Shown here piece after piece: positions 1-64,000 of a stretch of DNA of 64,000 bases. The position numbers and the translations under genes are program-made. The stretch comes from Candidatus Woesearchaeota archaeon. Its GTDB lineage: Archaea > Nanobdellota > Nanobdellia > SCGC-AAA011-G17 > GW2011-AR18. How positions within the stretch are numbered: the stretch's first letter is position 1; every line of letters starts with the position of its first letter. The notes below the pieces were generated by a model. That model was not told where the DNA came from. It was given only the letters and a program-made list of their open reading frames with translations, and made no database searches. Where the stretch lies: the NCBI GenBank assembly GCA_018302545.1, contig JAGVZM010000001.1, forward strand, positions 79,033 to 143,032, given 5' to 3'.

Positions 1-311
1 CACTCTCTACAAGTGCATCTTAAAAAGTTAACAATAATATCAGCATATTTTAAATGAACAACAGGCCTAGCTAATTCTAAATAACCAAAGTGGCCCATAC
101 AATCTCTTAAATTACCACCGCAAGTTTTACATCTTAAACCAGGATCTATTACACCTAACCTAACATCCATCAAACCGCCATCTACAGGATAACCTTCTCT
201 ATCATATAATTCAGGAGTTACAACTTTAACAGAAGACATTTTCTTAATTAAGTCAGGACCTAACATACCAAATACAATCCCGCTTATCTTTTTGAAAACA
301 TTATGCTCCAT
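1..311 (-). CDS. rpoA1: RNA polymerase subunit A' (N-terminal part; gene continues beyond window start)
   Basis: Reverse-complement translation from ATG at 311-309 gives MEHNVFKKISGIVFGMLGPD...GGLMDVRLGVIDPGLRCKTCGGNLRDCMGHFGYLELARPVVH, the conserved RpoA' N-terminal zinc-finger/clamp region. Position after rpoB matches the canonical rpoH-B-A1 order. Confidence 0.85.
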   Translation of the reverse strand, partial: MEHNVFKKISGIVFGMLGPDLIKKMSSVKVVTPELYDREGYPVDGGLMDVRLGVIDPGLRCKTCGGNLRDCMGHFGYLELARPVVHLKYADIIVNFLRCTCRE

Positions 312-834
312 CGTAAATCACTACTCCTCTCTCAATTTTTAACCTTCCTGAAGAAAATAAATCATCCTCAACACATCTTAAGTTTCTTAAAGATCTTAAA
401 TGGTTTCTTAATCTATCTTCATGTTCTCTAGCTAAAGCAACAGAAGATCCCCAACATTTAATGTTAGCTCCTCTAACAAGATCATAAAGCTTATCATTAT
501 CTAATTCAACAAGCCTTGAAATAGTACTTGCCATACCATAAACTTGTGAAACAGGATAAGATACTTGTTTTTGTTCTAAACTTCCAACATTAGGTATTAC
601 AAAATCTACAACAGGACCAACAAATAGTTTATAATGATTAACATCTCCTCTTTTAAGACTTCTTAATTCTAATTGTATACCTATGCCATCTCTCGTTGCA
701 ACATATTCAAATCCCCCACCTGCAACATTTCGATGACTAGCACCTTCTATTAAATTTCCTCTTTCAGATCCAGAGCTTCTTTCAATTCTTCTAGGTTCTT
801 CAAGACTAGAATTACCAAAACCTAAAACTGTCAT
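301..834 (-). CDS. hypothetical 177-aa protein inserted between rpoB' and rpoA', R/G/S-rich N-terminus
   Basis: Long ORF in a stop-rich AT-rich genome. Its ATG overlaps the rpoB' stop (TAATG) and its TAA overlaps the rpoA' ATG (ATGGAGCATAA), suggesting translational coupling. No recognisable motif. Confidence 0.5.
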   Translation of the reverse strand: MTVLGFGNSSLEEPRRIERSSGSERGNLIEGASHRNVAGGGFEYVATRDGIGIQLELRSLKRGDVNHYKLFVGPVVDFVIPNVGSLEQKQVSYPVSQVYGMASTISRLVELDNDKLYDLVRGANIKCWGSSVALAREHEDRLRNHLRSLRNLRCVEDDLFSSGRLKIERGVVIYDGA

Positions 835-2645
835 TAATATTTCCTCCCTAATTCTAATTTTGGATAAACTCCTAAAGATTTAAGTTCATCTAATAATAAT
901 TTAAATGCATAACTCATTTCAACAACTGAAATTTTAACATTAGCACCACATTTAGTACAATACTCATTATGCTTAAAGTTATCATAGATCCCTAACATAC
1001 CGCAATTCTCACAGACAAATACATTAGTCTTATCTGAATCAAATCTTTCTTTCAAAAGTAAACTAGCACCATGTGCAACAAAGCAATCTTTCTCCATCTC
1101 TCCAATTCTTAGTCCACCACCTTGTGATCTACCCTCTATAGGCTGTCTTGTCAATAATTGAATCTTACCAGTAGCCCTTGAATGTAGTTTACCAGCAACC
1201 ATATACTTAAGTTTCAAGTAATACATATCTCCAATATAAATCTTAGCCTTAAATTGCTGTCCACTAATACCATTATACATAGTCTCTAAACCACTTTCTC
1301 TAAATCCTAATTCTTTTAGCATCTTTCTTAATTCCTTTTCAGGCATTACATCAAAACTAGTTCCATCAATATATTTTCCAGTTAAACTTCCAACTTTACC
1401 AGCTATTATTTCTATTAAATGAGAAATTGTCATTCTTGAAGGAATACCATGTGGATTAAATAAAACATCTGGAACAATACCACTAACTGTGAAAGGCATA
1501 TCTGCCAAAGGAACTAAATAACTAATAACTCCCTTCTGTCCATGTCTAGAAGCAAATTTATCTCCCACTTCTGGAATTCTTTGCTGTCTCAATCTCATTT
1601 GAACTAATCTATTACCTTCTTCACTCTCAGTAATAAGAGACATATCAACAATTCCATTATCTTTATGAGATAAGGCAATTGAACTCTCTCTTTTAACATT
1701 AGTTGCAATATTAAATTCTTCAAATTCTCCTAAAAACCTAGGCGGACTAACTCTTCCTATTACAACATCATCGCCCTTAACTTTTGCACCAGTATAAACA
1801 ACCCCATCTTCTTCTAATAACCTATAATCCTTTTCACTTCTATACCCTTTTACTTCTTTATCAGGAATACAAACCTCATCAACTAAACCGCCTTGGTATC
1901 TTAACTCTTCAGCATTAAATGGTTTAAAGTATGTAGATCTCGCAAATCCTCTATCAACAGAAGCCTTGCTAACTATTAAAGCATCTTCCATATTATAACC
2001 TTCAAAACTCATCAAAGCTATAACTACATTTTGTCCAGAAGGATGTTTTTCCCAACCATAGATATCATGCATAAATGTTTTAGTTATAGGTTTTTGTGGA
2101 TAATGCAAAACATTAACATCTGTATCCATTCTTAACAGATAATTACTAGCATATAATCCCAAAGACTGTTTCTGGATTTTACTACCCCTAATTAATCTCG
2201 AACTACTTCCAAAATTTGAATATGGAATTAATGAGGTACATAATCCTAATATTACAACAGGAGAAATCTCAAGATGTGTATGTTCTTTAGTAAGATCTTT
2301 CTCATCTAAAGCAACATAACAATTTTCTTCTTCAGCAGCATCAATATATTCTATAACTCCCTCTTTAACTAACTTATCCCATTTTAAAGTTCCATTCTTA
2401 GCTTCTTCTATATAATTATCTGTTAATTTTGATTTTCCATTTTCAACAACTATTAAAGGTCTCCTAGTCCTACCTCTGGTAATATCTAGATATACCTCAT
2501 TATAATCTTCATCCCAATAAAAATTCAATTCATAGTTTAGAACACCTTTTCTTCTCTCACTTCTAATTTGTTTAATAAACTCTTTAGCATTATCCACAGT
2601 TCCTATAAAATTTTCATTTAAAAATACATCTGTCATTTTATGCAA
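834..2645 (-). CDS. rpoB1: RNA polymerase subunit B' (C-terminal half of split RpoB)
   Basis: 603 aa. Contains the RpoB C-terminal signature GEMEKDCFVAHGASLLLKERF and zinc ribbon CENCG...CTKCG. Overlaps rpoB'' by 8 nt. Confidence 0.95.
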   Translation of the reverse strand: MHKMTDVFLNENFIGTVDNAKEFIKQIRSERRKGVLNYELNFYWDEDYNEVYLDITRGRTRRPLIVVENGKSKLTDNYIEEAKNGTLKWDKLVKEGVIEYIDAAEEENCYVALDEKDLTKEHTHLEISPVVILGLCTSLIPYSNFGSSSRLIRGSKIQKQSLGLYASNYLLRMDTDVNVLHYPQKPITKTFMHDIYGWEKHPSGQNVVIALMSFEGYNMEDALIVSKASVDRGFARSTYFKPFNAEELRYQGGLVDEVCIPDKEVKGYRSEKDYRLLEEDGVVYTGAKVKGDDVVIGRVSPPRFLGEFEEFNIATNVKRESSIALSHKDNGIVDMSLITESEEGNRLVQMRLRQQRIPEVGDKFASRHGQKGVISYLVPLADMPFTVSGIVPDVLFNPHGIPSRMTISHLIEIIAGKVGSLTGKYIDGTSFDVMPEKELRKMLKELGFRESGLETMYNGISGQQFKAKIYIGDMYYLKLKYMVAGKLHSRATGKIQLLTRQPIEGRSQGGGLRIGEMEKDCFVAHGASLLLKERFDSDKTNVFVCENCGMLGIYDNFKHNEYCTKCGANVKISVVEMSYAFKLLLDELKSLGVYPKLELGRKY

Positions 2646-4128
2646 CCACCTTTAAACCTAAGCTTTCTAAACCTTTCTTCAATTTATCTTCTTGAACATT
2701 TCCTCTTGAAACATTAGCTAAAATAGCAAAATTCTTTCTTAATCCAATTGGAGTTCCCTCTGGAGTTTCAACTGGACACAATCTTCCCCAATGAGTAGGA
2801 TGTAAGGCCCTAGCCTCAAAGTTTTCTTGAGTACTAGTCAACAATGAAGCAATCCTTTGTAAATGTGAATAAGTAGCTAAAGTATTAGACCTATCTATAT
2901 TCTGGCTAATACCCTTTCTGCCTCCAGTCCAAGTTCCAGTAGCTAAAGAGCTTTTAATGCTAGAACTTAATAACTCGTCTCTGATTATGATCTTAATACT
3001 CTGGAATTTTCCTCTTTTAACTAATCTCTGGAAGTTATATAGTATATCTTGAACTAAACTTCTTAGATTACTTCTCATCAAATCTTCTAATAAATCTCCA
3101 CTTAATTTTAATCTTTTATTCATATAATGATCTTTGTCTGGGAGAGGTAAACCTTCTTCGCTAACTTGTAAAAATCTCTTTATCATTTTACATATGTTGT
3201 ATGCTTTAATCATTCTTTGTTCTGGATTTGTTCCTAAATGAGGCAATAAGTATTTATCCAACTGTTCTCTAGCCCTTTCTAATTTAATCTCTCTTGTCTG
3301 AGCAACACCAATTTTCTTTGCTAGATATTCTAAAGCATCTTCTTCTGTTTTTAATTCTGCAGCATCATAAAGATTAATAAAAATAGAATCATAAGTTTTA
3401 TCTGGAGAGATCATCTTAACTATATCTTGATCTTTAATCATACCCAAACCCTTTAAGACTGGAACTAAAGGAATTCTCCTAAATCTTGTAAAAGTTAAAT
3501 AAAATATGCCATCTTTCATCTGTTCTACTGTATGTGGAATTCTATAACTTCCCATTTCAGAGAAAACCTTAGCAACATACTCACTAGGCCCAATATCCTT
3601 TTTTTCAATAAAGAACCTATTAGAAGCTAAATCTTCAACATTAATCATAACCCTCTCATTTCCATTAACAATAAAGTAACCACCGACTTCATCAGGATCT
3701 TCTCCCTTAGCAATTAATTCATCCCTCTTCAAACCATGTAAATGACAATATTTAGATTTTAACATAATAGGAAGTTTACCTATCATAGTAACAAAACTCT
3801 CTCTTTGTACCTCATCTACATATGCACTAACTTCTAAATATATTGGAGCAGAATAAGTTAAAGCTCTTAATCTAGCTTCACTAGGGTAAATCTCTCTTTT
3901 GCTTCCATCAGCTTCTATTATGTTTGGTTTTTCAATCCAAATCTTTTTTAATTTTATAACAAAACTCTCTACTTCTTGTGGAATAATTGTAGGATTTATA
4001 TCTCCAACTTCATCAACTAGAAGTTGTAACCTTCTTTCAATAAAATCATTAAAACTATTTATATTTGCATCTACAAAAGGATAATCCTTGAAATATGTTT
4101 TAATTAGATCTTTATAACCTTCAATCAT
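2638..4128 (-). CDS. rpoB2: RNA polymerase subunit B'' (N-terminal half of split RpoB)
   Basis: 496 aa ending ...WGRLCPVETPEGTPIGLRKNFA, conserved in the RpoB N-terminal region. Immediately downstream of rpoH. Confidence 0.95.
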   Translation of the reverse strand: MIEGYKDLIKTYFKDYPFVDANINSFNDFIERRLQLLVDEVGDINPTIIPQEVESFVIKLKKIWIEKPNIIEADGSKREIYPSEARLRALTYSAPIYLEVSAYVDEVQRESFVTMIGKLPIMLKSKYCHLHGLKRDELIAKGEDPDEVGGYFIVNGNERVMINVEDLASNRFFIEKKDIGPSEYVAKVFSEMGSYRIPHTVEQMKDGIFYLTFTRFRRIPLVPVLKGLGMIKDQDIVKMISPDKTYDSIFINLYDAAELKTEEDALEYLAKKIGVAQTREIKLERAREQLDKYLLPHLGTNPEQRMIKAYNICKMIKRFLQVSEEGLPLPDKDHYMNKRLKLSGDLLEDLMRSNLRSLVQDILYNFQRLVKRGKFQSIKIIIRDELLSSSIKSSLATGTWTGGRKGISQNIDRSNTLATYSHLQRIASLLTSTQENFEARALHPTHWGRLCPVETPEGTPIGLRKNFAILANVSRGNVQEDKLKKGLESLGLKVVA

Positions 4129-4363
4129 TTACAACCACCCTATAATAATCTGATTCTTTTGTAATATCACTCTTTCTTTTAATTAAAATAAGATCATTAA
4201 CTTTAACGTTTATTGTTTTAAGAGCAGGATCACTAATCTTTATTCTTGGCAATTGTTTTACAGAAACTTTCAATTTATCTAAGAGTTCTTTTTTTTGTTC
4301 TTCACTCAATTTCACATGTTCCGGAACCAAATAGTGTTTTACTACCTTTACCTCATCTGCCAT
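4121..4363 (-). CDS. rpoH: RNA polymerase subunit H (Rpb5 homolog)
   Basis: 80 aa. HYLVPEHVKLSEEQKKELLDKLKV...QLPRIKISDPA...YYRVVV matches the RpoH pattern. First gene of the rpoH-B-A cluster. Confidence 0.9.
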   Translation of the reverse strand: MADEVKVVKHYLVPEHVKLSEEQKKELLDKLKVSVKQLPRIKISDPALKTINVKVNDLILIKRKSDITKESDYYRVVVND

Positions 4364-4392
4364 CTTTTGAATTTGATCTCCTTAATTATATG

Positions 4393-4563
4393 TGGGCCGG
4401 ATGGGAAATACACAAATTAGTATTATACTAAACTTGTTTTGAACCCACGACCACCTGCTTTCCTCAACTTGATTAAAAGGTTCACCAATACAACTCTATT
4501 TTTGTTCAAACTTTTTCTAAAAGTTTGTATTCAGGTGCTCTATCCAAGCTGAGCTACCGGCCC
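4393..4563 (-). tRNA. tRNA with two introns (anticodon-loop intron of about 68 nt and T-loop intron of about 30 nt); identity unresolved, possibly Val/Cys-like
   Basis: Minus strand reads GGGCCGG UA GCUC AGCUUGGAUA GAGC A CCUGA ..[insert].. GCAGG UGGUC GUGGG UUCAAA[insert]U CCCAU CCGGCCC A. Acceptor is 7 bp, D-arm canonical, T-stem GUGGG/CCCAU, discriminator A. Inserts fold into hairpins. Confidence 0.5.
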
Positions 4564-4905
4564 TCTCTTAGCATAATACCCTCTAAAACCTATAAAAACC
4601 ATTGATTTTTATGTATAGCTCAATCTTAGAAGATATCATATTCTTTGACCAACACACCCCATATATAAATCTTCCGATTTCTACTCCTATTTAAAATTTT
4701 ATTTGCTCAAGAAAATAATATTAAAATATAAAATAGACGCATATAATACATATATAGATTATCAAAATAAAAAATTTCGAGATTGTGTTATCAAGAAAAT
4801 TATATCTTAAAAAAGGATTATTTCGATTTTTAACAAAGATCATTTCACCAAACAAATTAATTCATAAAGAATCTATTTAAAATAATCATTAATCTTGGTT
4901 AACAA

Positions 4906-5550
4906 TTATTCCATTAATTTACAAACCTGAAAAGGATAATAATCATATCTTGCAATTCCATTATGTCCTGTTCTTGTAGAAACTCCAAATGTATAAGGGG
5001 GAATTAAATGTCGGGTAGCATAAGCCTTAATTGATCCATCAGGCCTTTTTAAGATGATTTCCGCAGTATCATTTCCAAACACTACTTTCATAAAATACCA
5101 ACCAAGAGTATTACCCCATTCACTCTCCCCATTCCAATAACCAATATTACCACAAGTCGCATAGTTATTACAATTGTAATGATCAATATCACGCATTCTA
5201 ATATCTAAAGGAATACCATTAATAAAGATCCTACTCAATCTGTTTCCCTCTCCAGAATTATAAGAAAATCCATATTGAACTCTTTCACCAGGACGAAAGG
5301 TAGTATTAAGTGTCAAAAGAACACCACTGTTTGAAGTATTAAATTGGGATGTAGAATAAACTCCTCTAGTAGGTTCTACTGAATGATAGGAAAGCATCGG
5401 CCAAGATTCCCAATCTAAAGTTTCATTCCACAAATAGGTATTCAAAGAAGTATTTCTAAAAGAGTCATACAAATTCCAACGGCAATCTACTGCTTCTACA
5501 CTAAAAGGAATAAGCATCAAAAAAAGAAATAAAATTATTAATTTTTTCAT
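4906..5550 (-). CDS. secreted hypothetical protein (signal peptide, W/N/G-rich, possible lectin-like fold)
   Basis: N-terminal MKKLIILFLFLMLIPFSVEA signal peptide. 214 aa with no recognised catalytic motif. Confidence 0.55.
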   Translation of the reverse strand: MKKLIILFLFLMLIPFSVEAVDCRWNLYDSFRNTSLNTYLWNETLDWESWPMLSYHSVEPTRGVYSTSQFNTSNSGVLLTLNTTFRPGERVQYGFSYNSGEGNRLSRIFINGIPLDIRMRDIDHYNCNNYATCGNIGYWNGESEWGNTLGWYFMKVVFGNDTAEIILKRPDGSIKAYATRHLIPPYTFGVSTRTGHNGIARYDYYPFQVCKLME

Positions 5551-5642
5551 AGTATCAATAGGAGCATTTAGATATAAAAGTATTTCTATAAGTATGAGGG
5601 ATATTTATAAAAACAATTTAAGAAATATAATTTAGTAAAATT

Positions 5643-6533
5643 ATGGAAAAGTATATAGAATTAATAAAAGGGGTAATAAAACTTATTCAATCAATCATTA
5701 ATCCTGTTTATCTTTTAGATGATGTTCCTAATAAATACAACCCAAATAAAAAAACAATATTAAAGAACAATATAAAAAAGAAGATTAATAATGAGGAATT
5801 AAATATTGTTTCCTGGAATATTTTAAGAAATTATAATAACAAAAAAATAAAAGAATCCATTTTAAAGATAATTAAGAATGAAAACCCAGATATAATTATA
5901 ATTCAAGAAGCACCAGCATATAATAATAGCAATTTCTGGGACAATAAAATGTTTAAAAATTTTAATATTTATTATGCTCCACTTCATCAAGTAAAAAAAC
6001 AAACTAAATTTTATAATTTTGCACATTCAGGGCAATTAACCTTATCAAGATATAAATTTACAAAAACAAAAACTTATCAGTTGCCATCAGTAGCAAAACA
6101 AACATTAGGAAAAGATCACATAATAAAAAGAATAGTAATTTATACTCAACTAAAATCAAGAAGTAAAACAATAGGAATTTATAATGTTCATCTTGAAAAC
6201 ATCGCATGGCAAGATGGAAGAAGAAAACAAATAAAATATTTATTAGAAATAATAAACAAGAATAAAGACGACATAATTTTAATCGGAGGAGACTTTAATA
6301 CCTTCTTAGGATTTTTAGAAAGGGGAATATCAACCTTAGAAAAAGAAGGATTTGAAAAATTAATGAAAGGATTTAGATATTTCCCTAGGTTAGATCACTT
6401 TTTTGTTAAAGGATGTAAAGCTAAAAAATTATCATTAAAAGGTTCTGGTTCTGATCATCAACCAATAGGCATAGAAATTAAGGTAAAACGCCCTGACCGG
6501 GAGTCGAACCCGGGTCTTGGCCTTTCTTTGTAA
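5643..6533 (+). CDS. endonuclease/exonuclease/phosphatase (EEP, DNase I-like) family protein
   Basis: EEP motifs present: IVSWNI, IIIIQEA, GGDFN, SGSDHQP. The 3' end, about 45 nt, overlaps a tRNA on the opposite strand. Confidence 0.7.
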   Translation: MEKYIELIKGVIKLIQSIINPVYLLDDVPNKYNPNKKTILKNNIKKKINNEELNIVSWNILRNYNNKKIKESILKIIKNENPDIIIIQEAPAYNNSNFWDNKMFKNFNIYYAPLHQVKKQTKFYNFAHSGQLTLSRYKFTKTKTYQLPSVAKQTLGKDHIIKRIVIYTQLKSRSKTIGIYNVHLENIAWQDGRRKQIKYLLEIINKNKDDIILIGGDFNTFLGFLERGISTLEKEGFEKLMKGFRYFPRLDHFFVKGCKAKKLSLKGSGSDHQPIGIEIKVKRPDRESNPGLGLSL

Positions 6534-6611
6534 ACTCAAAAGCTTTTGATTAAACTTTTTCAAAAAGTTTACTCGACAGGGCCAGGTGATAGCCGTTACA
6601 CTACCTTTGCC
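6489..6611 (-). tRNA. tRNA-Asp (anticodon GUC) with anticodon-loop intron of about 50 nt; 5' acceptor strand not canonical, possibly a further intron (5' exon candidate at 6635..6641)
   Basis: Minus strand shows a D-arm GUAGUGUAACGGCUAUCAC. Anticodon stem is UGGCC/GGCCA flanking loop CUGUCG|intron|A. T-arm is CCGGG UUCGACU CCCGG. Acceptor 3' strand UCAGGGC plus G73 is Asp-like. Expected 5' strand GCCCUGA is absent immediately upstream; GCCCUAA lies about 23 nt further. Confidence 0.6.
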
Positions 6612-6704
6612 AAACTAATCAAAAAGATTAAAGTTTAGGGCAGTGTGTAACACACAGAGCGTTAAAAAAAGAATCAAGAGTCTATTTATAAGTTTTTTTG
6701 TTCA

Positions 6705-7262
6705 TCAAGCATGTCCTTCTCTTTTAGGATAATCCTCTCTAACAAACCCAAAATAGGGAACCATAACACCCAGAGCAAAACTCAAAGATTGATTAAGCGC
6801 ATCTAAAGTTGGATCTTTTGGTTTAGGATAATGAAGAGCCCCATGATCAAGAACCCTGCTTCTCAACTTTTCACAAGCACTATCACTATACAAAGCAACT
6901 CTTTTAGTAGGCAAACCTCTCTCTTTTAAGGAAACAATAATATCTATTCCTAAAGGTCCAGGCATATTGTTATCCAATAAGATAAGATCAATATCTCTAA
7001 CATGTTCACCATCAACTAAAATTCTCCTTGCTTTATAACCATCTTCAACAAAAGCTACAGAATAATATTCACTACCTAATCTACCACTAACATGAGTCTC
7101 AACCCCTCCATATATTCTAGATTCGTCCAAAATCTTAAAATCAGTCCCAAACATATCTTCTAAGACTTTACACATTAAAAATCTATTTGGAAGACTATCA
7201 TCTACAATTAGAATTCTATTTATATCCCGATCTAGACTACTATCTTTATTTAAATCTTTCAT
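6705..7262 (-). CDS. single-domain response regulator (CheY-like receiver)
   Basis: ILIVDDS...LILLDNNMPGPLGIDII...KP shows the receiver-domain acidic pocket and phospho-acceptor Asp. Confidence 0.75.
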   Translation of the reverse strand: MKDLNKDSSLDRDINRILIVDDSLPNRFLMCKVLEDMFGTDFKILDESRIYGGVETHVSGRLGSEYYSVAFVEDGYKARRILVDGEHVRDIDLILLDNNMPGPLGIDIIVSLKERGLPTKRVALYSDSACEKLRSRVLDHGALHYPKPKDPTLDALNQSLSFALGVMVPYFGFVREDYPKREGHA

Positions 7263-7332
7263 ACTTACCTCCGGAAACTAAAAATAAAACTTAAGCCTTT
7301 ATAAAACTTTGCATATACTAAAAAATCAAAAC

Positions 7333-7707
7333 TTAAGAAAAACTAGATAAAATTCCTAATAAATCGCCAGGACTAAAAGGTTTATCAATGCATTTAGCAC
7401 CTCTAGCCTCTGCTCTCCTTCTAATACTAGAATCTAGAGTACCGCTACATAGAACAATACCAGAAGGAAGTCTTCCTCTTTCAGAAAATAATTTTTCAAT
7501 AATTGCTATACCCTCAAACTGTTGCCCTTTAAAAATATTATCAAGAACAGCATATTTTGGAGGATCGTTTCCTCTCAAGTAGTTATAAGCTTGTACACAA
7601 TCAGTAGTTATTAACAAATCATACTTATCTTTTAAAATCCTTGTGGCCATCCTTAAAATAGGAGGTTCATCATCAGCATATAATAAAGTAGGTTTTTGTT
7701 CTGTCAT
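7333..7707 (-). CDS. single-domain response regulator (receiver)
   Basis: LLYADDEPPIL...AVLDNIFKGQQFEGIAII...DKPF is the receiver-domain pattern. Confidence 0.75.
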   Translation of the reverse strand: MTEQKPTLLYADDEPPILRMATRILKDKYDLLITTDCVQAYNYLRGNDPPKYAVLDNIFKGQQFEGIAIIEKLFSERGRLPSGIVLCSGTLDSSIRRRAEARGAKCIDKPFSPGDLLGILSSFS

Positions 7708-7749
7708 AATAAAAATTAAAGGATAAAACTTAAAAGCTTAACGAAAAAA

Positions 7750-8040
7750 CTAATCTATAATTCTATGTGTTTCATACATGTATGCTGCATCTTTATTCTG
7801 TTTTTTTAAAGATTTTATAACTTCATTAAATATTTGAGTACTAGTAACTTCTTTTTTAGTATTAATCCATTTCTTTAAATCATTAGCAACAGCATCAGCA
7901 CACTTTTCAGCTTTTTTATGATCCATATGAACATTCAAGCAAGCAGCGTAACTAGAAGCATAAATTTTTCTCTCATCAAAATGTTCTTCATGTCCCTTTC
8001 TTTTAACAATATGTTTTACCAATTTAAACACCTCAACCAA
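7750..8040 (-). CDS. ATP-cone domain protein
   Basis: 96 aa. VKRKGHEEHFDERKIYASSYAA...AYMYETHR resembles the ATP-cone consensus (V.KR.G..E.F...KI...I..A...A..Y..YR). Confidence 0.55.
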   Translation of the reverse strand: MVEVFKLVKHIVKRKGHEEHFDERKIYASSYAACLNVHMDHKKAEKCADAVANDLKKWINTKKEVTSTQIFNEVIKSLKKQNKDAAYMYETHRIID

Positions 8041-8743
8041 AATTTATTGTCCCATTAGCTATTAGCATTAATAACCAACCCATAGCAATCAACAACAATC
8101 CAATAAGTAACCTCATATAAGGTTTATTAGCTTGTTTCCATCTTTTAATATCATGTAACTTTTTACCAAACGCAACCATAAATAAAATTATTATCAAAGG
8201 AGCAACAAATATTATATTATAAAATATTAATAAAAGGAAAGCAGTAAAATCAAAGTATTGGGATAATAAAGTTATAATTGCTAAATATGGTGCACCAGTA
8301 CAGGGTAATTCTACAGCAGCAACAAAAGCACCTAAAAACATTACACCAAAAAAGGTAGCCTTGCTTGTATAATTATGTAATTTCTTAGCAAACACAGAAG
8401 GTATTGTTAAAGAAAACCATCTCCCATACCAAAAATAATCTTTAATTTCTAAAATACCAGCTAAGATAATTAATAACCCTACACCTATAGAGATATATTC
8501 AGTAACAGCTAAAGGTAAAGTTGTAAAGAAATAAGTTAATCCTAAACCAGCCAATAGATAAACTGCAAAAACTGAAAAGATGTATAATCCACCCAACAAC
8601 AATAACCTACTAGTAGATTGTTTCCCAGATAATAAAACAGAGATCATTAATATTAAAACCCCAATAGCACAAGGATTAATTGAATCTATTGCAGCTGTTA
8701 AAAAAACAGTTCCTATTGTAGGTAAAAAAGCTTCAACTGCCAC
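8033..8743 (-). CDS. CcdA/DsbD-family thiol-disulfide transfer membrane protein
   Basis: Polytopic membrane protein with Cys in TM1 (SINPCAIGVL) and a second Cys (ELPCTGAPYL), typical of the CcdA/DsbD transmembrane domain. Confidence 0.7.
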   Translation of the reverse strand: MAVEAFLPTIGTVFLTAAIDSINPCAIGVLILMISVLLSGKQSTSRLLLLGGLYIFSVFAVYLLAGLGLTYFFTTLPLAVTEYISIGVGLLIILAGILEIKDYFWYGRWFSLTIPSVFAKKLHNYTSKATFFGVMFLGAFVAAVELPCTGAPYLAIITLLSQYFDFTAFLLLIFYNIIFVAPLIIILFMVAFGKKLHDIKRWKQANKPYMRLLIGLLLIAMGWLLMLIANGTINFG

Positions 8744-9530
8744 TTAATTCACCTCTTTGTTCTGTAACTTTAAAAGTCTCACACTTCTTATCAGTATAAG
8801 ATCTATCATCTCCAAATTCTATAATTATACAATCACCAGGAGGAACTTGTGATTGGGGTCTTAAAATGTAAGTATCATAACTAACCATTTTAATTTGTTT
8901 ATAATTCCAATTTTTATGATCTTCAGGATTTTGAACTTGTAAAATAAATACTTGTAATTTTCCAGGAATATCTCCACATTTATCTCCATCCTTCATATTC
9001 AAAATTCCTTGATTTGTTGGGATAGTTAAGCTCCCTCTTTGCAAAGTACCACCTATAATCTCAAAGAATTTCCCCAAATTAACATCAGGATACTTAACAA
9101 CAACACCTTCTACATGAATCCTATCATCTCCATGTTCATGCAAAACAGGATTTCCTATTCTATTACTCAGACCAGTAGGATCTAATAAATCAATTTTATT
9201 TCCACAATGCCAAATTTCAAAATCTGCATGCCAATGAACAGGACCTTTAGTATCAGAAACAACATTCAAATAAATAGTACTGCCAGCAACATATAAAGTA
9301 ACTAAAACAACAGGTATTGCTATCCCTAAAAATATTCCCCATTTGAAGCTATCTTTCTTTCTTTTCTCATGTAACATAGAGGCAATAATTAAAACAATAA
9401 CTAAAACACTAACAGCTAAGACAGCATAAACCGAGGTAGTTGTAAATTTTTCAACTAAATCATGATCATGAGCAAAAACAGTTAAAGATGAAATTATTAA
9501 TAATAGAGATAATAAGAATACACTCTTTTT
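8733..9530 (-). CDS. His-rich secreted/membrane-anchored protein, possible metal or redox partner of CcdA
   Basis: Likely start at MKKSVFLLSLLLIISSLTVFA, internal Met of the 8733..9596 ORF. Has a signal peptide, two TM helices, then HWHADFEIWHCG and HEHGDDRIHVEG His clusters and Cys pairs. Overlaps CcdA by 11 nt. Confidence 0.5.
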   Translation of the reverse strand, partial: KKSVFLLSLLLIISSLTVFAHDHDLVEKFTTTSVYAVLAVSVLVIVLIIASMLHEKRKKDSFKWGIFLGIAIPVVLVTLYVAGSTIYLNVVSDTKGPVHWHADFEIWHCGNKIDLLDPTGLSNRIGNPVLHEHGDDRIHVEGVVVKYPDVNLGKFFEIIGGTLQRGSLTIPTNQGILNMKDGDKCGDIPGKLQVFILQVQNPEDHKNWNYKQIKMVSYDTYILRPQSQVPPGDCIIIEFGDDRSYTDKKCETFKVTEQRGELSGS

Positions 9531-9634
9531 CATAATTAATAGAAAAATTAACATATTAATTAACCTTACTAAAAAACAGAAATAAAGGATATCCATTAGA
9601 AAACTACTTAAATTTTCTTAACTAATAATATAAG

Positions 9635-9901
9635 ATGCAAGCCAAAAAAATAGAATATGATAGATTGGAATTCAAAAAAGATCAAGAAATACCTTACTTA
9701 AAAGGAACTAGAATTAGAGCAGATGCAATATATGTGCATGATTATATAACAGAAAATAGAACGCCAGAACACATAGCAAAAGATAGAGATTTATCAATAC
9801 AAGACATAACTCAAGCTATAGAATGGGGTACTGCTAACGAAGGCATAATTAAAAAAGTATTAGAAAGAGAATACAAAAACAGGCCAATATACAAAAAATA
9901 G
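9635..9901 (+). CDS. DUF433-family protein (putative antitoxin-like)
   Basis: LKGTRIRADAIYVHDYITENRTPEHIAKDRDLSIQDITQAIEW matches the DUF433 GTRI...IL..YP.Lt.edI.aAL signature. Confidence 0.65.
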   Translation: MQAKKIEYDRLEFKKDQEIPYLKGTRIRADAIYVHDYITENRTPEHIAKDRDLSIQDITQAIEWGTANEGIIKKVLEREYKNRPIYKK

Positions 9902-9903
9902 AG

Positions 9904-10260
9904 GTGTTAAACATTAGGATTTATTTAGATGATAATCTAGACAAGGAAAGTTTTATATCTTTACTAGTAAAGGAAAGTTTTGAAGTTATAAGTCCTAGAA
10001 CAATTGGAATGCGTCATAAAAAAGATGAAGAACATTTAAAGTGTGCCGTTCTAAATAATGCAATATTACTAACTCTAGATCAAGGGTTTCAAAAATTACA
10101 TAAAAAATTAAATCATGAAGGAATAATAACCATATATCAGCAAATGAATAGGAGAAAAAACATGAATGATTTAGATATTGTTAAAGCATTGAAAAATATT
10201 ATATCTTTAAGTATAGAATTAAAAAACAAAATATTAAGTTTAAATGATTTTGATTACTAA
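9904..10260 (+). CDS. DUF5615/PIN-like protein (putative toxin partner of DUF433)
   Basis: IRIYLDDNLDKESFISLLVKESFEVISPRTIGMRHKKDEEHLKCAVLNNAILLTLDQGF fits the DUF5615 pattern (DENL...G..V..V...G....D..IL..A..E.R.L.T.D.DF). Sits 2 nt after the DUF433 gene. Confidence 0.55.
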   Translation: MLNIRIYLDDNLDKESFISLLVKESFEVISPRTIGMRHKKDEEHLKCAVLNNAILLTLDQGFQKLHKKLNHEGIITIYQQMNRRKNMNDLDIVKALKNIISLSIELKNKILSLNDFDY

Positions 10261-10438
10261 AAAATAGAAATATTTATTTATCTTGATATAAATAAAAAGT
10301 AGAGGTGAAAAACTTGGCTAAAAAGAAAGCAACTAAAAAAGAAGTAAAAAAAGATAAGCACGTTTGTGAATTCTGTTAAATTCCGGAAAGCTTTCGGAAA
10401 TTTAGTAATTTATTTTATAAATCTAAAAAGAATATAAA

Positions 10439-10595
10439 TCCCCGCTGCGGGATTTGAACCTGCAACCTGGCGGGATCTGCTGTCTGTTTTTCATTTCTAG
10501 TTTTTATACCTAAGATCAAACAGTGGATAACCCTACAGCCGCCCGCTCTACCGCTACTCCCAATGTTTAAAAACATTAGTTTGAGCTAAGCGGGG
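10439..10595 (-). tRNA. tRNA-Tyr (anticodon GUA) with two introns (after D-stem 5' strand, about 24 nt; anticodon loop, about 58 nt)
   Basis: Minus strand reads CCCCGCU UA GCUC [AAACUAAUGUUUUUAAACAUUGGG] AGUAGCGGUA GAGC G GGCGG CUGUAG[intron] CCGCC AGGUU GCAGG UUCAAAU CCCGC AGCGGGG A. The C1-G72 pair plus A73 is characteristic of archaeal tRNA-Tyr. Confidence 0.75.
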
Positions 10596-10695
10596 ATCTA
10601 TAAAAACAAAATCCAGAAGTATATTTAAAGTTTTCCCATATTAAAAATCTGAACAAAGAATAACACTTATATACTTTCTAACTAAATAAAAGATT

Positions 10696-11358
10696 ATGAA
10701 TAAAAGAGGTCAAATGTTTATAATTGCAGCATTAATATTTGCATTATTACTTTATACTCTAGTAATTAAATATAATGAAATAACAACATACCCAACACCC
10801 CAAGAATTTCAACAACAAAAAGATGCATATCAAAAAGAATTTCCAAAAGTAATAAATTTCGCAATATATAATTCTTCTGATATTAATTCTCAACTAGATA
10901 ATTTTACTAATGTATTTCTAGGAGAAGCCAGAAAAAAAGATCCAAATTTTGGAATTTTATATTTATACAAAGACACATCAGAAAATGTTCATATAGTAAA
11001 TACCTTAACAGAGAAAGTCCTAACAATTAAATTAACAAACATAGATGCCTCTCAACTAAATTTAAATGTAGTAGGAAAATCAGGATCTGAAGGACAAATA
11101 TGTATATCTGGAGTAGGAGTTGGTTGTACAACATCTACAGTAGACCAATCTCAATTTGGTTCTGGTTTTGATAACAAAGAAACATTAAGTGGAGTACAAT
11201 TTATTGAATTAAGTGTTTCTGGATTAACAACTTTCCCAATACCATTAGACGTGCAAAATTTCACCTCCCTTAATTTAATACAATCACAACAAATATTATC
11301 ACCCCAAAATATTCCAGGAACAAGTGCACAAGTAGAAGTAACATTAAATCAATATTAA
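10696..11358 (+). CDS. archaeal type IV pilin-like protein (class III signal peptide)
   Basis: N-terminus MNKRG|QMFIIAALIFALLLYTLVI has the KRGQ plus hydrophobic stretch typical of the archaeal prepilin peptidase site. Confidence 0.6.
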   Translation: MNKRGQMFIIAALIFALLLYTLVIKYNEITTYPTPQEFQQQKDAYQKEFPKVINFAIYNSSDINSQLDNFTNVFLGEARKKDPNFGILYLYKDTSENVHIVNTLTEKVLTIKLTNIDASQLNLNVVGKSGSEGQICISGVGVGCTTSTVDQSQFGSGFDNKETLSGVQFIELSVSGLTTFPIPLDVQNFTSLNLIQSQQILSPQNIPGTSAQVEVTLNQY

Positions 11359-11360
11359 AT

Positions 11361-12266
11361 TTATTCAATAACAGTTAAAAACAAATCATCAAAAGATTCT
11401 ACATCTTGAGCATCTTTAACAAATAATCTAACTTTGTGTCTACCAACAGTAGCCAATGGACCTTGATTACAACCACTTAAAGACTCAAGAGCAGGTACCT
11501 CGCCATTATGCCACAAAATCCTATATCTCAAATCACTTCCATCAGAAGCACCGTCAGGATCCACACTTCCAGTTCCCATAGAAGAATGCCCCTCTACAAA
11601 AGGAAAGCCAAAACAACCATTAGGTTGTAAATACATACAATGTCTATCAAAATTAAAACATCTAGGATCCCTATACCTAACCATTAAATCAGGACCAGCT
11701 CTAGCAACAGGAGGTAAATTTCCACTCATTACTCGGATATTAATTCTATATAAATCTCCTTCCATTCCTCTAACATCTTTTACCCTAGCAACTAAAGTAT
11801 AATCCCCAATTCCAGGTAATGCATGAATTACTCTGCAATCAGAGTTCCAATCTCTAGAATAACCATCACTAAATTCAAACCTACATTCAGTAGTATCTCC
11901 ATCAGGATCAGAAGTCTCACCTCTATACATATTATCAGTCTGTGGATTAACATTTCTTTCTGTATATGGAACTCCTATAGAATCTACTAATTGAATAGTA
12001 GGTTTTCTATTCATAACAACCTCTCCAGAATCTTCTTCAAAAGCACCAGCATCAAATCTAAATCCAGTATCAGGAACATAAATTCCAGAATCATTTTTTA
12101 CAAAACCAGAATCAACTCTTGTTTGTAATGTGTCCTCAATTCCAGAATCCATAGAAACAATTGGTTTACTTCCATCTTGATCATTAGAATTATTACTCTC
12201 ACTACTGCAAGCGCCTACTAAAACCAATCCAGCAGGTACAATAAGTCTATTAATTAAAGTCCTCAT
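11361..12266 (-). CDS. secreted lipoprotein, hypothetical (D/G/S-rich)
   Basis: Likely start MRTLINRLIVPAGLVLVGAC with lipobox LVGAC. Composition is atypical for this genome, with low K/N/I. Confidence 0.5.
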   Translation of the reverse strand: MRTLINRLIVPAGLVLVGACSSESNNSNDQDGSKPIVSMDSGIEDTLQTRVDSGFVKNDSGIYVPDTGFRFDAGAFEEDSGEVVMNRKPTIQLVDSIGVPYTERNVNPQTDNMYRGETSDPDGDTTECRFEFSDGYSRDWNSDCRVIHALPGIGDYTLVARVKDVRGMEGDLYRINIRVMSGNLPPVARAGPDLMVRYRDPRCFNFDRHCMYLQPNGCFGFPFVEGHSSMGTGSVDPDGASDGSDLRYRILWHNGEVPALESLSGCNQGPLATVGRHKVRLFVKDAQDVESFDDLFLTVIE

Positions 12267-12339
12267 AGCTTCCTTCCCTTTATAATTATAGAATAGAAAA
12301 TTTAAATACTTTACTAAATATATCATTAATTAGTGACAA

Positions 12340-12660
12340 TTATTCATCTAATCTTTCACAATAATCTATATCAGATTCAACAACTATAGCAGCAAGATCC
12401 TCATCTCTTTTTCTTATATCTTCTTCTATGCAATCTAAATTTTCAATAGGTTTTAATTTTCTATAACAATCAATCTGTCTAGAAATCTCTATCCTGGAAT
12501 TTGAAGCACCATCAGCTAAAGCTTTTTCCCTACTAGCAACAGTAATATCATACCAAGAATAACCAAGTACTCCAAAAGTTCCTAAAATTAATGAATAAAC
12601 ACCAACACCTTTAAAAATTTCTAAAAAAGGTCCTCTATAAACAAATTGTTTCTTGTGCAT
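12340..12660 (-). CDS. small membrane-anchored protein, paralog A of a tandem triplet
   Basis: N-terminal TM helix, then conserved EISRQIDCYRKL and C-terminal DYC motif shared with the neighbour 12690..13022. Confidence 0.5.
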   Translation of the reverse strand: MHKKQFVYRGPFLEIFKGVGVYSLILGTFGVLGYSWYDITVASREKALADGASNSRIEISRQIDCYRKLKPIENLDCIEEDIRKRDEDLAAIVVESDIDYCERLDE

Positions 12661-12689
12661 AAAAAAGAATTAAAGAAGGATATATAAAA

Positions 12690-13022
12690 TTAATTGCTAA
12701 ATTTTTCTCCAGTTAACAATTCTAAGCTTCTGCAATAATCAAGGGGGGGATTATTAACAATTTCTTTAATATCACTAATTTGCACTCCTTCTCCAAAAGA
12801 ATATTTTGAATCTAAATGACCTCTTTCTAAAATGTTCAACCTTTTATAACAATCAATCTGTCTAGAAATCTCTTTCCTAGTTAATGAATCCCTAGTTTCA
12901 CTATTTAGAATAGAATCAAGACCATAATTAATAGTAAATCCACTAACAAGAGCAAAAATTCCACTCGCTACAATAGGTATAACATAATCTCGAATTGACA
13001 TATCTTTTAAAATTGCAGTCAA
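12690..13022 (-). CDS. small membrane-anchored protein, paralog B of a tandem triplet
   Basis: TM helix, then EISRQIDCYKRL and LDYC, near-identical motifs to paralog A. Confidence 0.5.
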   Translation of the reverse strand: MTAILKDMSIRDYVIPIVASGIFALVSGFTINYGLDSILNSETRDSLTRKEISRQIDCYKRLNILERGHLDSKYSFGEGVQISDIKEIVNNPPLDYCRSLELLTGEKFSN

Positions 13023-13031
13023 TTTAAAAAT

Positions 13032-13382
13032 TTAGCGGTCAACTTCAGCACAATAATCAGTATTATCCCTTCCTTCTAAAATATCTATAATTTTATCATC
13101 CCTAATCTTAAAAGGTTTATCAGTAACTACCAAAAATTCCTCATCTACGACCCTACCTTCACCTAAAGAAACCGCAAAATCTAAAGAAGGATTTAATTCA
13201 ATAAAACATTTCGCTTGTCTACTATCTTTAAACCTCTTTACATTATTTTCAAGCCTACTCAATCGAGCCCCAGCTTCATAAATTTTAGATTCATAAAAAG
13301 AATTTAAACCCACATAAGTTAATAACAAAGTGCTAACAGAAGCTAAAGCAGCAATACCAAGATAACTATCAAATTTTGTCAT
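13032..13382 (-). CDS. small membrane-anchored protein, paralog C (divergent) of a tandem triplet
   Basis: TM helix, then DSRQAKCF and TDYC motifs. Same size and architecture as A and B. Confidence 0.45.
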   Translation of the reverse strand: MTKFDSYLGIAALASVSTLLLTYVGLNSFYESKIYEAGARLSRLENNVKRFKDSRQAKCFIELNPSLDFAVSLGEGRVVDEEFLVVTDKPFKIRDDKIIDILEGRDNTDYCAEVDR

Positions 13383-13412
13383 AAAAAAGAAATAAACTAA
13401 ACATTTAAAAAT

Positions 13413-14201
13413 TTAATCCTTAAAACCCATCCATTTTAAGAAAGAATTAACAAAACTTGAATTAGGAGTTTGAATACTCTCCTCATATTTCAAATTTAAT
13501 AAATCAGCAGCTAACTTTTTATATTGAACAGCACTAGCACTCTTTGGATGACTTGCAACAACCGGTTGCTTAGAAACTAAAGCATGTTTAACTGCCCTAT
13601 CTTCCGGTATTACACCAATAACAGGAACATCTAACATTGCTTCTATATCCTTTAAAGAAACATCAGGATTCTTAGCATTTGTCTTAGTAACCAAAACACC
13701 TAAAATATCTTTTCTAAGTTCTTTACAAACTTTAACAGTTTTTAAAGCATCAGTCAAAGCAGGCATCTCAGGTGTTGTAACAATAACAACTTCATCCAAA
13801 GCCTTAACAACACTCAAAGCTTCTTTAGTTAAACCTGGAGCCCCATCTAAAACTATAAAATCACTATGTCCATCCAAATCTCTAACAACACCCGTCAGTT
13901 TATGATGATCTATTTTTCTAGTGTCTTTCAAAGCAATACTTCCTGGCAAGAATTTAATTCCACTGCTATGATGAAAAACAGATTCTAATGCTTCTTTTTT
14001 TCCTCTTAAAACATCATGTAAATTATGTTGATTAACAGGATTTCCTAAATACACCCCAACATTAGGAGAAGTAAAATTAGCATCAACTAAAATAACATTT
14101 TTACCAAAATAAGTCAAAGCAGCTGCTAAATTTATAGCACTAGTTGTTTTACCAATACCTCCTTTTGAAGAAATGCAACCTATAACTCTTGAGATAGCCA
14201 T
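13413..14201 (-). CDS. ParA/MinD-family P-loop ATPase
   Basis: Deviant Walker A SSKGGIGKTT near the N-terminus. 262 aa, MinD/ParA-like throughout. Confidence 0.85.
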   Translation of the reverse strand: MAISRVIGCISSKGGIGKTTSAINLAAALTYFGKNVILVDANFTSPNVGVYLGNPVNQHNLHDVLRGKKEALESVFHHSSGIKFLPGSIALKDTRKIDHHKLTGVVRDLDGHSDFIVLDGAPGLTKEALSVVKALDEVVIVTTPEMPALTDALKTVKVCKELRKDILGVLVTKTNAKNPDVSLKDIEAMLDVPVIGVIPEDRAVKHALVSKQPVVASHPKSASAVQYKKLAADLLNLKYEESIQTPNSSFVNSFLKWMGFKD

Positions 14202-14324
14202 ATTTTCTTAGTAGATTAACAATTAATAAACCTTTCCCTGAAATTCAAAAATTATAGAATTGAAAATTATTAAAAAATTATTTTTTTAGAGAGTTATACT
14301 AGAAACCCATTAGAGATATTGATA

Positions 14325-14765
14325 TTAAATCTTATCATAGATAAACTTAACAAATTCTTTAGTTTTGTCTAAATATTCATATAGATCATCAACTTTGACA
14401 ATAAGCGGTTTAGAAGTTTTTGTAGTCAAAGCAACATTTTTCCTAAACTCCTCACTAGCAGTATATTCAGCTTTATCAATTTTTTTTAATAAGTTATACA
14501 AAGCAAAATATTTTTTAGCAGCATTGCCTAAAAGATTCTTAACAAGAATAGATCTTTCTTTAGCAGTACCAGGAACATCAGCTATTTTTTTATTCTTTCT
14601 TAAACTTTCTAAATATGCAATCATAGAGAGTTCATAAGAAGCGATCATTCTTTTAATAGCATTCTTCATAATATCACAAGTTCTAGTATACTTCAAAGAA
14701 ACATAAACTAAGTGATCTGCTCTCTTTAACTCTTCTTGAGGTGAATCAACGTTAATCTCATACAT
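14325..14765 (-). CDS. hypothetical helical protein, paralog of 14758..15237
   Basis: Shares an N-terminal motif (L..A...ADHLVYVS) with the upstream overlapping ORF. Confidence 0.45.
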   Translation of the reverse strand: MYEINVDSPQEELKRADHLVYVSLKYTRTCDIMKNAIKRMIASYELSMIAYLESLRKNKKIADVPGTAKERSILVKNLLGNAAKKYFALYNLLKKIDKAEYTASEEFRKNVALTTKTSKPLIVKVDDLYEYLDKTKEFVKFIYDKI

Positions 14766-15237
14766 TATTTTGTCCCAGACCCCCTATAAACTCTATAAAA
14801 CTACGTATTACTCCTATATAAACCTTAAGCATTGTTATATCTAATGCCTTTATTTTAGAATAATCATTATTACATATAACAAATTTATTTTTTCTAGAAA
14901 ATTCTAAAGGACTTTGCGAATGTTGATTTAGTACAATTTTTAATTCCCTAATGACTCTAATAATTTCTTTATTTAGTTTCATCCTATTAACAACTTGATT
15001 TTCAAAAACAAAAATAATGTTATCATAATCTAAAGGAAGAGTATCAATTCTTTTATTTAATTTCTCATAATATAAAACAACACCAATAGATTTTATTCCA
15101 GATAAATATAAATTATTAGCAATAGCTAAAAGCAATTTGTTATCTTTTAATAAAGGATAACTAACATAAGCCAAATGATCTGCGGTATTAAAAGCTTTAT
15201 TTGCTTCTTTTAACAACAGATTAAACTTATCATCCAT
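14758..15237 (-). CDS. hypothetical helical protein, paralog of 14325..14765
   Basis: KEANKAFNTADHLAYVSYPLL motif. Has an 8-nt overlap with the downstream paralog, typical of an operon. Confidence 0.45.
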   Translation of the reverse strand: MDDKFNLLLKEANKAFNTADHLAYVSYPLLKDNKLLLAIANNLYLSGIKSIGVVLYYEKLNKRIDTLPLDYDNIIFVFENQVVNRMKLNKEIIRVIRELKIVLNQHSQSPLEFSRKNKFVICNNDYSKIKALDITMLKVYIGVIRSFIEFIGGLGQNNV

Positions 15238-15267
15238 ACAACTGCAAAGTAATAAAAATACTTAAAC

Positions 15268-15594
15268 TTATTCTTTCTTTAGTTCTAGAATTGTTTCAGC
15301 TAAATCTCCTTTATTTTTTTCTAATGTTAATTTTGCTTCTTTTCTACTAACTCCAGTTTGACTAACAACAGTTTCAATATCCTCATCTGTAATACTACTC
15401 TCTTGTTCTATATCTCCCGTAATTTGTAAACTTTCTTGCCCCATCATATTAACTTTCATAACTTCAGGATTCTTAATAATGAAATTACCTTCAGGAGTTT
15501 TTAAAACTACTTCATAACACTCAATAGGTTCCTGTTTCATACCCATTTTCTTCATAGCCTTTTCTAGTTGTTTAGGATTCATTCCAGGTATCAT
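15268..15594 (-). CDS. nac: nascent polypeptide-associated complex protein (NAC alpha)
   Basis: MIPGMNPKQLEKAMKKMGM...MMGQESLQITG...VSQTGVSRKEAKLTLEKNKGDLAETILEL covers the NAC domain plus UBA tail. Confidence 0.85.
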   Translation of the reverse strand: MIPGMNPKQLEKAMKKMGMKQEPIECYEVVLKTPEGNFIIKNPEVMKVNMMGQESLQITGDIEQESSITDEDIETVVSQTGVSRKEAKLTLEKNKGDLAETILELKKE

Positions 15595-15641
15595 AAATTT
15601 ACAAAAATATTTGATTATATAAAATTTTCCAAAAAGAAATG

Positions 15642-17117
15642 TCAGTTAGATTTAGTTTCCCAATATTTTAACAACTGAATAGCTAATCTCACGCCCACAC
15701 CAGTTCCACCAACAGGATTTAAAGGTTCACTTTTAGTAGTCCAAGCAGTTCCAGCAATATCTAAATGTACCCATTTCTTGCAATCAACAAATTCTTTTAA
15801 GAACATAGCTGCAGTAATAGCTCCCCCATCTCTAGGTCCACAATTTTTTAGGTCTGCAACATTACTTTTAATATACTCTTTATATTTATCATGTAAAGGT
15901 AATCTCCAAACCTCCTCTCCTGTTTTTTCTCCTGCAATAGTTAACTTCTGAGCCAATTCATCATCTGTACTAAACATCCCAGTAAATATATCTCCTAAAG
16001 AAATAACACAAGCACCAGTTAAAGTAGCAAAATCAATAACAGCTTTAGGCTTAAAATTTTTAGAATAAGCTAAAGCATCAGCCAAAATCAATCTACCCTC
16101 TGCATCAGTATTTATAATCTCAGAAGTTTTTCCATTATAATGTTTAATTATATCTCCTGGTTTGTAAGCATTGCCTCCTGGTAAATTCTCAACTGTAGGA
16201 ATTAAACCAACTAAATGATAAGGCAATTTTAATCTTGCAGCAGCTTCTATTAAACCTAAAACAACAGCACCACCACTCATATCAAACTTCATCTCATCCA
16301 TTGCAGCACTAGGCTTTATTGAAATACCGCCAGAATCAAAAGTAACACCTTTACCAACAAAACAAATTGTTTCTTTCCCTCCCATATATTCCAAAACAAT
16401 AAACTTAGGTTCATGCCCACTTCCCTTACTAACAGCAATCATACCACCCATACCAATTTTTTCAATATCATTCTTATCATATACTATACATTTTAGTTTA
16501 TTTCTTCTAGCAATTCTTTTAGCTTCATTAGCAAGATAAGATGGAGTAACTACATTACTAGGCTTATTCTGCAAGTCTCTAACATAACAAACAGAATCAC
16601 TAATAATCAAAGCATCTCTTATACCCTCATCTATCTCCATAAAGTTATTTGCATTAGCAATAAGTGTAAATTGTTCAACTTTATTAAGATCTTCTAGACC
16701 TTGAGTTTTAAAATGATTAAAATTATATAAAGCCAATTTTACAGCTTCAACAGAACAGTAAGCAGCATTATAAGGTCTTAAATCCTCAAACAAAACTAAA
16801 CTAAATTCTTTTATTGAATTATCCCTTAAATAAACAGCAACTTTGGCTATAACTTGTCTAGCTTTATTAACATTGAATTCCTTTTCTTTTCCTAAACCAA
16901 CTAACACTAATCTCTTTATTTTTCCTTTTAGTCTCAACATAGAGATCTTACAAAACTTTCCAGTAAATTCCTTGTCATTAACTAAATCTCCAACCAAACC
17001 CTCAGAAATAACATTATAGACTCCTAAATCATCCTTATGCATTTCTTCGTATAAACCTACAACTAAAGCTTCAGTATTTAGTTCACCAGGATCCTTAGTA
17101 AATAACACTACTTTCAT
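15642..17117 (-). CDS. pepA: leucyl aminopeptidase (M17 family)
   Basis: M17 signature NTDAEGRLILADALAY and metal-binding region VGKGVTFDSGGISIKP. Confidence 0.9.
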   Translation of the reverse strand: MKVVLFTKDPGELNTEALVVGLYEEMHKDDLGVYNVISEGLVGDLVNDKEFTGKFCKISMLRLKGKIKRLVLVGLGKEKEFNVNKARQVIAKVAVYLRDNSIKEFSLVLFEDLRPYNAAYCSVEAVKLALYNFNHFKTQGLEDLNKVEQFTLIANANNFMEIDEGIRDALIISDSVCYVRDLQNKPSNVVTPSYLANEAKRIARRNKLKCIVYDKNDIEKIGMGGMIAVSKGSGHEPKFIVLEYMGGKETICFVGKGVTFDSGGISIKPSAAMDEMKFDMSGGAVVLGLIEAAARLKLPYHLVGLIPTVENLPGGNAYKPGDIIKHYNGKTSEIINTDAEGRLILADALAYSKNFKPKAVIDFATLTGACVISLGDIFTGMFSTDDELAQKLTIAGEKTGEEVWRLPLHDKYKEYIKSNVADLKNCGPRDGGAITAAMFLKEFVDCKKWVHLDIAGTAWTTKSEPLNPVGGTGVGVRLAIQLLKYWETKSN

Positions 17118-17414
17118 AAAGAAAAGGCAAAATATTGTGTTTATTAAGTTTATCCTGGTTTAGAATATAATTTAAATATCTATAAGAAACTAAATAAAGA
17201 TGAAGAATAAGAAAGTAATTAAAATTATAGGATTAATAGTAATTATAGTTATGATAGCAAACCTTATTCTTTTTGCAGCAGGAGTAATAAATATAATAAA
17301 ATTTTGGGTGATAATAATAACTGGAGCAATAATAACCTATAAGATAATACCTTTAATAAAAAAGTAATTTAAAATAATACTAAAATTTATATAACAACAA
17401 TAGGTCAAAGAAAC

Positions 17415-18122
17415 ATGTTAAAAATATATAACACCTTAACAAGAAAAAAAGAAGAATTTGTCCCATTAAAAGGAAAAGAAGTAAAAGCATTTGAATGTGG
17501 CCCCACAGTTTATGATCATGCGCATTTGGGGCATGCAAAAACAGCAATACAATTTGATATTATTATAAAGTATTTAAGATATAAAGGCTACAAAGTATTC
17601 TACATAAAAAACATAACAGATATAGATGATAAAATAATAAAAAGAGCTCAAGAAAGAAAAACAACATGGGATAAAATAGCAAGAGAATACGAATCATCTT
17701 ATCTAGAAGACATGAAAAATCTAGGCGTTGATTCTGTAAACAAATTCCCAAGAGCAACAGACTACATTCAAGAAATTATTTCACAAGTAAAAAGATTAAT
17801 AAAAAAAGGGGTTGCATATAAAATTTCTGATGGTTATTATTTTGACTTAACAAAATTCCCAGATTATGGAAAATTAGCTAAAAGAAATTCTCAAGAAGAA
17901 GGAGACGATATTTCTAGAATAGATGAAAACGAAGAAAAGAGAAATAAGGGAGACTTCTGCTTATTAAAATTTAGCAAGAAAGGCGAACCTTATTGGGAAG
18001 ATATTCTAGAAATTGAAATTTCCGAAAGAGAGTATGAATCTATTATAAAAGAAGCAATCAAAAATAATGATGAAGAATTTTTAAAATTAAATAATATAAA
18101 TAAAACAAGATGGAAAAAATAA
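17415..18122 (+). CDS. cysS: cysteinyl-tRNA synthetase, N-terminal fragment (split gene)
   Basis: CGPTVYDHAHLGHA (HIGH motif) and NITDIDDKII...KGEPYW follow the CysRS consensus up to nt 17999. A 40-codon non-CysRS tail then runs to the stop. Confidence 0.8.
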   Translation: MLKIYNTLTRKKEEFVPLKGKEVKAFECGPTVYDHAHLGHAKTAIQFDIIIKYLRYKGYKVFYIKNITDIDDKIIKRAQERKTTWDKIAREYESSYLEDMKNLGVDSVNKFPRATDYIQEIISQVKRLIKKGVAYKISDGYYFDLTKFPDYGKLAKRNSQEEGDDISRIDENEEKRNKGDFCLLKFSKKGEPYWEDILEIEISEREYESIIKEAIKNNDEEFLKLNNINKTRWKK

Positions 18123-18980
18123 ACTTATGCAAAGGAGGATGTGAAAATAAGGCAATGTATAGTGGTTGGTGCGGTTTAAGATGGAGAAAGAAAAATAAAA
18201 TTAGTGTAAGTTGTCCTAAACTTGAAGAAAAACGAGGAATGGCAATTTCAAGATATAGAATAAAAGAAGCAAAGTTAGGTCTTAACCCAATGCAAAATCC
18301 CGAAATATGCAAAAATAATCATTCGATAGGGAGGAATAAAAAAGCAGCACAGTCGTTAAAAAGATTAGGTAAACTAAAACTTTTACCACAACAAATTGAA
18401 AGTAAATATAAAAGTAAAAAAAGATTAATGAAAATAAGGCAAGCATTACAAAAACTTGTGGCTGAAGGAAAATTAAATCATCAAATTGAATCCCAAGAAC
18501 AGAAAAAATTAAGACATGAAAAAATATCTAAAACTATAACAGAATTATATACCAAAGGATATTATAAAAATTTTACAAAGAAGAAGATAATTTATAACTC
18601 AAAATCAAATGGAAAAGTATACTTTCGTTCTAAATGGGAGCTAGAAGTAGCAAAGCTATTAGATAAGAGTAATATTAAATGGCTATATGAACCATTTGCA
18701 ATACCCTATACAGATGATAATAAAAAGAAGCATAATACAATACCTGATTTTTATTTACCAAAATATAAAAGTATAATAGAGGTTAAAGGAGATAGAAAAG
18801 ATTTTATTTCAAATATTAAAAATAAAGAGAAAGGAATCAGAAAGAAGGGTTTTAATTTTTACTTATGGATGGAAAAGGAAATAAAAATGATTAGAAAAGG
18901 AAATTCCCAAATACTTTTAGAAAACATAAAAAATGTAGAGGTAGAAAATAATGCCTAAAATAAAATTAAAAATAAAATTC
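18000..18980 (+). mobile_element. insertion interrupting cysS (carries a Zn-ribbon/PD-(D/E)xK nuclease-like ORF); homing-endonuclease-like element or intron
   Basis: CysRS similarity stops after ...GEPYWE (17999) and resumes at RPGWHIE (18981). The intervening sequence encodes the 18110..18958 ORF in a different frame. Confidence 0.4.
18110..18958 (+). CDS. Zn-ribbon plus PD-(D/E)xK (DUF559/Vsr-like) endonuclease-domain protein encoded within the cysS interruption
   Basis: N-terminal 4 Cys (CKGGC...WCG...SCP). C-terminal FRSKWELEVAKLLD...YEP...PDFYLPKYKSIIEVKG matches the D...(D/E)xK nuclease core. Overlaps both cysS fragments by 13 and 8 nt. Confidence 0.55.
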   Translation: MEKINLCKGGCENKAMYSGWCGLRWRKKNKISVSCPKLEEKRGMAISRYRIKEAKLGLNPMQNPEICKNNHSIGRNKKAAQSLKRLGKLKLLPQQIESKYKSKKRLMKIRQALQKLVAEGKLNHQIESQEQKKLRHEKISKTITELYTKGYYKNFTKKKIIYNSKSNGKVYFRSKWELEVAKLLDKSNIKWLYEPFAIPYTDDNKKKHNTIPDFYLPKYKSIIEVKGDRKDFISNIKNKEKGIRKKGFNFYLWMEKEIKMIRKGNSQILLENIKNVEVENNA

Positions 18981-19763
18981 AGACCTGGATGGCATATTGA
19001 AGACACAGCAATAACAGAAAAAGAATTAGGACAGCAGTATGACCTACATGGTGGAGGTTCTGGATTAATCTTCCCACATCATGAAGCAGAGATAGCACAA
19101 ATGGAATCCATATCCGGAAAAAAACCATTTGTAAAATATTGGATGCATACAGGATTATTAAATGTAAATTCTGAAAAAATGGCTAAATCTTTAGGAAACT
19201 TTACAACAATTAAAGATGCTTTAAAAAATTATAATAAAGAAACCATAAGATATTTATTTGCATCCTCTAATTATAAAAATCAAACAGACTTTACTCAAGA
19301 ATCATTAGAAAACGCAAAAAACAATGTATCAAAAATAAATGAATTTGTGTTAAACATAAAAAATTATAAATCAAAATCAAAAGATTTTCCAAATACAAGT
19401 TATTTAATCACTGCAACAAAAACAAAATTCGAAGAAGCAATGGATGATGATTTTGAAACTGCAAACGCACTAACAGTTATTTTTAATTTCATAAAAGAAG
19501 TAAATAAATTAATAGCAGAAGAAAAATTATCTACAAAAGATTGTAAAACAATAAAAAAATTTATGGACGAAATAAATTCAATCTTTGGAATTATAGAAAA
19601 AGAAGTAAAGATTCCCAAAAATATATTAGAATTAGTAGAAAAAAGAAACAAAGCAAGAGAAGAAAAAAATTATAGGTTAGCAGATGAAATAAGACAGTTA
19701 ATAGTTGAAGAAGGTTATTATATTGATGATTCAAAATCAGGAACAATAATAAAAAAATTATAA
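18951..19763 (+). CDS. cysS: cysteinyl-tRNA synthetase, C-terminal fragment (split gene)
   Basis: RPGWHIE, HGGGSGLIFPHHEAEIAQ and KMAKSLGNF (KMSKS) are the CysRS catalytic-core second half. Same reading frame as the N fragment. Confidence 0.8.
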   Translation: MPKIKLKIKFRPGWHIEDTAITEKELGQQYDLHGGGSGLIFPHHEAEIAQMESISGKKPFVKYWMHTGLLNVNSEKMAKSLGNFTTIKDALKNYNKETIRYLFASSNYKNQTDFTQESLENAKNNVSKINEFVLNIKNYKSKSKDFPNTSYLITATKTKFEEAMDDDFETANALTVIFNFIKEVNKLIAEEKLSTKDCKTIKKFMDEINSIFGIIEKEVKIPKNILELVEKRNKAREEKNYRLADEIRQLIVEEGYYIDDSKSGTIIKKL

Positions 19764-20981
19764 ACCAAATATTTCTTCATATGTAGAATCACCAACAAGA
19801 GAAGATAATCTATCATAACCTTGGTTTTTTTCCCATTCTAAAAGTTTATCAAAAAGATCTTTATCTGCTCTATTACTCAAATCAGAAAGCTGTGCTAAAG
19901 TAGATAAATCTCTCGAATCAGCTCTTTGCATATTAAACAATCTATCCCAAAGTAATGTACTTGCAATAGTAGTAGGATAAGCAGCAACAGTTTTAGGCAT
20001 CCTTATCGATGGCACAAGACCAACAATAGCATTGGGCCTAAGGTGATTATAAATATGAATAGAGGAAGAATCCATTTTTGCAGTTTGTTTTGTAAAGACA
20101 TCAGCATGTCTAGGTGATTTTAAAACTCCCCCCAATTCATAACTAAGTAAATCTCCACAAGAAAACCAAATAGAATCAGGATCTAAAGTATAATTAACAT
20201 AAGTTCTATCCCCTGTCTCCAACATTAAACCTAAAGAATCACTATATAATAAAGTAGACAATAAACAAATATGTGTTTTAGGGCTTAATGTTATCCCGCG
20301 CCTAGCTATAGATCCATCAGTTAGTTTAACATTAGATGTTTTTAAACCATTAACATCTTCATAATCAATGTTTCCATTAATCGCTCTACGATGGTTTAAT
20401 CTAATAACACTATCACCATAAACATATCTAGCAGCAAAGTATCCATGATGGACACCACATCCTTTAGCTAAAGAAGTTAATACAGGTAAAACTCTTTTTT
20501 CATTAACTTCAATTATTAATTCTGAAAGAGTAATAATCTTATCAACAATATCAGCAAGTTCTTTATTATCTTTAACAGCTTCTCTAATTTTATCATTAGG
20601 AATATAAGCAACACCATTAGGAGTTATAGGACTTCCTAAAACAAGGTTTCTACCAACAGTAAATCTTTCTACAAATTCTGTAAATCCATATTGCCCGACA
20701 GCTTCAGATCTTATAGGTAAATATCCTCTTTGTCCATTAGTATCATGAATACAAGCTTTCATCCTTTCTTTTAAAGGAAATCCTAAAAATTGATTGAATT
20801 TTTCAAGTAATAAATCCCTTAGGTGATCAAAATGTAAAGCAGCAGGAACACCGTGAAAAGCATTTCTAAGACCTAATAATTTAACATCTCTAAAAACATT
20901 ATACACATCCCTTCCAAATTGAAGAGGATCTTTAAAAATATCTTGATAATCTAAAATAGTTTTAACAACTTCTGTTTCCAT
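19758..20981 (-). CDS. conserved hypothetical protein (407 aa), non-typical composition
   Basis: Long ORF with no motif I can assign. R/L/S/G-rich, unlike the K/N/I-rich norm here. Confidence 0.45.
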   Translation of the reverse strand: METEVVKTILDYQDIFKDPLQFGRDVYNVFRDVKLLGLRNAFHGVPAALHFDHLRDLLLEKFNQFLGFPLKERMKACIHDTNGQRGYLPIRSEAVGQYGFTEFVERFTVGRNLVLGSPITPNGVAYIPNDKIREAVKDNKELADIVDKIITLSELIIEVNEKRVLPVLTSLAKGCGVHHGYFAARYVYGDSVIRLNHRRAINGNIDYEDVNGLKTSNVKLTDGSIARRGITLSPKTHICLLSTLLYSDSLGLMLETGDRTYVNYTLDPDSIWFSCGDLLSYELGGVLKSPRHADVFTKQTAKMDSSSIHIYNHLRPNAIVGLVPSIRMPKTVAAYPTTIASTLLWDRLFNMQRADSRDLSTLAQLSDLSNRADKDLFDKLLEWEKNQGYDRLSSLVGDSTYEEIFGL

Positions 20982-21102
20982 AACTAGAGAACAAAAGAAA
21001 AATTTAAAACCCTAGCTATAAAATTCAGCAAGAGATTTATTAGTTATACTAAGTTTGCAACTACTAATTATAGAAATAAAAAAGATAATAGAAAATCAAT
21101 TA

Positions 21103-22731
21103 TTACATATCCATTCCATGAGAAGGCATACCAGGAGGCATTCCTCCCCTATCCTTAGTTCCAGCAGCTAAAACATCATCTATCCTTAATATTAATTCAG
21201 CAACTTCAGAAGCAGATTTAATTGCTTGTGTTTTAATCTTTAAAGGTTCAACAACACCTAAATCCCAAGCATTAACAACTTTACCACTAAAAACATCCAA
21301 ACCTGCCCATTTTTCTCCTCTTTCATGAGCTGCCTTTAACGCTGTTATTGTATCTATTGGATCTAAACCTGCATTTTCAGCTAAAGTAATAGGAATAACT
21401 TCTAAAGCATCTGCAAAAGCCTCAACAGCTAGTTGTTCTCTCCCACTTAAAGAAGTAGCAAATTTCCTTAAAGAACTAGAAACCTCAACCTCAGTAGAAC
21501 CAGCACCACCTACAATCTTTCCAACTTTCAAAGCAGCACTAATATCTCCTATCGCATCTTTAATTGCTCTCTCTGCTTCATCAACCACATGTTGAGTTCC
21601 ACCCCTAACTAAAAGAGTAACAGACTTAGCTTCTTTACAACCAGTAACATAAGTCATTTCTTCATCACCAAATTTTTTCTCTTCAACTAAAGCAGCATAT
21701 CCCAAATCACTCTGGCTTAATTCATTTAAACTACTAACAATTTTTCCACCAGTAGCTCTAGATAATTTTTCCATATCACTCTTCTTAATTCTCCTACAAG
21801 CATATATTTTATTCTTAGCCAAGTAATGTTGAGCTAAATCATCTATCCCTTTTTGACATAAAACAACATTAGCACCGCTTTTAACAACTTTAGTTACCAT
21901 ATCTGTAATCATTTTATTTTCCATGTCAATAAAAGCTTGCATCTGACTAGGATCAGTTATCTGTATCTTAGCATCAACTTCAGTATTTTTAATCTCTAAA
22001 GCAACATCTAACAAAGCAACCTTAGCATCTTCAACATGACTAGGCATATTAGAATGAACTTTTTCTTTGTCTAAAAGAATACCCTCTATTAATTCACTAT
22101 CTCCAATTCCAGAACCAACTTTCTTCTCTAGTTTAACATCATCAACATGAACAACAATTTTTCCATCTTTAGTTTCTATAACATGTTTAATTGCATCAAC
22201 TATTAACTTGCTTAAATTATCTTTAGCAACTTCCGCACCCTTACCAGTCATAGCAGTGCTAGCAATGTTTTTCAAAACATCTTCCTGACTAAGATTAACA
22301 TCTTGAGAAATATCTTGTAATATTAATTGAGCTTGATTAGCAGCCATCCTATATCCCTTAGCTATAACAGTAGGATGTATATTTTTTTCTAATAATCTTT
22401 CAGCATTTTTTAATAATTCTCCAGCTAAAATAACAGCAGTAGTAGTTCCATCACCAACTTCATTTTCTTGAGTCTTAGCAACTTCAACAACCATCTTAGC
22501 AGCAGGATGTTCTATTTGCATCTCCTGCAAGATTGTAACTCCATCATTCGTAACTATAATATCCCCTAAAGAATCAACTAACATCTTATCCATTCCTTTC
22601 GGACCTAAAGTTGTTCTGACAGTTTCAGCTACTAATTTAGCAGCCATCATATTGTTTCTTTGAGCCTCTCTTCCTGTAGTTCTTTGAGAACCCTCTGACA
22701 AAATAAATATTGGTTGTTGATTTTGTGACAT
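21103..22731 (-). CDS. ths: thermosome subunit (group II chaperonin)
   Basis: [24 protein letters not shown] and C-terminal [14 protein letters not shown]. Start placed at MSQNQQPIF, the internal Met of the 22791 ORF, just downstream of a TATA-like element. Confidence 0.93.
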
Positions 22732-22780
22732 TTTCTTACCTCGAATAATCCAAAAATTCATGAAAAACTTATAAGACTTT

Positions 22781-22800
22781 CTATAAAACAAAATATAAAT
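22781..22800 (-). promoter_or_regulatory. candidate TATA/BRE promoter element for thermosome gene
   Basis: Minus strand TTTATATTT/TTTTATAG about 50-60 nt upstream of the proposed ATG. Sequence-only guess. Confidence 0.25.
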
Positions 22801-22875
22801 TAAAGAAACAACTTTACCGAAAACTATTTAAATAAGATATCTCATCATGTATCTACTTTAGAATGGTGATAAAAA

Positions 22876-23373
22876 ATGAATAAAAATTTATACGCAATTA
22901 GTTTAACAGGATTAACAGCAATAGCATGTGTTACAACTTCTGGAAATACTTCTAACTCTGAAATTGAAATTAAAGTTCAAAGACCAGTAATAATCACAGA
23001 TTCTTTAACAGGAAGAGCATTAGAATTATCAGCAGAACAAACAGAAGCAAAATATACTAATACAAATTGCAGTGAACAAGTTAATGTTTACAAAGCAGAT
23101 GGTAGCTTAGCTCCTAGCAATCAACCATCAGATACAACAGATTATGTTGCTAAAGTTAAAAGATGTGATACAGATTCAGACGGAAACCCAGACTTTACAA
23201 CTGTAGAAAGGGAAGGTTTCATTATCGAAGCAAGATCAAGATTACTTGGTGATACTGGTAAAAAAACAGGTTCATGTTTAGTACTTAAATATAAAGAAGA
23301 CGGTAATAGAGCAAGTTATGCTGAAGATCCATCAATAAAAGACTGTTCTACCTTGTCTCCTTTATGGAGATAA
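22876..23373 (+). CDS. secreted lipoprotein, hypothetical
   Basis: MNKNLYAISLTGLTAIAC is a signal peptide with lipobox Cys. T/S/D-rich mature part. Confidence 0.5.
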   Translation: MNKNLYAISLTGLTAIACVTTSGNTSNSEIEIKVQRPVIITDSLTGRALELSAEQTEAKYTNTNCSEQVNVYKADGSLAPSNQPSDTTDYVAKVKRCDTDSDGNPDFTTVEREGFIIEARSRLLGDTGKKTGSCLVLKYKEDGNRASYAEDPSIKDCSTLSPLWR

Positions 23374-23439
23374 TTAATAACTTCTAATAAGATTAAACCC
23401 TTAATAATCCTTATATAAAGAGACATTCTTACATATTTT

Positions 23440-24036
23440 ATGGTAAAAGACAAGTTTATTTTATTAAATATAGAAGATCCAAAATCAAAAGAATTAGCCC
23501 AAGTCATATCTTCAAACACTTCTAGAAAGATCTTAGATATATTAGCAGAACAAGACCTTTCAGAAACAGAAATATCTAAAAAATTAAATCTACCATTATC
23601 AACTACCCATTATAACACTCAACAACTACTAAATGCAAATATTATAGAAAAAAAGGGATTCATGTGGAGTGACAAAGGAAAAAAGATCTACATTTACAAA
23701 CTAGCAAACAAATTAATTATAATTGCTCCAAAAAATCAGTCAAGTAATTTTTACGAAAAATTAAAAGAAATAATACCTATGTTCACAATAGGAACACTAG
23801 CTTCAATAGGAATATATCTTTATCAAAATATCACAAAATCAAGAGATTTATTTGGTGGATCACAATTAACAAATATAGTGGTAGATAATGAACTGGAAGC
23901 AGCAAAATCATTTGCAACTGAAATAGCTACTTCAGAACCAAATTATGCATTATTCTTTTTCTTAGGTGTATTAAGTCTAACATTACTATATTTGATATTC
24001 TCATATTGGAAATCTAAAAAATATCCTCGCTATTAA
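23440..24036 (+). CDS. ArsR-family winged-helix regulator with C-terminal transmembrane anchor
   Basis: SNTSRKILDILAEQDLSETEISKKLNLPLSTTHYNTQQLLNANII is an ArsR/SmtB-type HTH. C-terminal hydrophobic helix FFFLGVLSLTLLYLIF. Confidence 0.6.
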   Translation: MVKDKFILLNIEDPKSKELAQVISSNTSRKILDILAEQDLSETEISKKLNLPLSTTHYNTQQLLNANIIEKKGFMWSDKGKKIYIYKLANKLIIIAPKNQSSNFYEKLKEIIPMFTIGTLASIGIYLYQNITKSRDLFGGSQLTNIVVDNELEAAKSFATEIATSEPNYALFFFLGVLSLTLLYLIFSYWKSKKYPRY

Positions 24037-24136
24037 AATTTTATATGATAAATAACTTCAATCTAAACTAAAGTCTAAACCAAGTTTAAATATTTTCTTA
24101 TCTATAAAATTTTATCCAAATTATGGAGGAACAAAA

Positions 24137-25381
24137 ATGAACAAAACATTAATTTTTGGAATAACAAATTTAATTTTACTATTAATTATATTACCCAATG
24201 TATTCTCAACAATAGAACCCTATTATCACCCAAACAATCAACAATCAAACTCACATTACTATTCTATATTATTTGATGGAGAAGGTGAAGCTTCAGCTAT
24301 TGCAAAATTAAACATATTAAATTCTAAAAAAGAACCAATAAACAACTTAATTTTAGAGATTCCTGGAAATCAAGCAAGAATAATAAATATATTACAGGAG
24401 ATATCAAATTATGAAACTTATTGTTCTTTATATTCAAATAATGGAAAAGACTGTCTAAATTATGCGACTAGAAAAAGTTATTCCCCTACATATAAGATAT
24501 TAGATTATAAAAAACAGATAACTTCAAACTCAATCATTTTAGATTTAAACTTAGTACAAGGAATAAATTCACAAGAATCAACAAGCATTATTATTTATTA
24601 TAAATCAGAAGATTATACAAAAAAAGAGGGGAATGTATTCAAAATTGATTTCGAAACAATAAAAACAAGTTATGATACAAGTTTAGTACAAGTAGGCATA
24701 AATGTAAACGAAGGTTTATATTTAAAAGAAGGAAAAACTCAAACAAATTATCAAAATAATATATTAGCTTCATCCAATTTATTAACAAAATCATCAATTG
24801 GTGACTATGAATCAAGAATAATAAATAGTAATTTATATTATATTGGCCAAGGAAGTTTAGTAAAAACAACTTATGAAATAGATCCATTAGAAAGTTTCAC
24901 AGTAAATGGAAGATATTCAGATTCATGGTTATCATTAAACATTTGGAAATTCCTAGTAGTTTCATTAGTATCAATAATCATTTTAGGATTAATTATTATA
25001 GCAACAATAAAATCATTTAATTTTATTAAAAAAGAAAATCCGTTAAGTAAGACAATTCTAACTAGTTTATCATTATCATTCTTAAACACTTTGATATGGT
25101 TTTTATTTATATTATTCATAAAATATTTATTTTACGATATTTTTAATTATAAATATGAATTTATGGTAATAGTTTTAGGTCTTTTAATGTTATTATTTAC
25201 AATAATTTTACTATTTGGACCAACAATTTATTTTGCAACAAAATACAAACCAATTTATAGTGTTTGGTACTTTGCCTCATTCTTAGTATTCACAATAATA
25301 TTTATTATAATTGGAATAATAATTGTATTTGCAATTGAAAGAACGCTAATCTATCCCTACAGACCCGGATACATTACTTAA
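24137..25381 (+). CDS. membrane protein with large N/S-rich extracellular domain and C-terminal TM bundle
   Basis: Signal/TM at the N-terminus and about four TM helices in the last 150 aa. No catalytic motif. Confidence 0.5.
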   Translation: MNKTLIFGITNLILLLIILPNVFSTIEPYYHPNNQQSNSHYYSILFDGEGEASAIAKLNILNSKKEPINNLILEIPGNQARIINILQEISNYETYCSLYSNNGKDCLNYATRKSYSPTYKILDYKKQITSNSIILDLNLVQGINSQESTSIIIYYKSEDYTKKEGNVFKIDFETIKTSYDTSLVQVGINVNEGLYLKEGKTQTNYQNNILASSNLLTKSSIGDYESRIINSNLYYIGQGSLVKTTYEIDPLESFTVNGRYSDSWLSLNIWKFLVVSLVSIIILGLIIIATIKSFNFIKKENPLSKTILTSLSLSFLNTLIWFLFILFIKYLFYDIFNYKYEFMVIVLGLLMLLFTIILLFGPTIYFATKYKPIYSVWYFASFLVFTIIFIIIGIIIVFAIERTLIYPYRPGYIT

Positions 25382-25390
25382 TAAATTTTG

Positions 25391-26140
25391 TTAATTAATT
25401 AAACATTCAACAGCAGCATCTAATAACTTTTTAAGATCTTGTTTCACATGTTTTGAATCAAATGCAGGATTCCATTTATCTGGCAGTAATAAATCAGATA
25501 CCACAAATGCGGCAGCCATTTTGACTTTTCTAAATTTAGCAACAGTAAACAAAGCAGAAGCTTCCATTTCTACAGTTTTAACTCCCAATTTTTTATAATG
25601 ATGTAATTCATTTATAGTCTCTCTATAAGGTGCATCCACTGTCCAGGTTTTAGTTTTCTTAAAATTCAAACCTTGTTTTTTAATATATTCCCCAAATTTC
25701 TCAGTCAATTTTTCATCAGGATAAGAGAGTTTACCATGTGCCTCATAATGATAACTCGTACCTTCATCCCTTACAGCAGCTTCACATAAAAATGTTCCAA
25801 AACCATCTAAACCTCCTGCAGACCCAATATTAATATATTCTTTACCACCCAAAGCAAAAATTTCTTCAAAAACAACAACTGCATTAGGGGAACCAATTCC
25901 AGTTAGTGGAATTAAACCTATGTTTTTATATTGATAGATTGTTAAAAGTCTATATAATTTTAATTTTGTAGGTTTATACTTTCTTCTAAAATAATTAAGT
26001 ATATAAGGATAATAAATGAAAATAAATTTATTTGGTTTATTTTTAATTTTTAAATGTTTAAACTTCTCCCAGCTAGTAAAACTTTCTGGATTTATTAATG
26101 CTTTTTCTAAATGTTTATTTTTAAAATTTGGATATGTCAT
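25391..26140 (-). CDS. purine/uridine nucleoside phosphorylase family (PNP/UDP/MTAP)
   Basis: GSPNAVVVFEE...VEMEASALFTVAKF matches the PNP-UDP family phosphate/ribose-binding motifs. Confidence 0.7.
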   Translation of the reverse strand: MTYPNFKNKHLEKALINPESFTSWEKFKHLKIKNKPNKFIFIYYPYILNYFRRKYKPTKLKLYRLLTIYQYKNIGLIPLTGIGSPNAVVVFEEIFALGGKEYINIGSAGGLDGFGTFLCEAAVRDEGTSYHYEAHGKLSYPDEKLTEKFGEYIKKQGLNFKKTKTWTVDAPYRETINELHHYKKLGVKTVEMEASALFTVAKFRKVKMAAAFVVSDLLLPDKWNPAFDSKHVKQDLKKLLDAAVECLIN

Positions 26141-26178
26141 ATTAATTTTTTAAATTTCAAATATTTAAAAGTTATTAA

Positions 26179-26859
26179 TTAAATAAGACCTAAGATTTTA
26201 TCAATTCTAAGAGGTAGGAATCTATTAGTCTTAAATGCCTCTGCATATTTAACACCAATCATAGCTCCTCTATACTGATTTAGACTCTTAGTCTTCTGCA
26301 CTTCTACATCATTAAGTTGTGATTTATAAACTTCTAAAAGTTTCTCTTTAAGAGGCCATTCATCTGTTATGTCAACTATTAAATCCGGTTGTTTAGGAAC
26401 CGAATGCTCCCACTCCAAAACCATTAGAGGTGAAACAGGTTTACCAAATTCTAATTTCCTTTCTTTCATAGCAGTCCTTATAGATTTAGTAGCTATCCTA
26501 TTAGTTTCTAAATGTGTTTCATGATAATCATCCCTATTTGGAATTATAATTATATTAGGATTAACTTCCCTAATAATCTTAACTAAAGCCTCAACATTAT
26601 CCTTATTCATTAACAAACAATGTTCATCATAATTAAGCAAATAGGTTTTCTTCATTCCAATTAGATTGCTTGCTTCACTAAATTCTTTTTCTCTAATATC
26701 AACAATTTTATCTTTGTCTTCTGGATTAGCATATCCGCCACTACCTCCAGTCAATACTACTTCAAATAATTCATAGCCTTTCTTTCTTAATTTATTTAAA
26801 AATCCAGCTCCAGTCATATGATCATCTGGATGTCCTGAAATAAATAATACTGTATTCAT
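26179..26859 (-). CDS. PIG-L/LmbE-family N-acetylglucosaminyl deacetylase
   Basis: N-terminal LFISGHPDDHMTG (PIG-L AHPDDE-type motif) and downstream His/Asp residues. Confidence 0.75.
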   Translation of the reverse strand: MNTVLFISGHPDDHMTGAGFLNKLRKKGYELFEVVLTGGSGGYANPEDKDKIVDIREKEFSEASNLIGMKKTYLLNYDEHCLLMNKDNVEALVKIIREVNPNIIIIPNRDDYHETHLETNRIATKSIRTAMKERKLEFGKPVSPLMVLEWEHSVPKQPDLIVDITDEWPLKEKLLEVYKSQLNDVEVQKTKSLNQYRGAMIGVKYAEAFKTNRFLPLRIDKILGLI

Positions 26860-28049
26860 AGTACTCCCCCTATTAGTAAAGCAAACTCGCGTGCATCAGT
26901 TGTTCTAATATCTTTATAACCATCTACGACAGATTTCACCACATCTTCTTTTCCAAGAAGCATTGCTAAACTCCGCTGCTTTCCTTCAGCAAAATCAGGA
27001 TTAGAAAGGTAAGTAAGTAACGGTTTAGGAAAACCCCTTTCAGCAACAAGAGCAGTGGATACGCATTCATTGTACGTAGATCCTCCCCCAGTAATTCCAA
27101 CGCCATTAAAACACATCGCATAACTTAAAGCTGCTCTACTACTTGCATCTAAACTAATACGATATGTACGAGGATCTTTCATAAGATCAGTCAAGCTACT
27201 CAAGCGAAAACCTGAATTAAATGGATTAAAGATAGCAACATCTTCACGACCAAGACGTTGAACATAAAGTCTTCTGTATCCTGAATCTTGTCCATGAGCA
27301 TCCTCACTTTTAAATACAACATAAAAACCTTTCTTACCTTGAGTTGGTCCTGGAGCATATCCTGAAAAGTCAGTTAAAAAATGTAATGTATCTAAATCAC
27401 TTAAAAGAGCATGTTCAAACTCAGAAAGATTAAGCCTTCTAAATTTAAAAGGAAAAAGTATTCCTTCTAGTTTTTCTCGAAGTGCAATATTAAATTCTCC
27501 AATGCTTCTTTCTTTTCCAGATCCAAAAAGTCGCAATTCTTCAAGAGCAATTTCAGAAACAAGAGGAGTAATATCCTGTTTAGTACTAGAACGAATAAAT
27601 CCAATAGACAAAACAATATATTCTCCACTAGCAGCAGCTTTCGTATAAGTTTGCTGTCCAAGAATTTTACATTGATTAGATCCAAGTAATCCTAGATCCT
27701 TGAAAACTTCGCTATTGCTTCCAAAAGTATCATCATACAAAACATCATGCATATTCAATGCACCTTTTAAACCATGTTCTTTGAGTTTTCTTCGTAATAT
27801 TTCAGCTAAAATTGTTTTACCTGCATTTTTAATAATTGGTGGATCTGCTTGTTCCCCATAAGATAAAAGAGGAGTATCAACTGCAATTTTTCTCATCTGT
27901 AAAAGTTTTTTTCTAGCCAAATCTCTTAATTCTTTAAAATTATCTGAACCAAACTCTCGACTATTTGCTTCAATTACTTTATCTACCAAATTATCCAAAT
28001 CGGTTTCATAGACGCTAGTAACTCCTAATACCATTTTTATTACCTCCAA
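26856..28049 (-). CDS. conserved hypothetical protein (397 aa) in glycoconjugate-like cluster
   Basis: Long ORF coupled (4-nt overlaps) between the GT2 and PIG-L genes. Has a GITGGGSTYNE stretch but no assignable family. Confidence 0.45.
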   Translation of the reverse strand: MEVIKMVLGVTSVYETDLDNLVDKVIEANSREFGSDNFKELRDLARKKLLQMRKIAVDTPLLSYGEQADPPIIKNAGKTILAEILRRKLKEHGLKGALNMHDVLYDDTFGSNSEVFKDLGLLGSNQCKILGQQTYTKAAASGEYIVLSIGFIRSSTKQDITPLVSEIALEELRLFGSGKERSIGEFNIALREKLEGILFPFKFRRLNLSEFEHALLSDLDTLHFLTDFSGYAPGPTQGKKGFYVVFKSEDAHGQDSGYRRLYVQRLGREDVAIFNPFNSGFRLSSLTDLMKDPRTYRISLDASSRAALSYAMCFNGVGITGGGSTYNECVSTALVAERGFPKPLLTYLSNPDFAEGKQRSLAMLLGKEDVVKSVVDGYKDIRTTDAREFALLIGGVL

Positions 28050-28680
28050 AATTAAAAATCTCTTGTTTTAAGCATGATTTAGATTCACTCAAACTATTGC
28101 CAGATCTAGGTTTATCTACTAAAATACCTATATCAATTTCAGCAATCTTAAATCCTAATTTATAAGCCTGTAATAATATGCTAAGATCAACATTCCATGA
28201 ATTAGGAATATTAATCTCATCCAACAATTCTCTACTAGTAATGTAAATCCCACCAGTAGGCCTACTAATTCTTAGATCTGGAAATAATTTCCTTAAATCA
28301 TTTAAAACAAATGAACTATTAGATTGACCATTCGCTCTTACAAAGCTAGCTTTAACTAGATCATAGCCTTCATTAAATTTATTTATTAAAGAAAGAAGTT
28401 TATCCTTAGATAAATTCTCTATATCTGCATCTAAAAATAAAACATCCTCTTCAGTCTGAGATACTCCTAATTTAATTGCATTACCCTTTCCTAATTTACC
28501 CCCAAAGTAATAAATAACATTATCAAAAAGGTTTGCTATTTTTCTTATTTTTTCAGAAATTAAAATATCTGAACAATTATCAATTATATGTATAAAGTTC
28601 AAACTATCAATTTCTTCCAAAATTTCTATTATCCTTTGTAGGTATAAATAATCATTTTTCGTAGGTATAACTACTTCCAA
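28015..28680 (-). CDS. family 2 glycosyltransferase-like protein
   Basis: VVIPTKND, IIDNCSD (DxD-like) and LFLDADI are GT-A fold motifs. Confidence 0.6.
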   Translation of the reverse strand: MEVVIPTKNDYLYLQRIIEILEEIDSLNFIHIIDNCSDILISEKIRKIANLFDNVIYYFGGKLGKGNAIKLGVSQTEEDVLFLDADIENLSKDKLLSLINKFNEGYDLVKASFVRANGQSNSSFVLNDLRKLFPDLRISRPTGGIYITSRELLDEINIPNSWNVDLSILLQAYKLGFKIAEIDIGILVDKPRSGNSLSESKSCLKQEIFNFGGNKNGIRSY

Positions 28681-28946
28681 CTTCTACTCCCGCATATTCT
28701 CAAAGGTATTGTTTTAGAAACAGATTAAAGTGACATAAGCATTCAGTTCCCAAAAAAAACCTTTGGAAAACATGCTTAATGCCATCTAAACATATATCTC
28801 AATAAGTAAAATCTACAAAACATCGACTTTCTTATTGAGTTTGACATAAGAAATAAGACAAACATAAAAACTATATAAACCTTTTCCTTATACAAAATTA
28901 AACACCTAAGAAAAAAGTTAAAATAAGAATCTATTATAAATAGTTC

Positions 28947-29477
28947 ATGTTTATATCATTACAAATTGATAGAGGTTTAGAAAGAAAAGTTGAAAGCTAT
29001 TCAAAAGAAATTGCTACTGGAATATTTAAAGGAATGATTACTTTAGATGCATTCCAAGATGCAACCTTATGGTATCAAAGGATAGATAAGCATACAACAA
29101 CACAATTACCAGTTCTTAGAGAAACTGGAAAACTAGGAAAACCAGGTTACTATCTTCAAATATCTGGAGCAGAAAAGGGTCAAACAAGTGATGATTTAAT
29201 AAGAACTTATGATACAAAAAGAGGAGCTGATTATCTTCATGAATATCCTGCTAATGTAGTTATAACAATAAGTAGATTAGTTGTACAAGCTTCTCCGCAA
29301 AATTTAGAAAAACTAAGAAAAGATCCGGCATTTACTAGAGTTCATGAAACTTCGCTTTTTGATATAATGCAAAGAAATCCAGAATACAAAAAATTGTTAG
29401 AAAAAAGGGGAGTAAGATCAAAAAAAGAGATGATAAAAAGATTTGGTAATGACACACAATATCAATTTACATTTTAG
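28947..29477 (+). CDS. hypothetical protein
   Basis: 176-aa ORF with no recognised motif. Confidence 0.4.
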   Translation: MFISLQIDRGLERKVESYSKEIATGIFKGMITLDAFQDATLWYQRIDKHTTTQLPVLRETGKLGKPGYYLQISGAEKGQTSDDLIRTYDTKRGADYLHEYPANVVITISRLVVQASPQNLEKLRKDPAFTRVHETSLFDIMQRNPEYKKLLEKRGVRSKKEMIKRFGNDTQYQFTF

Positions 29478-29494
29478 GATTAAACTACAAAAAT

Positions 29495-32008
29495 TTAAGT
29501 TCTATCTTTTATTTCTTTAATAAATCTATTAATTGTATTAACCAAATGTTCAGGTTGTGTTCTTAATATTTCAGAAGCCTTTTCAATAACGTCTCCTGAA
29601 TAAATTTCCAAACTAGTCAACTCAAATTTGTGTATTTTATTTTTCTTTTTAACAACACTCTTCCACAGATTAAACAACTCTTCCAATCTTCCAGGAATTT
29701 GATCTTTATTACAATCCAATAGCTTAGCTAATTCTAAAACAAGACCTTGATCTTTATCATCCTCTTCAAAAGCTCTTTTACCAGCAACAAATTCTATTCT
29801 AACAATACTATCTGATATCTTACTTGATTTTAAAATTTTAATTTTCTCAGCTTCTTTAGTATTATCTAAATGAGTTCCACCACAAGCCTCAACATCTATT
29901 CCATTAATATCAACAATCCTAAGCTTTGAACCAATAGGTACTCCTCCTTGATAGATATTAAATCCGTACTTAGTTTCAGCTTCATCTCTGCTCATAAAAG
30001 ATTTATAAATTTTAACAGATTTTTTAATAATTTTATTTGCTTCTATTTCAATATTCTTAAGATCATCTTCACTTAAACTATTGTAATGAGTAATATCTAT
30101 AGTTGCTTTATCTAAAGTCTTCCTTGCTCCAGCTTGATTAACATGTTTTCCTAAAACTATTCTAGCTGCAGCATTTACTATATGCGTACTAGTATGATGC
30201 TGTGCTAATTGTATTCTCCTATTTAAATCAATTTTACCTTTAACTAAATCTCCTTCTTTAAAATCATGATTTTCTAAAACATGAACTATAATCTTACCTT
30301 GCTTAAAAACATCTAAAACCTTAAAATTATTCAAAAATCCAACATCATGTAATTGTCCTCCAGAAGTTGGATAAAAAACAGTTCTATCAAGAACTACATT
30401 TTTACCAATAACTTTCAAAACTCTAGCTTGAAATTCACTTAATTTATAATCAGAATAATATAAAACATCTGTCTCATTAAGATTGCCTAGATTTAACTCC
30501 TTCTCCTTATTAGTCTTAACAATATTAACATTAGTCTCATGTCTACTTGCCACAAGCCCATAAAAATTATCTGGAACTTTAATACCTAAAGGTTTAGCAA
30601 TTAACTCAGGAGATATTCCATTACTATCATACAATTCAATTAATTTTTCAGTATCAACTTTAATTTTCTCTTTAACAATTTTATCAATTATTGATTTAGC
30701 CTTTTGTTTATTATTTTCATATTTTTCTTTCTCAACATTTAATATTTTTTTAACTTGATTTAAATTTTCAGATAGTTCAGGATATTGTTCTTTTAATTCT
30801 TTAGCATGTTCCTTACAAATTTCAAATAAATCAATTTTCCAATTATTTCTTTCAATAAATTCAAAACACCTTCTAGCTAAAATTCTTAGATTATAAGATC
30901 CGCCAACATTAGAAGGTAAACCCCCATCACTAAGTACAAATAATAAAGCCCTTGAATGTTCACCAATACTATAAAGTTGACTTAAAGGTAAAATTTTATT
31001 TTTTAATTCATCAACATTTAATCCAACATTTTCAGCAACGCCTTCCCATGCTTTATTCAAATCTTCAACTTCATCAACATTCAAGTACCCCGCACAGGGT
31101 ATAAATCTGCTCATTAATTTTTTATCTGTCTTTAATCCGGAAATATCATAAAGTTTCTTCATAACTTTAGGGAATGCAGCATCATAAATTGTAGCACAAC
31201 CTTGAGAAAACCAAGCACATCTTTCTTGTCCCATACCCATATCTAAAACTTTTATTGGTAAATCTTTATCTCCATTTGGAGTTTGCTCATACATCATATA
31301 AACTTGATTTCCTATTTCAACCCCTCTTGAAAAAAACTCCATGCAAGGTCCAAAGTTGCCTCCACCTGCCCATGCATCTTCATGAAAAGTAATTTCTTCA
31401 TTAGGTATTCCTAAACCTTTTTTCAACCAAGTGTGAATTTCACTTAAAACTTTATTTTGATCCCACTCATCTTTATTTACAAATTGATGTTGCCCCATCA
31501 TAACAAAACCAGTATGATGACTTCCAGTGATTCCAACATTATCAATATCTACAAATCTCAAAGAAAATTGAGGAATAACTAATTTTTTAGCAGGAGGCTT
31601 GACTTCTCCAGAAATTACAAATGGTTGAAAAGCAGCTATACTAGCAATTGTAAATTCCATTGTTGGATTCCATCTAGCAACAACAGGGTACCTATTTATT
31701 GGGGTATAACCAAAACCCTTAAACATTTTAGAAAATTCTTTCCATACATCTAAGTAACTTAATTTTTTCTTAGCAGGTGTATTTCCTATAAATTTAAAAC
31801 CTCCAGAACAAGAAGAATCACCACAAACATCTTGATTTTTATTTACACTCCAAAAATATTTTTTACATTTAACACAATTATTTCTTTGAAACCCTTCTTT
31901 CTTTAAATAATTAACAGCATAATACTTTTCTGGACTAGAACTAGCTATTTTCCTAAATTCTTTTTTTTTATCCTTATCTGTAAGCATAATCAATAGAAAT
32001 AAAAGCAA
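29495..32008 (-). CDS. alaS: alanyl-tRNA synthetase (archaeal type)
   Basis: Archaeal AlaRS N-terminal catalytic region, HHTSTHIV editing-domain His motif and EACGGTHL. The true start is probably MLTDKDKK at 31987. Confidence 0.92.
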   Translation of the reverse strand: MLLFLLIMLTDKDKKKEFRKIASSSPEKYYAVNYLKKEGFQRNNCVKCKKYFWSVNKNQDVCGDSSCSGGFKFIGNTPAKKKLSYLDVWKEFSKMFKGFGYTPINRYPVVARWNPTMEFTIASIAAFQPFVISGEVKPPAKKLVIPQFSLRFVDIDNVGITGSHHTGFVMMGQHQFVNKDEWDQNKVLSEIHTWLKKGLGIPNEEITFHEDAWAGGGNFGPCMEFFSRGVEIGNQVYMMYEQTPNGDKDLPIKVLDMGMGQERCAWFSQGCATIYDAAFPKVMKKLYDISGLKTDKKLMSRFIPCAGYLNVDEVEDLNKAWEGVAENVGLNVDELKNKILPLSQLYSIGEHSRALLFVLSDGGLPSNVGGSYNLRILARRCFEFIERNNWKIDLFEICKEHAKELKEQYPELSENLNQVKKILNVEKEKYENNKQKAKSIIDKIVKEKIKVDTEKLIELYDSNGISPELIAKPLGIKVPDNFYGLVASRHETNVNIVKTNKEKELNLGNLNETDVLYYSDYKLSEFQARVLKVIGKNVVLDRTVFYPTSGGQLHDVGFLNNFKVLDVFKQGKIIVHVLENHDFKEGDLVKGKIDLNRRIQLAQHHTSTHIVNAAARIVLGKHVNQAGARKTLDKATIDITHYNSLSEDDLKNIEIEANKIIKKSVKIYKSFMSRDEAETKYGFNIYQGGVPIGSKLRIVDINGIDVEACGGTHLDNTKEAEKIKILKSSKISDSIVRIEFVAGKRAFEEDDKDQGLVLELAKLLDCNKDQIPGRLEELFNLWKSVVKKKNKIHKFELTSLEIYSGDVIEKASEILRTQPEHLVNTINRFIKEIKDRT

Positions 32009-32018
32009 TATATTAAGA

Positions 32019-32546
32019 TTATGATTTAATGCTTTTTAATAATGGCAATTTAGATACTTCTTTAGAATATATTTCATAGAAACTAGGACTAATTAATCTC
32101 AAAAGTTTAGACTTAGGAACTTTAATTCTAATATGATTAATAATATCAATTAAAACTTGAGCTTGCTGCCTCAATTCCAAACCAACAACCCTTAGTGTTT
32201 TACTTAACTTAGTTTCATCTTCAGAAAGGGCATCAACCTCATCAAGAGCTTCCATACTATAACCAACTACACTTCTTTTACTAACTAAACCCTTTTTCAT
32301 AAAAGAAACAGATTCTTTAGAAGCTACAATTTTAGAGCTAATGGTCTCGTACTTAAACATTAAATCTAAAAACTTTTGAATATCTTCATTAAAAACACGA
32401 ATTACTAAATTAGGATCATGTAAAGAAATTGAATAATAATCTGAAATAGCAGCTAATTCCTTATCAGATATTGGAAAACTTTCACCTTTTAAAGTTAAAA
32501 CAAAATAGTTTCTTGAATCTCTACTAAAAAAGTCAAAAAATCCCAT
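32019..32546 (-). CDS. hypothetical protein
   Basis: 175-aa ORF upstream of alaS on the same strand. No motif. Confidence 0.4.
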   Translation of the reverse strand: MGFFDFFSRDSRNYFVLTLKGESFPISDKELAAISDYYSISLHDPNLVIRVFNEDIQKFLDLMFKYETISSKIVASKESVSFMKKGLVSKRSVVGYSMEALDEVDALSEDETKLSKTLRVVGLELRQQAQVLIDIINHIRIKVPKSKLLRLISPSFYEIYSKEVSKLPLLKSIKS

Positions 32547-32666
32547 AAATCTCTAAATGAACTAATATTTATAAAATTTTACTTAAAATCAGAAAAATAT
32601 ATATAAACCCCAATTTAACAAAACCTTTATAAAATTTACATTTTTTCCATTACTTAGTGATAAAAA

Positions 32667-34223
32667 ATGAACGATTCATCCCATATAGAAGTGTCAAGTA
32701 TGTCTTTAATAGGAGCTGACGCTTTTTCGCATCTAAGACATGATTCTAGTTCTTTAATTATAAAAGCAGAACTTAGTAAAAAATTGCCAGTTAAAACTCC
32801 AAATGCAACAGAAATAATAGACCACAAAAGATATTTAGAAGTTAGAGAAGAATTAAAAAAAGCAGCAACATTCGCAGGATTCGCAAATGAGGTTTCTTCT
32901 TTAGATACAATAGTTTCACAGTGGTATGAACTACAACAAAGATATGCTAAACAAGTAGTAAAAGAAGTAAATGAAGAAATCAAAGAACAAAAAGGATTAC
33001 TAGACGCAGCAAACGAAGAATTAGCAGCTGGGCAAGTTTTCATAAATGAATTTCATGATTTAAGTAAAAAACCTATAGGTCAATTAGGGATAAATGGAAT
33101 AAAAAAATATACAGAACTAGAAACAAAAGTTAGAGGTTTAGAAACAACTAGAGAAACAAGAGATCTATTACATAGAACTGTAACAAGTATCGGAAGAATA
33201 GAAGAATCATTAACTCAACTAAGAGGATTAGGAAAAGAAGCAGTACATTATGAAATTCTTTCATCTAAAGAAGCATTAGAAAAATTAGGAGAAGAAAAAT
33301 ATGATGGTCCAAAATTTGATCCATTATTGTTAACAAACAAAACAGATATAGTAGATAAATTTAATCGTGATGTAAGTACCACAGCAGTAAGAGCAGGTAG
33401 AACAGCCCAAAAACTAGAAACAAAAATAGACGTAGGCTTGGAAGATCTACCTCCAGTATTATCAGAATTAGTGAGATTACAAAGATATATCTCAGAACAA
33501 GCTCCAGAAACCAGAATACTTGCAGCTGATTTAGTTAAAACATTAGAACTAAAAGAATTAGGATCAAAAGGAATAGGGTCATATTTAGAAGATAATGAAG
33601 TTACATTTGGAGTAAAAACTAATAAAGGACCTACTGGAGCTAGATCATTTACAAGAACAAAAGCAGCAACACCAGATGCAAAAGGATTAGTTACATATAT
33701 GACCGCTAACAACCTAAAGAATTTACAAGGTCCAGATACAAAACAAGTAAATGAATTTTATTTTGGAAAAGCAATAGATTTACTAAGAGAATTACCAGAA
33801 GCATATGAAGGGTTTACAAAAGAAGAATTTCAAGGACTAGCAGCAAGAAATAATTTACCAGTAACACCTATATATATGGCTAGAAGCTTAAGTTCAGGAA
33901 AATATGATACAGACATAAAATGTATAGATCCTTCATTAGAAAAATATAAACTCAAAGAAGTAAAACCAACAGAAACACAATTAAGATACATATTAGAAGT
34001 TGTTAGAGAAGAAGGAGAAAATCAATTCGAACCAAGAAGAATAGCTGAAGTAGTAACAAGGAGGCATAAAGATTATAGAATGATTGAATTAGTAGCTGTA
34101 AAAGCTTTAGAGCAAAACCATACAAATTGGGGTTACAGACAATCAAGTTCCAATCCTATTGCATATCAAAAACTACCTAACAGTAAAAAAGTAGGAGTAG
34201 AAGCTCCTAAAACGTTTATGTAA
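32667..34223 (+). CDS. large hypothetical protein (518 aa), helical N-terminal half
   Basis: Long ORF with no recognisable catalytic motif. Immediately followed (2-nt gap) by the TGase-like ORF. Confidence 0.5.
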   Translation: MNDSSHIEVSSMSLIGADAFSHLRHDSSSLIIKAELSKKLPVKTPNATEIIDHKRYLEVREELKKAATFAGFANEVSSLDTIVSQWYELQQRYAKQVVKEVNEEIKEQKGLLDAANEELAAGQVFINEFHDLSKKPIGQLGINGIKKYTELETKVRGLETTRETRDLLHRTVTSIGRIEESLTQLRGLGKEAVHYEILSSKEALEKLGEEKYDGPKFDPLLLTNKTDIVDKFNRDVSTTAVRAGRTAQKLETKIDVGLEDLPPVLSELVRLQRYISEQAPETRILAADLVKTLELKELGSKGIGSYLEDNEVTFGVKTNKGPTGARSFTRTKAATPDAKGLVTYMTANNLKNLQGPDTKQVNEFYFGKAIDLLRELPEAYEGFTKEEFQGLAARNNLPVTPIYMARSLSSGKYDTDIKCIDPSLEKYKLKEVKPTETQLRYILEVVREEGENQFEPRRIAEVVTRRHKDYRMIELVAVKALEQNHTNWGYRQSSSNPIAYQKLPNSKKVGVEAPKTFM

Positions 34224-34224
34224 A

Positions 34225-35910
34225 ATGCCATTTCCTAAAGCAACCCTAGAATGGGCAAATGATATAAAAGAAGAATTACTATTTAGTTTAGGAACTAAAA
34301 AAGCAATAACAACTTTAGAAAGTATAATCTCTAAAGGTACAATATTTGGAGATGTAAAAAAAGCTATAGAGAAAGTATTCTTAAGAGAAACAACAGCTAC
34401 AGAAACTCCAGAACTACACCCTAGAGAAAAAAAGGCAATAGCTGCATTACTTTATTATGGAATAGGACATAGATATGGTTTTCAAGCATCATTAGAGACA
34501 AATAATTGGATGCCTTATCCACATGAATTAATGGAAGTTAACTGTTACAGTCAAGCAGTTGCTAATTTTGTTGCAACTAAAGCACTTGGATTTGACCCAA
34601 AACTAATTGAGTTTATAGGAATAAGACAAGAAAAACACACAGATCTTGGAGGACATAGTCTAGTTGTAATAAATGTTGGAACTAAAGAATCTCCTGAATA
34701 TTGGACAATAGATCAACCCCAAGGAATGTTCGGTCCAATAAGATTAGAGGATAATAAATTAACAGTAGAAAATCAAGACCAAACTTATTCTAGAAGAAGA
34801 GTAAAATCATTCAATTTCCTGTCAAAACTTGAATCAGGAGAAGAAGAAGTATTAAGTCAAATAGACTCCTTAAGATCAAATCCAAAATTAGTAATACAAC
34901 CAGGACAACGTGTTGGAATTAAAGAATTGGATAGTTGGCAAAGTGAAGAACCAATAAGCGCAGCTTGGTATATAAAATTCGAAGAGACCAATAGAAATGG
35001 TGAACAAGGGGATGTAGTCTCAAGAATATTTTTAGGAAGACCAGGAATAAAAAGTAGAGGATTAGAATATAGACTGAGTATTGGAGAAAAAGGAGATGCT
35101 AAAGAAGAAAGATTATTAGGTTATTATTGTGAAGATTTAATGTGGGCAGATTTTGTAAAGGCAATACCATTAGTTAATTTAGATTATGCAGAAGCAGTTC
35201 CATTATTAGTCGGATTGGATAATATTCCATTAGAAAAAAGATCCGAATTTGAAAGAACTTTAATGAAAGAAAGTGTAAAACCTTCAGCAAAATACAAAGC
35301 AGCATTAGAAGTAGCAAGAGAATCATATAAAAGAGCATTAGCATCAGAGTACAAAGAAATAATATTAACATTAGCAGCAGTAGAATCACTCTATCAATAC
35401 GAAAAAGGAGATAAAGATGATTACTTAACAGAAGAAGAGAGAAGAAAAGAAGTCCAAAGAATAAGAGGAAAAAATATTCTATTTTCTGAATATGCAAAAT
35501 TATCAGGAGAATTAGAACTAAGAAGAAAATCAAAAGGAACGAAAAGAAGATTAAGGATAAATAAACCAGCAGTAGTAGAATACTTAATTCAAGACAGAAG
35601 AGAAGATCCAAGAGTCAGAGCATTTTTAGCTTTAGAAACAGAAGAAGCAATGATTGAAGAAATGATATCCCACAATCCTTTATTTTTCTATGACGCAGTT
35701 GATAGGTTAATATTTTATAATAGAAGAATAAAAGGAGGAATGGATGAAATAAATAGTTTAGCAAGATCTACTTTTAAAGAAAGATATGAAGAAGTTTTAT
35801 TTGGAGGTTATACAAAAATATTTGCAGAATTCTTAGGACATTTCTCAGCAACATTACCAGAATTAAGTCTACAAAAATACAGAAGCAGTATATTAAGAAA
35901 ATTTCAATAA
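34225..35910 (+). CDS. transglutaminase-like (papain-fold Cys-His-Asp) domain protein, 561 aa
   Basis: NCYSQAVANFVATKALGFDPKLIEFIG (Cys), GGHSLVVINVG (His) and TIDQPQG (Asp) match the transglutaminase-like core arrangement. Long helical K/E/R-rich C-terminal half. Confidence 0.5.
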   Translation: MPFPKATLEWANDIKEELLFSLGTKKAITTLESIISKGTIFGDVKKAIEKVFLRETTATETPELHPREKKAIAALLYYGIGHRYGFQASLETNNWMPYPHELMEVNCYSQAVANFVATKALGFDPKLIEFIGIRQEKHTDLGGHSLVVINVGTKESPEYWTIDQPQGMFGPIRLEDNKLTVENQDQTYSRRRVKSFNFLSKLESGEEEVLSQIDSLRSNPKLVIQPGQRVGIKELDSWQSEEPISAAWYIKFEETNRNGEQGDVVSRIFLGRPGIKSRGLEYRLSIGEKGDAKEERLLGYYCEDLMWADFVKAIPLVNLDYAEAVPLLVGLDNIPLEKRSEFERTLMKESVKPSAKYKAALEVARESYKRALASEYKEIILTLAAVESLYQYEKGDKDDYLTEEERRKEVQRIRGKNILFSEYAKLSGELELRRKSKGTKRRLRINKPAVVEYLIQDRREDPRVRAFLALETEEAMIEEMISHNPLFFYDAVDRLIFYNRRIKGGMDEINSLARSTFKERYEEVLFGGYTKIFAEFLGHFSATLPELSLQKYRSSILRKFQ

Positions 35911-35933
35911 TTGATATTAAAAATAAAAAAAAT

Positions 35934-36812
35934 TTACATAAAAGAAGCTGCACTTTCTAAACTAACAGGTTCTCTAGCTGAAGTTGATCCAGATCTAGCA
36001 TAAGCTCTAGCACCTGAAACTGCAGTTTTGCTTCCTGCAACAACATAAGCAGCACCTTCAAGAATCCTTTCTGCATCCTGTTTAACAGGTTGACCATAAA
36101 TTCTTAGTTGTACTGACATTTCATATACTGTAGATTTAACTGACCTTGATTTAGTACTAGTTTTACCCTCTGCTTCTTCAAAAGAAACATTACTAGATCC
36201 AATAGCAATTACTCCTTTTCTATTTTTAATATGATTATCTTTATCTCTAAAAGTAAAACCATCTCTAGGAATATTTGTATCATTTTTATAACCCTTTCTA
36301 GTCTTAACAATAGTATAAGTAGTAGAAAGAGGTTGTCCACTAAGCCTTCCACCATAAGTCTTAGCTAATTGATCAACTTGTGCATCATAAGCAGATTTTG
36401 CTCTTTCTTTATCTAATGCAGAAACAACAAGTGCTTCTACAAAATAATGAACATCAACAGCTCTCGTAAGTTTAACATTAATTTGACTTGGATCATAATC
36501 AAACCCTTTAACTTCCTTTCCTTCTTTTTCAGACAAATCTTTTTCAGCAGCAACTACTGCAGCATCAATAGCTTCATTAATACCCATTGTACTTGTTGCA
36601 GAATATTTTAATTGATCAGAAGGTTTTCCATCTTCCAAACCAGTTAAAGTAACTTCCCAACTTCTAGATAAATCCCAATTAACATCTTTATTATCATGTT
36701 TCAAACCTGTCCTTTCTTTAACAGCAGCATTAAGTTTATCATCTAATCCTTTATGTAACTCTGCTTTCTTAGCAACATGTTCAACTATCAATTCAATTCT
36801 CTCTCTTAACAT
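35934..36812 (-). CDS. hypothetical protein (292 aa)
   Basis: ORF convergent with the TGase-like gene. No motif. Confidence 0.45.
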   Translation of the reverse strand: MLRERIELIVEHVAKKAELHKGLDDKLNAAVKERTGLKHDNKDVNWDLSRSWEVTLTGLEDGKPSDQLKYSATSTMGINEAIDAAVVAAEKDLSEKEGKEVKGFDYDPSQINVKLTRAVDVHYFVEALVVSALDKERAKSAYDAQVDQLAKTYGGRLSGQPLSTTYTIVKTRKGYKNDTNIPRDGFTFRDKDNHIKNRKGVIAIGSSNVSFEEAEGKTSTKSRSVKSTVYEMSVQLRIYGQPVKQDAERILEGAAYVVAGSKTAVSGARAYARSGSTSAREPVSLESAASFM

Positions 36813-36911
36813 AAAAAATTATGAATATCCAATATTAATAAACTTTTCTATAATCATTATAAAATTTTACTACTTGATTAGACGAAAATAAATATTAATT
36901 GTCTATATATC

Positions 36912-37058
36912 TAAAAAATAGCTCCAAATATTAACATAAATAATCCAATTAATATAAAATAAAGGCCTACAATTAATCTAAGAAAATTTGGAAAAGTCAA
37001 AATTAAAATTCCAAAGATAATATTTACAATTGCAATTATTGTTATTGTAGATACCATA
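36912..37058 (-). CDS. small hydrophobic membrane peptide (48 aa)
   Basis: MVSTITIIAIVNIIFGILILTFPNFLRLIVGLYFILIGLFMLIFGAIF has two predicted TM helices. Below the ORF-track length cutoff. Confidence 0.3.
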
Positions 37059-37108
37059 ATAAAATATAAGGCTTAATCTTAATATAAAAGACGTATAAAA
37101 AGTATATA

Positions 37109-37498
37109 TTATAATTTTTGTTTACAAGAAGAACATACACCTATTAATTCAATTTGAAAATGACAGACCTCATCATCAACTAATTCACTTAAAAAATCTG
37201 CATTCTTTATTTTTATATGTTTTAATTTATTACAACTCTCACAAGTAAAATGAACATGGTTTTTTGTGTGATTAGAATAAATCTTTTTATTATTGCAAAG
37301 AAATGAATGTATCTTCATATCTTTTTCTAATGTATTAAGAAAACGATAAATTGTAGCAAGACCTATTTTCTTATTAGTTTTATTCACTTCTAAATGAAAT
37401 TCATAAGCATCAAAAAAAGATTTAAAATTTTTAACTTGTTCATACAAAAACTTTTTTTGAGCAGTCATTCTTCGCATAAATAAGAGAGGATATAGCAT
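37109..37498 (-). CDS. Fur-family metalloregulator (Zur/Fur-like)
   Basis: Winged-helix region LATIYRFL plus HVHFTCESC...CSSC metal-binding Cys/His cluster. Divergent from a ZIP transporter. Confidence 0.8.
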   Translation of the reverse strand: MLYPLLFMRRMTAQKKFLYEQVKNFKSFFDAYEFHLEVNKTNKKIGLATIYRFLNTLEKDMKIHSFLCNNKKIYSNHTKNHVHFTCESCNKLKHIKIKNADFLSELVDDEVCHFQIELIGVCSSCKQKL

Positions 37499-37564
37499 TT
37501 ATATAAATATTATTGAGAATGGTTATCAGTAAAGTTTATATATAGAAAATAATTAAGCAAACTC

Positions 37565-38326
37565 ATGTTAAACATTTGGCTTTATTCATTATTAAGTGTT
37601 TTTATTATAAGCTTAATCTCCTTAATTGGAATAATAAGTTTAAGTATTAAATCAAGAAAATTACAAGATTATTTACTATATTTAGTAAGTTTTTCTGCAG
37701 GTGCATTATTAGGAGACGCATTTATACATTTATTCCCAGAAATAGTAGAAGAGTTTGGTTTAAGTCTAGAAATATCTATAGCAGTATTAATAGGAATAAT
37801 TTTATTTTTTATAATAGAAAAAATAATCCATTGGAGACATTGCCATATTTTAGACAAAAAAGGATCTCACGAAAAAGAACATAAACCATTCGCAATTATA
37901 AACTTAATAGGTGATGCATTTCATAATTTCTTAGATGGAATAATAATTGGAGCTGCATATTTAATAAATATCCCCGCAGGGATAGCTACAACAATAGCAG
38001 TAGCACTACATGAAATACCTCAAGAAATTGGAGATTTCGCAGTTTTGTTACATGGAGGTTTCACAAAAACAAGAGCTTTATTCATGAACTTCTTAACAGC
38101 ACTCTCTGCAATTCTAGGAGTAATATTAGTTTTAATCGCTAGTAATTTAATAGAAAACCTATCAAAGTATTTAGTGCCTTTAGCAATAGGTGGCTTCTTA
38201 TATATAGCAGGAGCTGATCTAATTCCAGAGTTGCATAAAGAAACAACCCCCAAAAAATCAATAGTTCAACTATTATTTTTTATATTAGGAATACTAGTAA
38301 TGATGGCTTTATTATTGTTAGAATAA
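37565..38326 (+). CDS. zupT: ZIP-family zinc/metal transporter (ZupT-like)
   Basis: HEIPQEIGDFAVLLHGGF and HNFLDGIIIG are ZIP signature motifs in TM helices. Confidence 0.85.
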   Translation: MLNIWLYSLLSVFIISLISLIGIISLSIKSRKLQDYLLYLVSFSAGALLGDAFIHLFPEIVEEFGLSLEISIAVLIGIILFFIIEKIIHWRHCHILDKKGSHEKEHKPFAIINLIGDAFHNFLDGIIIGAAYLINIPAGIATTIAVALHEIPQEIGDFAVLLHGGFTKTRALFMNFLTALSAILGVILVLIASNLIENLSKYLVPLAIGGFLYIAGADLIPELHKETTPKKSIVQLLFFILGILVMMALLLLE

Positions 38327-38361
38327 GCTTTATAAACCTTCTAGATTTATCTTATGATATA

Positions 38362-38736
38362 GGCAAGGTACTTAACTACGGATCTATATGGAGATTAAGC
38401 CTTAAAAAGCTAAATTTCAGAGATTCTGAGGAAAGTCCGCCCACTACCTGTGTCTAATGACCTAGGTCCCAGTTTGGGGGTTGCTTACTTTGTAAGTTCC
38501 AGTAATGGAAGGCAACTTTAAAGAAACGAAACGCCCTATAAAATTGGAATGATGTAGCGAAGATTTTGGTGACAAAATCAAGATAACCTGCTGACGTCTT
38601 TATAGGAAACGATGAAACGAAAGATCCCAACCAGTGCAAGTCTTCGAGACGCTTAGTAGAATGTTAAGACAAAGTATCGCGAGAACTGCAAAATAGTTTT
38701 CGTTTGGCTTTGACAAAAGGCGGCTTATTCCTTGCC
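38362..38736 (+). ncRNA. rnpB: RNase P RNA
   Basis: P4 5' strand GAGGAAAGUCCGCCCAC and P4 3' strand ACAAAAGGCGGCUUAU (consensus ACAGAA.CCGGCUUA). P1 terminal helix GGCAAGG...CCUUGCC. Confidence 0.7.
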
Positions 38737-38746
38737 TAAAATATTT

Positions 38747-38902
38747 TTAAACAAACCTATAAAGAAAAATACCAAGAACGATAATCACAACTATAACACC
38801 AACAACGTAAGTAGGAGGAATTTCTAATTTACCCTTATAATCATCAAAATACCTAACTAATCCTCCTCCTGATGAAGGCATTTGAATTTTTTCTTTAGCC
38901 AT
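38747..38902 (-). CDS. secG: preprotein translocase subunit Sec61beta/SecG
   Basis: MAKEKIQMPSSGGGLVRYFDDYKGKLEIPPTYVVGVIVVIIVLGIFLYRFV is the archaeal Sec61beta signature (SSGGGL.RYFD plus C-terminal TM). Absent from the ORF track because it is below the length cutoff. Confidence 0.7.
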   Translation of the reverse strand: MAKEKIQMPSSGGGLVRYFDDYKGKLEIPPTYVVGVIVVIIVLGIFLYRFV

Positions 38903-38932
38903 AAAAAGAAAAGAAAAAACAAGTATATAAAA

Positions 38933-39478
38933 TTAACCAATTAACTTTTTCTTAATAGTATCCAAACCAACTAAGAGAGTAGGAGATATAGTATCTTTTT
39001 CAACCAATTGAAGAATATCATCTAAACCAACCCATTTGGATTCAGAAACATCTTCAGGATTTCCTTTAATATTTTTAGAGTCTACTTTAGAATAAAAAAA
39101 CGAGATAAATCTTTTGATATCTAAAAATTCATAATAACTTTCCCATAAAAAACTAACATCATCAATTCCCAACTCTCTTTTAGCAGTTCTAACTGCAGCT
39201 TCTTCAGAAGTTTCTCCAACTTGAACCATTCCAGCAGCAGAACTACACCACTTTCCTCCCCAAACAGATTGTAAAGGCATTGTAATAAATATTCTATTAT
39301 TTTGATCAATTAAAAAAATATTAACAGTTTTCAAACAATCATTCTTTCTATCTATATCCTTCCTTAATTTAGTTTCTATAAGTTTCCCCTGTTTATCACA
39401 AACAATAACTTTAGATTTAGGATTTTGCATTAATATTAAGAGGAAGATTATAGATTTAAATCTTATTGTTCTTTCCAC
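38933..39478 (-). CDS. Nudix hydrolase
   Basis: Nudix box GMVQVGETSEEAAVRTAKRELGI (G.5E.7REUXEEXGU). Confidence 0.75.
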   Translation of the reverse strand: MERTIRFKSIIFLLILMQNPKSKVIVCDKQGKLIETKLRKDIDRKNDCLKTVNIFLIDQNNRIFITMPLQSVWGGKWCSSAAGMVQVGETSEEAAVRTAKRELGIDDVSFLWESYYEFLDIKRFISFFYSKVDSKNIKGNPEDVSESKWVGLDDILQLVEKDTISPTLLVGLDTIKKKLIG

Positions 39479-39635
39479 ACCAAGGACAAAACCACTCTAA
39501 TTTATCTTCAGGAGCATCACCAATACTCACCACTTCCTACAATATAAACACTCAAAATGATGCAAATTTTCAATAGATTTTTTAACCACAAAAAATAGAT
39601 TACAAAGTTCATATTTAAATTTAAAGTAAGTATTT

Positions 39636-42179
39636 CTAAATCTCAACAGATACTATATTAGAATAGACTTCACCACAAGAGTTAGAATGAGGTAAATATT
39701 CACATACTCTAACATAATAATTTCCAGATCCGTCATACGGATTTATCCAAACATCAGTTACGTTATATCCTCTATGATACTTCATTCCTCCTGTCAAAGG
39801 AGGATAAGTCAAATCTTGATTTTTAGAAAATAAAACTAAAAATTCAGAAGAGTTATCAAAACCAGAAAGCTGCCAAATCAAATGATTTCCCCATTGTTGA
39901 GATAAAACTATAGACTTTGAAGATTGTCTCTGAGGATTATCAGAAGGCAAATTATTTTGATCAATAACTTCTACTCTATCTTCAATTTCACAATTAGAAG
40001 AACAACCATCATTATTTAAACTATTACCATCATCACATCCTTCAGAAGTTTCAAGCAAATTATTTCCACATATCGATTCTTCTACTTCAGGAACATTAAA
40101 ATTCCTATCAACATTAGAAGTGCATCCTTCCCACCAACAAGGATTTCTATCTGAAAATTCAAGAAGTGCATCAAATTTAGGAGAATGTTCTACAGTTTGT
40201 TCTTGCCATTCCTTATAACCCCAATTACCCCAAACACTATCTCTCTGAACACTTGAATAATGAACAAATAATTTTCCACCAATATTTTTCCAACCATTCA
40301 ACAAATCCAAATAAAGATTTTTCATTCTAGGATCTGTTTGTGCTTCCTTAAAAAAATTAACCAAATCTACATTTCTATGATCTCTTGGATGAACAGCTAA
40401 ATGTTGTCCTCCTTCGTAAGCAACAAGATCAATATTAGGATAAGTTCTATTCAAAAAATTATAATCTTCTTCAACATAATCTAGAATTCTTCGAATATCT
40501 ACTTGAAGAGCATTAAATAAATTTGTCATTCCATCACTTCGTTGAGAAGCCCAATTTTTAGCAAAATCATCATTCATCAAATAACCACCAAAATAAGGAG
40601 CAATTCCTAAAGAGTCTATATCTTTACTGCAAGAATCAAAACCATTCCTAACAGCAATTGGACAAGATAATATATTTTGATGAACATAGTCTAACCCAAT
40701 CTGGCTGCCAACAACACAATTAATCCTATTAGATTCTTCATCCCAAACCTCTTTCCAAATCCTACAAATTTCAGTAGAACGTTTACCATACCAATTTAAC
40801 TTAATAGTAAAATCATCCTCTATGGCATCAGGCCATTCTTCTCTAGCTTTCTGTGTAACCCAATTTCCACCAATACTATAAGGATAAGCACCGTTCCAAA
40901 TCTCATTAGTATATTCAACATACACAGTTTGGTCTTTCAAAGATTCTTTAGCTAATGTTGCCATTTCAGTCACATAATTATCATCAGCAGAATAAGGAAT
41001 GTTGACCCAATTATCAACACCTAAAACATTAGATAATTTAAAAGCAATATCAACAGGAGCACCATCTCTACCACTCCATCTAGCATCAGAAAGTTCAACT
41101 CTATCATCCCAATTACCAGGAGGACTATTAGTTATATCAAAAAATTGCATAAATCTAACAACTCTATAATTTTTCATATCGCTTAAAAATTTAGGATGAA
41201 AAACTAAAGAATCGTAGATATCTTCAAAACTAACAAATTCACCATCGCAAGTACTAGAATCTTTATGATAAGTAAATATATCATTATTACAAATTCCTCC
41301 TGGAGATATAATTCTTATATTTCTAATATAATTCCCATTGTTATTAGGATCTGTTTCTTTAATCATCAATAACAAACCACCAAGAGAAGGATCATTAAAT
41401 TCTATTACATCTCTACCTGGCATAGATAACTCCTGATTTTTAATTCCATTTAATCTATATTCTACTCTTCCTTCCCCATCATATAAAACAATATACCTGC
41501 CACTAGGATGATAATTCGAGGCCATTAAATAAGTTGCAACATAATCATATTCTGCTTCTTGATTGTTTAAGGGAGTTAATGACTTAACCCATCCACTTTC
41601 ATCTAAATCTAATTTATTTTGTTCTTCAGTATCCCATATCTCCCAATTACCTTCTATTTGTGTCAACCAATTACTAGAAGATTTCATCATGTCTAAAAAT
41701 ACCCATTCACTACTATAGTAACTAATAGGACCAGCTAAATTAACTCCTAAAGGTACAGAAGTTTTTGCAGCATTATTATTAGAAATTCTACTTTGATGAA
41801 AGGGCAAATTATAATTAGAAAATCTATTGTCTCTACCTTCTCTTTCCCCTGAATCAGAATTACCCTCGAGATTAGAGATATCATAAGAGGGATAAATAGA
41901 AATATTAGAAGAATTAGAACTATTCAAGTTTTGATTATCACAAATTGAATTTTTATCAGAATCCAAACAACATTCCAATCCAACCCTAATATAAGGAAGA
42001 TCACAAATAACCCCCTTATCAGATATTATCTTAAGATCTTTATCACTAAATTGGTTCAGATCAACTTTATTCAAATCTAGATTTTCACAAGAGGATAAGA
42101 TTAAAAGAAAAGAAATACACGCAATAAGAGTAACTATTTTTATAAAAGTTTTAGACATAATTACAATTAAATAAAACAA
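39636..42179 (-). CDS. large secreted protein: possible glycoside-hydrolase-like core plus Cys-rich (Myxococcus-type CxxC) repeat
   Basis: N-terminal signal/lipobox (LILSSC). YTNEIWNG and AYEGGQH resemble GH clan-A acid/base and nucleophile motifs. Near the C-terminus ICGNNLLETSEGCDDGNSLNNDGCSSNC matches the CGNG..E.GEECDDGN..DGC cysteine-rich repeat. Confidence 0.55.
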   Translation of the reverse strand: MFYLIVIMSKTFIKIVTLIACISFLLILSSCENLDLNKVDLNQFSDKDLKIISDKGVICDLPYIRVGLECCLDSDKNSICDNQNLNSSNSSNISIYPSYDISNLEGNSDSGEREGRDNRFSNYNLPFHQSRISNNNAAKTSVPLGVNLAGPISYYSSEWVFLDMMKSSSNWLTQIEGNWEIWDTEEQNKLDLDESGWVKSLTPLNNQEAEYDYVATYLMASNYHPSGRYIVLYDGEGRVEYRLNGIKNQELSMPGRDVIEFNDPSLGGLLLMIKETDPNNNGNYIRNIRIISPGGICNNDIFTYHKDSSTCDGEFVSFEDIYDSLVFHPKFLSDMKNYRVVRFMQFFDITNSPPGNWDDRVELSDARWSGRDGAPVDIAFKLSNVLGVDNWVNIPYSADDNYVTEMATLAKESLKDQTVYVEYTNEIWNGAYPYSIGGNWVTQKAREEWPDAIEDDFTIKLNWYGKRSTEICRIWKEVWDEESNRINCVVGSQIGLDYVHQNILSCPIAVRNGFDSCSKDIDSLGIAPYFGGYLMNDDFAKNWASQRSDGMTNLFNALQVDIRRILDYVEEDYNFLNRTYPNIDLVAYEGGQHLAVHPRDHRNVDLVNFFKEAQTDPRMKNLYLDLLNGWKNIGGKLFVHYSSVQRDSVWGNWGYKEWQEQTVEHSPKFDALLEFSDRNPCWWEGCTSNVDRNFNVPEVEESICGNNLLETSEGCDDGNSLNNDGCSSNCEIEDRVEVIDQNNLPSDNPQRQSSKSIVLSQQWGNHLIWQLSGFDNSSEFLVLFSKNQDLTYPPLTGGMKYHRGYNVTDVWINPYDGSGNYYVRVCEYLPHSNSCGEVYSNIVSVEI

Positions 42180-42245
42180 ATATATAAAATAAAGGCATAT
42201 AAAATTTAGTTGAACAATAAAATATAAACAAATAAGATTAAAAAA

Positions 42246-42647
42246 TTATACTCTTCTTCCCCTTTTACCACCTTTCTTACGGCAAGTATCAGTTGGGAAA
42301 CCAGTAACATCCTCAATAACACCTATTCTAAAACCTAACCTACTCAATGCTCTAACAGCTGCATTAGCACCAGGTCCTGTACTCATAGGACCGTTATGGC
42401 CCCCTGGAGCTCTAACTTTGATATGTAAAGCATTAATTCCTTTTTCTTTAGCTTGTTCAGAAGCAACTTTAGCTGCATTCATTGCAGCAGTAGGAGAACT
42501 CTCCATCCTATGTGCTTTAACAACCATACCACCAGAAGCCTTAGCTAAAGTTTCGCATCCCGTTATATCTGTAATATGAATTATTGTATTATTATAACTA
42601 GAATAAATATGTGCTATGCCCCATCTTGTTTTTTGATCTTTTATCAT
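42246..42647 (-). CDS. rps11: 30S ribosomal protein S11 (uS11)
   Basis: [21 protein letters not shown]...HIKVRAPGG are conserved uS11 blocks. Confidence 0.95.
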
Positions 42648-43294
42648 TCTGCTACAACCTCTCCAACCTCTGCTTCAATTCTCTTTAATTCTTCTTCAGT
42701 TAATTCACCCTCTATTTTAGCTTCAGTTTTCTCAATTTTAGCTTTATTTTTAGCTGCTTCTTGAGCTTTTAATCTCTTAACTCTTTCAGGATGTTCCTCT
42801 GAACTAATAGTTGAATTAGAATTAAATGAAATTAGATCTTCTTCTTCTTTGCTAACTAAATAAGAGGGAACACAAACTTTATTTCCCTTAATTGAAATAT
42901 GACCATGAACAATAAATTGTCTAGATTGTTTAGGAGTTAAAGCCGTGCTCTTTCTATAAACTAAAGTCTGAAGTCTTCTATTTAATATATCATTAAGTTC
43001 TAAAGATAAAACATCAGCTAATTCAATACCTGTAGAAACTAAACCATACCTAACAAGCCTATCTAATAACTGCTTCTCTTCTCTCAAAGCTTGTTGGCTT
43101 CCCTTATTCTTTTCTCTAATTAAACTCTTAACCTGACTCGTGATCCTTTTTAGTTCAGATTTAGCTTTCCAAATTTCTTTTTTATTTTTTAAACCATAAT
43201 CCTTTTTTATAGGCCTCTCTGCTTCAATTCTCCAACCTTCCCACGGATGTCTTGGACCTTTATACGCTCTCCTAGATTTTCCTGGATCTCCCAT
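42644..43294 (-). CDS. rps4: 30S ribosomal protein S4 (uS4) with C-terminal K/E-rich extension
   Basis: [21 protein letters not shown]-terminus and S4 domain. Has about 55 extra C-terminal residues ([30 protein letters not shown]). Confidence 0.9.
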
Positions 43295-43768
43295 TTATCC
43301 TTTCTTTCCCCCTTTAACTTTACTTTTTTGAACTCCAACAGCCTTACCAACTTTCCTAAAGTGCCCTCTTGTTCTCTGTCCTCTAGTAGGCAATCCAACT
43401 GCATGTCTCATACCTCTATAAGACTTAGTTTTTTTCAATCTTTTAAGATCCATATCTAAACTAAATCTAAGATCTCCGCCAGTTACATGTTTATTTTCAC
43501 CAGTTTCCCAATCTTTTCTTCTATTCAAAAACCAAATGGGAAGTTTATCTGAAGAATTTAATAAATTCTCTATATCTTTAGCATCTTTATCTGTAAGCAA
43601 ACCAGCTTTCCTTTTTTTATCAAGTCCTAATGTATTACATATCGCATTAGATAAATTAAAACTAATCCCCTTAACTTTTAACAAAGCCATAGAAATAGGT
43701 TTCGCACCTACCAAATCTGTACTAAGAACCCTAAAAAAAGGTTTAATTTGTTGTTTTTCTTCACTCAT
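43295..43768 (-). CDS. rps13: 30S ribosomal protein S13 (uS13)
   Basis: SYRGMRHAVGLPTRGQRTRGHFRK is the uS13 C-terminal signature. Confidence 0.92.
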   Translation of the reverse strand: MSEEKQQIKPFFRVLSTDLVGAKPISMALLKVKGISFNLSNAICNTLGLDKKRKAGLLTDKDAKDIENLLNSSDKLPIWFLNRRKDWETGENKHVTGGDLRFSLDMDLKRLKKTKSYRGMRHAVGLPTRGQRTRGHFRKVGKAVGVQKSKVKGGKKG

Positions 43769-43816
43769 AACGATTTGAACTAGTGGGTTATTTATAAACC
43801 TTTTTATCTAAAGAAT

Positions 43817-44368
43817 TTAGTATCTAACAAAGAGGTAATGTTTCTCTTCACCTTCTAATTCTAATAATATTCTTTTTACAATTGCTTTCTCAGGATCTGG
43901 AAGAAGTTTTACTCTGTTCTTAATATCTTCAAAATCATCAAATTCTTTTTCCTTTCTAGCTTCTAATATAGCCATCATATGTTTTTTACCTATACCAGGA
44001 AGTAATTGAAGCTGATGTATTCTCATATTAATAGAACCTGCTTTATTAAAAAATTCAACAAATCTCTTCTGGTCTGTTTTAACTAATTCCCCTATTATAA
44101 AATTCAATTCAGATTTAGCAGTCTCAGTTAATTTATGAGGATTTATTTTACCAACTATATGGTGTATTTTATCCCTTTTACCCTCACCTATATAGACATC
44201 CTCATGAGGTTGAAGAAATGCTTCTTTCTTAGGAACTAACTCCAAAAGAACCAAAGTCTGTTTTCCTAGAGCTTGAGCTATAGAAGTCTTCATATGCATA
44301 GGTCTTCTGTCCATTGGATAACCATGGGGCAAAAAATCTAATATTATTGCATTTTCTTCTTTGGCCAT
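43817..44368 (-). CDS. COG1491/DUF655 putative RNA-binding protein (HhH-containing)
   Basis: AIILDFLPHGYPMD N-terminus is typical of DUF655. Conserved neighbourhood with rpoF and L21e. Confidence 0.65.
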   Translation of the reverse strand: MAKEENAIILDFLPHGYPMDRRPMHMKTSIAQALGKQTLVLLELVPKKEAFLQPHEDVYIGEGKRDKIHHIVGKINPHKLTETAKSELNFIIGELVKTDQKRFVEFFNKAGSINMRIHQLQLLPGIGKKHMMAILEARKEKEFDDFEDIKNRVKLLPDPEKAIVKRILLELEGEEKHYLFVRY

Positions 44369-44388
44369 TTTTAAGTTCCTTTAACATT

Positions 44389-44724
44389 TTAATTGCTAAT
44401 CATATCAACTATTTTTTTAAGTTCTTCTTGTTTCAATGATAACGCCTCACCCGAAAATAATACTTTTAAAGTTTCAACATCACTTGGCATAGTATCTAAA
44501 ATTTTAACTATATGTCTGTCTCTTAATCTTAAACCAAGCCCATCCAATTTTTGATAAAGATCTTTAATCTTTTCAAGATCCAAACTAACAAAATCACTTA
44601 AATAAGCATCAACCTTAGTAGCCCTAAAGTTCAATTCCTTATTATCCTTCTTTATACTATCAAACTTACTCTTCAACTCTACCATTGTTAATGGCTTTTG
44701 TTCAATTACATCTATTTCTACCAT
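44389..44724 (-). CDS. rpoF: RNA polymerase subunit F (Rpb4 homolog)
   Basis: 111 aa helical protein. DRHIVKILDTMPSDVETLKVLF matches the RpoF HRDC-like region. Conserved L21e-rpoF-DUF655 order. Confidence 0.6.
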   Translation of the reverse strand: MVEIDVIEQKPLTMVELKSKFDSIKKDNKELNFRATKVDAYLSDFVSLDLEKIKDLYQKLDGLGLRLRDRHIVKILDTMPSDVETLKVLFSGEALSLKQEELKKIVDMISN

Positions 44725-45015
44725 TTATATCCTCTTCAAATGAACTGGATGTACAACAATCATTTTTGATTTATTGAGATCCTTAATCATAACTTCATAG
44801 CAATTTCCCCTTTTACCTAAAACAACACCTGCTTTACCATGGAATCTTGAATGATACAAACTCTTATGAATACTTGGTTCAGCAACTAAACTGACTTTAT
44901 CACCTTCATTAAGTACTTGAAAATATTTTGAAAGTTTAACCTTGCCTTTATCTCTAACGTTCTTAGACATTTTATGTCTAGACTTCCTCCTAGTACCTCC
45001 AATTCTCATTACCAT
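44725..45015 (-). CDS. rpl21e: 50S ribosomal protein L21e
   Basis: TRRKSRHK...PSIHKSLYHSRFHGKAGVVLGKRGNCYEV...VHPVHLKRI are conserved L21e blocks. Confidence 0.87.
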   Translation of the reverse strand: MVMRIGGTRRKSRHKMSKNVRDKGKVKLSKYFQVLNEGDKVSLVAEPSIHKSLYHSRFHGKAGVVLGKRGNCYEVMIKDLNKSKMIVVHPVHLKRI

Positions 45016-45072
45016 AAGTTTATAGAACCAAATATGTATATAAATTTATCGCAAGAGAACCTTATAGAAAAT

Positions 45073-45273
45073 TTATCTACGTTTATAATATAACAAACCA
45101 GCAATAACTAAAATTAAGAGAATAATTATAATCCCAACAATCATAAAAATTCCAATACTTCCAGAATTGAATGTTGTTTCTTCATTAGGAGAATCTACAT
45201 TTTTTGCTTCTTTGTTTTTGCAGTAATTATCAATAAATCTCTTGCAGAATCTAATTCTGTGTGTGTTTGCAGC
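45073..45273 (-). pseudogene. out-of-frame C-terminal membrane-anchor segment of the giant beta-helix protein (frameshift or phase-variable tract)
   Basis: In another frame (offset 1 nt) the sequence encodes ...SPNEETTFNSGSIGIFMIVGIIIILLILVIAGLLYYKRR*, a classic C-terminal TM anchor. It has no start codon of its own and overlaps the main ORF end. T5 runs lie at 45201-45205 and 45215-45219. Confidence 0.45.
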
Positions 45274-48200
45274 CTAACTCTTTGATCATTATCATGGATT
45301 TTTAAAATATAAATATCCCAATCATCTAATTCATCTGAGGTTATACCCAACTCTTGTAGGGGAACTTCAAATCTTAAGTCTATAGGAAACTCTAAAGTCT
45401 CATTTGTGAAATTTCCTCTAAATATTACCTCAAAAAAAGGCCTTCTCCCATTAGGAACTCCTGAACTTCCAGTATTCATAGTAACAACAACACTACCACT
45501 AGAATCTGTATTTGTATTGAATGTTAAAGTGGAGGTCACACCATTTGAAAATGTATTTGTAACTGTATTTGTTTGGCCTACTTGAGAATTAACATTAGTT
45601 GTTTGAGTTTCTCCAGGCTCACCAGCTTCTTGTTGCTGATTCTGATTGTTATTGCTTCTATCTGGCGCACCAGTATTTCCTGGAGAACCTCCCCCACTAG
45701 TTCCGCTAGTACTTCCTGAACTACCAGAAGAAGGAGCTGCATCAAAAGTAACAGCAGCCCAAGGACTAAAGCTAGTTAAATCTCCTATTAATCTTACAAA
45801 TTGTGCAGTTGTATTAATCTCAAAAGTATTACTTAAACTACTCCAACCATTACTATATCTAGCAACAGTTAAATTACTCTCATTAAATGTAGAATTTAAA
45901 TCTGAACTATTATAATATATAGTTAAATTATTAACACTACCATTAATACTTAAGTTATTCATAACTAATAAATTAGAAGCTATGTCACATATCTCACTAG
46001 TGTTACTACAAGTAGTTGCTGAAACTCCTTGGTTAGTTAAATCATTAGTTGCAAAGAAACTAAGATTAGTAGCATTATTAAATGTAAAATTCAAATAATC
46101 AGTTTCTATAATATCATAATTTAATGTATTAACTATCCCTCCATTAGTTATGTTTAATACTGAAGAAGTACTTGGAAGATTAGTTACATAAACTCTATCT
46201 AAAAAAGTAACATTTGCACCATCAAAATAATATTGTATTGCTCCATTACCAGAAGCATTACTATTTGTAAAATTATTCTGACTAGATATTATCTGATAAC
46301 CATATTGAGTATTATTATTAGCAACATTAGAAGTTATATCTAAAGTTGTAGTAGTATTATCTATATATAATCCTGCAGCTAAATTAAAATTAAAAGTATT
46401 ATTTGTAACATTCATATTCAAAGAATCTTCCAAATAAAGACCATAAACATTCCCATTTAATGAAGGATTATTATATATAGAATTGTTGTTTGAAGAATAG
46501 ATTTCTATTCCTTGTCCATTAGTACCATTAAAAATAGTATTAGAATATATGTTATTATTATTTGAAGAAGTACTCATGCTTATTCCTGAAGCAGAATTAT
46601 TAAATAATGTATTAGAAGATAAATCATTATTATAACTAGATGCAAAAGTTATACCTATACCTGTGCTGTGGTTTATAGTATTAGATTGATAAAAACTATT
46701 ATTAGTATTTATTGAATAAACTCCTTGAGAATTATAAGTTAAAGTATTTGAATTAAATGTTAAATTATCTGAATCACTAATATTAAGACCATTATCTAAA
46801 TTCAAATTAAGAGTATTAGAATTCAAAGTAACATTAAAATTATCTGTGATATAAATTCCATCTTGAGTATTTGAATTTGCAGTATTTGAAGTAACAACTG
46901 TATTATTAGTTGAGTTAAGATATATTCCTGTATTTGTATTTGAATTTAGAGTATTACTAATAAAAGTAGTATTATCAGAATCATAAACATAAACACCATA
47001 AACACCAGAAGTAATAATATTATTTTCAAGATATTTATTATCTGAATTATTAATCAAAATGCCATAAGTATTATTTGTAATATTTAAGTTAGTAGAAACA
47101 TTTATCCAAGCATTTCCAAGATCACTAAAATAAATTCCAGCTGCAGTATTAAGGGTATGATTCGTAAAATTATTACTATAAATAGATAAATTTTGGGCGC
47201 TACGCTCAACATATAGGCCAATATTATCATTTCCACTAAACACATTGCCATAAATAGATCCATTTCCATCAACCCAAAGACCATTATACAAATTATTTAT
47301 TAGGCTATTATTTACAAAAGTAAAGTTATTACAATCATTATCTATAAAAATTGCATCAGGAGTTTCTAAAGCGCCATTTCCTTCAAAAGTATTATTAATT
47401 AACAAAGCATTATTAGAATCATCTAACAAAACATAAACAGAATTAAAACTAATGTTATTATTTTCAACAGTAGCATTATCACTCAAACCAACATGAAGGG
47501 GATAACCCACACTAGTTCCTGTTAGGGTGTTATTATAAATAATTAAATTATGTGTAAAAAAGTGAAAGTAAAGACCATCCCTATTACCTGTAAAAACATT
47601 TCCAGTAAAATTAGTAAAGTTCGCATCTCTTGAATAAGTTCCATAAGTATTATTTTCAACCACCAGATTATCATAAATATAATTTACAGCATTAACATCT
47701 CTAATATAAAAACCAGCTGCAGCTCCAGCAGTATGATTATAAACTGAATTAGAAAATGCACTATTATTTGTACTGTTAGTAATATTAATACCAATATTCG
47801 AATTAAGATATACTGTATTTGAAGAAATAACATTATCAGAAGATAATGCAACCAAACCAATTCCATCCCTAGTATTATTATTTAACGTATTAGAATTTAT
47901 TGTTGTATTATGAGAATTAGTTAAAAATATTCCCGTATTTCCATTAAAGGCAATAGTATTTCCAGTTAAGTTAGTTGCATTTGCATTAGTTAAATATACT
48001 CCATAAGTATTATTTCCTATGTTTAGATTATTAGTTATATTAAATTGGTTCTGATCAGAGATAGAAGATAAATAAATACCAGCAGCTAAACCTCTAGTAT
48101 GGTATGTTATATTATTACCATCAATAACATTACCTGAACCTCCTCCACTACTATAAATCCCAGCCTTACTACTATTAATAATTACATTAGAAACAATAGT

Positions 48201-49013
48201 ATTATTTATGTCATTATTAATTATCCTAAACCCTGCTTGGCCGCTTTTATTCATAGTATTATTTTCGAACCTACTATCAACACTAACATCAAGATAAAAA
48301 TTAGCACTATTAGGATTCCCAACAGTAGAATAACTCAAATCACTATCAAAAATATTGTTAGTGAAATTATTATTATTACAAGAACCACCAGAGGAACCAA
48401 CCCAAAAACCATGAACAGAAGAATTAACTAGATTATTATTATCAAACAAACTATTATTCACATTATTAAGATCAATAGATGCCCAAACCGCAGTATTCAT
48501 AATAGTATTATTAAAAAAAGTAAGATTAAGTACATTTGACACAGTCGCCCCCCCAAAATCAGGTGAATCAACAGTGTTTGAAGTAACGTTTATATTAATA
48601 TTAACATTACTAATCCTGAAACCATCACCTGTAACATTATAAATAGTATTATTATAAGCAACAAGGTTTGTAGCTCCACTATCCAATGAGATACCCCAAT
48701 AAAAACCATTAAAATTACAATTTCTTATAGTTATATTGTTCCTTAGTGAAGCTTGAAAACCAATTTCAGCAAAACCCCCATCACCAAAAGCAGTGAACCC
48801 TTGACAGTCTAAAAGAATGTTATTTCCTGTAAAGCTATTAACATCAAAACAGCCTGCAGTAGTAGACACATTTTGTGTTAAAAAATAAGAATCATCCCCA
48901 GCTAGAGTTTGGCAAGAATTAATATCTGTGGCATAAACAAAAGGAATCAAAATTATAATTACTAAGAATAATAAAACCACACCCTTTTTCATATACAAGA
49001 ATAACAAAAACAA
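45195..49013 (-). CDS. giant secreted surface protein with right-handed parallel beta-helix (PbH1-like) repeats
   Basis: 1272 aa with a signal peptide and dozens of N-x-T/S-rich repeats (NNTxYGIYL, NITNN, GIxxxS). There is a G/S/T low-complexity linker before the C-terminus. Confidence 0.7.
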   Translation of the reverse strand: MFLLFLYMKKGVVLLFLVIIILIPFVYATDINSCQTLAGDDSYFLTQNVSTTAGCFDVNSFTGNNILLDCQGFTAFGDGGFAEIGFQASLRNNITIRNCNFNGFYWGISLDSGATNLVAYNNTIYNVTGDGFRISNVNININVTSNTVDSPDFGGATVSNVLNLTFFNNTIMNTAVWASIDLNNVNNSLFDNNNLVNSSVHGFWVGSSGGSCNNNNFTNNIFDSDLSYSTVGNPNSANFYLDVSVDSRFENNTMNKSGQAGFRIINNDINNTIVSNVIINSSKAGIYSSGGGSGNVIDGNNITYHTRGLAAGIYLSSISDQNQFNITNNLNIGNNTYGVYLTNANATNLTGNTIAFNGNTGIFLTNSHNTTINSNTLNNNTRDGIGLVALSSDNVISSNTVYLNSNIGINITNSTNNSAFSNSVYNHTAGAAAGFYIRDVNAVNYIYDNLVVENNTYGTYSRDANFTNFTGNVFTGNRDGLYFHFFTHNLIIYNNTLTGTSVGYPLHVGLSDNATVENNNISFNSVYVLLDDSNNALLINNTFEGNGALETPDAIFIDNDCNNFTFVNNSLINNLYNGLWVDGNGSIYGNVFSGNDNIGLYVERSAQNLSIYSNNFTNHTLNTAAGIYFSDLGNAWINVSTNLNITNNTYGILINNSDNKYLENNIITSGVYGVYVYDSDNTTFISNTLNSNTNTGIYLNSTNNTVVTSNTANSNTQDGIYITDNFNVTLNSNTLNLNLDNGLNISDSDNLTFNSNTLTYNSQGVYSINTNNSFYQSNTINHSTGIGITFASSYNNDLSSNTLFNNSASGISMSTSSNNNNIYSNTIFNGTNGQGIEIYSSNNNSIYNNPSLNGNVYGLYLEDSLNMNVTNNTFNFNLAAGLYIDNTTTTLDITSNVANNNTQYGYQIISSQNNFTNSNASGNGAIQYYFDGANVTFLDRVYVTNLPSTSSVLNITNGGIVNTLNYDIIETDYLNFTFNNATNLSFFATNDLTNQGVSATTCSNTSEICDIASNLLVMNNLSINGSVNNLTIYYNSSDLNSTFNESNLTVARYSNGWSSLSNTFEINTTAQFVRLIGDLTSFSPWAAVTFDAAPSSGSSGSTSGTSGGGSPGNTGAPDRSNNNQNQQQEAGEPGETQTTNVNSQVGQTNTVTNTFSNGVTSTLTFNTNTDSSGSVVVTMNTGSSGVPNGRRPFFEVIFRGNFTNETLEFPIDLRFEVPLQELGITSDELDDWDIYILKIHDNDQRVRLQTHTELDSARDLLIITAKTKKQKM

Positions 49014-49028
49014 CTATAAAAATCTTTC

Positions 49029-49532
49029 TTAAATTTTTAAATATTGTTTAACTTCAGTTTTTAAGTTGTCAATTAAATTTTTAACAAGTTTATCAACATA
49101 ATTTTGTTTCTCATCAGCAACATATTTTCCATACAAAGCCATACTTAATTTCTTAAATGGAGATTTACTCCACTTATCATCATAGTCTCTTTCAACTTCA
49201 ACCTTAACAGATAAATTCAAATTACCTTCCATAACCTTAGCACCATCAACATAAGTTTCCTTGCATTTACTTAATTTAAACTTAAGTTTAATAATCGCTT
49301 TATTATAATCATCTAATTTTTTATCAGCAGCCCATTTTACTGTTAGACTCTTTAAACCACCAGAAGATTCATCTTTATACTCCTTTTCATCTATATCATA
49401 ATCATATCTTTCTAAAAAATTCCTAACTAAAGAAAAGAATTCTTTAAAATCAAAAACTCCTTTATAAGAAATCTCATCTTCTTTAATTAATCTAGAGATA
49501 TAATTGGCCATGAACTTTAAGACTAAAATCAA
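49029..49532 (-). CDS. hypothetical cytoplasmic protein, tandem paralog 1
   Basis: ISYKGVFDFKEF...VKVEVERD. Similar to the 49549..50055 product. Confidence 0.5.
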   Translation of the reverse strand: MILVLKFMANYISRLIKEDEISYKGVFDFKEFFSLVRNFLERYDYDIDEKEYKDESSGGLKSLTVKWAADKKLDDYNKAIIKLKFKLSKCKETYVDGAKVMEGNLNLSVKVEVERDYDDKWSKSPFKKLSMALYGKYVADEKQNYVDKLVKNLIDNLKTEVKQYLKI

Positions 49533-49548
49533 TTAATAATGCTTTCGG

Positions 49549-50055
49549 TTAAAACCTATAAAGGTTAAAGAAATTTTTAATTTCATCCATAATATTCATG
49601 CTATCATTATACAAATCAATTTTAAACTCTTCAGCTCTATCTTTCAATCCTAATTCTCTATAAATTCTAAAAATAAAACTATTTTCATCCCAGCTATTAT
49701 TAGCATTTTCAGTAAACTTAGAATTAAATTCAACTTCTATTCCACAATTATGTAACTTAAGTTTCCTTCCATCTTTTTCAACTTCAACTTCATTTAAACT
49801 ATTAATAAAAAATGTAACATTTAAATCTAATTTAAAATAACCATTCTCCCCTTCTTTACTAGCTTCCCAAAGTATCTCCAAAGTCTTGCCATTAGGTTTA
49901 ATTCTTTCAGAATATTTTTTTTCACCATTCTCACAAGGATCACTATATCCTTGATCCATAAACCATTCTCTAATTTTAGAATATAATATCTCAAGATCAA
50001 AAGTACCTTTATATTTTACTTTAGCACCACTAATTATAGACTCCTCTTTTGGCAT
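49549..50055 (-). CDS. hypothetical cytoplasmic protein, tandem paralog 2
   Basis: MPKEESIISGAKVKYKGTFDLEILYSKIREWF...VEVEKD. Paralog of its neighbours. Confidence 0.5.
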   Translation of the reverse strand: MPKEESIISGAKVKYKGTFDLEILYSKIREWFMDQGYSDPCENGEKKYSERIKPNGKTLEILWEASKEGENGYFKLDLNVTFFINSLNEVEVEKDGRKLKLHNCGIEVEFNSKFTENANNSWDENSFIFRIYRELGLKDRAEEFKIDLYNDSMNIMDEIKNFFNLYRF

Positions 50056-50093
50056 AGTGTTAAATTCAAAAAACTAATTAATAATCTTTTCTA

Positions 50094-50570
50094 TTAATAC
50101 AAATCAAGTTTCTTCTTAAAATATGAATAAACCTCTCCACCCTCTTTGGACAGAGGAATGATATATTTCTTCTTCAAAGTTCCACCAGCAACTTTTGAAT
50201 ATAATTTAAAGAAGAAAATAGACATTTTATCTTGACCATAATTATTTTTATAATCTGTAGTTAAAGTTGCTTTTATTTTTACACTGCAATCTCCAATATA
50301 GGTTGTCTTCAATTTCGTTAATTTTCTAAAAGCAGTTTCAACTTCAATTGTAAAATTAGCAAGAGGATCGATATCTTTACTCATAATAAATTTAAACCCC
50401 ATTTTATGTCCATATTGCTCTGGTTTATCCTCATATTCCTTTTCAACAAAACCATAACCTAATTAAGCAGCCAGTTCCTTAATGCCTTTATAGATTTCTT
50501 CTATATTAAACTCCACACCAGAAACAGAAATATTTCTTTTATACACATCTTTTCCTTTAGGTTTTGGCAT
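50094..50570 (-). pseudogene. tandem paralog 3 interrupted by in-frame TAA (stop at 50463-50465)
   Basis: Same-frame translation from ATG at 50570 reads MPKPKGKDVYKRNISVSGVEFNIEEIYKGIKELAA*LGYGFVEKEYEDKPEQYGHKMGFKF... N-terminal similarity to paralog 2 (MPKE..VKYKGTFDLEILYSKIREWF) spans the stop. Confidence 0.45.
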
Positions 50571-50653
50571 AATAATAATCCATTAAAAAATATATTAATA
50601 ACTCTTTCTATTAAAACAACAAACATATAAATGTTTAGGATTGACTTCAAAAA

Positions 50654-51310
50654 ATGAACTTAAGAGAATTAAATTTAAAATTAACAAGAGAGTCTTTGGT
50701 AAAGGAAACTTCAAGAGATGTATTAATAATCCAAACAATTCATACAATAGATGAATTAATAAAGATAATAAATAGATTAATAGCAAATCTAAGAGAGAGA
50801 TATGGTTATTATGCACCAAGAGCAGCAAAAGAAGAAAATGCTGAAAAATTATTAAATATAATAAATAGAAAAATTAAAGAAGATATAGGTCTTAATTTAG
50901 ATGAAGTAGATTTAGCCTCTATAATAGAACTATCAGAAGAGATAAAGAGATTAATAAATTTAAAGGAATCACAAGAAAAGTATTTAGAAAAAATAACAGA
51001 AGAAATATGTCCAAGACTAAAGAAAACAGCAACATCATTAATAGCTGCTAGGTTAGTTGATAAGGCAGGTTCACTTAAAAATTTAGCTAAATTACCTTCA
51101 TCAACAATACAAGTTTTGGGTGCAGAAAAAGCATTATTTAGGCACCTTAAAACAAAATCAAAAGCCCCAAAATTTGGTATAATATTCGCACACCAAAATA
51201 TAAGTAACTCACCTCAAACAGAAAAGGGGAAGGCAGCAAGAAGACTAGCAGCAGAAATTTCAAAATCTACAAGAATAGATTATTTCAGCAAAGATAAGGA
51301 GGAGGTGTAG
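50654..51310 (+). CDS. nop5: Nop5/Nop56/58-family protein (NOP domain only, minimal form)
   Basis: VLGAEKALFRHLKTKSKAPKFGIIFAHQNI is the NOP-domain signature. 218 aa, so it lacks the usual N-terminal domain. Upstream of fibrillarin. Confidence 0.8.
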   Translation: MNLRELNLKLTRESLVKETSRDVLIIQTIHTIDELIKIINRLIANLRERYGYYAPRAAKEENAEKLLNIINRKIKEDIGLNLDEVDLASIIELSEEIKRLINLKESQEKYLEKITEEICPRLKKTATSLIAARLVDKAGSLKNLAKLPSSTIQVLGAEKALFRHLKTKSKAPKFGIIFAHQNISNSPQTEKGKAARRLAAEISKSTRIDYFSKDKEEV

Positions 51311-51317
51311 ACTACTA

Positions 51318-52412
51318 ATGAGGGATGACAAAACCGAAAGGTTTTTAATAGTAGGGGGAGATAGAAATGAAAGTAGGGGGGTAGTTACAGATATGAGTAG
51401 AAGAAGACATAGAAGAGATAATAAGAGTTATAATCCAAGAAGTGTAAGATCCACATTAAATAATCAAGATTTCTTATCAAAACTATTACTAAAAGACCCT
51501 ACTGAGTATACTGAAGATCTTAGAAGAAGATATGCGATATCATCAATAAAAGCAGAAGAACTAACTCCAGAAAGAATAGAAGAGATAAGAGGAAATACAA
51601 CTTTTATTTATGTAATAGGCAACAAGTTAGCAGGAAAATCCAAATTAAGAGATAGAATCTACGCAGGTCTTTCAGAAGAAGACTATTCAGTTCTACCCTT
51701 AAGAGCTTCAAAAGATGCAAGCGAATCAGATACTGCAATAAGAAGACAAACACTAAAAAGACAAGAAAAAGGAGAAGTAGCTTGGGTACAAGCTGTTGAA
51801 GCTTTAAGAAATGAAGGTTTATCAGCATTAGAAAAAAAAGCATTACCTTTCTTAATGGGAACATCTAAAAGAAAAGCAGTTTTATTTGATAGACATCCCT
51901 TAATAGATACTTTAGTAAAACAGTATTTAGAAGGAGCAAACCTAGAATCAGTAGCCCAATATTTAAGAGGAAGAGACACAAAAACAGAAACAGAATTAAG
52001 TTGTTATATAAAACCAGACATTGTAATATTATTAACTTGTAATCCAAGAGAGATAATGTATAGAGAAATAATGAGAAGTAGTCATAGTAGAGAGGGAATA
52101 TCTGATGATTTCGGATCAGATTTCTTAGAAAAAACTGAAAGAGAAAAAAGAGCTTATCTAGAATTATCTGGAATAAATCCAAATACGGGAAAAATGGAAC
52201 CAGATAGTAGAATATATCCTTGTAGAATCTTCCGTTATGAAGACACAAGTAATTCTAGTATAGATTACAAAAACGAAGCAGAAGCAAGAAGAAAATTAGA
52301 AGAAGATGGCATTGAAAGAACATCAAGGATATTTAATGAAGTAATACTTCCAAATATGAATAAGGGTGGACAAAAAAACGGAAGAACTAAACCTTTAGGA
52401 TACACTGCATAA
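51318..52412 (+). CDS. P-loop kinase-like protein (thymidylate/nucleoside kinase-like core) with R-rich N-terminal and extra C-terminal regions
   Basis: Walker A VIGNKLAGKSKL (GxxxxGKS). AVLFDRHPLIDTLVKQYL resembles the dNMP-kinase DRY/DRH motif. Has 90 aa of basic N-terminal extension. Sits between nop5 and flpA, 8 nt after nop5. R/E/S-rich composition. Confidence 0.5.
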   Translation: MRDDKTERFLIVGGDRNESRGVVTDMSRRRHRRDNKSYNPRSVRSTLNNQDFLSKLLLKDPTEYTEDLRRRYAISSIKAEELTPERIEEIRGNTTFIYVIGNKLAGKSKLRDRIYAGLSEEDYSVLPLRASKDASESDTAIRRQTLKRQEKGEVAWVQAVEALRNEGLSALEKKALPFLMGTSKRKAVLFDRHPLIDTLVKQYLEGANLESVAQYLRGRDTKTETELSCYIKPDIVILLTCNPREIMYREIMRSSHSREGISDDFGSDFLEKTEREKRAYLELSGINPNTGKMEPDSRIYPCRIFRYEDTSNSSIDYKNEAEARRKLEEDGIERTSRIFNEVILPNMNKGGQKNGRTKPLGYTA

Positions 52413-52442
52413 ATTTATTAATCTATAAAAATCAAAATCCTT

Positions 52443-53117
52443 ATGAAATTAGAAAAAACAAAATATGAAGGAATTTATTTCTTGCAAAATAATAGAAGAG
52501 GACTAATAGTAACAAAAAATTTAACACCTGGAAAATCCTTTTTTAATGAAAAAGTAATAGAAATAAATAATGAAGAGTATAGAAATCTAGATCCAACAAG
52601 ATCTAAATTAGCTGCAGCAATAGTAAAGAAAATATCTTTAGTACCAATAAAACAACAAGACAAAATATTATACTTAGGAGCCTCTCATGGTTATACTCCT
52701 TCTTTTCTTTCAGATGTGATAGGAGAAAAAGGAATTTTATTTTGTTTAGATTTCGCTCCTAGAGTTGTAAGAGATTTATTGTTTGTATGCGAAGAAAGAA
52801 AAAACATGATTCCATTATTAGCAGATGCAAATAAACCAGAGACATATAAAGATAGAATAACAGAAGTAGACCTAATATACCAAGATCTAGCACAAAAAAA
52901 TCAAGTAGAAATTCTAATAAAAAATTTACAATTCTTAAAGAAAAAAGGATATGCGATAATAGCAATAAAAGCAAGAAGCATAGATGTAACTAAATCCCCA
53001 AGGATAATATATAAAGAAACTGAAAATAAATTAAATCAATATTTAAAAATAATCGACAAAAAAGAACTAGATCCTTTGCAAAAAGATCATTGTATCTTCA
53101 TATGTCAAAAAAGATAA
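52443..53117 (+). CDS. flpA: fibrillarin-like rRNA/tRNA 2'-O-methyltransferase
   Basis: SKLAAAIVKK, KILYLGASHGYTPSFLSDVIGEKG and DLIYQDLAQ are fibrillarin SAM-binding motifs. Confidence 0.9.
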   Translation: MKLEKTKYEGIYFLQNNRRGLIVTKNLTPGKSFFNEKVIEINNEEYRNLDPTRSKLAAAIVKKISLVPIKQQDKILYLGASHGYTPSFLSDVIGEKGILFCLDFAPRVVRDLLFVCEERKNMIPLLADANKPETYKDRITEVDLIYQDLAQKNQVEILIKNLQFLKKKGYAIIAIKARSIDVTKSPRIIYKETENKLNQYLKIIDKKELDPLQKDHCIFICQKR

Positions 53118-53147
53118 TTTTATATTAATACAAAACCTATATATTAT

Positions 53148-53300
53148 ATGGTTGAAATAATAAAAACTACAAAACAAAAAAAATGTGATCTATGTGATGA
53201 GTCCGCAATATTAAAGATTAAAAAAGAAGAGGAAGAACCTTACATGTATTTATGTAAAGCATGTCATAACGAAATGTTAAGAGCAGATACAGAAGAGTAA
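53148..53300 (+). CDS. small zinc-ribbon protein (50 aa)
   Basis: MVEIIKTTKQKKCDLCDE...YMYLCKACHNEMLRADTEE has two CxxC pairs. Below the ORF-track cutoff. Confidence 0.35.
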   Translation: MVEIIKTTKQKKCDLCDESAILKIKKEEEEPYMYLCKACHNEMLRADTEE

Positions 53301-54245
53301 TTACTTCTCAACCTTTAATCTCAATAATGCTTTAGCTAAATTTCCTGAGTAATCGTTTATTACTCTTATCCTCTCTTTATAGACTATATGTTTAGGATCT
53401 AAACCTTCTAAACAACTTTCAATTTTTTCATAAACTTGCTTTTTCTTAGCAATAACAGAAACAGCTAATTCATAATCCTTAACAAAATTAGATTTCATAG
53501 CATCTTGGTACTGAGTCATAACAGCATCAAATGCCATAACTAATTGATTTGGGACATTAAAATCAGTAAATCTTGGAATCCTTTTAACTTGGTCAGCTAC
53601 CTTCTCAACAAACAAAGCCAACTCCCAATAATAGAACAAGTCATGTAAATCCAACTTTAGTATAGACCTATGACTTGGGTTAAATCCTCCTTTAAGAGTT
53701 TTAAAAACAAGATGACAAAGTTTGTTTATATTCTCTTCCTTATTATCCAAAGATAAGGAAACATCTTGCTCTTTACCACTCAAATAGTTTTTAACATCTT
53801 CAGACATAGAAACTAGAATCCTATCCATTCTCCTAATAGTATCATGAACAGAAACATCATATAAATTAACAGAAGAATTAAGAACAACCCTATTATTAGA
53901 AGTCTGATCAATTATATCCAAATACATAAAATTTTTAGTAATCTCTCTAATATCTTTCAAAATTTTATAGATATCCTTTCCATTAAGATTAATAACATTA
54001 TAATTATTTATATAAGCGTAAAGTATCTGAGAATTTAATCTCTTAAGATTTCCATCAAAATTAATATTTATCTCAGATTGAGAATTATCTTGTTTATGCT
54101 CAATAGAACTTATTTTTAATACATTTTCATCAACAATAACATTAACTACATCTCCTTTCTTTAAACCATTCTTTTCAACCCAATCTTTAGGTAAACTAAC
54201 TACATAAGAAGTATCCCCAAATGCAATTATTTTTCTGTATCCCAA
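53301..54245 (-). CDS. PhoU-family regulator with N-terminal SpoVT/AbrB domain
   Basis: N-terminus KIIAFGDTSYVVSLPKDWVEKNGLKKGDVVNV (AbrB swapped-hairpin). Helical remainder with PhoU-like E..VAD..KR motif (FVEKVADQVKRIPRF). Confidence 0.65.
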   Translation of the reverse strand: MGYRKIIAFGDTSYVVSLPKDWVEKNGLKKGDVVNVIVDENVLKISSIEHKQDNSQSEININFDGNLKRLNSQILYAYINNYNVINLNGKDIYKILKDIREITKNFMYLDIIDQTSNNRVVLNSSVNLYDVSVHDTIRRMDRILVSMSEDVKNYLSGKEQDVSLSLDNKEENINKLCHLVFKTLKGGFNPSHRSILKLDLHDLFYYWELALFVEKVADQVKRIPRFTDFNVPNQLVMAFDAVMTQYQDAMKSNFVKDYELAVSVIAKKKQVYEKIESCLEGLDPKHIVYKERIRVINDYSGNLAKALLRLKVEK

Positions 54246-54354
54246 AGTTACTACCTATATATAACATATATTATATATCTAAAATAGGGGGTAGACTTAT
54301 ATATAAAACTAACTGCTTTTAGTTTAAGTAAAAAACAAGGATGGGTAGATAAAA

Positions 54355-54630
54355 ATGATGGTATTTGCTTTGTTGGGTGTAAACCAAGACAAGATGGAAG
54401 ACGTAATCTTCAAGATAAGGAATCTTGGAGACAAATATATCAATAAAGTCCATTTAGTATATGGAGAATATGATGTAATTGCTGAAATAAAGGCTCATAA
54501 TCCAGAAACATCTGTAAATATTCTAAGAACAATAAAAGAAACAGAAGGAGTAAATTCCCTAAAAACTTATGTTGTCTCAGACCAACTAACAGATGAGGCT
54601 AAATTAACATTACCTCCGGAACCATGTTAA
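54355..54630 (+). CDS. stand-alone AsnC/Lrp-type ligand-binding (RAM) domain protein
   Basis: VHLVYGEYDVIAEIKAHNPETSVNILRTIKETEGVNSLKTYVV matches the RAM-domain pattern. Confidence 0.55.
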   Translation: MMVFALLGVNQDKMEDVIFKIRNLGDKYINKVHLVYGEYDVIAEIKAHNPETSVNILRTIKETEGVNSLKTYVVSDQLTDEAKLTLPPEPC

Positions 54631-54639
54631 TCCTCAACC

Positions 54640-55836
54640 TCATCTGTTAGCTATAATCTCTAGAATATCTAAGTTATTTAATTCATAATCTTTGCCAACA
54701 GTTAATTTACGTCTTACATTAATGGCTCTAATAAAATTCTTACCAAAATCTGTATGTAATTTATAAGCAAAATCTAGTGCAGTACTACCTTTCTTCATTA
54801 AAAAACAATCAGGTAATACCCTACCTTGACTATCCTCTAATTTATTAACACCTCCAGGAAAAATAGCTAAGTATTTAAGTAATTCAAAAACAGCCACATT
54901 TAAAACATCCTGCACACCAGCAGTTCCAAATTTATTTAAAACATTTTCTTTAATAGTATTTAAAGCATTTAATTGGAGATCATTCAATCCTTTGTTAATA
55001 ATAAAATTGTTATCTCCAGGGATATAACTAATTAATCCTCTTTTACTAGCTTCTCTTAAAGCTAACTCAGAATCAGCACTGCATGGAACTATTGTATAAT
55101 CTGGAAACTCCCTTTTAATATTCTCAAGATTGGCCTCAGCACCTTTAACATCAATTTTATTAGCAGCTATAATAATTGGTTTTGTTTTCTTTCTTACTTC
55201 TTTTGCAAAGTGGAATAATACAATTTCATCCCAACTCTTAACATTCTTATCAAAATTTTTCAGAATCAATTCCGCATCATCTTCTGTTAAACGCAAACTA
55301 CTCAATTGTTTAGCCATTGCCTTATGCAATTCCAAATCAGCACTAGAATTTTGCTTAATAAATTTGTCCCATCCCTTCTTTACCATTTGTAAAATCCACA
55401 TATCTAACTCCTTCTCTAAAAACTTAAGATCATTACAAGGATCATAACTTAAAGGTTTTACAGCTTCTCCTTTTTCATTAGTACTCCCACTAATATCCAC
55501 AACATGGATTAAAACATCAGCTTGACTTAAATCATTCAAAAATTGATTTCCTAATCCTTTTCCCTCATGCGCTCCTGGAACCAATCCTGCAACATCTAAT
55601 AATTCTACAGCAACAAACCTATAATCACCTAAAACAAAACCATTTCTAGGATTTGAGGTTTTACCAAAGTCTTTGGCAGGATCTTTAATCTTAACATATC
55701 CTACTGCTCTATTAGGTTTTATGGTTGTAAATGGATAACTAGCAATTTCTACCTCAGCCAAAGTAGAAGCTTTAAAAAAAGTACTTTTACCAACACTCGG
55801 CTTTCCAACTATTCCAATTAACATGAAAATCAACAA
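54640..55836 (-). CDS. ychF: YchF/OLA1-like GTPase (Obg family, TGS C-terminus)
   Basis: IGIVGKPSVGKSTFFKASTLAEVEIASYPFTTIKPN are the G1 and YchF-specific motifs. 398 aa. Confidence 0.8.
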   Translation of the reverse strand: MLIFMLIGIVGKPSVGKSTFFKASTLAEVEIASYPFTTIKPNRAVGYVKIKDPAKDFGKTSNPRNGFVLGDYRFVAVELLDVAGLVPGAHEGKGLGNQFLNDLSQADVLIHVVDISGSTNEKGEAVKPLSYDPCNDLKFLEKELDMWILQMVKKGWDKFIKQNSSADLELHKAMAKQLSSLRLTEDDAELILKNFDKNVKSWDEIVLFHFAKEVRKKTKPIIIAANKIDVKGAEANLENIKREFPDYTIVPCSADSELALREASKRGLISYIPGDNNFIINKGLNDLQLNALNTIKENVLNKFGTAGVQDVLNVAVFELLKYLAIFPGGVNKLEDSQGRVLPDCFLMKKGSTALDFAYKLHTDFGKNFIRAINVRRKLTVGKDYELNNLDILEIIANR

Positions 55837-55869
55837 TAGCTAAAATTTATATATCTTTTCAAGAGGAAA

Positions 55870-57834
55870 TTACACCCTAAAGAAAAATCCAGATATTCCA
55901 AATAACCCTAATATCTTAATATACCAAGGAACATTAGTTATGTTTATTGGATAATCTTCTAAAAAAACATATTCTTTACCATTAATATCTTTATAACTTA
56001 TCTTAACTTCAAAAGAATCATTATCCTTTCTATATAAATTAAGTCCTTGTGCTGGAATAGTTATTCTACTAATTGTATTTGAACTAGGTTGCTGCAAAAC
56101 TTTTTGCCCATTTATCTCTAAAACTAGATCATTCACAGGAACTTTACTAGTAATAATCATATCCAAATTAAAGTTCTCATCATAATTAACAGATTCAGGA
56201 TAATTTACACTCTCAATCATAAGACCTGGATCATTTAAGATCATAAATTTAAGAATCTCCTGAACGTTAATATCTTTACTTCTAGCAGTAGCTTTTAAAA
56301 TATGTTCTCCTACATCTAGATTAATAGAAAAGTTTAGGTTTTTTTCTTCAGTAATAGATAAATCAACATCTTGACAATTCTTTCCAATACAAACACTCAA
56401 ATCGTTTAGAGGAGTATTCCCTAAATTCTTTAAAGAACAATCAATATTTTTTTCATTATAAATAAGCATGAACTCAGGAACATCACATTCAAATCTTAAT
56501 TTTTTAGAAACAATTGAAGTCTCTTCAACTAAAGAATTTTCCTCTATTAAATTTTTAGCTTCATCTAAACTCACTAAACCTAAGTTATTGGCATAAGTAA
56601 GATTAACAAACTCTTTCTTATGAAACTGATCTTCAATCTCAATTAGGGAGGTATAAATATAATTATCCTCTAAATTTTGAGGTATTTTAGTTATCCAAAA
56701 AATTTTTTTTATTTGCCCAGGCTTTAACAAAACATTAATATGATTATCATCAAGAAGTTCAGTAGATTTTATGATAGTATATTTATTAGGAAAATAAAAG
56801 GCATTCTTATTTTTTATCTCAACTTCAATAGGAACATAACTACCAGGAGCAACATTATTGACTAAAGTCTTAACTTTAAAATCAATAGGAAAATCTATTT
56901 TATTACCTTTGTTTTTTACCTTTGTTTTTAAGTCTATAGTCTTACCCTCTAAAGAAACATCTACAGATTTCCAACTATACCTTATTGTAGGGTCTCCAGA
57001 ATCAGGATTATGTTTTAATTTTATATGGGAAGGATCAACCCAACCCATCTGCCCATATGTAACATCAAAAGGTATCCAACCTTCACCAGGAAGATAAACC
57101 TCAGCCCAACCATGAGGCCCCCAATCGTAATTAGTATTTGTATAAGCAACCCCATAAACAAATCTAGCAGGAATTCCTAAAGACCTAGTCATAGAAATAA
57201 ATAAATTAGTCAATTCATCACAAACACCTTGTCTACTTTGCAAAACCCAACTAGACTTCTGAACTACATCAGCAGTTAAAGTAGAAAGATCATATTTGAT
57301 GTTATCATTAACCCAATTGCCTAATTTAAAAACAGCAACATAAGCATCATCTTCACCACTTACAATCTCTTGAGCTTGTTTCCTAATCTCAGGAGTTATA
57401 TCTATAAATTCAGTGGCTCTAGTATATTGGTTATCTATATCTGAAATAGGAAAAGTAATTTTGTCATCAACAATAACTAATGCATTTTCTATTGAAACTT
57501 CTGAATTAATTCCAAAGTTTAGATCCTTTCTATCAGGATTAAACCAAGAAAAAGTTATTTCATCTAAAGATTTTCGCACATCCGCGTTAGGGTCAGAGTA
57601 TGTATTAACAAAAGCAACTTTCTGCATAATGTCTTCCCTAGGAAAAAATGTTAATATAGAAGATACATCTTTAACCTTTGAATTTGAATCTTTAAAAACC
57701 AAGCCAATATCTGCATCTAAATTAAATTCTAATTCTAACCTATCATAGTCATTATAGTCATTAATCTTCTCACTTTGTGCAATTGAAAAAGGGATTAACA
57801 ACAAAAAAATTAAGATAATTGCAACTAATCTCAT
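55870..57834 (-). CDS. secreted transglutaminase-like domain protein
   Basis: Signal peptide. QGVCDELTNLFISMTRSLGIPARFVYG (Cys), HGWAEVY (His) and FDVT (Asp) form the classic TGase-like core. Long beta-rich C-terminal region. Confidence 0.7.
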   Translation of the reverse strand: MRLVAIILIFLLLIPFSIAQSEKINDYNDYDRLELEFNLDADIGLVFKDSNSKVKDVSSILTFFPREDIMQKVAFVNTYSDPNADVRKSLDEITFSWFNPDRKDLNFGINSEVSIENALVIVDDKITFPISDIDNQYTRATEFIDITPEIRKQAQEIVSGEDDAYVAVFKLGNWVNDNIKYDLSTLTADVVQKSSWVLQSRQGVCDELTNLFISMTRSLGIPARFVYGVAYTNTNYDWGPHGWAEVYLPGEGWIPFDVTYGQMGWVDPSHIKLKHNPDSGDPTIRYSWKSVDVSLEGKTIDLKTKVKNKGNKIDFPIDFKVKTLVNNVAPGSYVPIEVEIKNKNAFYFPNKYTIIKSTELLDDNHINVLLKPGQIKKIFWITKIPQNLEDNYIYTSLIEIEDQFHKKEFVNLTYANNLGLVSLDEAKNLIEENSLVEETSIVSKKLRFECDVPEFMLIYNEKNIDCSLKNLGNTPLNDLSVCIGKNCQDVDLSITEEKNLNFSINLDVGEHILKATARSKDINVQEILKFMILNDPGLMIESVNYPESVNYDENFNLDMIITSKVPVNDLVLEINGQKVLQQPSSNTISRITIPAQGLNLYRKDNDSFEVKISYKDINGKEYVFLEDYPINITNVPWYIKILGLFGISGFFFRV

Positions 57835-58856
57835 TTCATCAACTCCTTAATTCTAGATATAAAGATATTAAAATCCTTTTTGTTTATTGAACAACCTCCA
57901 GCATGCTCATGCCCTCCTCCAAAACCATCTAAATTAATTAGAGCTTCTTTTATAGCACCACCTATATTTTTTTTGGAATTTCTCAAACTCATAACATATT
58001 TATTATCTTTCTCTCTAGCAACAATAACAGTTCTATTTGGATACATGTAGTTTAATTTATTAGAAACTTCTCTAGTAAAACTAGTATTCATAGAAGGATA
58101 AGTAAACACAATCATATCTCCATCATCAACTTCTTTTCTAGCTTTTTCAAATAGCTTCAAATATTCTTTGTTAAATTTTTGATATTTTTTAAACACTTGT
58201 TCACCTTCAGGAGTCAATTGATTCAAGACATCATAAGGAGAGGATAAACTTTCTAATTGCTTTAGTGATTGAGCAATATTCTTACCTTTAACATTGAACG
58301 AAATAATATTAAGCAATTCTCCAAATTTAGTCTCATAAGTCAAATAACCTGGATCCTCATTACTGTTTATATCTAAAAGATCAGGATACATTTTTTTAAA
58401 TTCTTTAATGAAATCTGGAGTATAATAATCAAATATACAACCAATTGTCGCTAACCATAAGCTATCTTGAGTTATTTGATAAGCCATATAAGAAGTAGGA
58501 ACATTACGTTTATGTTTTTGAGGATTAAAATAATTAACCCTCTTGAGTTTCAACAAAGGATGATGATCAATTATTAAAACTTCACAATGAATAGAATCTA
58601 TAAATTTTTGTGTAATAACTGCCTTATCTAAGATAACAACCAAATCAGGTCTTTCTTCATCTATTAATTTAAGATAAACAGGATCTATGCCCTCAGCACC
58701 CGCACTATTAGCAGCAATTCCTTGACCTTTCTCAAAATGTTTTTTTAGAATTAGATAAGAACAAATTCCATCAACATCATTATCAAACAAATAGATTGGA
58801 TTATATGAATTAGAAAGCAATTTCCTTATTTTTACAATTTCCAATTTAGTTAACAT
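57831..58856 (-). CDS. DHH-family phosphoesterase (NrnA/RecJ-like, DHH plus DHHA1)
   Basis: LIIDHHP is the DHH motif and GGGHEHAGG is DHHA1. Confidence 0.75.
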   Translation of the reverse strand: MLTKLEIVKIRKLLSNSYNPIYLFDNDVDGICSYLILKKHFEKGQGIAANSAGAEGIDPVYLKLIDEERPDLVVILDKAVITQKFIDSIHCEVLIIDHHPLLKLKRVNYFNPQKHKRNVPTSYMAYQITQDSLWLATIGCIFDYYTPDFIKEFKKMYPDLLDINSNEDPGYLTYETKFGELLNIISFNVKGKNIAQSLKQLESLSSPYDVLNQLTPEGEQVFKKYQKFNKEYLKLFEKARKEVDDGDMIVFTYPSMNTSFTREVSNKLNYMYPNRTVIVAREKDNKYVMSLRNSKKNIGGAIKEALINLDGFGGGHEHAGGCSINKKDFNIFISRIKELMK

Positions 58857-58893
58857 AGTAAAATTTAAATCCTAATGTATATAAAATTTCTGT

Positions 58894-59133
58894 ATGGACA
58901 CTAAAGACATAATATTTATAATGATTGTAATAATAGCCATAATACTCTTCTTAAGACTAGATAAAAGATTATCATTAGTAAATAGAATATTAATAGCAAC
59001 ATCTGGGGCATTGATCTTATTTTTATTATTCTTATTTGTATCCGCAATATTAGGGATAATATTATTGTTGATCGGAATATTATTAATAATTTCATTACTA
59101 AACAAAAATAGAATTAATTTAAAAAAGAGATAA
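58894..59133 (+). CDS. small membrane protein (79 aa), tentative
   Basis: Two hydrophobic helices. The opposite-strand ORF 58872..59105 is N/I low-complexity, so the plus strand was preferred. Confidence 0.3.
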   Translation: MDTKDIIFIMIVIIAIILFLRLDKRLSLVNRILIATSGALILFLLFLFVSAILGIILLLIGILLIISLLNKNRINLKKR

Positions 59134-59287
59134 GACCGAAATTTATTTAAATCTAATAAAAATAATTATTGTATGGCTTTTTTCAATATAATTATGGTCC
59201 TCTTGATAGTTTTAATTTTAATTAGTGGAATAGTTATGATTGTTTTGGAAGAACTAAACAATAGAAAAATTATAAAACTATAAATAT

Positions 59288-59866
59288 TTACTTAGCTAAA
59301 TTCTTATTTGCACCCAAACTAGGTCTAACTTTCTCTCTACCCTTTCCTTTTCCTCTCATACCTCTAGATTTTTTACCAGCAGAAGTTAAGCCTCTAAAAA
59401 CTCTTCCTTTATGTTTTCCAGAACTGATCCAAGAGATATTTTTATCTGACTTTATTTGTGAATGTTGAGGATCAACAAGTATAACCTCAAACCAATAATT
59501 TAACCCATCTTTTCCAACCTTATAAGAATTTAAAACCTCCAAGTTAGGATATTTTTTAACTGCTCTTTGCTCAGCTAGAACTTGATAACTCTTTTTAAGA
59601 ACTAATCTTTGCCTCATATGCCTAGATCTTCTACCATGTCTAATTGAAGGTCTTCTTTTTTGACCTCTAGGTAATCTAACTCTAATTAAAACAAAGCCTT
59701 GTTTTGCTTTATAACCCAATCTTCTAGCAGATAACAAATTAGTAGGATGCTCTATTTTAAGAGGAGTAGGTTCTTTTCTCCATTGAATTAACCTATTCTT
59801 AACAAAATTATTATATTCCTTGCTATCTCCCCTTTGTAAACTTTGTAAATATTTGAATACTCCCAT
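59288..59866 (-). CDS. rpl15e: 50S ribosomal protein L15e
   Basis: MGVFKYLQ...ARRLGYKAKQGFVLIRVRLPRG are conserved L15e blocks. Confidence 0.9.
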   Translation of the reverse strand: MGVFKYLQSLQRGDSKEYNNFVKNRLIQWRKEPTPLKIEHPTNLLSARRLGYKAKQGFVLIRVRLPRGQKRRPSIRHGRRSRHMRQRLVLKKSYQVLAEQRAVKKYPNLEVLNSYKVGKDGLNYWFEVILVDPQHSQIKSDKNISWISSGKHKGRVFRGLTSAGKKSRGMRGKGKGREKVRPSLGANKNLAK

Positions 59867-59930
59867 AATTTAAATCTGCCAAACAGATGTATATTTAAAG
59901 CTTATGGATGCAACACAAAAATATTTATAA

Positions 59931-60128
59931 ATGGTAATATCCCTCCAAAATATTATGAACATAAATGCAATATTAAAAATTGTTATAGGTCTTATTTTGA
60001 TATTAGTTGCAGTTTATTCTATTATTGTTTGGTGGTTAGCAGACTTCTTAGTATTATTAAAAGGAGGCATACCTGTACTTGTATTCTTGATAGGAATAGT
60101 TTTCTTATTATTAGGATTTGAAGATTAA
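59931..60128 (+). CDS. small membrane protein (65 aa), tentative
   Basis: Two TM helices. 2 nt upstream of the M50-like protease gene. Confidence 0.35.
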   Translation: MVISLQNIMNINAILKIVIGLILILVAVYSIIVWWLADFLVLLKGGIPVLVFLIGIVFLLLGFED

Positions 60129-60130
60129 TA

Positions 60131-60697
60131 ATGGCTTTTATATCTTTAATAGAGATAATTCATATAGCGATTGTAATTCTAGGAGTAGGTTATATCTTTA
60201 CAGGATTATTACCTCTAAGAATAACAAAAAATGTTCTAGACTCTTACACTAAAAAATTTAACTGGAAAGAATTCTGGTTTGCTTGTTTAGTTGCTTCCCC
60301 AGGAATAATATTACATGAAATGGCGCATAAATTCGTAGCTCTAGGATTAGGATTACAAGCACTCTTTCAAGTATCATATTTTGGATTAGCATTAGGAATA
60401 ATCTTAAAAATATTAAACACAGGATTCATAATTTTAGCTCCTGGTTATGTATTAATATCAGGAGCTACAACCTTAGAGAGTATTTTAACTGCTGCTGCAG
60501 GACCACTAACTAACCTTATTTTATGGGTAGCAGGTTTCCTGATAATAAAACACTCAAAAAAATTAAGTAGAAAACAAGCAATATTTTGGAGCCTTACAGC
60601 TGAAATAAATAAGTGGTTATTCATTTTTAACATCCTACCCATACCTCCATTAGACGGATCAAAGATTTGGATACCCTTATTTCAAATGATATTCTAG
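60131..60697 (+). CDS. site-2-protease-like membrane metalloprotease (M50 family, minimal)
   Basis: HEMAHK (HExxH) within a TM helix and NILPIPPLDGSKI (LDG motif) are characteristic of M50/S2P peptidases. Confidence 0.65.
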   Translation: MAFISLIEIIHIAIVILGVGYIFTGLLPLRITKNVLDSYTKKFNWKEFWFACLVASPGIILHEMAHKFVALGLGLQALFQVSYFGLALGIILKILNTGFIILAPGYVLISGATTLESILTAAAGPLTNLILWVAGFLIIKHSKKLSRKQAIFWSLTAEINKWLFIFNILPIPPLDGSKIWIPLFQMIF

Positions 60698-60699
60698 AA

Positions 60700-61206
60700 T
60701 TAAGCCTTTAATTCCTCTATAGATTTCTTAAGTTTTATAATATTTTTTTCTTGGTCTTCCAACTCTAATAAAGAACCACACTCAGGACACATAAAATTAG
60801 TTTCCATAGCATTCTCTATATTCATTCTTATACATTTATTTACACACTTATAGAATTCATGTAACTCTTCTCTTTCTAATTTTTTTTCTAGCTTTTTTAT
60901 CTTTTCATCTTTCAGTTTTACAATTAAATCCTCTATATATCTCTGATTCAAAGTAAAGTAATATATGTACCACCCTTTTTTCCTATCTTTCTTCCTAGTA
61001 GATGAAAGAAGGTTATATTGATCAAATTTGTATATAAGATTTCTCAAGGAATTCAAGGAGATCTTCAATTTATCAGCAATAATTAACTCATCAACGTTTT
61101 CTTTACCTTTAAGGACTTTATAGAGTTTATAAGCTAATTCTCCACCTATTTCAAACAAAGCATCCTGAATGCTACTTTCCTTAATGTTTTTCTTCTTTGT
61201 ATCCAT
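60700..61206 (-). CDS. tfe: transcription factor E (TFE-alpha, TFIIE-alpha homolog)
   Basis: N-terminal winged helix and C-terminal zinc ribbon CVNKC...CPECG. Confidence 0.75.
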   Translation of the reverse strand: MDTKKKNIKESSIQDALFEIGGELAYKLYKVLKGKENVDELIIADKLKISLNSLRNLIYKFDQYNLLSSTRKKDRKKGWYIYYFTLNQRYIEDLIVKLKDEKIKKLEKKLEREELHEFYKCVNKCIRMNIENAMETNFMCPECGSLLELEDQEKNIIKLKKSIEELKA

Positions 61207-61343
61207 TTTTTAAAGTAATTCCATTTTGGGTAATAAGATTTATAAATCTTGCTTTGTGTCTTCCCTTTTTAAAAGTTACTACAGAAAGATAATAAAAAAA
61301 GTTTTTAACAGATAATTTTCCTAATAATATTTATAAAATAGAG

Positions 61344-61886
61344 GTGAATTCAATGGGTTTATTTAGTTCAAATAAAAAAAAGGAAGAAGTTAGATCTATT
61401 TCTCAACAGCAAATGCCAAAATTGCCTGAATTTCCAAGTCTAGATGAGGATTCAGGATTTCCAAGATACGAAAGCACAGTAGCAGATATAAAAAAAGAAG
61501 TTGGCAACAGTCTAGGTGAAGATACCTCAGACATTCCAATTAGAAACCAAAGAGGTTTTGGTAGTAAAACAATGATGGGAGCAAACATGAATCTACCTAA
61601 AGATTTTATTCCTCCAAAACAAGAGATGCAAATGGCTCCTTCAAACTCAATAAGGAGAGTATCTATTGAAGAAGACAAACCATTATTCATAAGAATTGAT
61701 AGATATAAAAATGCGATGCATACTTTAGATACTTTAAAAGACAAACTAGAAGATGCAGAACATATTCTTAGAGATTTAGATAATGTAAGATCTGAAGAAG
61801 AAGAAAAAATAAAGTCATGGAAAAGAGACTTACAGAGCATAAAAGAAAAATTATCATCAATAGATAAGAATCTTTTTGAGGTTTAG
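61344..61886 (+). CDS. hypothetical coiled-coil protein
   Basis: 180 aa with a low-complexity N-terminus and helical C-terminus. The 3' end overlaps the next ORF by 11 nt in another frame. Confidence 0.4.
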   Translation: MNSMGLFSSNKKKEEVRSISQQQMPKLPEFPSLDEDSGFPRYESTVADIKKEVGNSLGEDTSDIPIRNQRGFGSKTMMGANMNLPKDFIPPKQEMQMAPSNSIRRVSIEEDKPLFIRIDRYKNAMHTLDTLKDKLEDAEHILRDLDNVRSEEEEKIKSWKRDLQSIKEKLSSIDKNLFEV

Positions 61887-62322
61887 ATTGACAAAGAAAA
61901 AACACCATATAGTTAAGAAAAATATTAGTCCTCATCATGAACATGAAGACAAAGAACCAATTCATGTAAGATTAGAATATTCTAATAGTCTTAGAAAAAG
62001 TATACTCAGATGCACAATAGACTCAACTCACATGTTAAAATCATTAGAAGAGATTAGAGGAATAAAAGAGAGGAAAGAAAAATTATTGGAAAGATTTCAT
62101 ACAACTTATAGTAATATCAAAAGCCTAGTAAAGGAGTTGAATAAAGACCTTCCAAGTCTTCCTCCAGAGCCAAAAAAAGAAGAACCAATACTAGTTAAAG
62201 AAGAGATTCATAAAGAACAGAAAATAGAACCAATCAAATCCAAAATAGAAGAACCACAAGACGAAATAAGTATGTTAAAGAAAGAACTAGCAGAGATAGA
62301 AAGTAAATTAAAAGAAATTTAA
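61876..62322 (+). CDS. hypothetical coiled-coil protein (K/E-rich)
   Basis: 148 aa helical. Possibly one gene with 61344..61886 if a frameshift is present. Confidence 0.4.
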   Translation: MRFRLTKKKHHIVKKNISPHHEHEDKEPIHVRLEYSNSLRKSILRCTIDSTHMLKSLEEIRGIKERKEKLLERFHTTYSNIKSLVKELNKDLPSLPPEPKKEEPILVKEEIHKEQKIEPIKSKIEEPQDEISMLKKELAEIESKLKEI

Positions 62323-62678
62323 AAACTAAATTTATCTTTAAGTTTTATATTCTCCGCATTTTTTAATTCCACAATATATTTACATTTAACATGTGGAATA
62401 AGAGCGATAAATGGTTTAATATTTCTCCTAATTTTTACAACTTCTTTATCATTGTTAAGATAAATAATATCTATAGGGAAAAAAACAAAGAAAGTATGTA
62501 AAGCAACATATTTCTCTTTATTAAACCACAAAATCAAACCATTTTCTTTAGGAAATCTAAACATTAATCCAAGAACTTGCTTAAGAAAAGTATCAGCCTT
62601 AATGACATTAAACGTTTTCTTTTCGCATTTAATTATCATATAATTAGTTTTATGCAAAGCTTTAAAAATATTCCCCAT
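62319..62678 (-). CDS. DUF192 (COG1430) family protein
   Basis: KADTFLKQVLGLMFRFPKENGLILWFNKEKYVALHTFFVFFPIDIIYLNNDKEVV matches the DUF192 GLM.R plus FWM.nT..PLDi.f pattern. Confidence 0.6.
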   Translation of the reverse strand: MGNIFKALHKTNYMIIKCEKKTFNVIKADTFLKQVLGLMFRFPKENGLILWFNKEKYVALHTFFVFFPIDIIYLNNDKEVVKIRRNIKPFIALIPHVKCKYIVELKNAENIKLKDKFSF

Positions 62679-62689
62679 TTGAAAGTTTC

Positions 62690-63928
62690 ATGACCATTAA
62701 GAAAACAAAAGAAATAACAGAAACAATACAACCAGTAGTAAACATTGGTTTAGTAGGTCATGTAGATCATGGTAAAACAAGTTTATTAAAATGCCTAAGC
62801 GGAAAATGGGCAGATGTTCATAGTGAAGAACTAAAGAGGGGTATAACTATAAAGTTAGGCTATGCTGACGTTACTTTTTATAAAACAAAAAACAACACAT
62901 ACACCGTACAACAAACATCTAAAGATGAGAAAAAACTAAGAACAGTTAGTTTTGTAGATGCACCAGGCCATGAAACATTAATGGCAACGATGCTTAGTGG
63001 AAGTGCTATTATGGATGGAGCATTGCTATTAATTGCAGCAGATGAAGAATGTCCACAACCCCAAACAAAAGAACATCTAATGGCCTTAGAAATTCTAGGT
63101 ATAAAAAATATCGTAATTGCACAGAATAAGATAGATGCTGTAAACAAAGAGGAAGTCTTAAAAAACTATAACCAAATAAAACAATTCATAAAAGGAACAA
63201 TAGCAGAAGATGTACCAATAATCCCTATATCAGCAAAGCACGATATAAATATAAGTTCATTAATTGAAGCAATAGAAAATTACATAACAACTCCTGAAAG
63301 AGATTCAAATAAAGATCCAATAATGTTTGTCGCAAGAAGTTTTGATGTAAACAAACCAGGCATAAAAATTGAAAAGATGATTGGGGGGGTATTGGGAGGA
63401 AGTATTAAACAAGGAATACTAAAAATAGATGATGAAATAGAAATAAGACCAGGAAGACTAATTCAAGAAAAAGGAATTGAAAAATGGATCCCCTTAAAAA
63501 CAAAAATAAAAGAATTGGTAACGTGTAATCAAAAAGTTAAGGAAGTTTCTCCTGGAGGATCAATAGCTTTACAAACAGATTTAGATCCATCAATAATAAA
63601 GTCAGATAAGTTAGGAGGAAGTGTTGTAGGTTTAGTAGGAAAGCTACCAGATACGTGGGGTGAACTTAAATTCAAACCTAATCTTCTAGCCCGAGTAATA
63701 GGAACAAAAGAAGAAATAAAAGTAGATGCAATAAAAAAGGGAGAGCCTCTAATGCTAAATGTAAATGCTATGACCACTGCAGGAGTAGTAGTCAATCTAG
63801 AAAAAAACAAAATTCATGTAAAATTAAAAAAACCAGTCTGTGCTGAGATTGGAAGTAAAATAGCTATATCTAGGAGACTAGGAAATAGGTGGCATTTAGT
63901 AGGTTGGGCTTTAATGCAAAAAAATTAG
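62690..63928 (+). CDS. eif2g: translation initiation factor 2 subunit gamma
   Basis: VNIGLVGHVDHGKTSL (G1), DAPGHE (G3), NKID (G4) and the zinc-knuckle insertion in the G domain. Confidence 0.92.
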   Translation: MTIKKTKEITETIQPVVNIGLVGHVDHGKTSLLKCLSGKWADVHSEELKRGITIKLGYADVTFYKTKNNTYTVQQTSKDEKKLRTVSFVDAPGHETLMATMLSGSAIMDGALLLIAADEECPQPQTKEHLMALEILGIKNIVIAQNKIDAVNKEEVLKNYNQIKQFIKGTIAEDVPIIPISAKHDINISSLIEAIENYITTPERDSNKDPIMFVARSFDVNKPGIKIEKMIGGVLGGSIKQGILKIDDEIEIRPGRLIQEKGIEKWIPLKTKIKELVTCNQKVKEVSPGGSIALQTDLDPSIIKSDKLGGSVVGLVGKLPDTWGELKFKPNLLARVIGTKEEIKVDAIKKGEPLMLNVNAMTTAGVVVNLEKNKIHVKLKKPVCAEIGSKIAISRRLGNRWHLVGWALMQKN

Positions 63929-64000
63929 TTTCCGTAACGAGGACCTTCAACATTTAAACAACCAGAAGCAACAATAATAATTCTTCCATTCTGATTAGGT
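63925..64000 (-). CDS. C-terminal end of an unidentified protein (gene continues beyond window end)
   Basis: Reverse-complement translation ...PNQNGRIIIVASGCLNVEGPRYGN* is open to the window edge. Too short to assign. Confidence 0.3.
   Translation of the reverse strand, partial: PNQNGRIIIVASGCLNVEGPRYGN

Follow-up and report, generated by a model that had tools for sequence, protein, structure and literature searches.

Several described enzymes offer comparisons for the one reported here. The protease LapG cuts its substrate at a [T/A/P]AA[G/V] site, with the cut falling between the alanines. Vasohibins and CPR-C4 are transglutaminase-like proteases with a Cys-His-Leu(carbonyl)/Ser triad, and vasohibins act at the C-terminus of proteins. 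In C39 peptidase/double-glycine leader and sortase/archaeosortase systems, the papain-like or thiol enzyme recognises a short motif of small residues beside an amphipathic or hydrophobic peptide, and this peptide is removed. The genomes of DPANN archaea are very small, and the function of most of their lineage-specific genes is unknown. The literature on transglutaminase-like proteins in DPANN and Woesearchaeota held no description of the arrangement presented below, in which the gene of a thiol enzyme (B) lies between those of two partner proteins (A and C).

The three genes were identified in a 64,000-nt stretch of a Candidatus Woesearchaeota genome (the window). As in the original prediction, they are ORFs of 518, 561 and 292 aa: A (positions 32667..34223, forward strand), which lies upstream of its partner B (34225..35910, forward strand), and C (35934-36812, reverse strand), which is convergent to B. 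The gap between A and B, previously given as 2 nt, is 1 nt: the TAA of A (34221-34223) is followed by a single "a" and the ATG of B at 34225, and A is probably translationally coupled to B. The stop codons of B and C are 23 nt apart. When conservation and neighbourhood were checked in other archaea, A, B and C were found together in 11 of 11 independent Woesearchaeota/Nanoarchaeota loci, in constant order and orientation and with the orthologue of A directly upstream of B every time, whereas the flanks differed. Comparison of the flanks across these loci of the window's subfamily showed A, B and C to be the sole genes kept, with no additional conserved gene. No paralogues of A, B or C were detected within the window. 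A, B and C are thus a fixed, previously undescribed module of a DPANN archaeon.

All three proteins were predicted from hydropathy to be soluble, with no signal and no transmembrane segment. None of them had a match at threshold in Pfam, NCBIfam, PHROGs or PADLOC, in line with the earlier statement that no function could be assigned; remote homologues likewise yielded nothing at threshold against family libraries. PDB profile searches with four alignments returned nothing meaningful.

Protein B consists of three parts. Its transglutaminase/papain-like catalytic core (approximately residues 60-190, positions 34402..34794) contains a YGF motif (residues 84-86), Glu101 and a triad of Cys107 (34543-34545), His144 (34654-34656) and Asp163 (34711-34713), which lie within the previously recognised motifs NCYSQA, GGHSLVV and TIDQ, respectively. 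It is followed by a middle beta-rich domain (approximately residues 193-320, 34801..35184), in which RPGIKSRGLE is invariant within the subfamily and Gln228 and Trp307 are invariant across the superfamily; this domain may be a peptide-binding module. The K/E/R-rich helical tail noted earlier (residues 321-561, 35185..35907; K+E+R 32%) forms an all-helical C-terminal domain in the AlphaFold2 (AF2) model, with a conserved F-x-D-A-x-D-R-L-x-F-Y-x-R pattern and an Asp493 that is invariant throughout the superfamily.

The triad was invariant in the eight-sequence alignment of the close family. Among 118 superfamily representatives from four subfamilies, 112 kept the Cys, 109 the His and 108 the Asp; taken together with Glu101, which lies six residues before Cys107, these positions were kept in 92-95% of the representatives. 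The AF2 model of B was of moderate quality (pLDDT 68.6, pTM 0.66). In this model, helix 107-120 begins at Cys107, His144 is on strand 142-150 and Asp163 is on strand 159-163, so that B, as modelled, has the fold-level features of the transglutaminase-like superfamily: a Cys that starts a helix, then a His and an Asp, each on one of two consecutive strands. B also showed significant structural similarity to solved members of this superfamily, and the core proposed from the sequence alone is therefore upheld by model geometry and structural comparison, as are its catalytic residues by their conservation. At the sequence level, B did not match Pfam Transglut_core (PF01841) at E <= 1. Only two of 27 members of the B superfamily matched Transglut_core, with a best E of 0.17 (sub-threshold), and a profile of the superfamily found no sequence in the PDB. 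Clustered at 50% identity, the B superfamily falls into about 135 groups, and no Pfam model covers it. With B as its founding member here, an undescribed family of thiol enzymes with the transglutaminase fold can be recognised; its specific features are the YGF...E-x5-C signature and the pair of C-terminal domains.

Protein C has a confidently predicted alpha/beta domain (residues 1-245, 36078..36812, reverse strand), built in two layers from long beta-hairpins and helices and without a close structural relative. It is followed by a disordered C-terminal tail of 47 residues (246-292, 35937..36077, reverse strand; pLDDT < 50). The folded part contains two dodecin-like G-x-S-x-x-S-[IL]-D-[DE]-A motifs. 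Dodecin (PF07311) itself was rejected as an assignment, given a score of 17.4 bits (E 0.0056) against a cut-off of 22.5 and a chain unlike the ~70-aa beta-alpha-beta-beta dodecin monomer. An HK97-fold capsid or encapsulin shell was also rejected, as the chain of C did not for the most part match the overall HK97 fold (A-domain, P-domain, E-loop). In orthologue alignments, the tail of C carries the conserved block R-[GS]-[AG]-S-P-A-[AG]-x-E-P-V-x-L-x5-[LF]-M-COOH; within it, the small-residue motif S-P-A-A/G lies at a distance of 12-14 residues from the end of the chain. The window's own C reads S-T-S-A (35976-35987, reverse strand) rather than S-P-A-A, and the C of one other locus (L007) deviates too.

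Protein A yielded no Pfam, PDB or PADLOC match. Its composition and sub-threshold matches to coiled-coil Pfam models point toward a helical protein. A ends in a basic tail of low conservation, KLPNSKKVGVEAPKTFM (34170..34220, forward strand), terminating in Phe-Met-COOH. The orthologues of A end in [L/F/I]-Met in seven of 10 cases and in FI or LV in the remainder; Y500-Q501 directly precedes the tail in nine of 10, and the orthologue alignment revealed no consistent small-residue motif in A tails. A and C share an ending of a hydrophobic residue plus Met-COOH, and no other protein does so among the 62 ORFs in the window that reach 120 aa. The two endings seem to covary between loci (FM/FM here, LV/LI in L016 and xLM/xLM in most others).

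A two-gene version of the module, consisting of a small tailed protein and a B-like enzyme, is present in other archaeal lineages. In remote B subfamilies, a protein of 113-150 aa was encoded directly upstream of the B-like gene in all five assessable single look-ups. Metagenome loci of subfamily SF3 were collected by a pattern scan with the alignment of that subfamily, the whole-superfamily alignment being too divergent, and 22 of these 24 loci had a small protein directly upstream of the B-like gene. In 19 of the 22 SF3 partners, the tail carried P-[T/P/x]-A-G at a distance of 13-19 residues from the C-terminus, and an invariant Gln (Q111) was located 12-15 residues before P-x-A-G. Overall, a tail motif at this position was detected in 28 of 33 partners and in five of 325 background ORFs, four of which were themselves module proteins; these counts were drawn from related sequences and are therefore not independent observations. 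A third conserved gene was looked for in the SF3 loci and none was found; the recurrent convergent gene in four of them encodes a class II aminoacyl-tRNA synthetase (aaRS). Homology between C and the small partners was unsupported (hhalign probability 3.5%, hmmsearch not significant), as was homology of A to C or to the small partners by hhalign or hmmsearch. The generalisation from C to the partners in other subfamilies thus rests on architecture, not ancestry. Neither the shared tails and endings of A and C nor the two-gene version had been noticed in the original prediction.

For what the module does, our leading explanation, in which we place about even confidence, is a self-contained, vertically inherited cytoplasmic system of Woesearchaeota-type DPANN archaea in which the thiol enzyme B docks on the tails of its partners and probably cleaves them. 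Gene adjacency and the tail motifs support this only indirectly. B would be an active transglutaminase/papain-like enzyme using Cys107, His144 and Asp163 and supplemented by its beta-rich and helical domains, and A and C would be its dedicated partners, each with a flexible tail ending in a hydrophobic residue plus Met-COOH. We infer that these endings bind B, that B cuts the tails and that the cell benefits. Docking would set the upstream small-residue motif (S-P-A-A/G in the orthologues, S-T-S-A here) at the active site, where the most likely chemistry would be site-specific endoproteolysis of the tail. The cut could serve as a maturation or regulatory step, analogous to that of LapG on LapA at [T/A/P]AA[G/V].

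Other roles for B were also considered. A transamidase (transglutaminase) or sortase-like transpeptidase that cross-links or ligates A and C, via their tails or nearby conserved Gln residues, into a covalent cytoplasmic assembly would fit the fold and triad of B, which match those of transglutaminases, the invariant Gln of the SF3 partners and the Gln of Y500-Q501 in A. A C-terminus made up of a motif and a short trailing peptide also resembles the sorting signal of sortase substrates, and the beta-rich C could plausibly oligomerise. However, no Gln or Lys within or close to the tail is invariant in the C family, Transglut_core was not matched at threshold and there was no sign of polymer formation, and we regard this role as unlikely. 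B might instead modify side chains, either as a deamidase (similar to protein-glutaminase, Cif or OspI) or as an acyl-CoA-dependent, NAT-like N-acyltransferase, with A, C or an unrelated molecule as its substrate; we rate this as rather improbable, as it offers no reason for the partners of several subfamilies to keep a disordered tail in which a small-residue motif sits at a constant distance from the C-terminus. The large extra domains of B, together with common hydrophobic-Met endings of A and C that look like docking motifs, would also suit a non-catalytic scaffold or peptide-binder comparable to menin or Rad4/XPC, on which the tails assemble a structural or regulatory complex. Retention of Cys, His, Asp and Glu101 in nearly all of the divergent representatives is, however, the pattern of an active site, whereas inactive transglutaminase-fold proteins such as Rad4 and menin typically lack the triad, which makes a purely structural B distinctly improbable.

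The original prediction went further and took an atypical composition (more R/L/S/G, fewer K/N/I) as consistent with horizontal acquisition, possibly of a conflict system. When A, B and C were compared with the 54 other window ORFs, their z-scores were within the general range: +0.4 to +1.1 for total GC, -1.0 to -1.3 for K+N+I and 0 to +0.45 for R+L+S+G. Their GC3 (0.089-0.125) was the lowest or near-lowest in the window, which indicates that synonymous sites are at least as AT-adapted as those of the neighbours. The rarity and patchiness of the family (only seven close homologues of B among 5.8 billion proteins), its varying genomic neighbourhoods, and PIN and MazE-like genes near the module in some loci are what an acquired conflict, defence or mobile-element cassette might show. 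Against this, the GC content of orthologous modules matched that of each host locus over a range of 30-50%, and the modules adjoin housekeeping genes, namely those for aaRS, aIF2-gamma and ribosomal proteins. No relatives were found in IMG/VR viral contigs or in phage and plasmid collections, and searches of PADLOC-DB with A, B, C, one small partner and three remote B homologues gave no match at E <= 0.1. The window contained no tRNAs, and no integrase, repeats or tRNA flanked the module. An acquired cassette is therefore very improbable; the module is a resident chromosomal system and not a recent import. The earlier suggestion of a modification, processing or conflict system loses its conflict part, while modification or processing remains the best reading of three genes conserved together in 11 of 11 loci with differing flanks. 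The long antisense ORFs over the block (33248-33712 and 35174-35611) had no counterpart at the corresponding positions of 10 orthologous loci and are artefacts of the purine-rich (62%) sense strand, as had been proposed.

That a block of ~4 kb has stayed intact across genomes of 30-50% GC suggests that it probably does something the cells need. The locus defines a new transglutaminase-fold enzyme family with its obligatory partners, a two-gene core form that occurs in other lineages of archaea and a concrete predicted recognition element, the tail motif plus C-terminal ending. If tail processing by B is true, the module would add to the archaea a new kind of pair in which a protease (or transpeptidase) is dedicated to its substrate, and several "hypothetical" families would gain a function at once. 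A broader and decidedly speculative extension, to which we assign a low probability, is a hitherto unknown, ATP-independent cytoplasmic processing or tagging system of DPANN archaea. Here, a C-terminal "follower" consisting of the small-residue motif and the terminal ~13-residue peptide would be recognised by the transglutaminase-fold enzyme; the peptide would be removed and the partner activated for self-assembly or ligated to another protein, in a system retained since a two-gene ancestor and now present in its three-gene form. Such a maturation pathway would be soluble and sortase-like or LapG-like, and the tail-bearing proteins would be a substrate family of its own.

Among known systems, LapG/BTLCP (Peptidase_C93) and LapA parallel the proposed module in pairing a dedicated protease with a protein substrate encoded nearby, and in a small-residue site within a flexible segment that recalls S-P-A-A/G and P-T/P-A-G in the tails of the B partners. 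LapG, however, is a periplasmic, Ca-dependent, single-domain enzyme of ~200 aa under the control of LapD and c-di-GMP and makes its cut in a giant adhesin close to the N-terminus, whereas B is cytoplasmic, has 561 aa and two further domains, and is paired with a motif 12-19 residues from the C-terminus. B had no Pfam match to Peptidase_C93, PDB profile searches did not find LapG, and B has no hydrophobic N-terminal segment such as a periplasmic or secreted LapG-type protein would carry (maximum KD(19) 1.37, internal); B also belongs to an archaeal host. The dodecins (PF07311) and other small beta-alpha-beta-beta oligomer formers (SIMPL/BP26, DUF74/YbjQ) share with C a local strand-helix motif (G-x-S-x-x-S-x-[DE]-[DE]-A), but the folded part of C spans 245 residues, contains multiple repeats and very long hairpins and is followed by a 47-residue tail, and no flavin-binding residues can be claimed for it. 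The likeness to C39 peptidases, sortases and archaeosortases is a functional analogy only, as these belong to other folds or families and to membrane-associated machinery, and the C39 leader is N-terminal. The wider transglutaminase-like superfamily (Transglut_core; transglutaminases, PNGase, protein-glutaminase, arylamine N-acetyltransferases, PeiW/PeiP) shares with B the placement of Cys at the start of a helix and of His and Asp on the two strands after it, although no member is detectable from B by sequence. Membership of B among the vasohibins and CPR-C4 was rejected: no sequence match was found, and B has a conserved Asp in place of their non-canonical triad, is much larger and has non-homologous partners. 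Vasohibin-SVBP nevertheless works at the extreme C-terminus of its substrate together with a small partner protein, and CPR-C4 demonstrates that such enzymes exist in episymbiont lineages with reduced genomes.

Genes A (32667–34223, +, 518 aa), B (34225–35910, +, 561 aa), and C (35934–36812, −, 292 aa) were present as ORFs with the positions and lengths of the original prediction. The spacer between A and B, which it had given as 2 nt, is 1 nt long (the TAA of A, one base, and the ATG of B), and the stop codons of B and C are separated by 23 nt. None of the three proteins matched Pfam, NCBIfam, PHROGs, or PADLOC at threshold. No transmembrane or signal-like segment was detected in A, B, or C, and the module proteins are cytoplasmic.

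The window (GC content ~29%) is a segment of an archaeal chromosome, as confirmed by a full-length archaeal RNase P RNA at 38395–38739 (+; Rfam RF00373, 91.5 bits). It contains typical housekeeping genes, such as the 837-aa AlaRS-like ORF immediately upstream of the module. On the other side, the module is adjoined by a divergent gene pair: 37109–37498 (−) encodes a Fur-family regulator (Pfam FUR, E 1e-13), and 37565–38326 (+) encodes a multi-pass membrane protein with the appearance of a ZIP-type metal transporter. This pair is not kept next to the module in the other loci. An unannotated, very hydrophobic ORF of 48 aa (36911–37057, −; MVSTITIIAIVNIIFGILILTFPNFLRLIVGLYFILIGLFMLIFGAIF), possibly a small membrane protein, lies in the 296 nt that separate gene C from the Fur-like gene. 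Elsewhere in the window, a 562-aa ORF (21103–22791, −) has a Gly/Met-rich C-terminal tail that looks like that of the thermosome (group II chaperonin). Only five window ORFs of 50 aa or more, this one included, have a terminal Met.

The conservation of the module was assessed via the homologues of B. Only seven were detected among 5.8 billion clustered proteins, with 39–55% identity, and every contig carrying one had the same layout: an A orthologue of ~515 aa directly upstream and a convergent C orthologue of 260–300 aa directly downstream, the latter often overlapping the 3′ end of B. GTDB contigs (one genome per species) yielded six further module loci, and P0014, a more distant member of the B family, showed an identical gene arrangement. 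In an all-against-all BLAST of all ORFs lying up to 9 kb from B in 11 loci, A, B, and C were the only genes in common (11 of 11), and the flanks were wholly different. A, B, and C are one conserved module. The record titles of the six GTDB loci name Woesearchaeota or Nanoarchaeota MAGs, with three given as 'uncultured Methanosarcinales archaeon' (L009, L011, and L014); the taxonomy in these three records may be wrong, as their nearest B relatives are in Woesearchaeota or Nanoarchaeota MAGs.

The neighbours of the module are housekeeping genes, namely aminoacyl-tRNA synthetases (aaRS), ribosomal proteins, and H+-PPase, with the Fur/ZIP pair in this window. In addition to AlaRS in the window, a class I Glu/Gln-type aaRS was located near the module in locus L005. 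In subfamily SF3 of the B superfamily, a class II Asp/Asn/Lys-type aaRS was convergent to the B-like gene in 4 of 15 loci (L034:7607–9148, L035:5955–7481, L040:7639–9156, and L028:2854–3870, all −). This proximity probably reflects merely the gene density of small genomes.

The original prediction had described the composition of the block as atypical and consistent with horizontal acquisition. Compared with the 54 other ORFs of the window, the z-scores of the block were +0.4 to +1.1 for total GC, −1.0 to −1.3 for K+N+I, and 0 to +0.45 for R+L+S+G. The GC3 of A, B, and C (0.089–0.125) was the lowest or near-lowest among 57 window ORFs (mean 0.166), which may reflect high expression. Orthologous modules have 30–50% GC in their own genomes. 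No relatives were found in IMG/VR contigs, or by tblastn in phage and plasmid collections, and no tRNA was found in the window. Taken together, these results leave the argument for horizontal acquisition without support, and a recent import of the module is not supported. The antisense ORFs at 33248–33712 and 35174–35611 had been dismissed as artefacts, rightly so: they have no same-position counterpart in ten orthologous loci and lie opposite a sense strand that is 62% purine over A and B.

The fold of B was predicted with AF2 from an alignment of eight sequences, yielding a model of moderate confidence (mean pLDDT 68.6, pTM 0.66). The model comprises an N-terminal alpha/beta core, a beta-rich middle domain (residues ~193–320), and an all-helical C-terminal domain (residues 321–561). 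Cys107 begins a helix (107–120), His144 is on strand 142–150, and Asp163 is on strand 159–163, a placement that in the model is the canonical papain/transglutaminase arrangement. Structural matches were Menin (8.1), LapG (7.8), TglA (7.5), Protein-glutaminase (7.3), TG3 (7.2), PNGase (6.5), NAT (6.4), PeiW (6.2), Rad4 (6.1), CPR-C4 (6.1), and vasohibins (5.0–5.1).

A profile search with B against 1.84 billion representative proteins yielded 135 clusters at E ≤ 1e-3, which split into four subfamilies. Among 118 near-full-length representatives, the triad was conserved in 112 (Cys107), 109 (His144), and 108 (Asp163). The other residues conserved in this set were Tyr84 (114), Gly85 (109), Phe86 (104), Glu101, located six residues ahead of Cys107 (109), and Gly170 (111). 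A 27-sequence superfamily alignment also showed Gln228, Trp307, and Asp493 to be invariant; these lie in the two remaining domains of B. The transglutaminase-like Cys-His-Asp core that had been recognized in B is therefore correct at the level of fold, given the model geometry and the conservation of the triad, and the latter, which the original prediction had put forward as its own test, favours the idea. The remote members contained no Pfam domain; the sole recurrent Pfam model in the superfamily was Transglut_core (2 of 27 members, best E 0.17). PDB sequence searches with the family and superfamily profiles returned no match, and by sequence the B family fits into none of the families described so far. 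Membership of B in the Transglut_core, BTLCP, or vasohibin family was also considered, and B falls outside the sequence definitions of all three. B is a new family inside the transglutaminase-like fold, and its domain architecture is new.

The partner proteins A and C are new as well. The AF2 model of C (10-sequence alignment, mean pLDDT 81.9) exceeded 90 over residues 1–245 and shows long beta-hairpins packed on helices; residues 246–292 are disordered (pLDDT below 50). BFVD returned nothing for this model, and C as modelled is without a close structural relative. The motif G-x-S-x-x-S-[IL]-D-[DE]-A occurs twice in C and accounts for a sub-threshold Dodecin match. Despite its disorder, the tail of C is conserved in orthologue alignments as R-[GS]-[AG]-S-P-A-[AG]-x-E-P-V-x-L-x5-[L/F/M]-M-COOH. 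In 9 of 11 orthologues the small-residue motif sits 12–14 residues before the C-terminus; the window's C has S-T-S-A (35976–35987) in place of the consensus. The tail of A is basic and poorly conserved; in 7 of 10 loci its last residue is a Met preceded by a hydrophobic residue, and the others end in FI or LV. Among the 62 window ORFs of at least 120 aa, only A (…KTFM) and C (…ASFM) have a hydrophobic residue plus Met ending. The A/C ending pair is FM/FM in the window and ELV/NLI in L016; the majority of the other loci have xLM/xLM. On these few data points, the two endings appear to change together and would fit one common receptor.

Remote B homologues have a two-gene version of the module. 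Directly upstream on the same strand lies a gene for a 113–150-aa protein with similar strand-helix motifs and a Gly/Ala/Pro/Ser-rich tail with a hydrophobic end, as seen in five look-ups with the upstream region present (L015, L019, L020, L021, and L022). A metagenome scan for SF3 gave 24 loci, 22 of them with the small upstream gene; this gene and the B-like gene were the only conserved pair. A P-[T/P/x]-A-G motif was located 13–19 residues from the C-terminus in 19 of 22 SF3 partners, followed by an amphipathic peptide. A motif at this tail position was detected in 28 of 33 partners vs. 5 of 325 other ORFs in the same loci, counts that come from related sequences and represent enrichment, not probability; four of the five background ORFs were A, C, or small-partner proteins missed by the exclusion list. 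In profile comparisons, homology was unsupported for all three pairings (C with the small partners, A with C, and A with the small partners): the likeness of C and A to the small partners is architectural.

Several further features were noted in single subfamilies or loci. In SF3 small partners, a Gln in L-T-x-x-Q-x-x-A-L (column Q111 of L031:5498–5911), 12–15 residues ahead of P-x-A-G, is invariant; instead of being a bystander, it might be the residue on which a transglutaminase or deamidase acts. Directly downstream of the SF2 homologue P0047 is a convergent gene for a 524-aa protein-kinase-domain protein (Pfam Pkinase; L015:2304–3878, −), seen at this one locus. Near the SF4 homologue P0041 lie two genes (L023:2884–6596, −), one encoding 529 aa with a weak AAA_5-like match and the other 707 aa; this contig ends upstream of the B-like gene, and SF4 is outside the small-partner counts.

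The thiol-enzyme fold of B is conserved and its triad is intact, and its obligatory neighbours have flexible, motif-bearing C-terminal tails. We infer that B would bind these tails via their shared terminal residues, possibly at a site in its beta or helical domain, and that it would act on their small-residue motif. The chemistry we favour is endoproteolysis of the tails, because LapG, the second-best structural match, cuts a dedicated substrate within a flexible segment, separating the two alanines of a small-residue motif ([T/A/P]AA[G/V]); because relatives with this fold act at protein C-termini (vasohibins), and a related protease, CPR-C4, comes from a different lineage with reduced genomes; and because the distance from motif to C-terminus is fixed, as a dock-and-cut mechanism predicts. 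B might instead catalyse transamidation or ligation, which we consider unlikely, or deamidation or acyl transfer, for which we see a smaller chance still; a non-catalytic scaffold, in a protein with its triad intact, seems the least probable of the three.

The searchable literature yielded no account of the module. In our view it pairs a thiol enzyme with a protein substrate or partner of its own, and there is a modest chance that it represents a novel type of pathway for tail-directed processing or ligation. It might serve to mature an assembly that A and C make up, or act as a regulatory switch. If endoproteolysis is correct, B would resemble LapG: the latter has a dedicated substrate with a small-residue cut site, and the partners of B carry a small-residue tail motif as the proposed target.

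Follow-up and report, generated by a model that had tools for sequence, protein, structure and literature searches.

A 43-bp deletion, not a poly-T switch, parts a Woesearchaeota beta-helix surface protein from its membrane anchor in one assembly

In the 64,000-nucleotide stretch of Woesearchaeota DNA analysed here (the window), the gene for what is normally a single, 1320-aa anchored surface protein is probably present as a deletion allele (a probability of roughly 0.7). The apparent switch at homopolymer runs comes down to a truncating 43-bp deletion in a single assembly, where it may also be an assembly error. The missing bases (GGTTTACTGGGTTTAGTAAATTTATTATTGTTACAGATCCTTT on the coding strand, between window positions 45218 and 45217) are present in all three of the other assemblies that cover the site (ENA ERZ4903137, ENA ERZ27254754 and Logan SRR3989338); the deletion allele is found in the window's assembly only. 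Established are the deletion with its precise borders, an intact allele in three assemblies, and an ancestral architecture of one ORF; that the deletion is a real variant of one sub-lineage in the aquifer population rather than an assembly artefact is the favoured reading.

The truncated gene and its stranded anchor

The initial annotation singled out a 1272-aa ORF ending in KKQKM at 45195, and the ORF listing contains exactly that: the frame spans 45195..49013 on the minus strand when the upstream TTG at 49013 is taken as its start. Begun at the annotated ATG (Table 1), the product is identical to NCBI MBS3167647.1, whose record name is 'right-handed parallel beta-helix repeat-containing protein [Candidatus Woesearchaeota archaeon]'. 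Exact-product look-ups with the window protein gave no match, in an index that lacks the source contig. The C-terminus reads TAKTKKQKM.

That this is a beta-helix protein, as had been proposed, is amply supported by profile matches: Pfam Beta_helix (PF13229; 6e-57, 192 bits against a cut-off of 25.9) matches in 8 stretches, NosD (PF05048; 1.6e-41, 142.5 bits against 23.6) in 6, and the NCBIfam model TIGR03804 (para_beta_helix) in 14. The Beta_helix and NosD stretches, taken together, carry the beta-helix beyond the core entered in Table 1. The model for the NosD copper-maturation protein proper (TIGR04247) stays below threshold, at 50.8 bits against a cut-off of 300: the window protein has the repeat fold in common with NosD, but not the NosD function. 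Its signal-like N-terminus is of the same kind as those of two distant homologues, P0002 and P0004, and the intact allele carries 75 N-x-S/T sequons, against approximately 51 expected from composition.

Between 45273 and 45073 (minus strand) a second frame stays open, encoding ...NKEAKNVDSPNEETTFNSGSIGIFMIVGIIIILLILVIAGLLYYKRR up to its stop; its C-terminal transmembrane segment, reading ...IGIFMIVGIIIILLILVIAGLLYYKRR, lies out of frame with the beta-helix ORF all the way down to 45073. The ORF list holds no ORF of at least 30 aa with an ATG, GTG or TTG start in this frame. Frame translation thus confirms what had been described as an out-of-frame C-terminal anchor with a basic tail and no start of its own, and the overlap of the two frames, previously put at about 80 nt, comes to 79 nt. 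With a hydrophobicity of 3.47 the tail ranks at the top (nearly tied with a value of 3.48) among the window's stop-to-stop frames that have a hydrophobic end. Among curated NCBIfam CTERM models the only hit is Heimdall-CTERM, whose 8.1 bits (E = 3.7) fall short of the cut-off of 24, and a Pfam scan for a C-terminal sorting signal returned no relevant match. The anchor belongs to the beta-helix protein: in the intact allele, the stranded 3' end is continuous and in frame with it.

Table 1. Features of the deletion allele, in window coordinates
Feature	Position	Strand	Remark
Beta-helix surface protein CDS, deletion allele	45195..48992	-	1265 aa from the annotated ATG at 48992
Signal-peptide-like N-terminus MKKGVVLLFLVIIILIPFVYA	48930..48992	-	by sequence pattern, without a predictor
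Parallel beta-helix core	46698..48062	-	from the top-scoring NosD stretch (aa 318-461) to the top-scoring Beta_helix one (aa 641-772), 1272-aa numbering
C-terminal beta-sandwich module, retained part	45218..45611	-	AF2 pLDDT ~77-91 for most
Deletion junction	45217..45218	.	43 bp present in three other assemblies, absent here
A5 run (T5 on the plus strand)	45215..45219	-	formed by the junction GCAA/AAAC
A6 run (T6 on the plus strand)	45200..45205	-	2 nt ahead of the premature stop
Premature stop TAG	45195..45197	-	shifted frame, 7 codons (K T K K Q K M) beyond the junction
Stranded 3' end of gene: linker NKEAKNVDSPNEETTFNSGS, TM helix, KRR, stop	45073..45216	-	out of frame
TM helix IGIFMIVGIIIILLILVIAGLLYY	45085..45156	-	hydrophobicity; the AF2 model of the 299-aa C-terminal query has a helix spanning residues 272-298
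Basic tail KRR	45076-45084	-	directly after the TM helix
Stop codon TAA of the anchor frame	45073-45075	-	

The intact allele

Alleles were compared assembly against assembly, with the provenance of the compared assemblies (PRJNA268031 groundwater, ANAN16) read from contig names. The contig from ERZ4903137 (k141_140854; L001) aligns to the window by blastn over 20.3 collinear kb with 2 mismatches and one 43-bp gap. The Logan SRR3989338 contig (L006) and the one from ERZ27254754 (k141_10350; L007) hold the same 43 bp, in flanks that are 100% identical to the window near the site. Over the approximately 58.9 kb compared with other assemblies (29% GC) there are 10 SNPs and no further indel. Restoring the 43 bp yields one 1320-aa ORF that runs through the anchor. 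It corresponds to P0035, a 1320-aa protein in the same 90% cluster as the window protein, which reads ...LLIITARFTGFSKFIIVTDPLNKEAKNVDSPNEE...LLYYKRR in one ORF. Near the site the intact allele encodes FSKFIIVTDPLNK; the truncated C-terminus is LLIITAKTKKQKM.

The missing segment encodes (R)FTGFSKFIIVTDP(L), including the last predicted beta-strand, KFIIVTDP. From its N-terminus on, the intact protein would comprise a signal peptide, a long parallel beta-helix full of N-glycosylation sequons and a linker rich in S/G/T/N; the C-terminal beta-sandwich follows, joined by a short linker to the TM helix and its KRR tail. With the 43 non-repetitive bases the beta-sandwich loses the coding sequence of its last strand (FSKFIIVTDP) and, because 43 = 3x14+1, the frame shifts; translation then runs into a stop 7 codons on, leaving 144 anchor-coding nt stranded. 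The truncated product is predicted to be exported without a membrane tether. Its last domain is short of a core strand, so that instability or lack of function is probable, and this makes the allele a likely recent loss of function, or a pseudogene allele, rather than a regulated switch. The initial annotation offered a frameshift mutation as one of its options: the anchor is indeed cut off by a frameshifting mutation, and this lies not at a poly-T tract but at the 43-bp deletion.

A rare C-terminal module with few relatives

Are there relatives that end before the anchor? None was found: all homologues of the C-terminal module run through a TM anchor in one ORF, and orthologues that likewise stop short of it, which the initial annotation had named as a refuting observation, did not turn up. 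The module is rare (6 proteins in 1.84 billion representatives). All four of its distant homologues (P0002, which is 32% identical to the window protein over its full length, P0004, P0036 and P0038) continue beyond that domain into a strand of the FSYFI(I/V) type, (S/K)YFI(I/V/F) in its more general form, and from there through a linker and a TM helix to a basic tail; this continuity marks the intact form as ancestral. Those four and P0035 are single ORFs with the complete module in one frame; in the window allele the last strand is gone and the TM helix is out of frame. AF2 models KFIIVTDP as a beta-strand and the TM segment as helical. Foldseek comparison of the C-terminal model with the PDB gave no match at E <= 0.001. 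The reconstructed C-terminal 285 aa matched nothing in a word-seeded search, for which a full-length query was required, and a profile scan of genome contigs recovered the contig of P0004 alone. Farther beta-helix matches end in TM-plus-basic or PGF-type tails. The combination of beta-sandwich and TM anchor might be used to mark surface proteins of Woesearchaeota, though it introduces no new principle.

Homopolymer runs: neither switch nor programmed frameshift

The overlap of the two frames was said to contain two T5 runs; it holds one T5 and one T6 (plus strand; Table 1). Surface-protein genes are a class that has contingency loci, and the computed effect of adding a single A to the A6 run is to rejoin both frames. 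A phase-variable tract toggling anchored and released forms, or a 1-nt sequencing error, would in principle account for the split. Both parts of that proposal fail on comparison. What really sets the window apart from the intact allele is a unique sequence of 43 nt, the loss of which slippage cannot reverse. The A5 run is a by-product, created when the deletion joined GCAA to AAAC, and is a consequence of the event, not its cause. The A6 run has the same length in all four assemblies covering the tract (the window, L001, L006 and L007), with no change between any of them, and a +1 repair there would still leave the protein without 14 residues, conserved strand included. A homopolymer sequencing error is excluded by the 10 SNPs and the lack of any 1-nt indel in the compared 29%-GC sequence. 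Homopolymer slippage as the origin of the frame split is refuted, and a slipping tract of either kind deserves next to no credence.

Recoding on the deletion allele is a separate matter and scarcely more probable. Here a -1 ribosomal frameshift, or transcriptional slippage at A5/A6, would produce a programmed mixture of released and anchored protein. The anchor frame is the -1 frame and is open across the whole overlap in which A5 and A6 lie, and low-level slippage on A runs is generally established. Against this, the overlap has no X XXY YYZ heptamer in phase, the last 30 codons having been scanned for one; the two-frame layout is conserved in no homologue or sister allele, and it is no older than a deletion whose flanks have accumulated no differences; a layout of at most that age cannot be an evolved programme.

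Real variant or assembly artefact?

The serious competitor of a real deletion is an artefact: the organism would have only the intact 1320-aa gene, and the gap would have arisen in building the 231-kb NCBI contig (by a faulty local re-assembly or a contig join, for example). This is unlikely, at about one chance in four, and the evidence pulls both ways. The intact allele is in every one of the three other assemblies covering the site; the assemblies of these samples do contain artefacts (an adapter tail in L014, a chimeric mini-scaffold in L018); the ERZ27254754 assembly breaks 15-140 nt from the site; and the signatures of a biological deletion (repeat, microhomology, hairpin) are all absent. 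Conversely, an overlap-free junction is hard to produce by graph assembly or by overlap merging, the window contains no Ns, the compared sequence contains no further indel, and an independent assembly has a contig end at k = 141 nt past the breakpoint, which hints at a second path entering there. The deletion as a real variant remains the favoured reading.

The deletion ends share no microhomology and the 43-nt segment is non-repetitive; direct and inverted repeats and DNA folding around it are at chance level (fold z-score +0.68). There is no support for a slippage or hairpin mechanism of the 43-bp deletion. Breakpoints without repeat, microhomology or hairpin to supply a deletion mechanism count against the best explanation. 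The 31-mer adjoining the junction has no exact match in GTDB species genomes or JGI metagenome contigs.

(A technical note on contig ends: the distance from the right breakpoint to the end of k141_10350 is exactly 141 nt, equal to the assembler's k, which fits, weakly, a graph fork at the breakpoint. This end has been downgraded as proof that ERZ27254754 contains a second allele: in that assembly the contig runs unbroken across the left breakpoint, leaving the graph-fork argument one-sided, and contig ends elsewhere in these assemblies are due to adapter read-through or chimeras. L018 (P0034) was considered as a second structural variant and rejected as a chimeric mini-scaffold. A de Bruijn assembler outputs only junctions whose k-mers are found in reads, from which a real variant would follow by inference.)

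Comparison with known systems

One close parallel is bacterial. PMSC alleles of Listeria monocytogenes inlA yield a truncated, secreted internalin A: there, as here, a truncating mutation deprives a surface protein of its C-terminal anchor (release of the product being a prediction in the present case), and the truncated allele occurs beside a full-length one in natural populations. The inlA system has an LPXTG/sortase anchor, whereas the archaeal protein has a plain TM helix and basic tail; the 43-bp deletion also takes a structural strand. Phase-variable surface-protein genes with homopolymeric or short tandem repeats are familiar from Neisseria, Haemophilus, Campylobacter and Mycoplasma. 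The window gene resembles them in being a surface-protein gene whose two frames could be joined by a single-nucleotide change in an A/T run; it differs in that a unique-sequence deletion splits the frames, the tract is invariant across assemblies and the change is irreversible.

Among archaeal beta-helix or NosD-like surface (glyco)proteins the protein looks at home: Beta_helix and NosD repeats, a signal-like N-terminus, many sequons and, in the intact allele, a C-terminal TM helix with a basic tail. Unlike PGF-CTERM-anchored proteins it matches no curated CTERM model, and unlike other archaeal beta-helix surface proteins it has the rare beta-sandwich module, for which the PDB offers no confident fold match. 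Programmed -1 frameshifting in archaea has its example in fucA1 of Sulfolobus solfataricus, at a slippery A-AAA-AAT. The deletion allele likewise has the -1 frame as target and an AAAAAAT string just ahead of its stop; here, however, that string does not sit in phase with the zero frame, and the arrangement is unconserved and stems from a very recent deletion.

Population context

Directly upstream lies a cluster of three small paralogues, without a Pfam match and without synteny with P0002 or P0004, and the first of these genes carries a polymorphic nonsense mutation, E36*. One can imagine E36* and a real deletion allele that coexists with the intact one in a single population as signs of ongoing selection for loss or shedding of a major surface beta-helix protein in a sub-lineage (virus escape and a change in host attachment being examples), with low-level slippage at A5/A6 perhaps leaving a trace of anchored protein. 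That scenario is doubtful, perhaps one chance in five; favoured instead is an ordinary truncating loss in a surface-protein gene of a groundwater Woesearchaeote, the gene being intact in three assemblies of the same population. MBS3167647.1 should be annotated as an allele, frameshifted or truncated, of the anchored surface protein of 1320 aa.

If the deletion is real, it adds a further example of DPANN populations, near-clonal otherwise, in which the disruptive variants lie in surface-protein genes. It would agree with the elevated non-synonymous variation reported for putative cell-surface proteins of Nanoarchaeota (PMC6142677). Position 50465 has a nonsense SNP that the window and ERZ27254754 have in common and ERZ4903137 lacks; population polymorphism near the site counts toward a real variant.

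The end of the beta-helix gene

The beta-helix gene encodes 1272 aa if a TTG start is used; the ATG at 48992 gives a 1265-aa product identical to NCBI MBS3167647.1 (on a 231-kb contig). Pfam finds Beta_helix (6e-57) in 8 stretches of the protein and NosD (1.6e-41) in 6; its N-terminus, MKKGVVLLFLVIIILIPFVYA, resembles a signal peptide, and its intact form carries 75 N-x-S/T sequons versus the ~51 expected from composition. The reading frame closes with ...LLIITAKTKKQKM (TAG at 45197-45195), and a second open frame codes for ...NKEAKNVDSPNEETTFNSGSIGIFMIVGIIIILLILVIAGLLYYKRR, a membrane anchor; the ORF listing of the window contains, in this second frame, no ORF of at least 30 aa with a start codon. 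The initial annotation described these two frames correctly, and one of the two T5 runs that it placed in their overlap is a T5; the other is a T6.

Features of the window and of the modelled C-terminus (window coordinates unless residues are specified)
Feature	Position	Strand	Remark
Beta-helix ORF	45195..49013	-	TTG start
Second (anchor) frame	45273-45073	-	
A5/T5 run	45215-45219		
A6/T6 run	45200-45205		
Cysteinyl-tRNA synthetase N-half	17415-18122	+	profile positions 2-182
Cysteinyl-tRNA synthetase C-half	18951-19763	+	profile positions 189-300 plus DALR
RNase P RNA	38395-38739	+	Rfam RF00373, 91.5 bits, full length
Three ~160-aa paralogues	49029-50570	-	
Beta-sandwich	residues 107-251 of 299-aa query		AlphaFold2 model
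Last strand, KFIIVTDP	residues 244-251 of 299-aa query		AlphaFold2 model; within the 15 deleted codons
Helix over TM segment	residues 272-298 of 299-aa query		AlphaFold2 model

A 43-bp deletion

Clustered with the window protein at 90% identity is a 1320-aa protein from ENA assembly ERZ4903137 (P0035) that runs through the anchor, ...DSARDLLIITARFTGFSKFIIVTDPLNKEAKNVDSPNEETTFNSGSIGIFMIVGIIIILLILVIAGLLYYKRR, as a single ORF. Across the 20.3 kb in which its locus, L001, can be aligned with the window there are 2 mismatches and one gap: 43 bp (L001 13776-13818, GGTTTACTGGGTTTAGTAAATTTATTATTGTTACAGATCCTTT) are missing from the window between 45218 and 45217. These 43 bp recur, between flanks of 100% identity, in L006 (the Logan assembly of SRR3989338) and L007 (ENA ERZ27254754 k141_10350). 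Placement of the gap is unique: it cannot slide in either direction, and there is consequently no microhomology. A search for direct or inverted repeats or a hairpin bracketing the deletion found none (fold z-score +0.68).

The A5/T5 run is the deletion junction itself (GCAA abutting AAAC), and the length of the A6/T6 run does not vary among the assemblies, which makes both homopolymers bystanders. Comparison with the other assemblies spans window 1-38660 and 38709-58992 (~58.9 kb) and yields 10 SNPs and no further indel, which rules out a homopolymer-error-prone data type. Two explanations that had been offered for the split frames fail: phase variation at the homopolymers (by the position of the lesion, the invariance of the tracts, and irreversibility) and homopolymer sequencing error (by the first two of these and the lack of any other indel). 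The assemblies compared all derive from a single near-clonal population; judging by their contig names (PRJNA268031, "ANAN16"), they are aquifer groundwater metagenomes.

Programmed -1 frameshifting was considered and rejected: there is no in-phase slippery heptamer, and the two-frame layout is not conserved. Spontaneous low-level slippage at A5 or A6 on the deletion allele is conceivable; it would be noise, with no programme behind it.

Variant or assembly artefact?

We put the probability that the deletion is a real variant at about 0.7. An artefact of assembly is the unlikelier reading: the junction is free of overlap, which is atypical of graph assembly or overlap merging, its k-mers must be present in the reads, and the window contains 0 Ns. 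The population is, moreover, polymorphic close by (a nonsense SNP at 50465 is common to the window and ERZ27254754 and absent from ERZ4903137). The intact-allele MEGAHIT contig L007 ends at window 45077, exactly 141 nt (its k) past the right breakpoint, while the downstream contig of the same assembly (L005) begins at window 45202, 15 nt inside the breakpoint, their 126-nt overlap being left unmerged. This is what is expected of a second path joining the graph at the right breakpoint, and the break may be a graph fork generated by a second allele. What keeps the artefact in contention is that the deletion allele has been observed once, that no contig break marks the left breakpoint, and that adapter tails and chimeric mini-scaffolds are present in these assemblies.

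Ancestral state

Full-length searching yielded P0002 (1417 aa; 32% identity in an alignment covering 100% of the query) and P0004 (905 aa, on a contig labelled Woesearchaeota). A profile of the C-terminal module, built without its TM segment and run against 1.84 billion representatives (E <= 1e-3), matched only six proteins. Four distant homologues (P0002, P0004, P0036 and P0038) share a domain ...LGIT..(E/D)LD...I....V.D... that is followed, in one ORF, by a hydrophobic strand, (S/K)YFI(I/V/F), a short linker, and a TM helix with basic tail. The orthologue comparison proposed in the initial annotation thus finds each of the four to be a single ORF through the TM anchor; P0035 has the same layout. 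Because the early stop is confined to the window allele, the intact, anchored form is ancestral and the window deletion derived.

Predicted consequence

The intact C-terminal 299 aa were modelled with AlphaFold2 from a shallow alignment (4 rows): mean pLDDT is 60, rising to 77-91 over most of the folded domain. Removal of 14 codons + 1 nt both takes out this model's last strand and shifts the frame, in which a stop is reached 7 codons beyond the deletion. The predicted product would be exported without an anchor and one core strand short in its final domain; the window allele is most likely a loss-of-function allele. The anchor matches no curated C-terminal sorting-signal family, and no confident PDB fold neighbour was found for the C-terminal domain.

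The event belongs to a well-known kind, truncating indels in surface-protein genes, and introduces no new mechanism. Natural alleles of Listeria internalin A that lack the anchor exist, and are comparable. The truncated allele fits the surface-protein variation of Nanoarchaeota, whose populations show an excess of non-synonymous variation in putative cell-surface proteins (PMC6142677). The main value of the analysis lies in correcting how the gene is annotated and how the initial annotation interpreted it.

Neighbouring genes and other observations

Ribosomal L21e, Rpo4 and DUF655 lie directly downstream of the beta-helix gene, and S13, S4, S11, fibrillarin and Nop5 are also among its neighbours; this gene content and the archaeal RNase P RNA fit a DPANN-type archaeon of 25-33% GC. 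No tRNA gene was found across the 64-kb window.

Adjoining the beta-helix gene upstream, on the same strand, are three distant paralogues (~24% identity, E 1e-5 to 1e-6) that have no Pfam match and were not found beside P0002 or P0004. The nonsense SNP already mentioned (50463-50465; TAA in the window, GAA, Glu36, in ERZ4903137) interrupts a 158-aa gene, 50094..50570 (-), leaving one ORF of 35 aa and another of 102 aa. Because its TAA allele also occurs in ERZ27254754 k141_10350, alongside the intact beta-helix allele, this SNP counts as a second disabling polymorphism; it lies ~1.1 kb upstream of the beta-helix gene.

Technical notes on the assemblies: the odd 173-aa cluster member P0034 derives from L018 (ENA ERZ28563694 scaffold_111884, 737 bp), a chimeric mini-scaffold in which the beta-helix gene's 5' part (window 48988-48500) is fused to unrelated DNA and to a 35-nt fold-back. 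Assemblies (L014, L009, L001) break on either side of a 3.2-kb segment (window 35430-38709) containing a FUR gene, a ZIP-transporter gene and the RNase P RNA. An Illumina adapter (AGATCGGAAGAGC) sits at one of the contig ends there, and the stated sizes of two ERZ4903137 contigs (~61-64 kb) are incompatible with both running collinear with the window through this segment.

Cysteinyl-tRNA synthetase is encoded in two parts that share a frame and are separated by 828 nt; between them, in another frame, lies a 282-aa ORF weakly similar to Phage_endo_I and TnsA-like nucleases. ERZ4903137 shows the identical layout, possibly that of a split gene in which a nuclease gene has been inserted. In the gene at 22876..23373 (+), three non-synonymous SNPs versus ERZ4903137 (23269, 23276 and 23281; G132S, C134F and V136I, window residue first) fall within 13 nt of an otherwise almost invariant 59 kb.

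Follow-up and report, generated by a model that had tools for sequence, protein, structure and literature searches.

A tandem trio of small Woesearchaeal proteins: distant paralogues from a large unnamed DPANN family, one of them interrupted by an in-frame stop

The locus, its upstream elements and the interrupted copy

The DNA analyzed here is a 64-kb stretch (hereafter the window, at its full length), which is AT-rich (29.3% G+C), contains an archaeal RNase P RNA and encodes Nop5, fibrillarin, L21e, Rpb4, S13, S4 and S11 around the genes under study. The nearest named relatives of these genes were found in 'Candidatus Woesearchaeota' MAGs, several of which were groundwater-derived. On the minus strand, three small genes and one giant gene follow each other in the order c3, c2, c1 and giant beta-helix gene, all co-oriented. 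First, c3 (50094..50570, minus strand; 158 codons, read by translation) consists of 35 codons (MPKPKGKDVYKRNISVSGVEFNIEEIYKGIKELAA), a TAA at 50463-50465 and 122 further codons in the same frame, so that it is interrupted at codon 36, as the preliminary description had noticed. Second, c2 (49549..50055, minus strand) is an uninterrupted ORF of 168 aa and the best conserved of the three. Third, c1 (49029..49511, minus strand; ORF and translation) encodes 160 aa from an ATG at 49511 to a stop at 49031-49029. The ORF list placed its start at a TTG at 49532; since this codon falls within a promoter-like motif and a database record carries exactly the 160-aa product, we assigned the start to the ATG at 49511. 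The c1 product scored 1.6e-60 against an HMM of c1 orthologues. All three proteins are of a soluble type with neither a signal peptide nor a TM segment.

The giant gene (45195..48992, minus strand) encodes a beta-helix/NosD surface protein, which is not a member of the c1-c3 family and is considered here as context only. It matched Pfam Beta_helix (6.2e-57) and NosD (1.7e-39) and begins with a signal-peptide-like sequence. The gene had been described as a 1272-aa beta-helix gene downstream of the three copies; its beta-helix nature and adjacency were borne out, and its length was revised to 1265 aa, as the start is the ATG at 48992 and not the TTG that gives 1272 aa. Compared with two other assemblies, the window carries a 43-bp deletion at 45217/45218, which frameshifts the 3' end of this gene and leaves the encoded protein without its C-terminal membrane anchor (...IGIFMIVGIIIILLILVIAGLLYYKRR).

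A BRE/TATA-like element was present upstream of each of the three small genes on the minus strand: GAAAGAGTTATTAAT (50594..50608), 23 nt before the c3 ATG, and GAAAAGATTATTAAT (50077..50091), 21 nt before the c2 ATG, and GAAAGCATTATTAAT (49532..49546), 20 nt before the c1 ATG, which contains the TTG of the ORF list. All three were detected by motif search, by upstream alignment and as repeat family D1. The three share the pattern GAAAG-NN-TTATTAAT at 20-23 nt before the ATG, and upstream of the giant gene GAAAGATTTTTATAG occurs at a distance of 21 nt from its ATG. The motif was also found at an equal distance before unrelated genes elsewhere in the window, such as the ones whose starts lie at 14201, 36812 and 43768. 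Read against the archaeal BRE/TATA consensus, it would be the general BRE/TATA promoter of this organism, presumably giving near-leaderless mRNAs. Because the promoter-like elements are separate, no operon of the four genes has to be assumed. The only notable repeat in the region was a 42-nt promoter-region element, and no Rfam match was observed in the region of the trio at E<=1. A scan for sigma-70 promoters and terminators was uninformative, as expected for an archaeon.

With regard to the stop codon, a word-index search with c3 retrieved a single protein (P0016, 158 aa), which is identical except for a Glu at the stop position. Its contig (ENA ERZ4903137 k141_140854, 63.8 kb) is 99.98% identical to the window over 20.4 kb, with four differences comprising three SNPs and one 43-bp indel. 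All three SNPs are non-synonymous (L15e N9S, c3 E36* and S4 M117T), and the one in c3 is a single-base difference at 50465 that converts GAA to TAA. An exact look-up of the two truncated c3 products identified a second contig (ERZ27254754 k141_10350, 72.3 kb), which agrees with the window at every position (100%) over 10.3 kb, carries the TAA as well and is without the 43-bp deletion. In addition, a Logan contig of SRR2090155 starts at 50464, the base adjoining the SNP, which would be the expected de Bruijn-graph break at a site with two alleles. At least three haplotypes can thus be distinguished: GAA/+43, TAA/+43 and TAA/del43, the last being that of the window.

That a single base separates the window from an otherwise identical intact gene could point to a sequencing or assembly error, or to a codon read as sense, with c3 truly intact. 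We consider this extremely improbable. The TAA recurs on a contig of a separate ENA analysis, which was assembled independently and, unlike the window, has the 43 bp in place, and in a third data set the contig ends right beside the site, as a bubble with two alleles would lead one to expect. We also rejected a recoding of TAA: TAA is the commonest stop in the window and closes 25 of its 37 long ORFs, c1, c2 and c3 included. Furthermore, c3 orthologues were intact (154-161 aa) in all other related lineages, so that a premature stop lies in a frame that both close and distant orthologues keep open. Since the TAA also occurs in a second public assembly, it is best regarded, on the assembled sequences, as a real, very recent, strain-level nonsense allele segregating in a natural population. 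The stop coincides with the end of predicted helix 1 in the c3 model, and the next in-frame ATG is Met57, which opens a 102-aa ORF whose product would miss strand 1, helix 1 and strand 2; for these reasons the TAA allele should be null.

Ancient paralogues within a large unnamed family

Pairwise BLASTP comparisons of the three copies gave E-values of 4e-6 (c1-c2), 4e-7 (c1-c3) and 1e-3 (c2-c3), with 20-24% identity. To avoid circularity, copy-specific HMMs were built solely from orthologues in other genomes. The c1-HMM found the c2 of the window at 2.7e-12, the c2-HMM found its c1 at 7.6e-10, and the c3-HMM found its c1 and c2 at 4.6e-12 and 2.3e-11, respectively, and also, at 3.2e-6, the 35-residue fragment that precedes the TAA. 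As these orthologue-only models detected both the other copies and the fragment, they confirm the paralogy as well as the membership of the fragment in c3. The copies are significantly similar over most of their length, and the predicted topology of c2 is that of intact c3. Therefore, c1, c2 and c3 are true, distant and anciently diverged tandem paralogues, and the third copy upstream of the TAA had been correctly recognized in the preliminary description. The two short motifs on which that description relied fared differently: the N-terminal (V/I)xYKG(V/T)FD is homologous between copies, whereas the VEVE(R/K)D strings do not occupy homologous positions, the VEVERD of c1 being paired with SKFTEN of c2 in both alignments (A1 and A2). 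A search of the 64-kb window for further copies of the family (E<=10, filters off) found none beyond the three.

In a neighbour-joining tree, c1, c2 and c3 each formed their own clade spanning all lineages that carry the trio. Such separate monophyletic clades across lineages imply that the triplication is old and that all three copies have been retained; it must have occurred before at least 11 Woesearchaeal lineages separated. In the ten closer lineages, the identity of orthologues to the copies of the window was 45-60% for c2, 42-54% for c1 and 33-44% for c3, and in the more distant lineage L019 it was 36%, 29% and 21%, respectively. Judged from these values, c3 appears to be the fastest evolving and probably the most dispensable copy.

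We then considered how far the family extends. Word-index searches yielded few relatives (four for c1, 11 for c2 and one for c3); the 11 homologues of c2 shared 55-65% identity with it and were named only 'hypothetical protein' of Candidatus Woesearchaeota. When 1.84 billion cluster representatives were searched exhaustively with a HMMER profile, 1,907 of them fell in the family at E<=1e-3, and 1,205 still did so at E<=1e-10. Nearly all members are 155-175 aa long and were matched end to end, which indicates stand-alone single-domain proteins; a search for domain fusions showed that the few longer members had N-terminal extensions or, in one case, were an apparent chimera. The named members were all 'hypothetical protein' of Woesearchaeota or Pacearchaeota, the exception being one cluster labelled Patescibacteria, and the genome loci of the family came from Woesearchaeota, Pacearchaeota and 'Nanoarchaeia' MAGs.

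Comparison with annotated collections agreed with the earlier remark that the family was not a recognized one. Pfam gave no match for c1, c2 or c3 at E<=10 and none beyond chance for 61 diverse members; NCBIfam likewise gave no match beyond chance, PHROGs and PADLOC gave chance-level matches only (E >= 0.01), and the sole matches among PDB sequence profiles were to the VxVxV repeats of T4 gp5 (E>0.6). A phage or defence protein was rejected on the basis of the PHROGs and PADLOC results, the lack of any BFVD match at E<=1e-3, the conserved core synteny and the GC content of the trio, which matches that of the neighbouring genes. One c2 orthologue carries the JGI label 'flagellar biosynthesis chaperone FliJ', for which the family scans gave no support. 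Thus, c1, c2 and c3 belong to a large unnamed DPANN family of proteins of ~160-170 aa. The families treated in the portions of two DPANN surveys drawn on here (PMC9258230, PMC8204110) are likewise lineage-specific conserved hypothetical proteins, and the c1-c3 family resembles them in being abundant, conserved, unannotated and encoded among core information-processing genes; on the same portions, none of their family identifiers could be assigned to it. Its fold, triplication and gene neighbourhood are newly described here.

Gene neighbourhood and the variable surface-protein slot

Lineages carrying the trio were collected by exact-protein look-ups and by a scan of GTDB species genomes with the c2 subfamily as query. 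In all 11 distinct lineages, the order was always c3-c2-c1 on one strand, with a divergent Nop5 gene upstream (Nop5/fibrillarin) and L21e-Rpb4-DUF655-S13-S4-S11 downstream. The trio is therefore a conserved core cluster in a housekeeping neighbourhood. A gene for a CBS-pair/Zn-ribbon protein preceded c3 in seven of the trio lineages, and a gene for a YdjM-type membrane protein was located 1 nt after c2 at some trio loci. The position after c1, on the other hand, was variable. A beta-helix/NosD protein was encoded there in two of the 11 lineages (that of the window and one other), and unrelated signal-peptide proteins in four; in a further four (L013, L015, L016 and L017) the slot was empty, with L21e within 39-81 nt of c1. 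The remaining lineage, L019, had a 234-aa ORF with no predicted signal peptide, at a contig end.

A metagenome scan seeded with single-copy relatives provided 47 distinct loci. Most of these had one copy and three had two in tandem, three copies being characteristic of the Woesearchaeal clade. Two further context classes were observed, each represented by 11 loci. In one class, the family gene stood after the thermosome gene and was succeeded by two convergent coiled-coil genes and then by TFE and rhomboid, and a surface-protein gene adjoined it at none of the 11 loci. In the other, a gene for either a CBS/Zn-ribbon protein or a matrixin/CARDB protease preceded the family gene, which was followed by one for a conserved 456-467-aa protein. 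This protein has a TM segment as well as a signal peptide and was without a match in Pfam. Across the family, CBS/Zn-ribbon was the commonest neighbour, being immediately upstream at 12 of the 47 loci and nearly always on the same strand. None of the CBS/Zn-ribbon, YdjM and ~460-aa membrane-protein genes was found in the 64-kb window.

It had been suggested that the three copies are functionally linked to the downstream giant protein, as a chaperone, a secretion partner or an immunity-like protein, and a check of whether their homologues flank giant surface-protein genes in other archaeal genomes had been proposed. Our results did not support the link, since a beta-helix gene occurred in only two of the 11 lineages, L21e directly followed c1 in four, and no conserved adjacency to such genes was observed. 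A chaperone or immunity link is unsupported because the slot that holds the beta-helix gene is variable, with four lineages having no gene in it, and the giant gene is thus an occupant of this surface-protein slot after c1 rather than a conserved partner.

Stated as a rival explanation, the suggestion would make c1-c3 dedicated cytoplasmic partners (chaperone, secretion/anchoring factor or immunity-like protein) of the cell-surface protein whose gene directly follows them. In the window, the trio is adjacent to and co-oriented with the giant gene, a signal-peptide protein is encoded after c1 in six of the 11 trio lineages, and in the other clade the 456-467-aa signal-peptide/TM protein is encoded next on the same strand at 11 loci, often with the membrane matrixin/CARDB protease just upstream; the YdjM-type gene that lies 1 nt after c2 in some trio loci and the haplotype of the window, in which the c3 nonsense allele is combined with the anchor-removing deletion, point the same way. 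However, no gene separates c1 from L21e in four trio lineages, the 11 thermosome/TFE loci have no adjoining surface protein, and the proteins encoded downstream are not related to one another (beta-helix, repeat protein and ~460-aa membrane protein). The cytoplasmic tail of the giant protein, moreover, is ~5 residues long (YYKRR), so that a partner in the cytosol would have little to grip, a separate promoter-like element precedes each gene, and the TAA allele also occurs together with an intact surface-protein gene. We therefore regard a dedicated surface-protein partner as quite unlikely, and retain it at all because in two of the three context classes the next gene downstream encodes a secreted or membrane protein.

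Predicted fold and possible function

Confident AlphaFold2 models were obtained for c2 (pLDDT 87.7, pTM 0.80) and for intact c3 represented by P0016 (pLDDT 81.1, pTM 0.71). Both predict a domain with the order beta1-alpha1-beta2-beta3-beta4-beta5-long alpha2, that is, a long strand 1, a 14-residue helix, a four-strand meander whose strands reach 21 residues, and a helical C-terminal part. In c2 this part forms one helix of 39 residues, and in the c3 model it is split into three. The predicted elements of c2 are E3-19, H21-34, E45-53, E56-69, E74-94, E97-116 and H127-165. Foldseek matched START and PYL proteins at E ~1e-3 with TM ~0.2 and Cyt toxins with TM ~0.35, and comparison with viral models (BFVD) gave nothing significant and no hit at E<=1e-3. 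Alignment of the family profile with an approximate Bet v 1 sequence by hhalign gave a probability of 0.1%. The low TM values, the null viral comparison and the negligible hhalign probability thus leave the family with an architecture of a familiar general type and without demonstrable membership in any superfamily.

What the family has in common with KA1, START and Bet v 1 (TBP-like) proteins would be the fold only. KA1 and other small TBP-like modules belong to SCOP fold d.129. KA1 is a ~100-aa tail domain of kinases and methyltransferases, whereas the family protein is free-standing, 160-170 aa long, and differs further in its much longer strands (up to 21 residues) and its 39-residue C-terminal helix; membership in KA1 was rejected, as there was no Pfam match and the members are single-domain proteins rather than C-terminal domains of a kinase or methyltransferase. 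TATA-box binding protein was likewise rejected, since each protein has one repeat instead of two in tandem and no Pfam TBP match was obtained. The helix-grip fold has the order beta-alpha-alpha-beta6-alpha around a large hydrophobic cavity. In comparison with this SRPBCC/START/Bet v 1 domain, the family domain has two fewer strands and one fewer helix at a TM of ~0.2, and profile membership was rejected: none of the 61 members matched a family of that clan at E<=0.1.

DPANN archaea are generally without lipid synthesis. The proteins could accordingly be imagined as helix-grip (START/Bet v 1/SRPBCC-like) carriers of a hydrophobic ligand, such as lipids scavenged from a host. The fold resemblance is what speaks for such carriers, which we consider unlikely.

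Conservation in a 61-sequence alignment (c2 numbering) was highest at E45 (100%), Y73 (97%) and G17 and K160 (92% each), followed by Y132 (89%), Y25 (85%), K57 (84%) and Y48 and W122 (82% each), and then by W63 and G104 (80% each), Y37 (79%) and D72 (77%). With regard to a basic surface patch such as that through which KA1 domains bind acidic phospholipid or RNA, conserved Lys residues were present at positions 12, 14, 57, 67, 100 and 160 of the alignment (c2 numbering). The strand periodicity, from which both the sheet faces and the residue 'cluster' were read, suggests that one face of the sheet is hydrophobic and covered by helices and that the other bears conserved Lys and Glu.

We tentatively propose that c1-c3 are non-enzymatic binding modules, with a CBS/Zn-ribbon protein as the candidate partner, a possibility more than a probability at present. 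The long five-stranded sheet would have one face under the two helices and expose a conserved Lys/Glu-rich surface on the other, and the near-invariant E45, Y48, D72, Y73, W122 and Y132, together with G17, K57 and K160, would form a putative site for a partner or a small ligand. The invariant E45 could equally be catalytic. The three diverged copies may act together, either as a hetero-oligomer or on one common target, which is suggested by the retention of all three. The binding-module and hetero-oligomer ideas draw on fold class, conservation pattern and co-retention. However, the family is single-copy in most lineages, and a hetero-oligomer cannot therefore be essential to the family as a whole. 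Charge complementarity in a heterotrimer was also considered, since this genome combines an acidic c2 (pI 5.0) with a basic c1 (pI 8.7) and a basic c3 (pI 9.3), and was rejected because the pattern is not kept in orthologues. The likeliest functional partner would be the CBS-pair/Zn-ribbon protein, as its gene is found directly upstream of the family gene more often than any other; against this stands its absence from the whole 64-kb window.

A different functional reading, which we judge very unlikely, takes the proteins as a so far unrecognized class of KA1-like cytoplasmic modules, specific to Woese- and Pacearchaeota, that bind peripherally to the membrane or to partners and work with surface or membrane proteins at the inner membrane face. 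The partners would then be the variable surface-slot proteins, the ~460-aa membrane protein, the matrixin/CARDB protease and YdjM, and the three paralogues would form a complex in Woesearchaeales. If this were true, the c3 knockout and the loss of the anchor in one haplotype would represent the joint decay of one functional unit.

Taken as a whole, the observations are probably best explained by old tandem paralogues with a nonsense allele of c3, followed by a variable slot, together with the proposal that the proteins are binding modules. The finding is real and ordinary in kind: a conserved hypothetical family that has tandem paralogues, of which one has recently been inactivated. Its practical result is negative, in that the adjacency to a giant surface protein stems from a variable insertion slot and the 'pseudogene' is a nonsense allele of very recent, strain-level origin. 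The family has no name, profile or structural relative near enough to suggest its function. Its definition by fold, conserved residues, paralogue structure and commonest neighbour (CBS/Zn-ribbon) provides a handle for annotators, and experimenters gain a short, soluble and well-predicted target. DPANN archaea have tiny genomes. The gene has nonetheless been kept, as one, two or three copies, near genes for the ribosome, RNA polymerase and chaperonin, in a family of ~1,900 clusters, and for this reason it is probably important in the biology of DPANN archaea.

Truncation of the giant gene and variation in the surface-protein slot

In this analysis, we compared the giant beta-helix gene following the c1 paralogue (45195-48992, minus strand) with two other assemblies, and found that the window carried a 43-bp deletion at 45217/45218. 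The deletion frameshifted the surface protein, giving it a new end (...DLLIITAKTKKQKM*); the approximately 55 residues lost contain the C-terminal TM anchor IGIFMIVGIIIILLILVIAGLLYYKRR. When the window was compared with a 99.98%-identical contig, two of the four differences disrupted genes, and these two were located 5.2 kb apart within one co-oriented cluster. Because a database look-up revealed no record of the truncated product elsewhere, the deletion may be an assembly artefact.

The surface-protein slot, the variable position after c1, also differed between two contigs of other genomes that encoded identical c1-c3 proteins (L002:4303-5466 and L003:9149-9925). In L003, the slot was occupied by a signal-peptide protein that was rich in repeats and at least 259 aa long, whereas L002 had an 830-nt gap in which no gene was called and, beyond it, an ORF of 110 aa similar only to the tail of the L003 protein. 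This difference suggests either strain-level turnover or repeat collapse.

Neighbours and atypical members of the family

Analysis of the loci containing family genes in other genomes revealed that the commonest immediate upstream neighbour was a gene for a protein of approximately 185 aa that combines a CBS pair with a C-terminal CxxC...CxxC Zn ribbon (L002-L012, L014, L016, L017, L019, L042, L043, L052 and L062; e.g. L006:6928-7479). It occupied the -1 position in 12 distinct loci, and its status as a neighbour spanned deep divergence; a search of the window showed that it was absent there. A conserved protein of 456-467 aa (L042-L046 and L052-L059; e.g. L056:2236-3612) had its gene directly downstream of the family gene in 11 loci; it had no Pfam match and began with a signal peptide, followed by a TM segment at approximately residues 300-325 and a C-terminal domain of approximately 130 aa. 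Genes for a membrane matrixin/CARDB protease, archease and RtcB were often found nearby.

A family member of 210 aa, extended at its N-terminus by 52 residues, was recorded as P0055 and P0168 and assigned to MAGs labelled 'Patescibacteria group bacterium'. Either DPANN contigs were mis-binned under this name, or the family occurs, rarely, in bacteria. In the JGI annotation, P0006, a c2 orthologue (65% identity), is called 'flagellar biosynthesis chaperone FliJ', a label that none of the profile searches here supported.

Nop5 region, RNA genes and a promoter-like motif

The window Nop5 (50654-51310, plus strand) was short (218 aa), with the Nop domain present and the N-terminal domain absent. 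Between it and fibrillarin was a 364-aa gene (51318-52412, plus strand) without a match in a Pfam search; related genomes had a thymidylate-kinase or P-loop gene (253-310 aa) at this position. Archaeal RNase P RNA (38395-38739) was the only Rfam match above the gathering score in the window, and ARAGORN detected no tRNA genes in the 64 kb (1-64000).

Finally, a motif search identified nine matches to a GAAAG-NN-TTATTAAT-like motif (3.4 expected). Minus-strand sites located 20-23 nt before the ATG start codons of unrelated genes were found at 14222-14236, 36834-36848, 43790-43804, 49532-49546, 50077-50091 and 50594-50608. The motif is probably the general BRE/TATA promoter, with transcripts that would be leaderless or near-leaderless.
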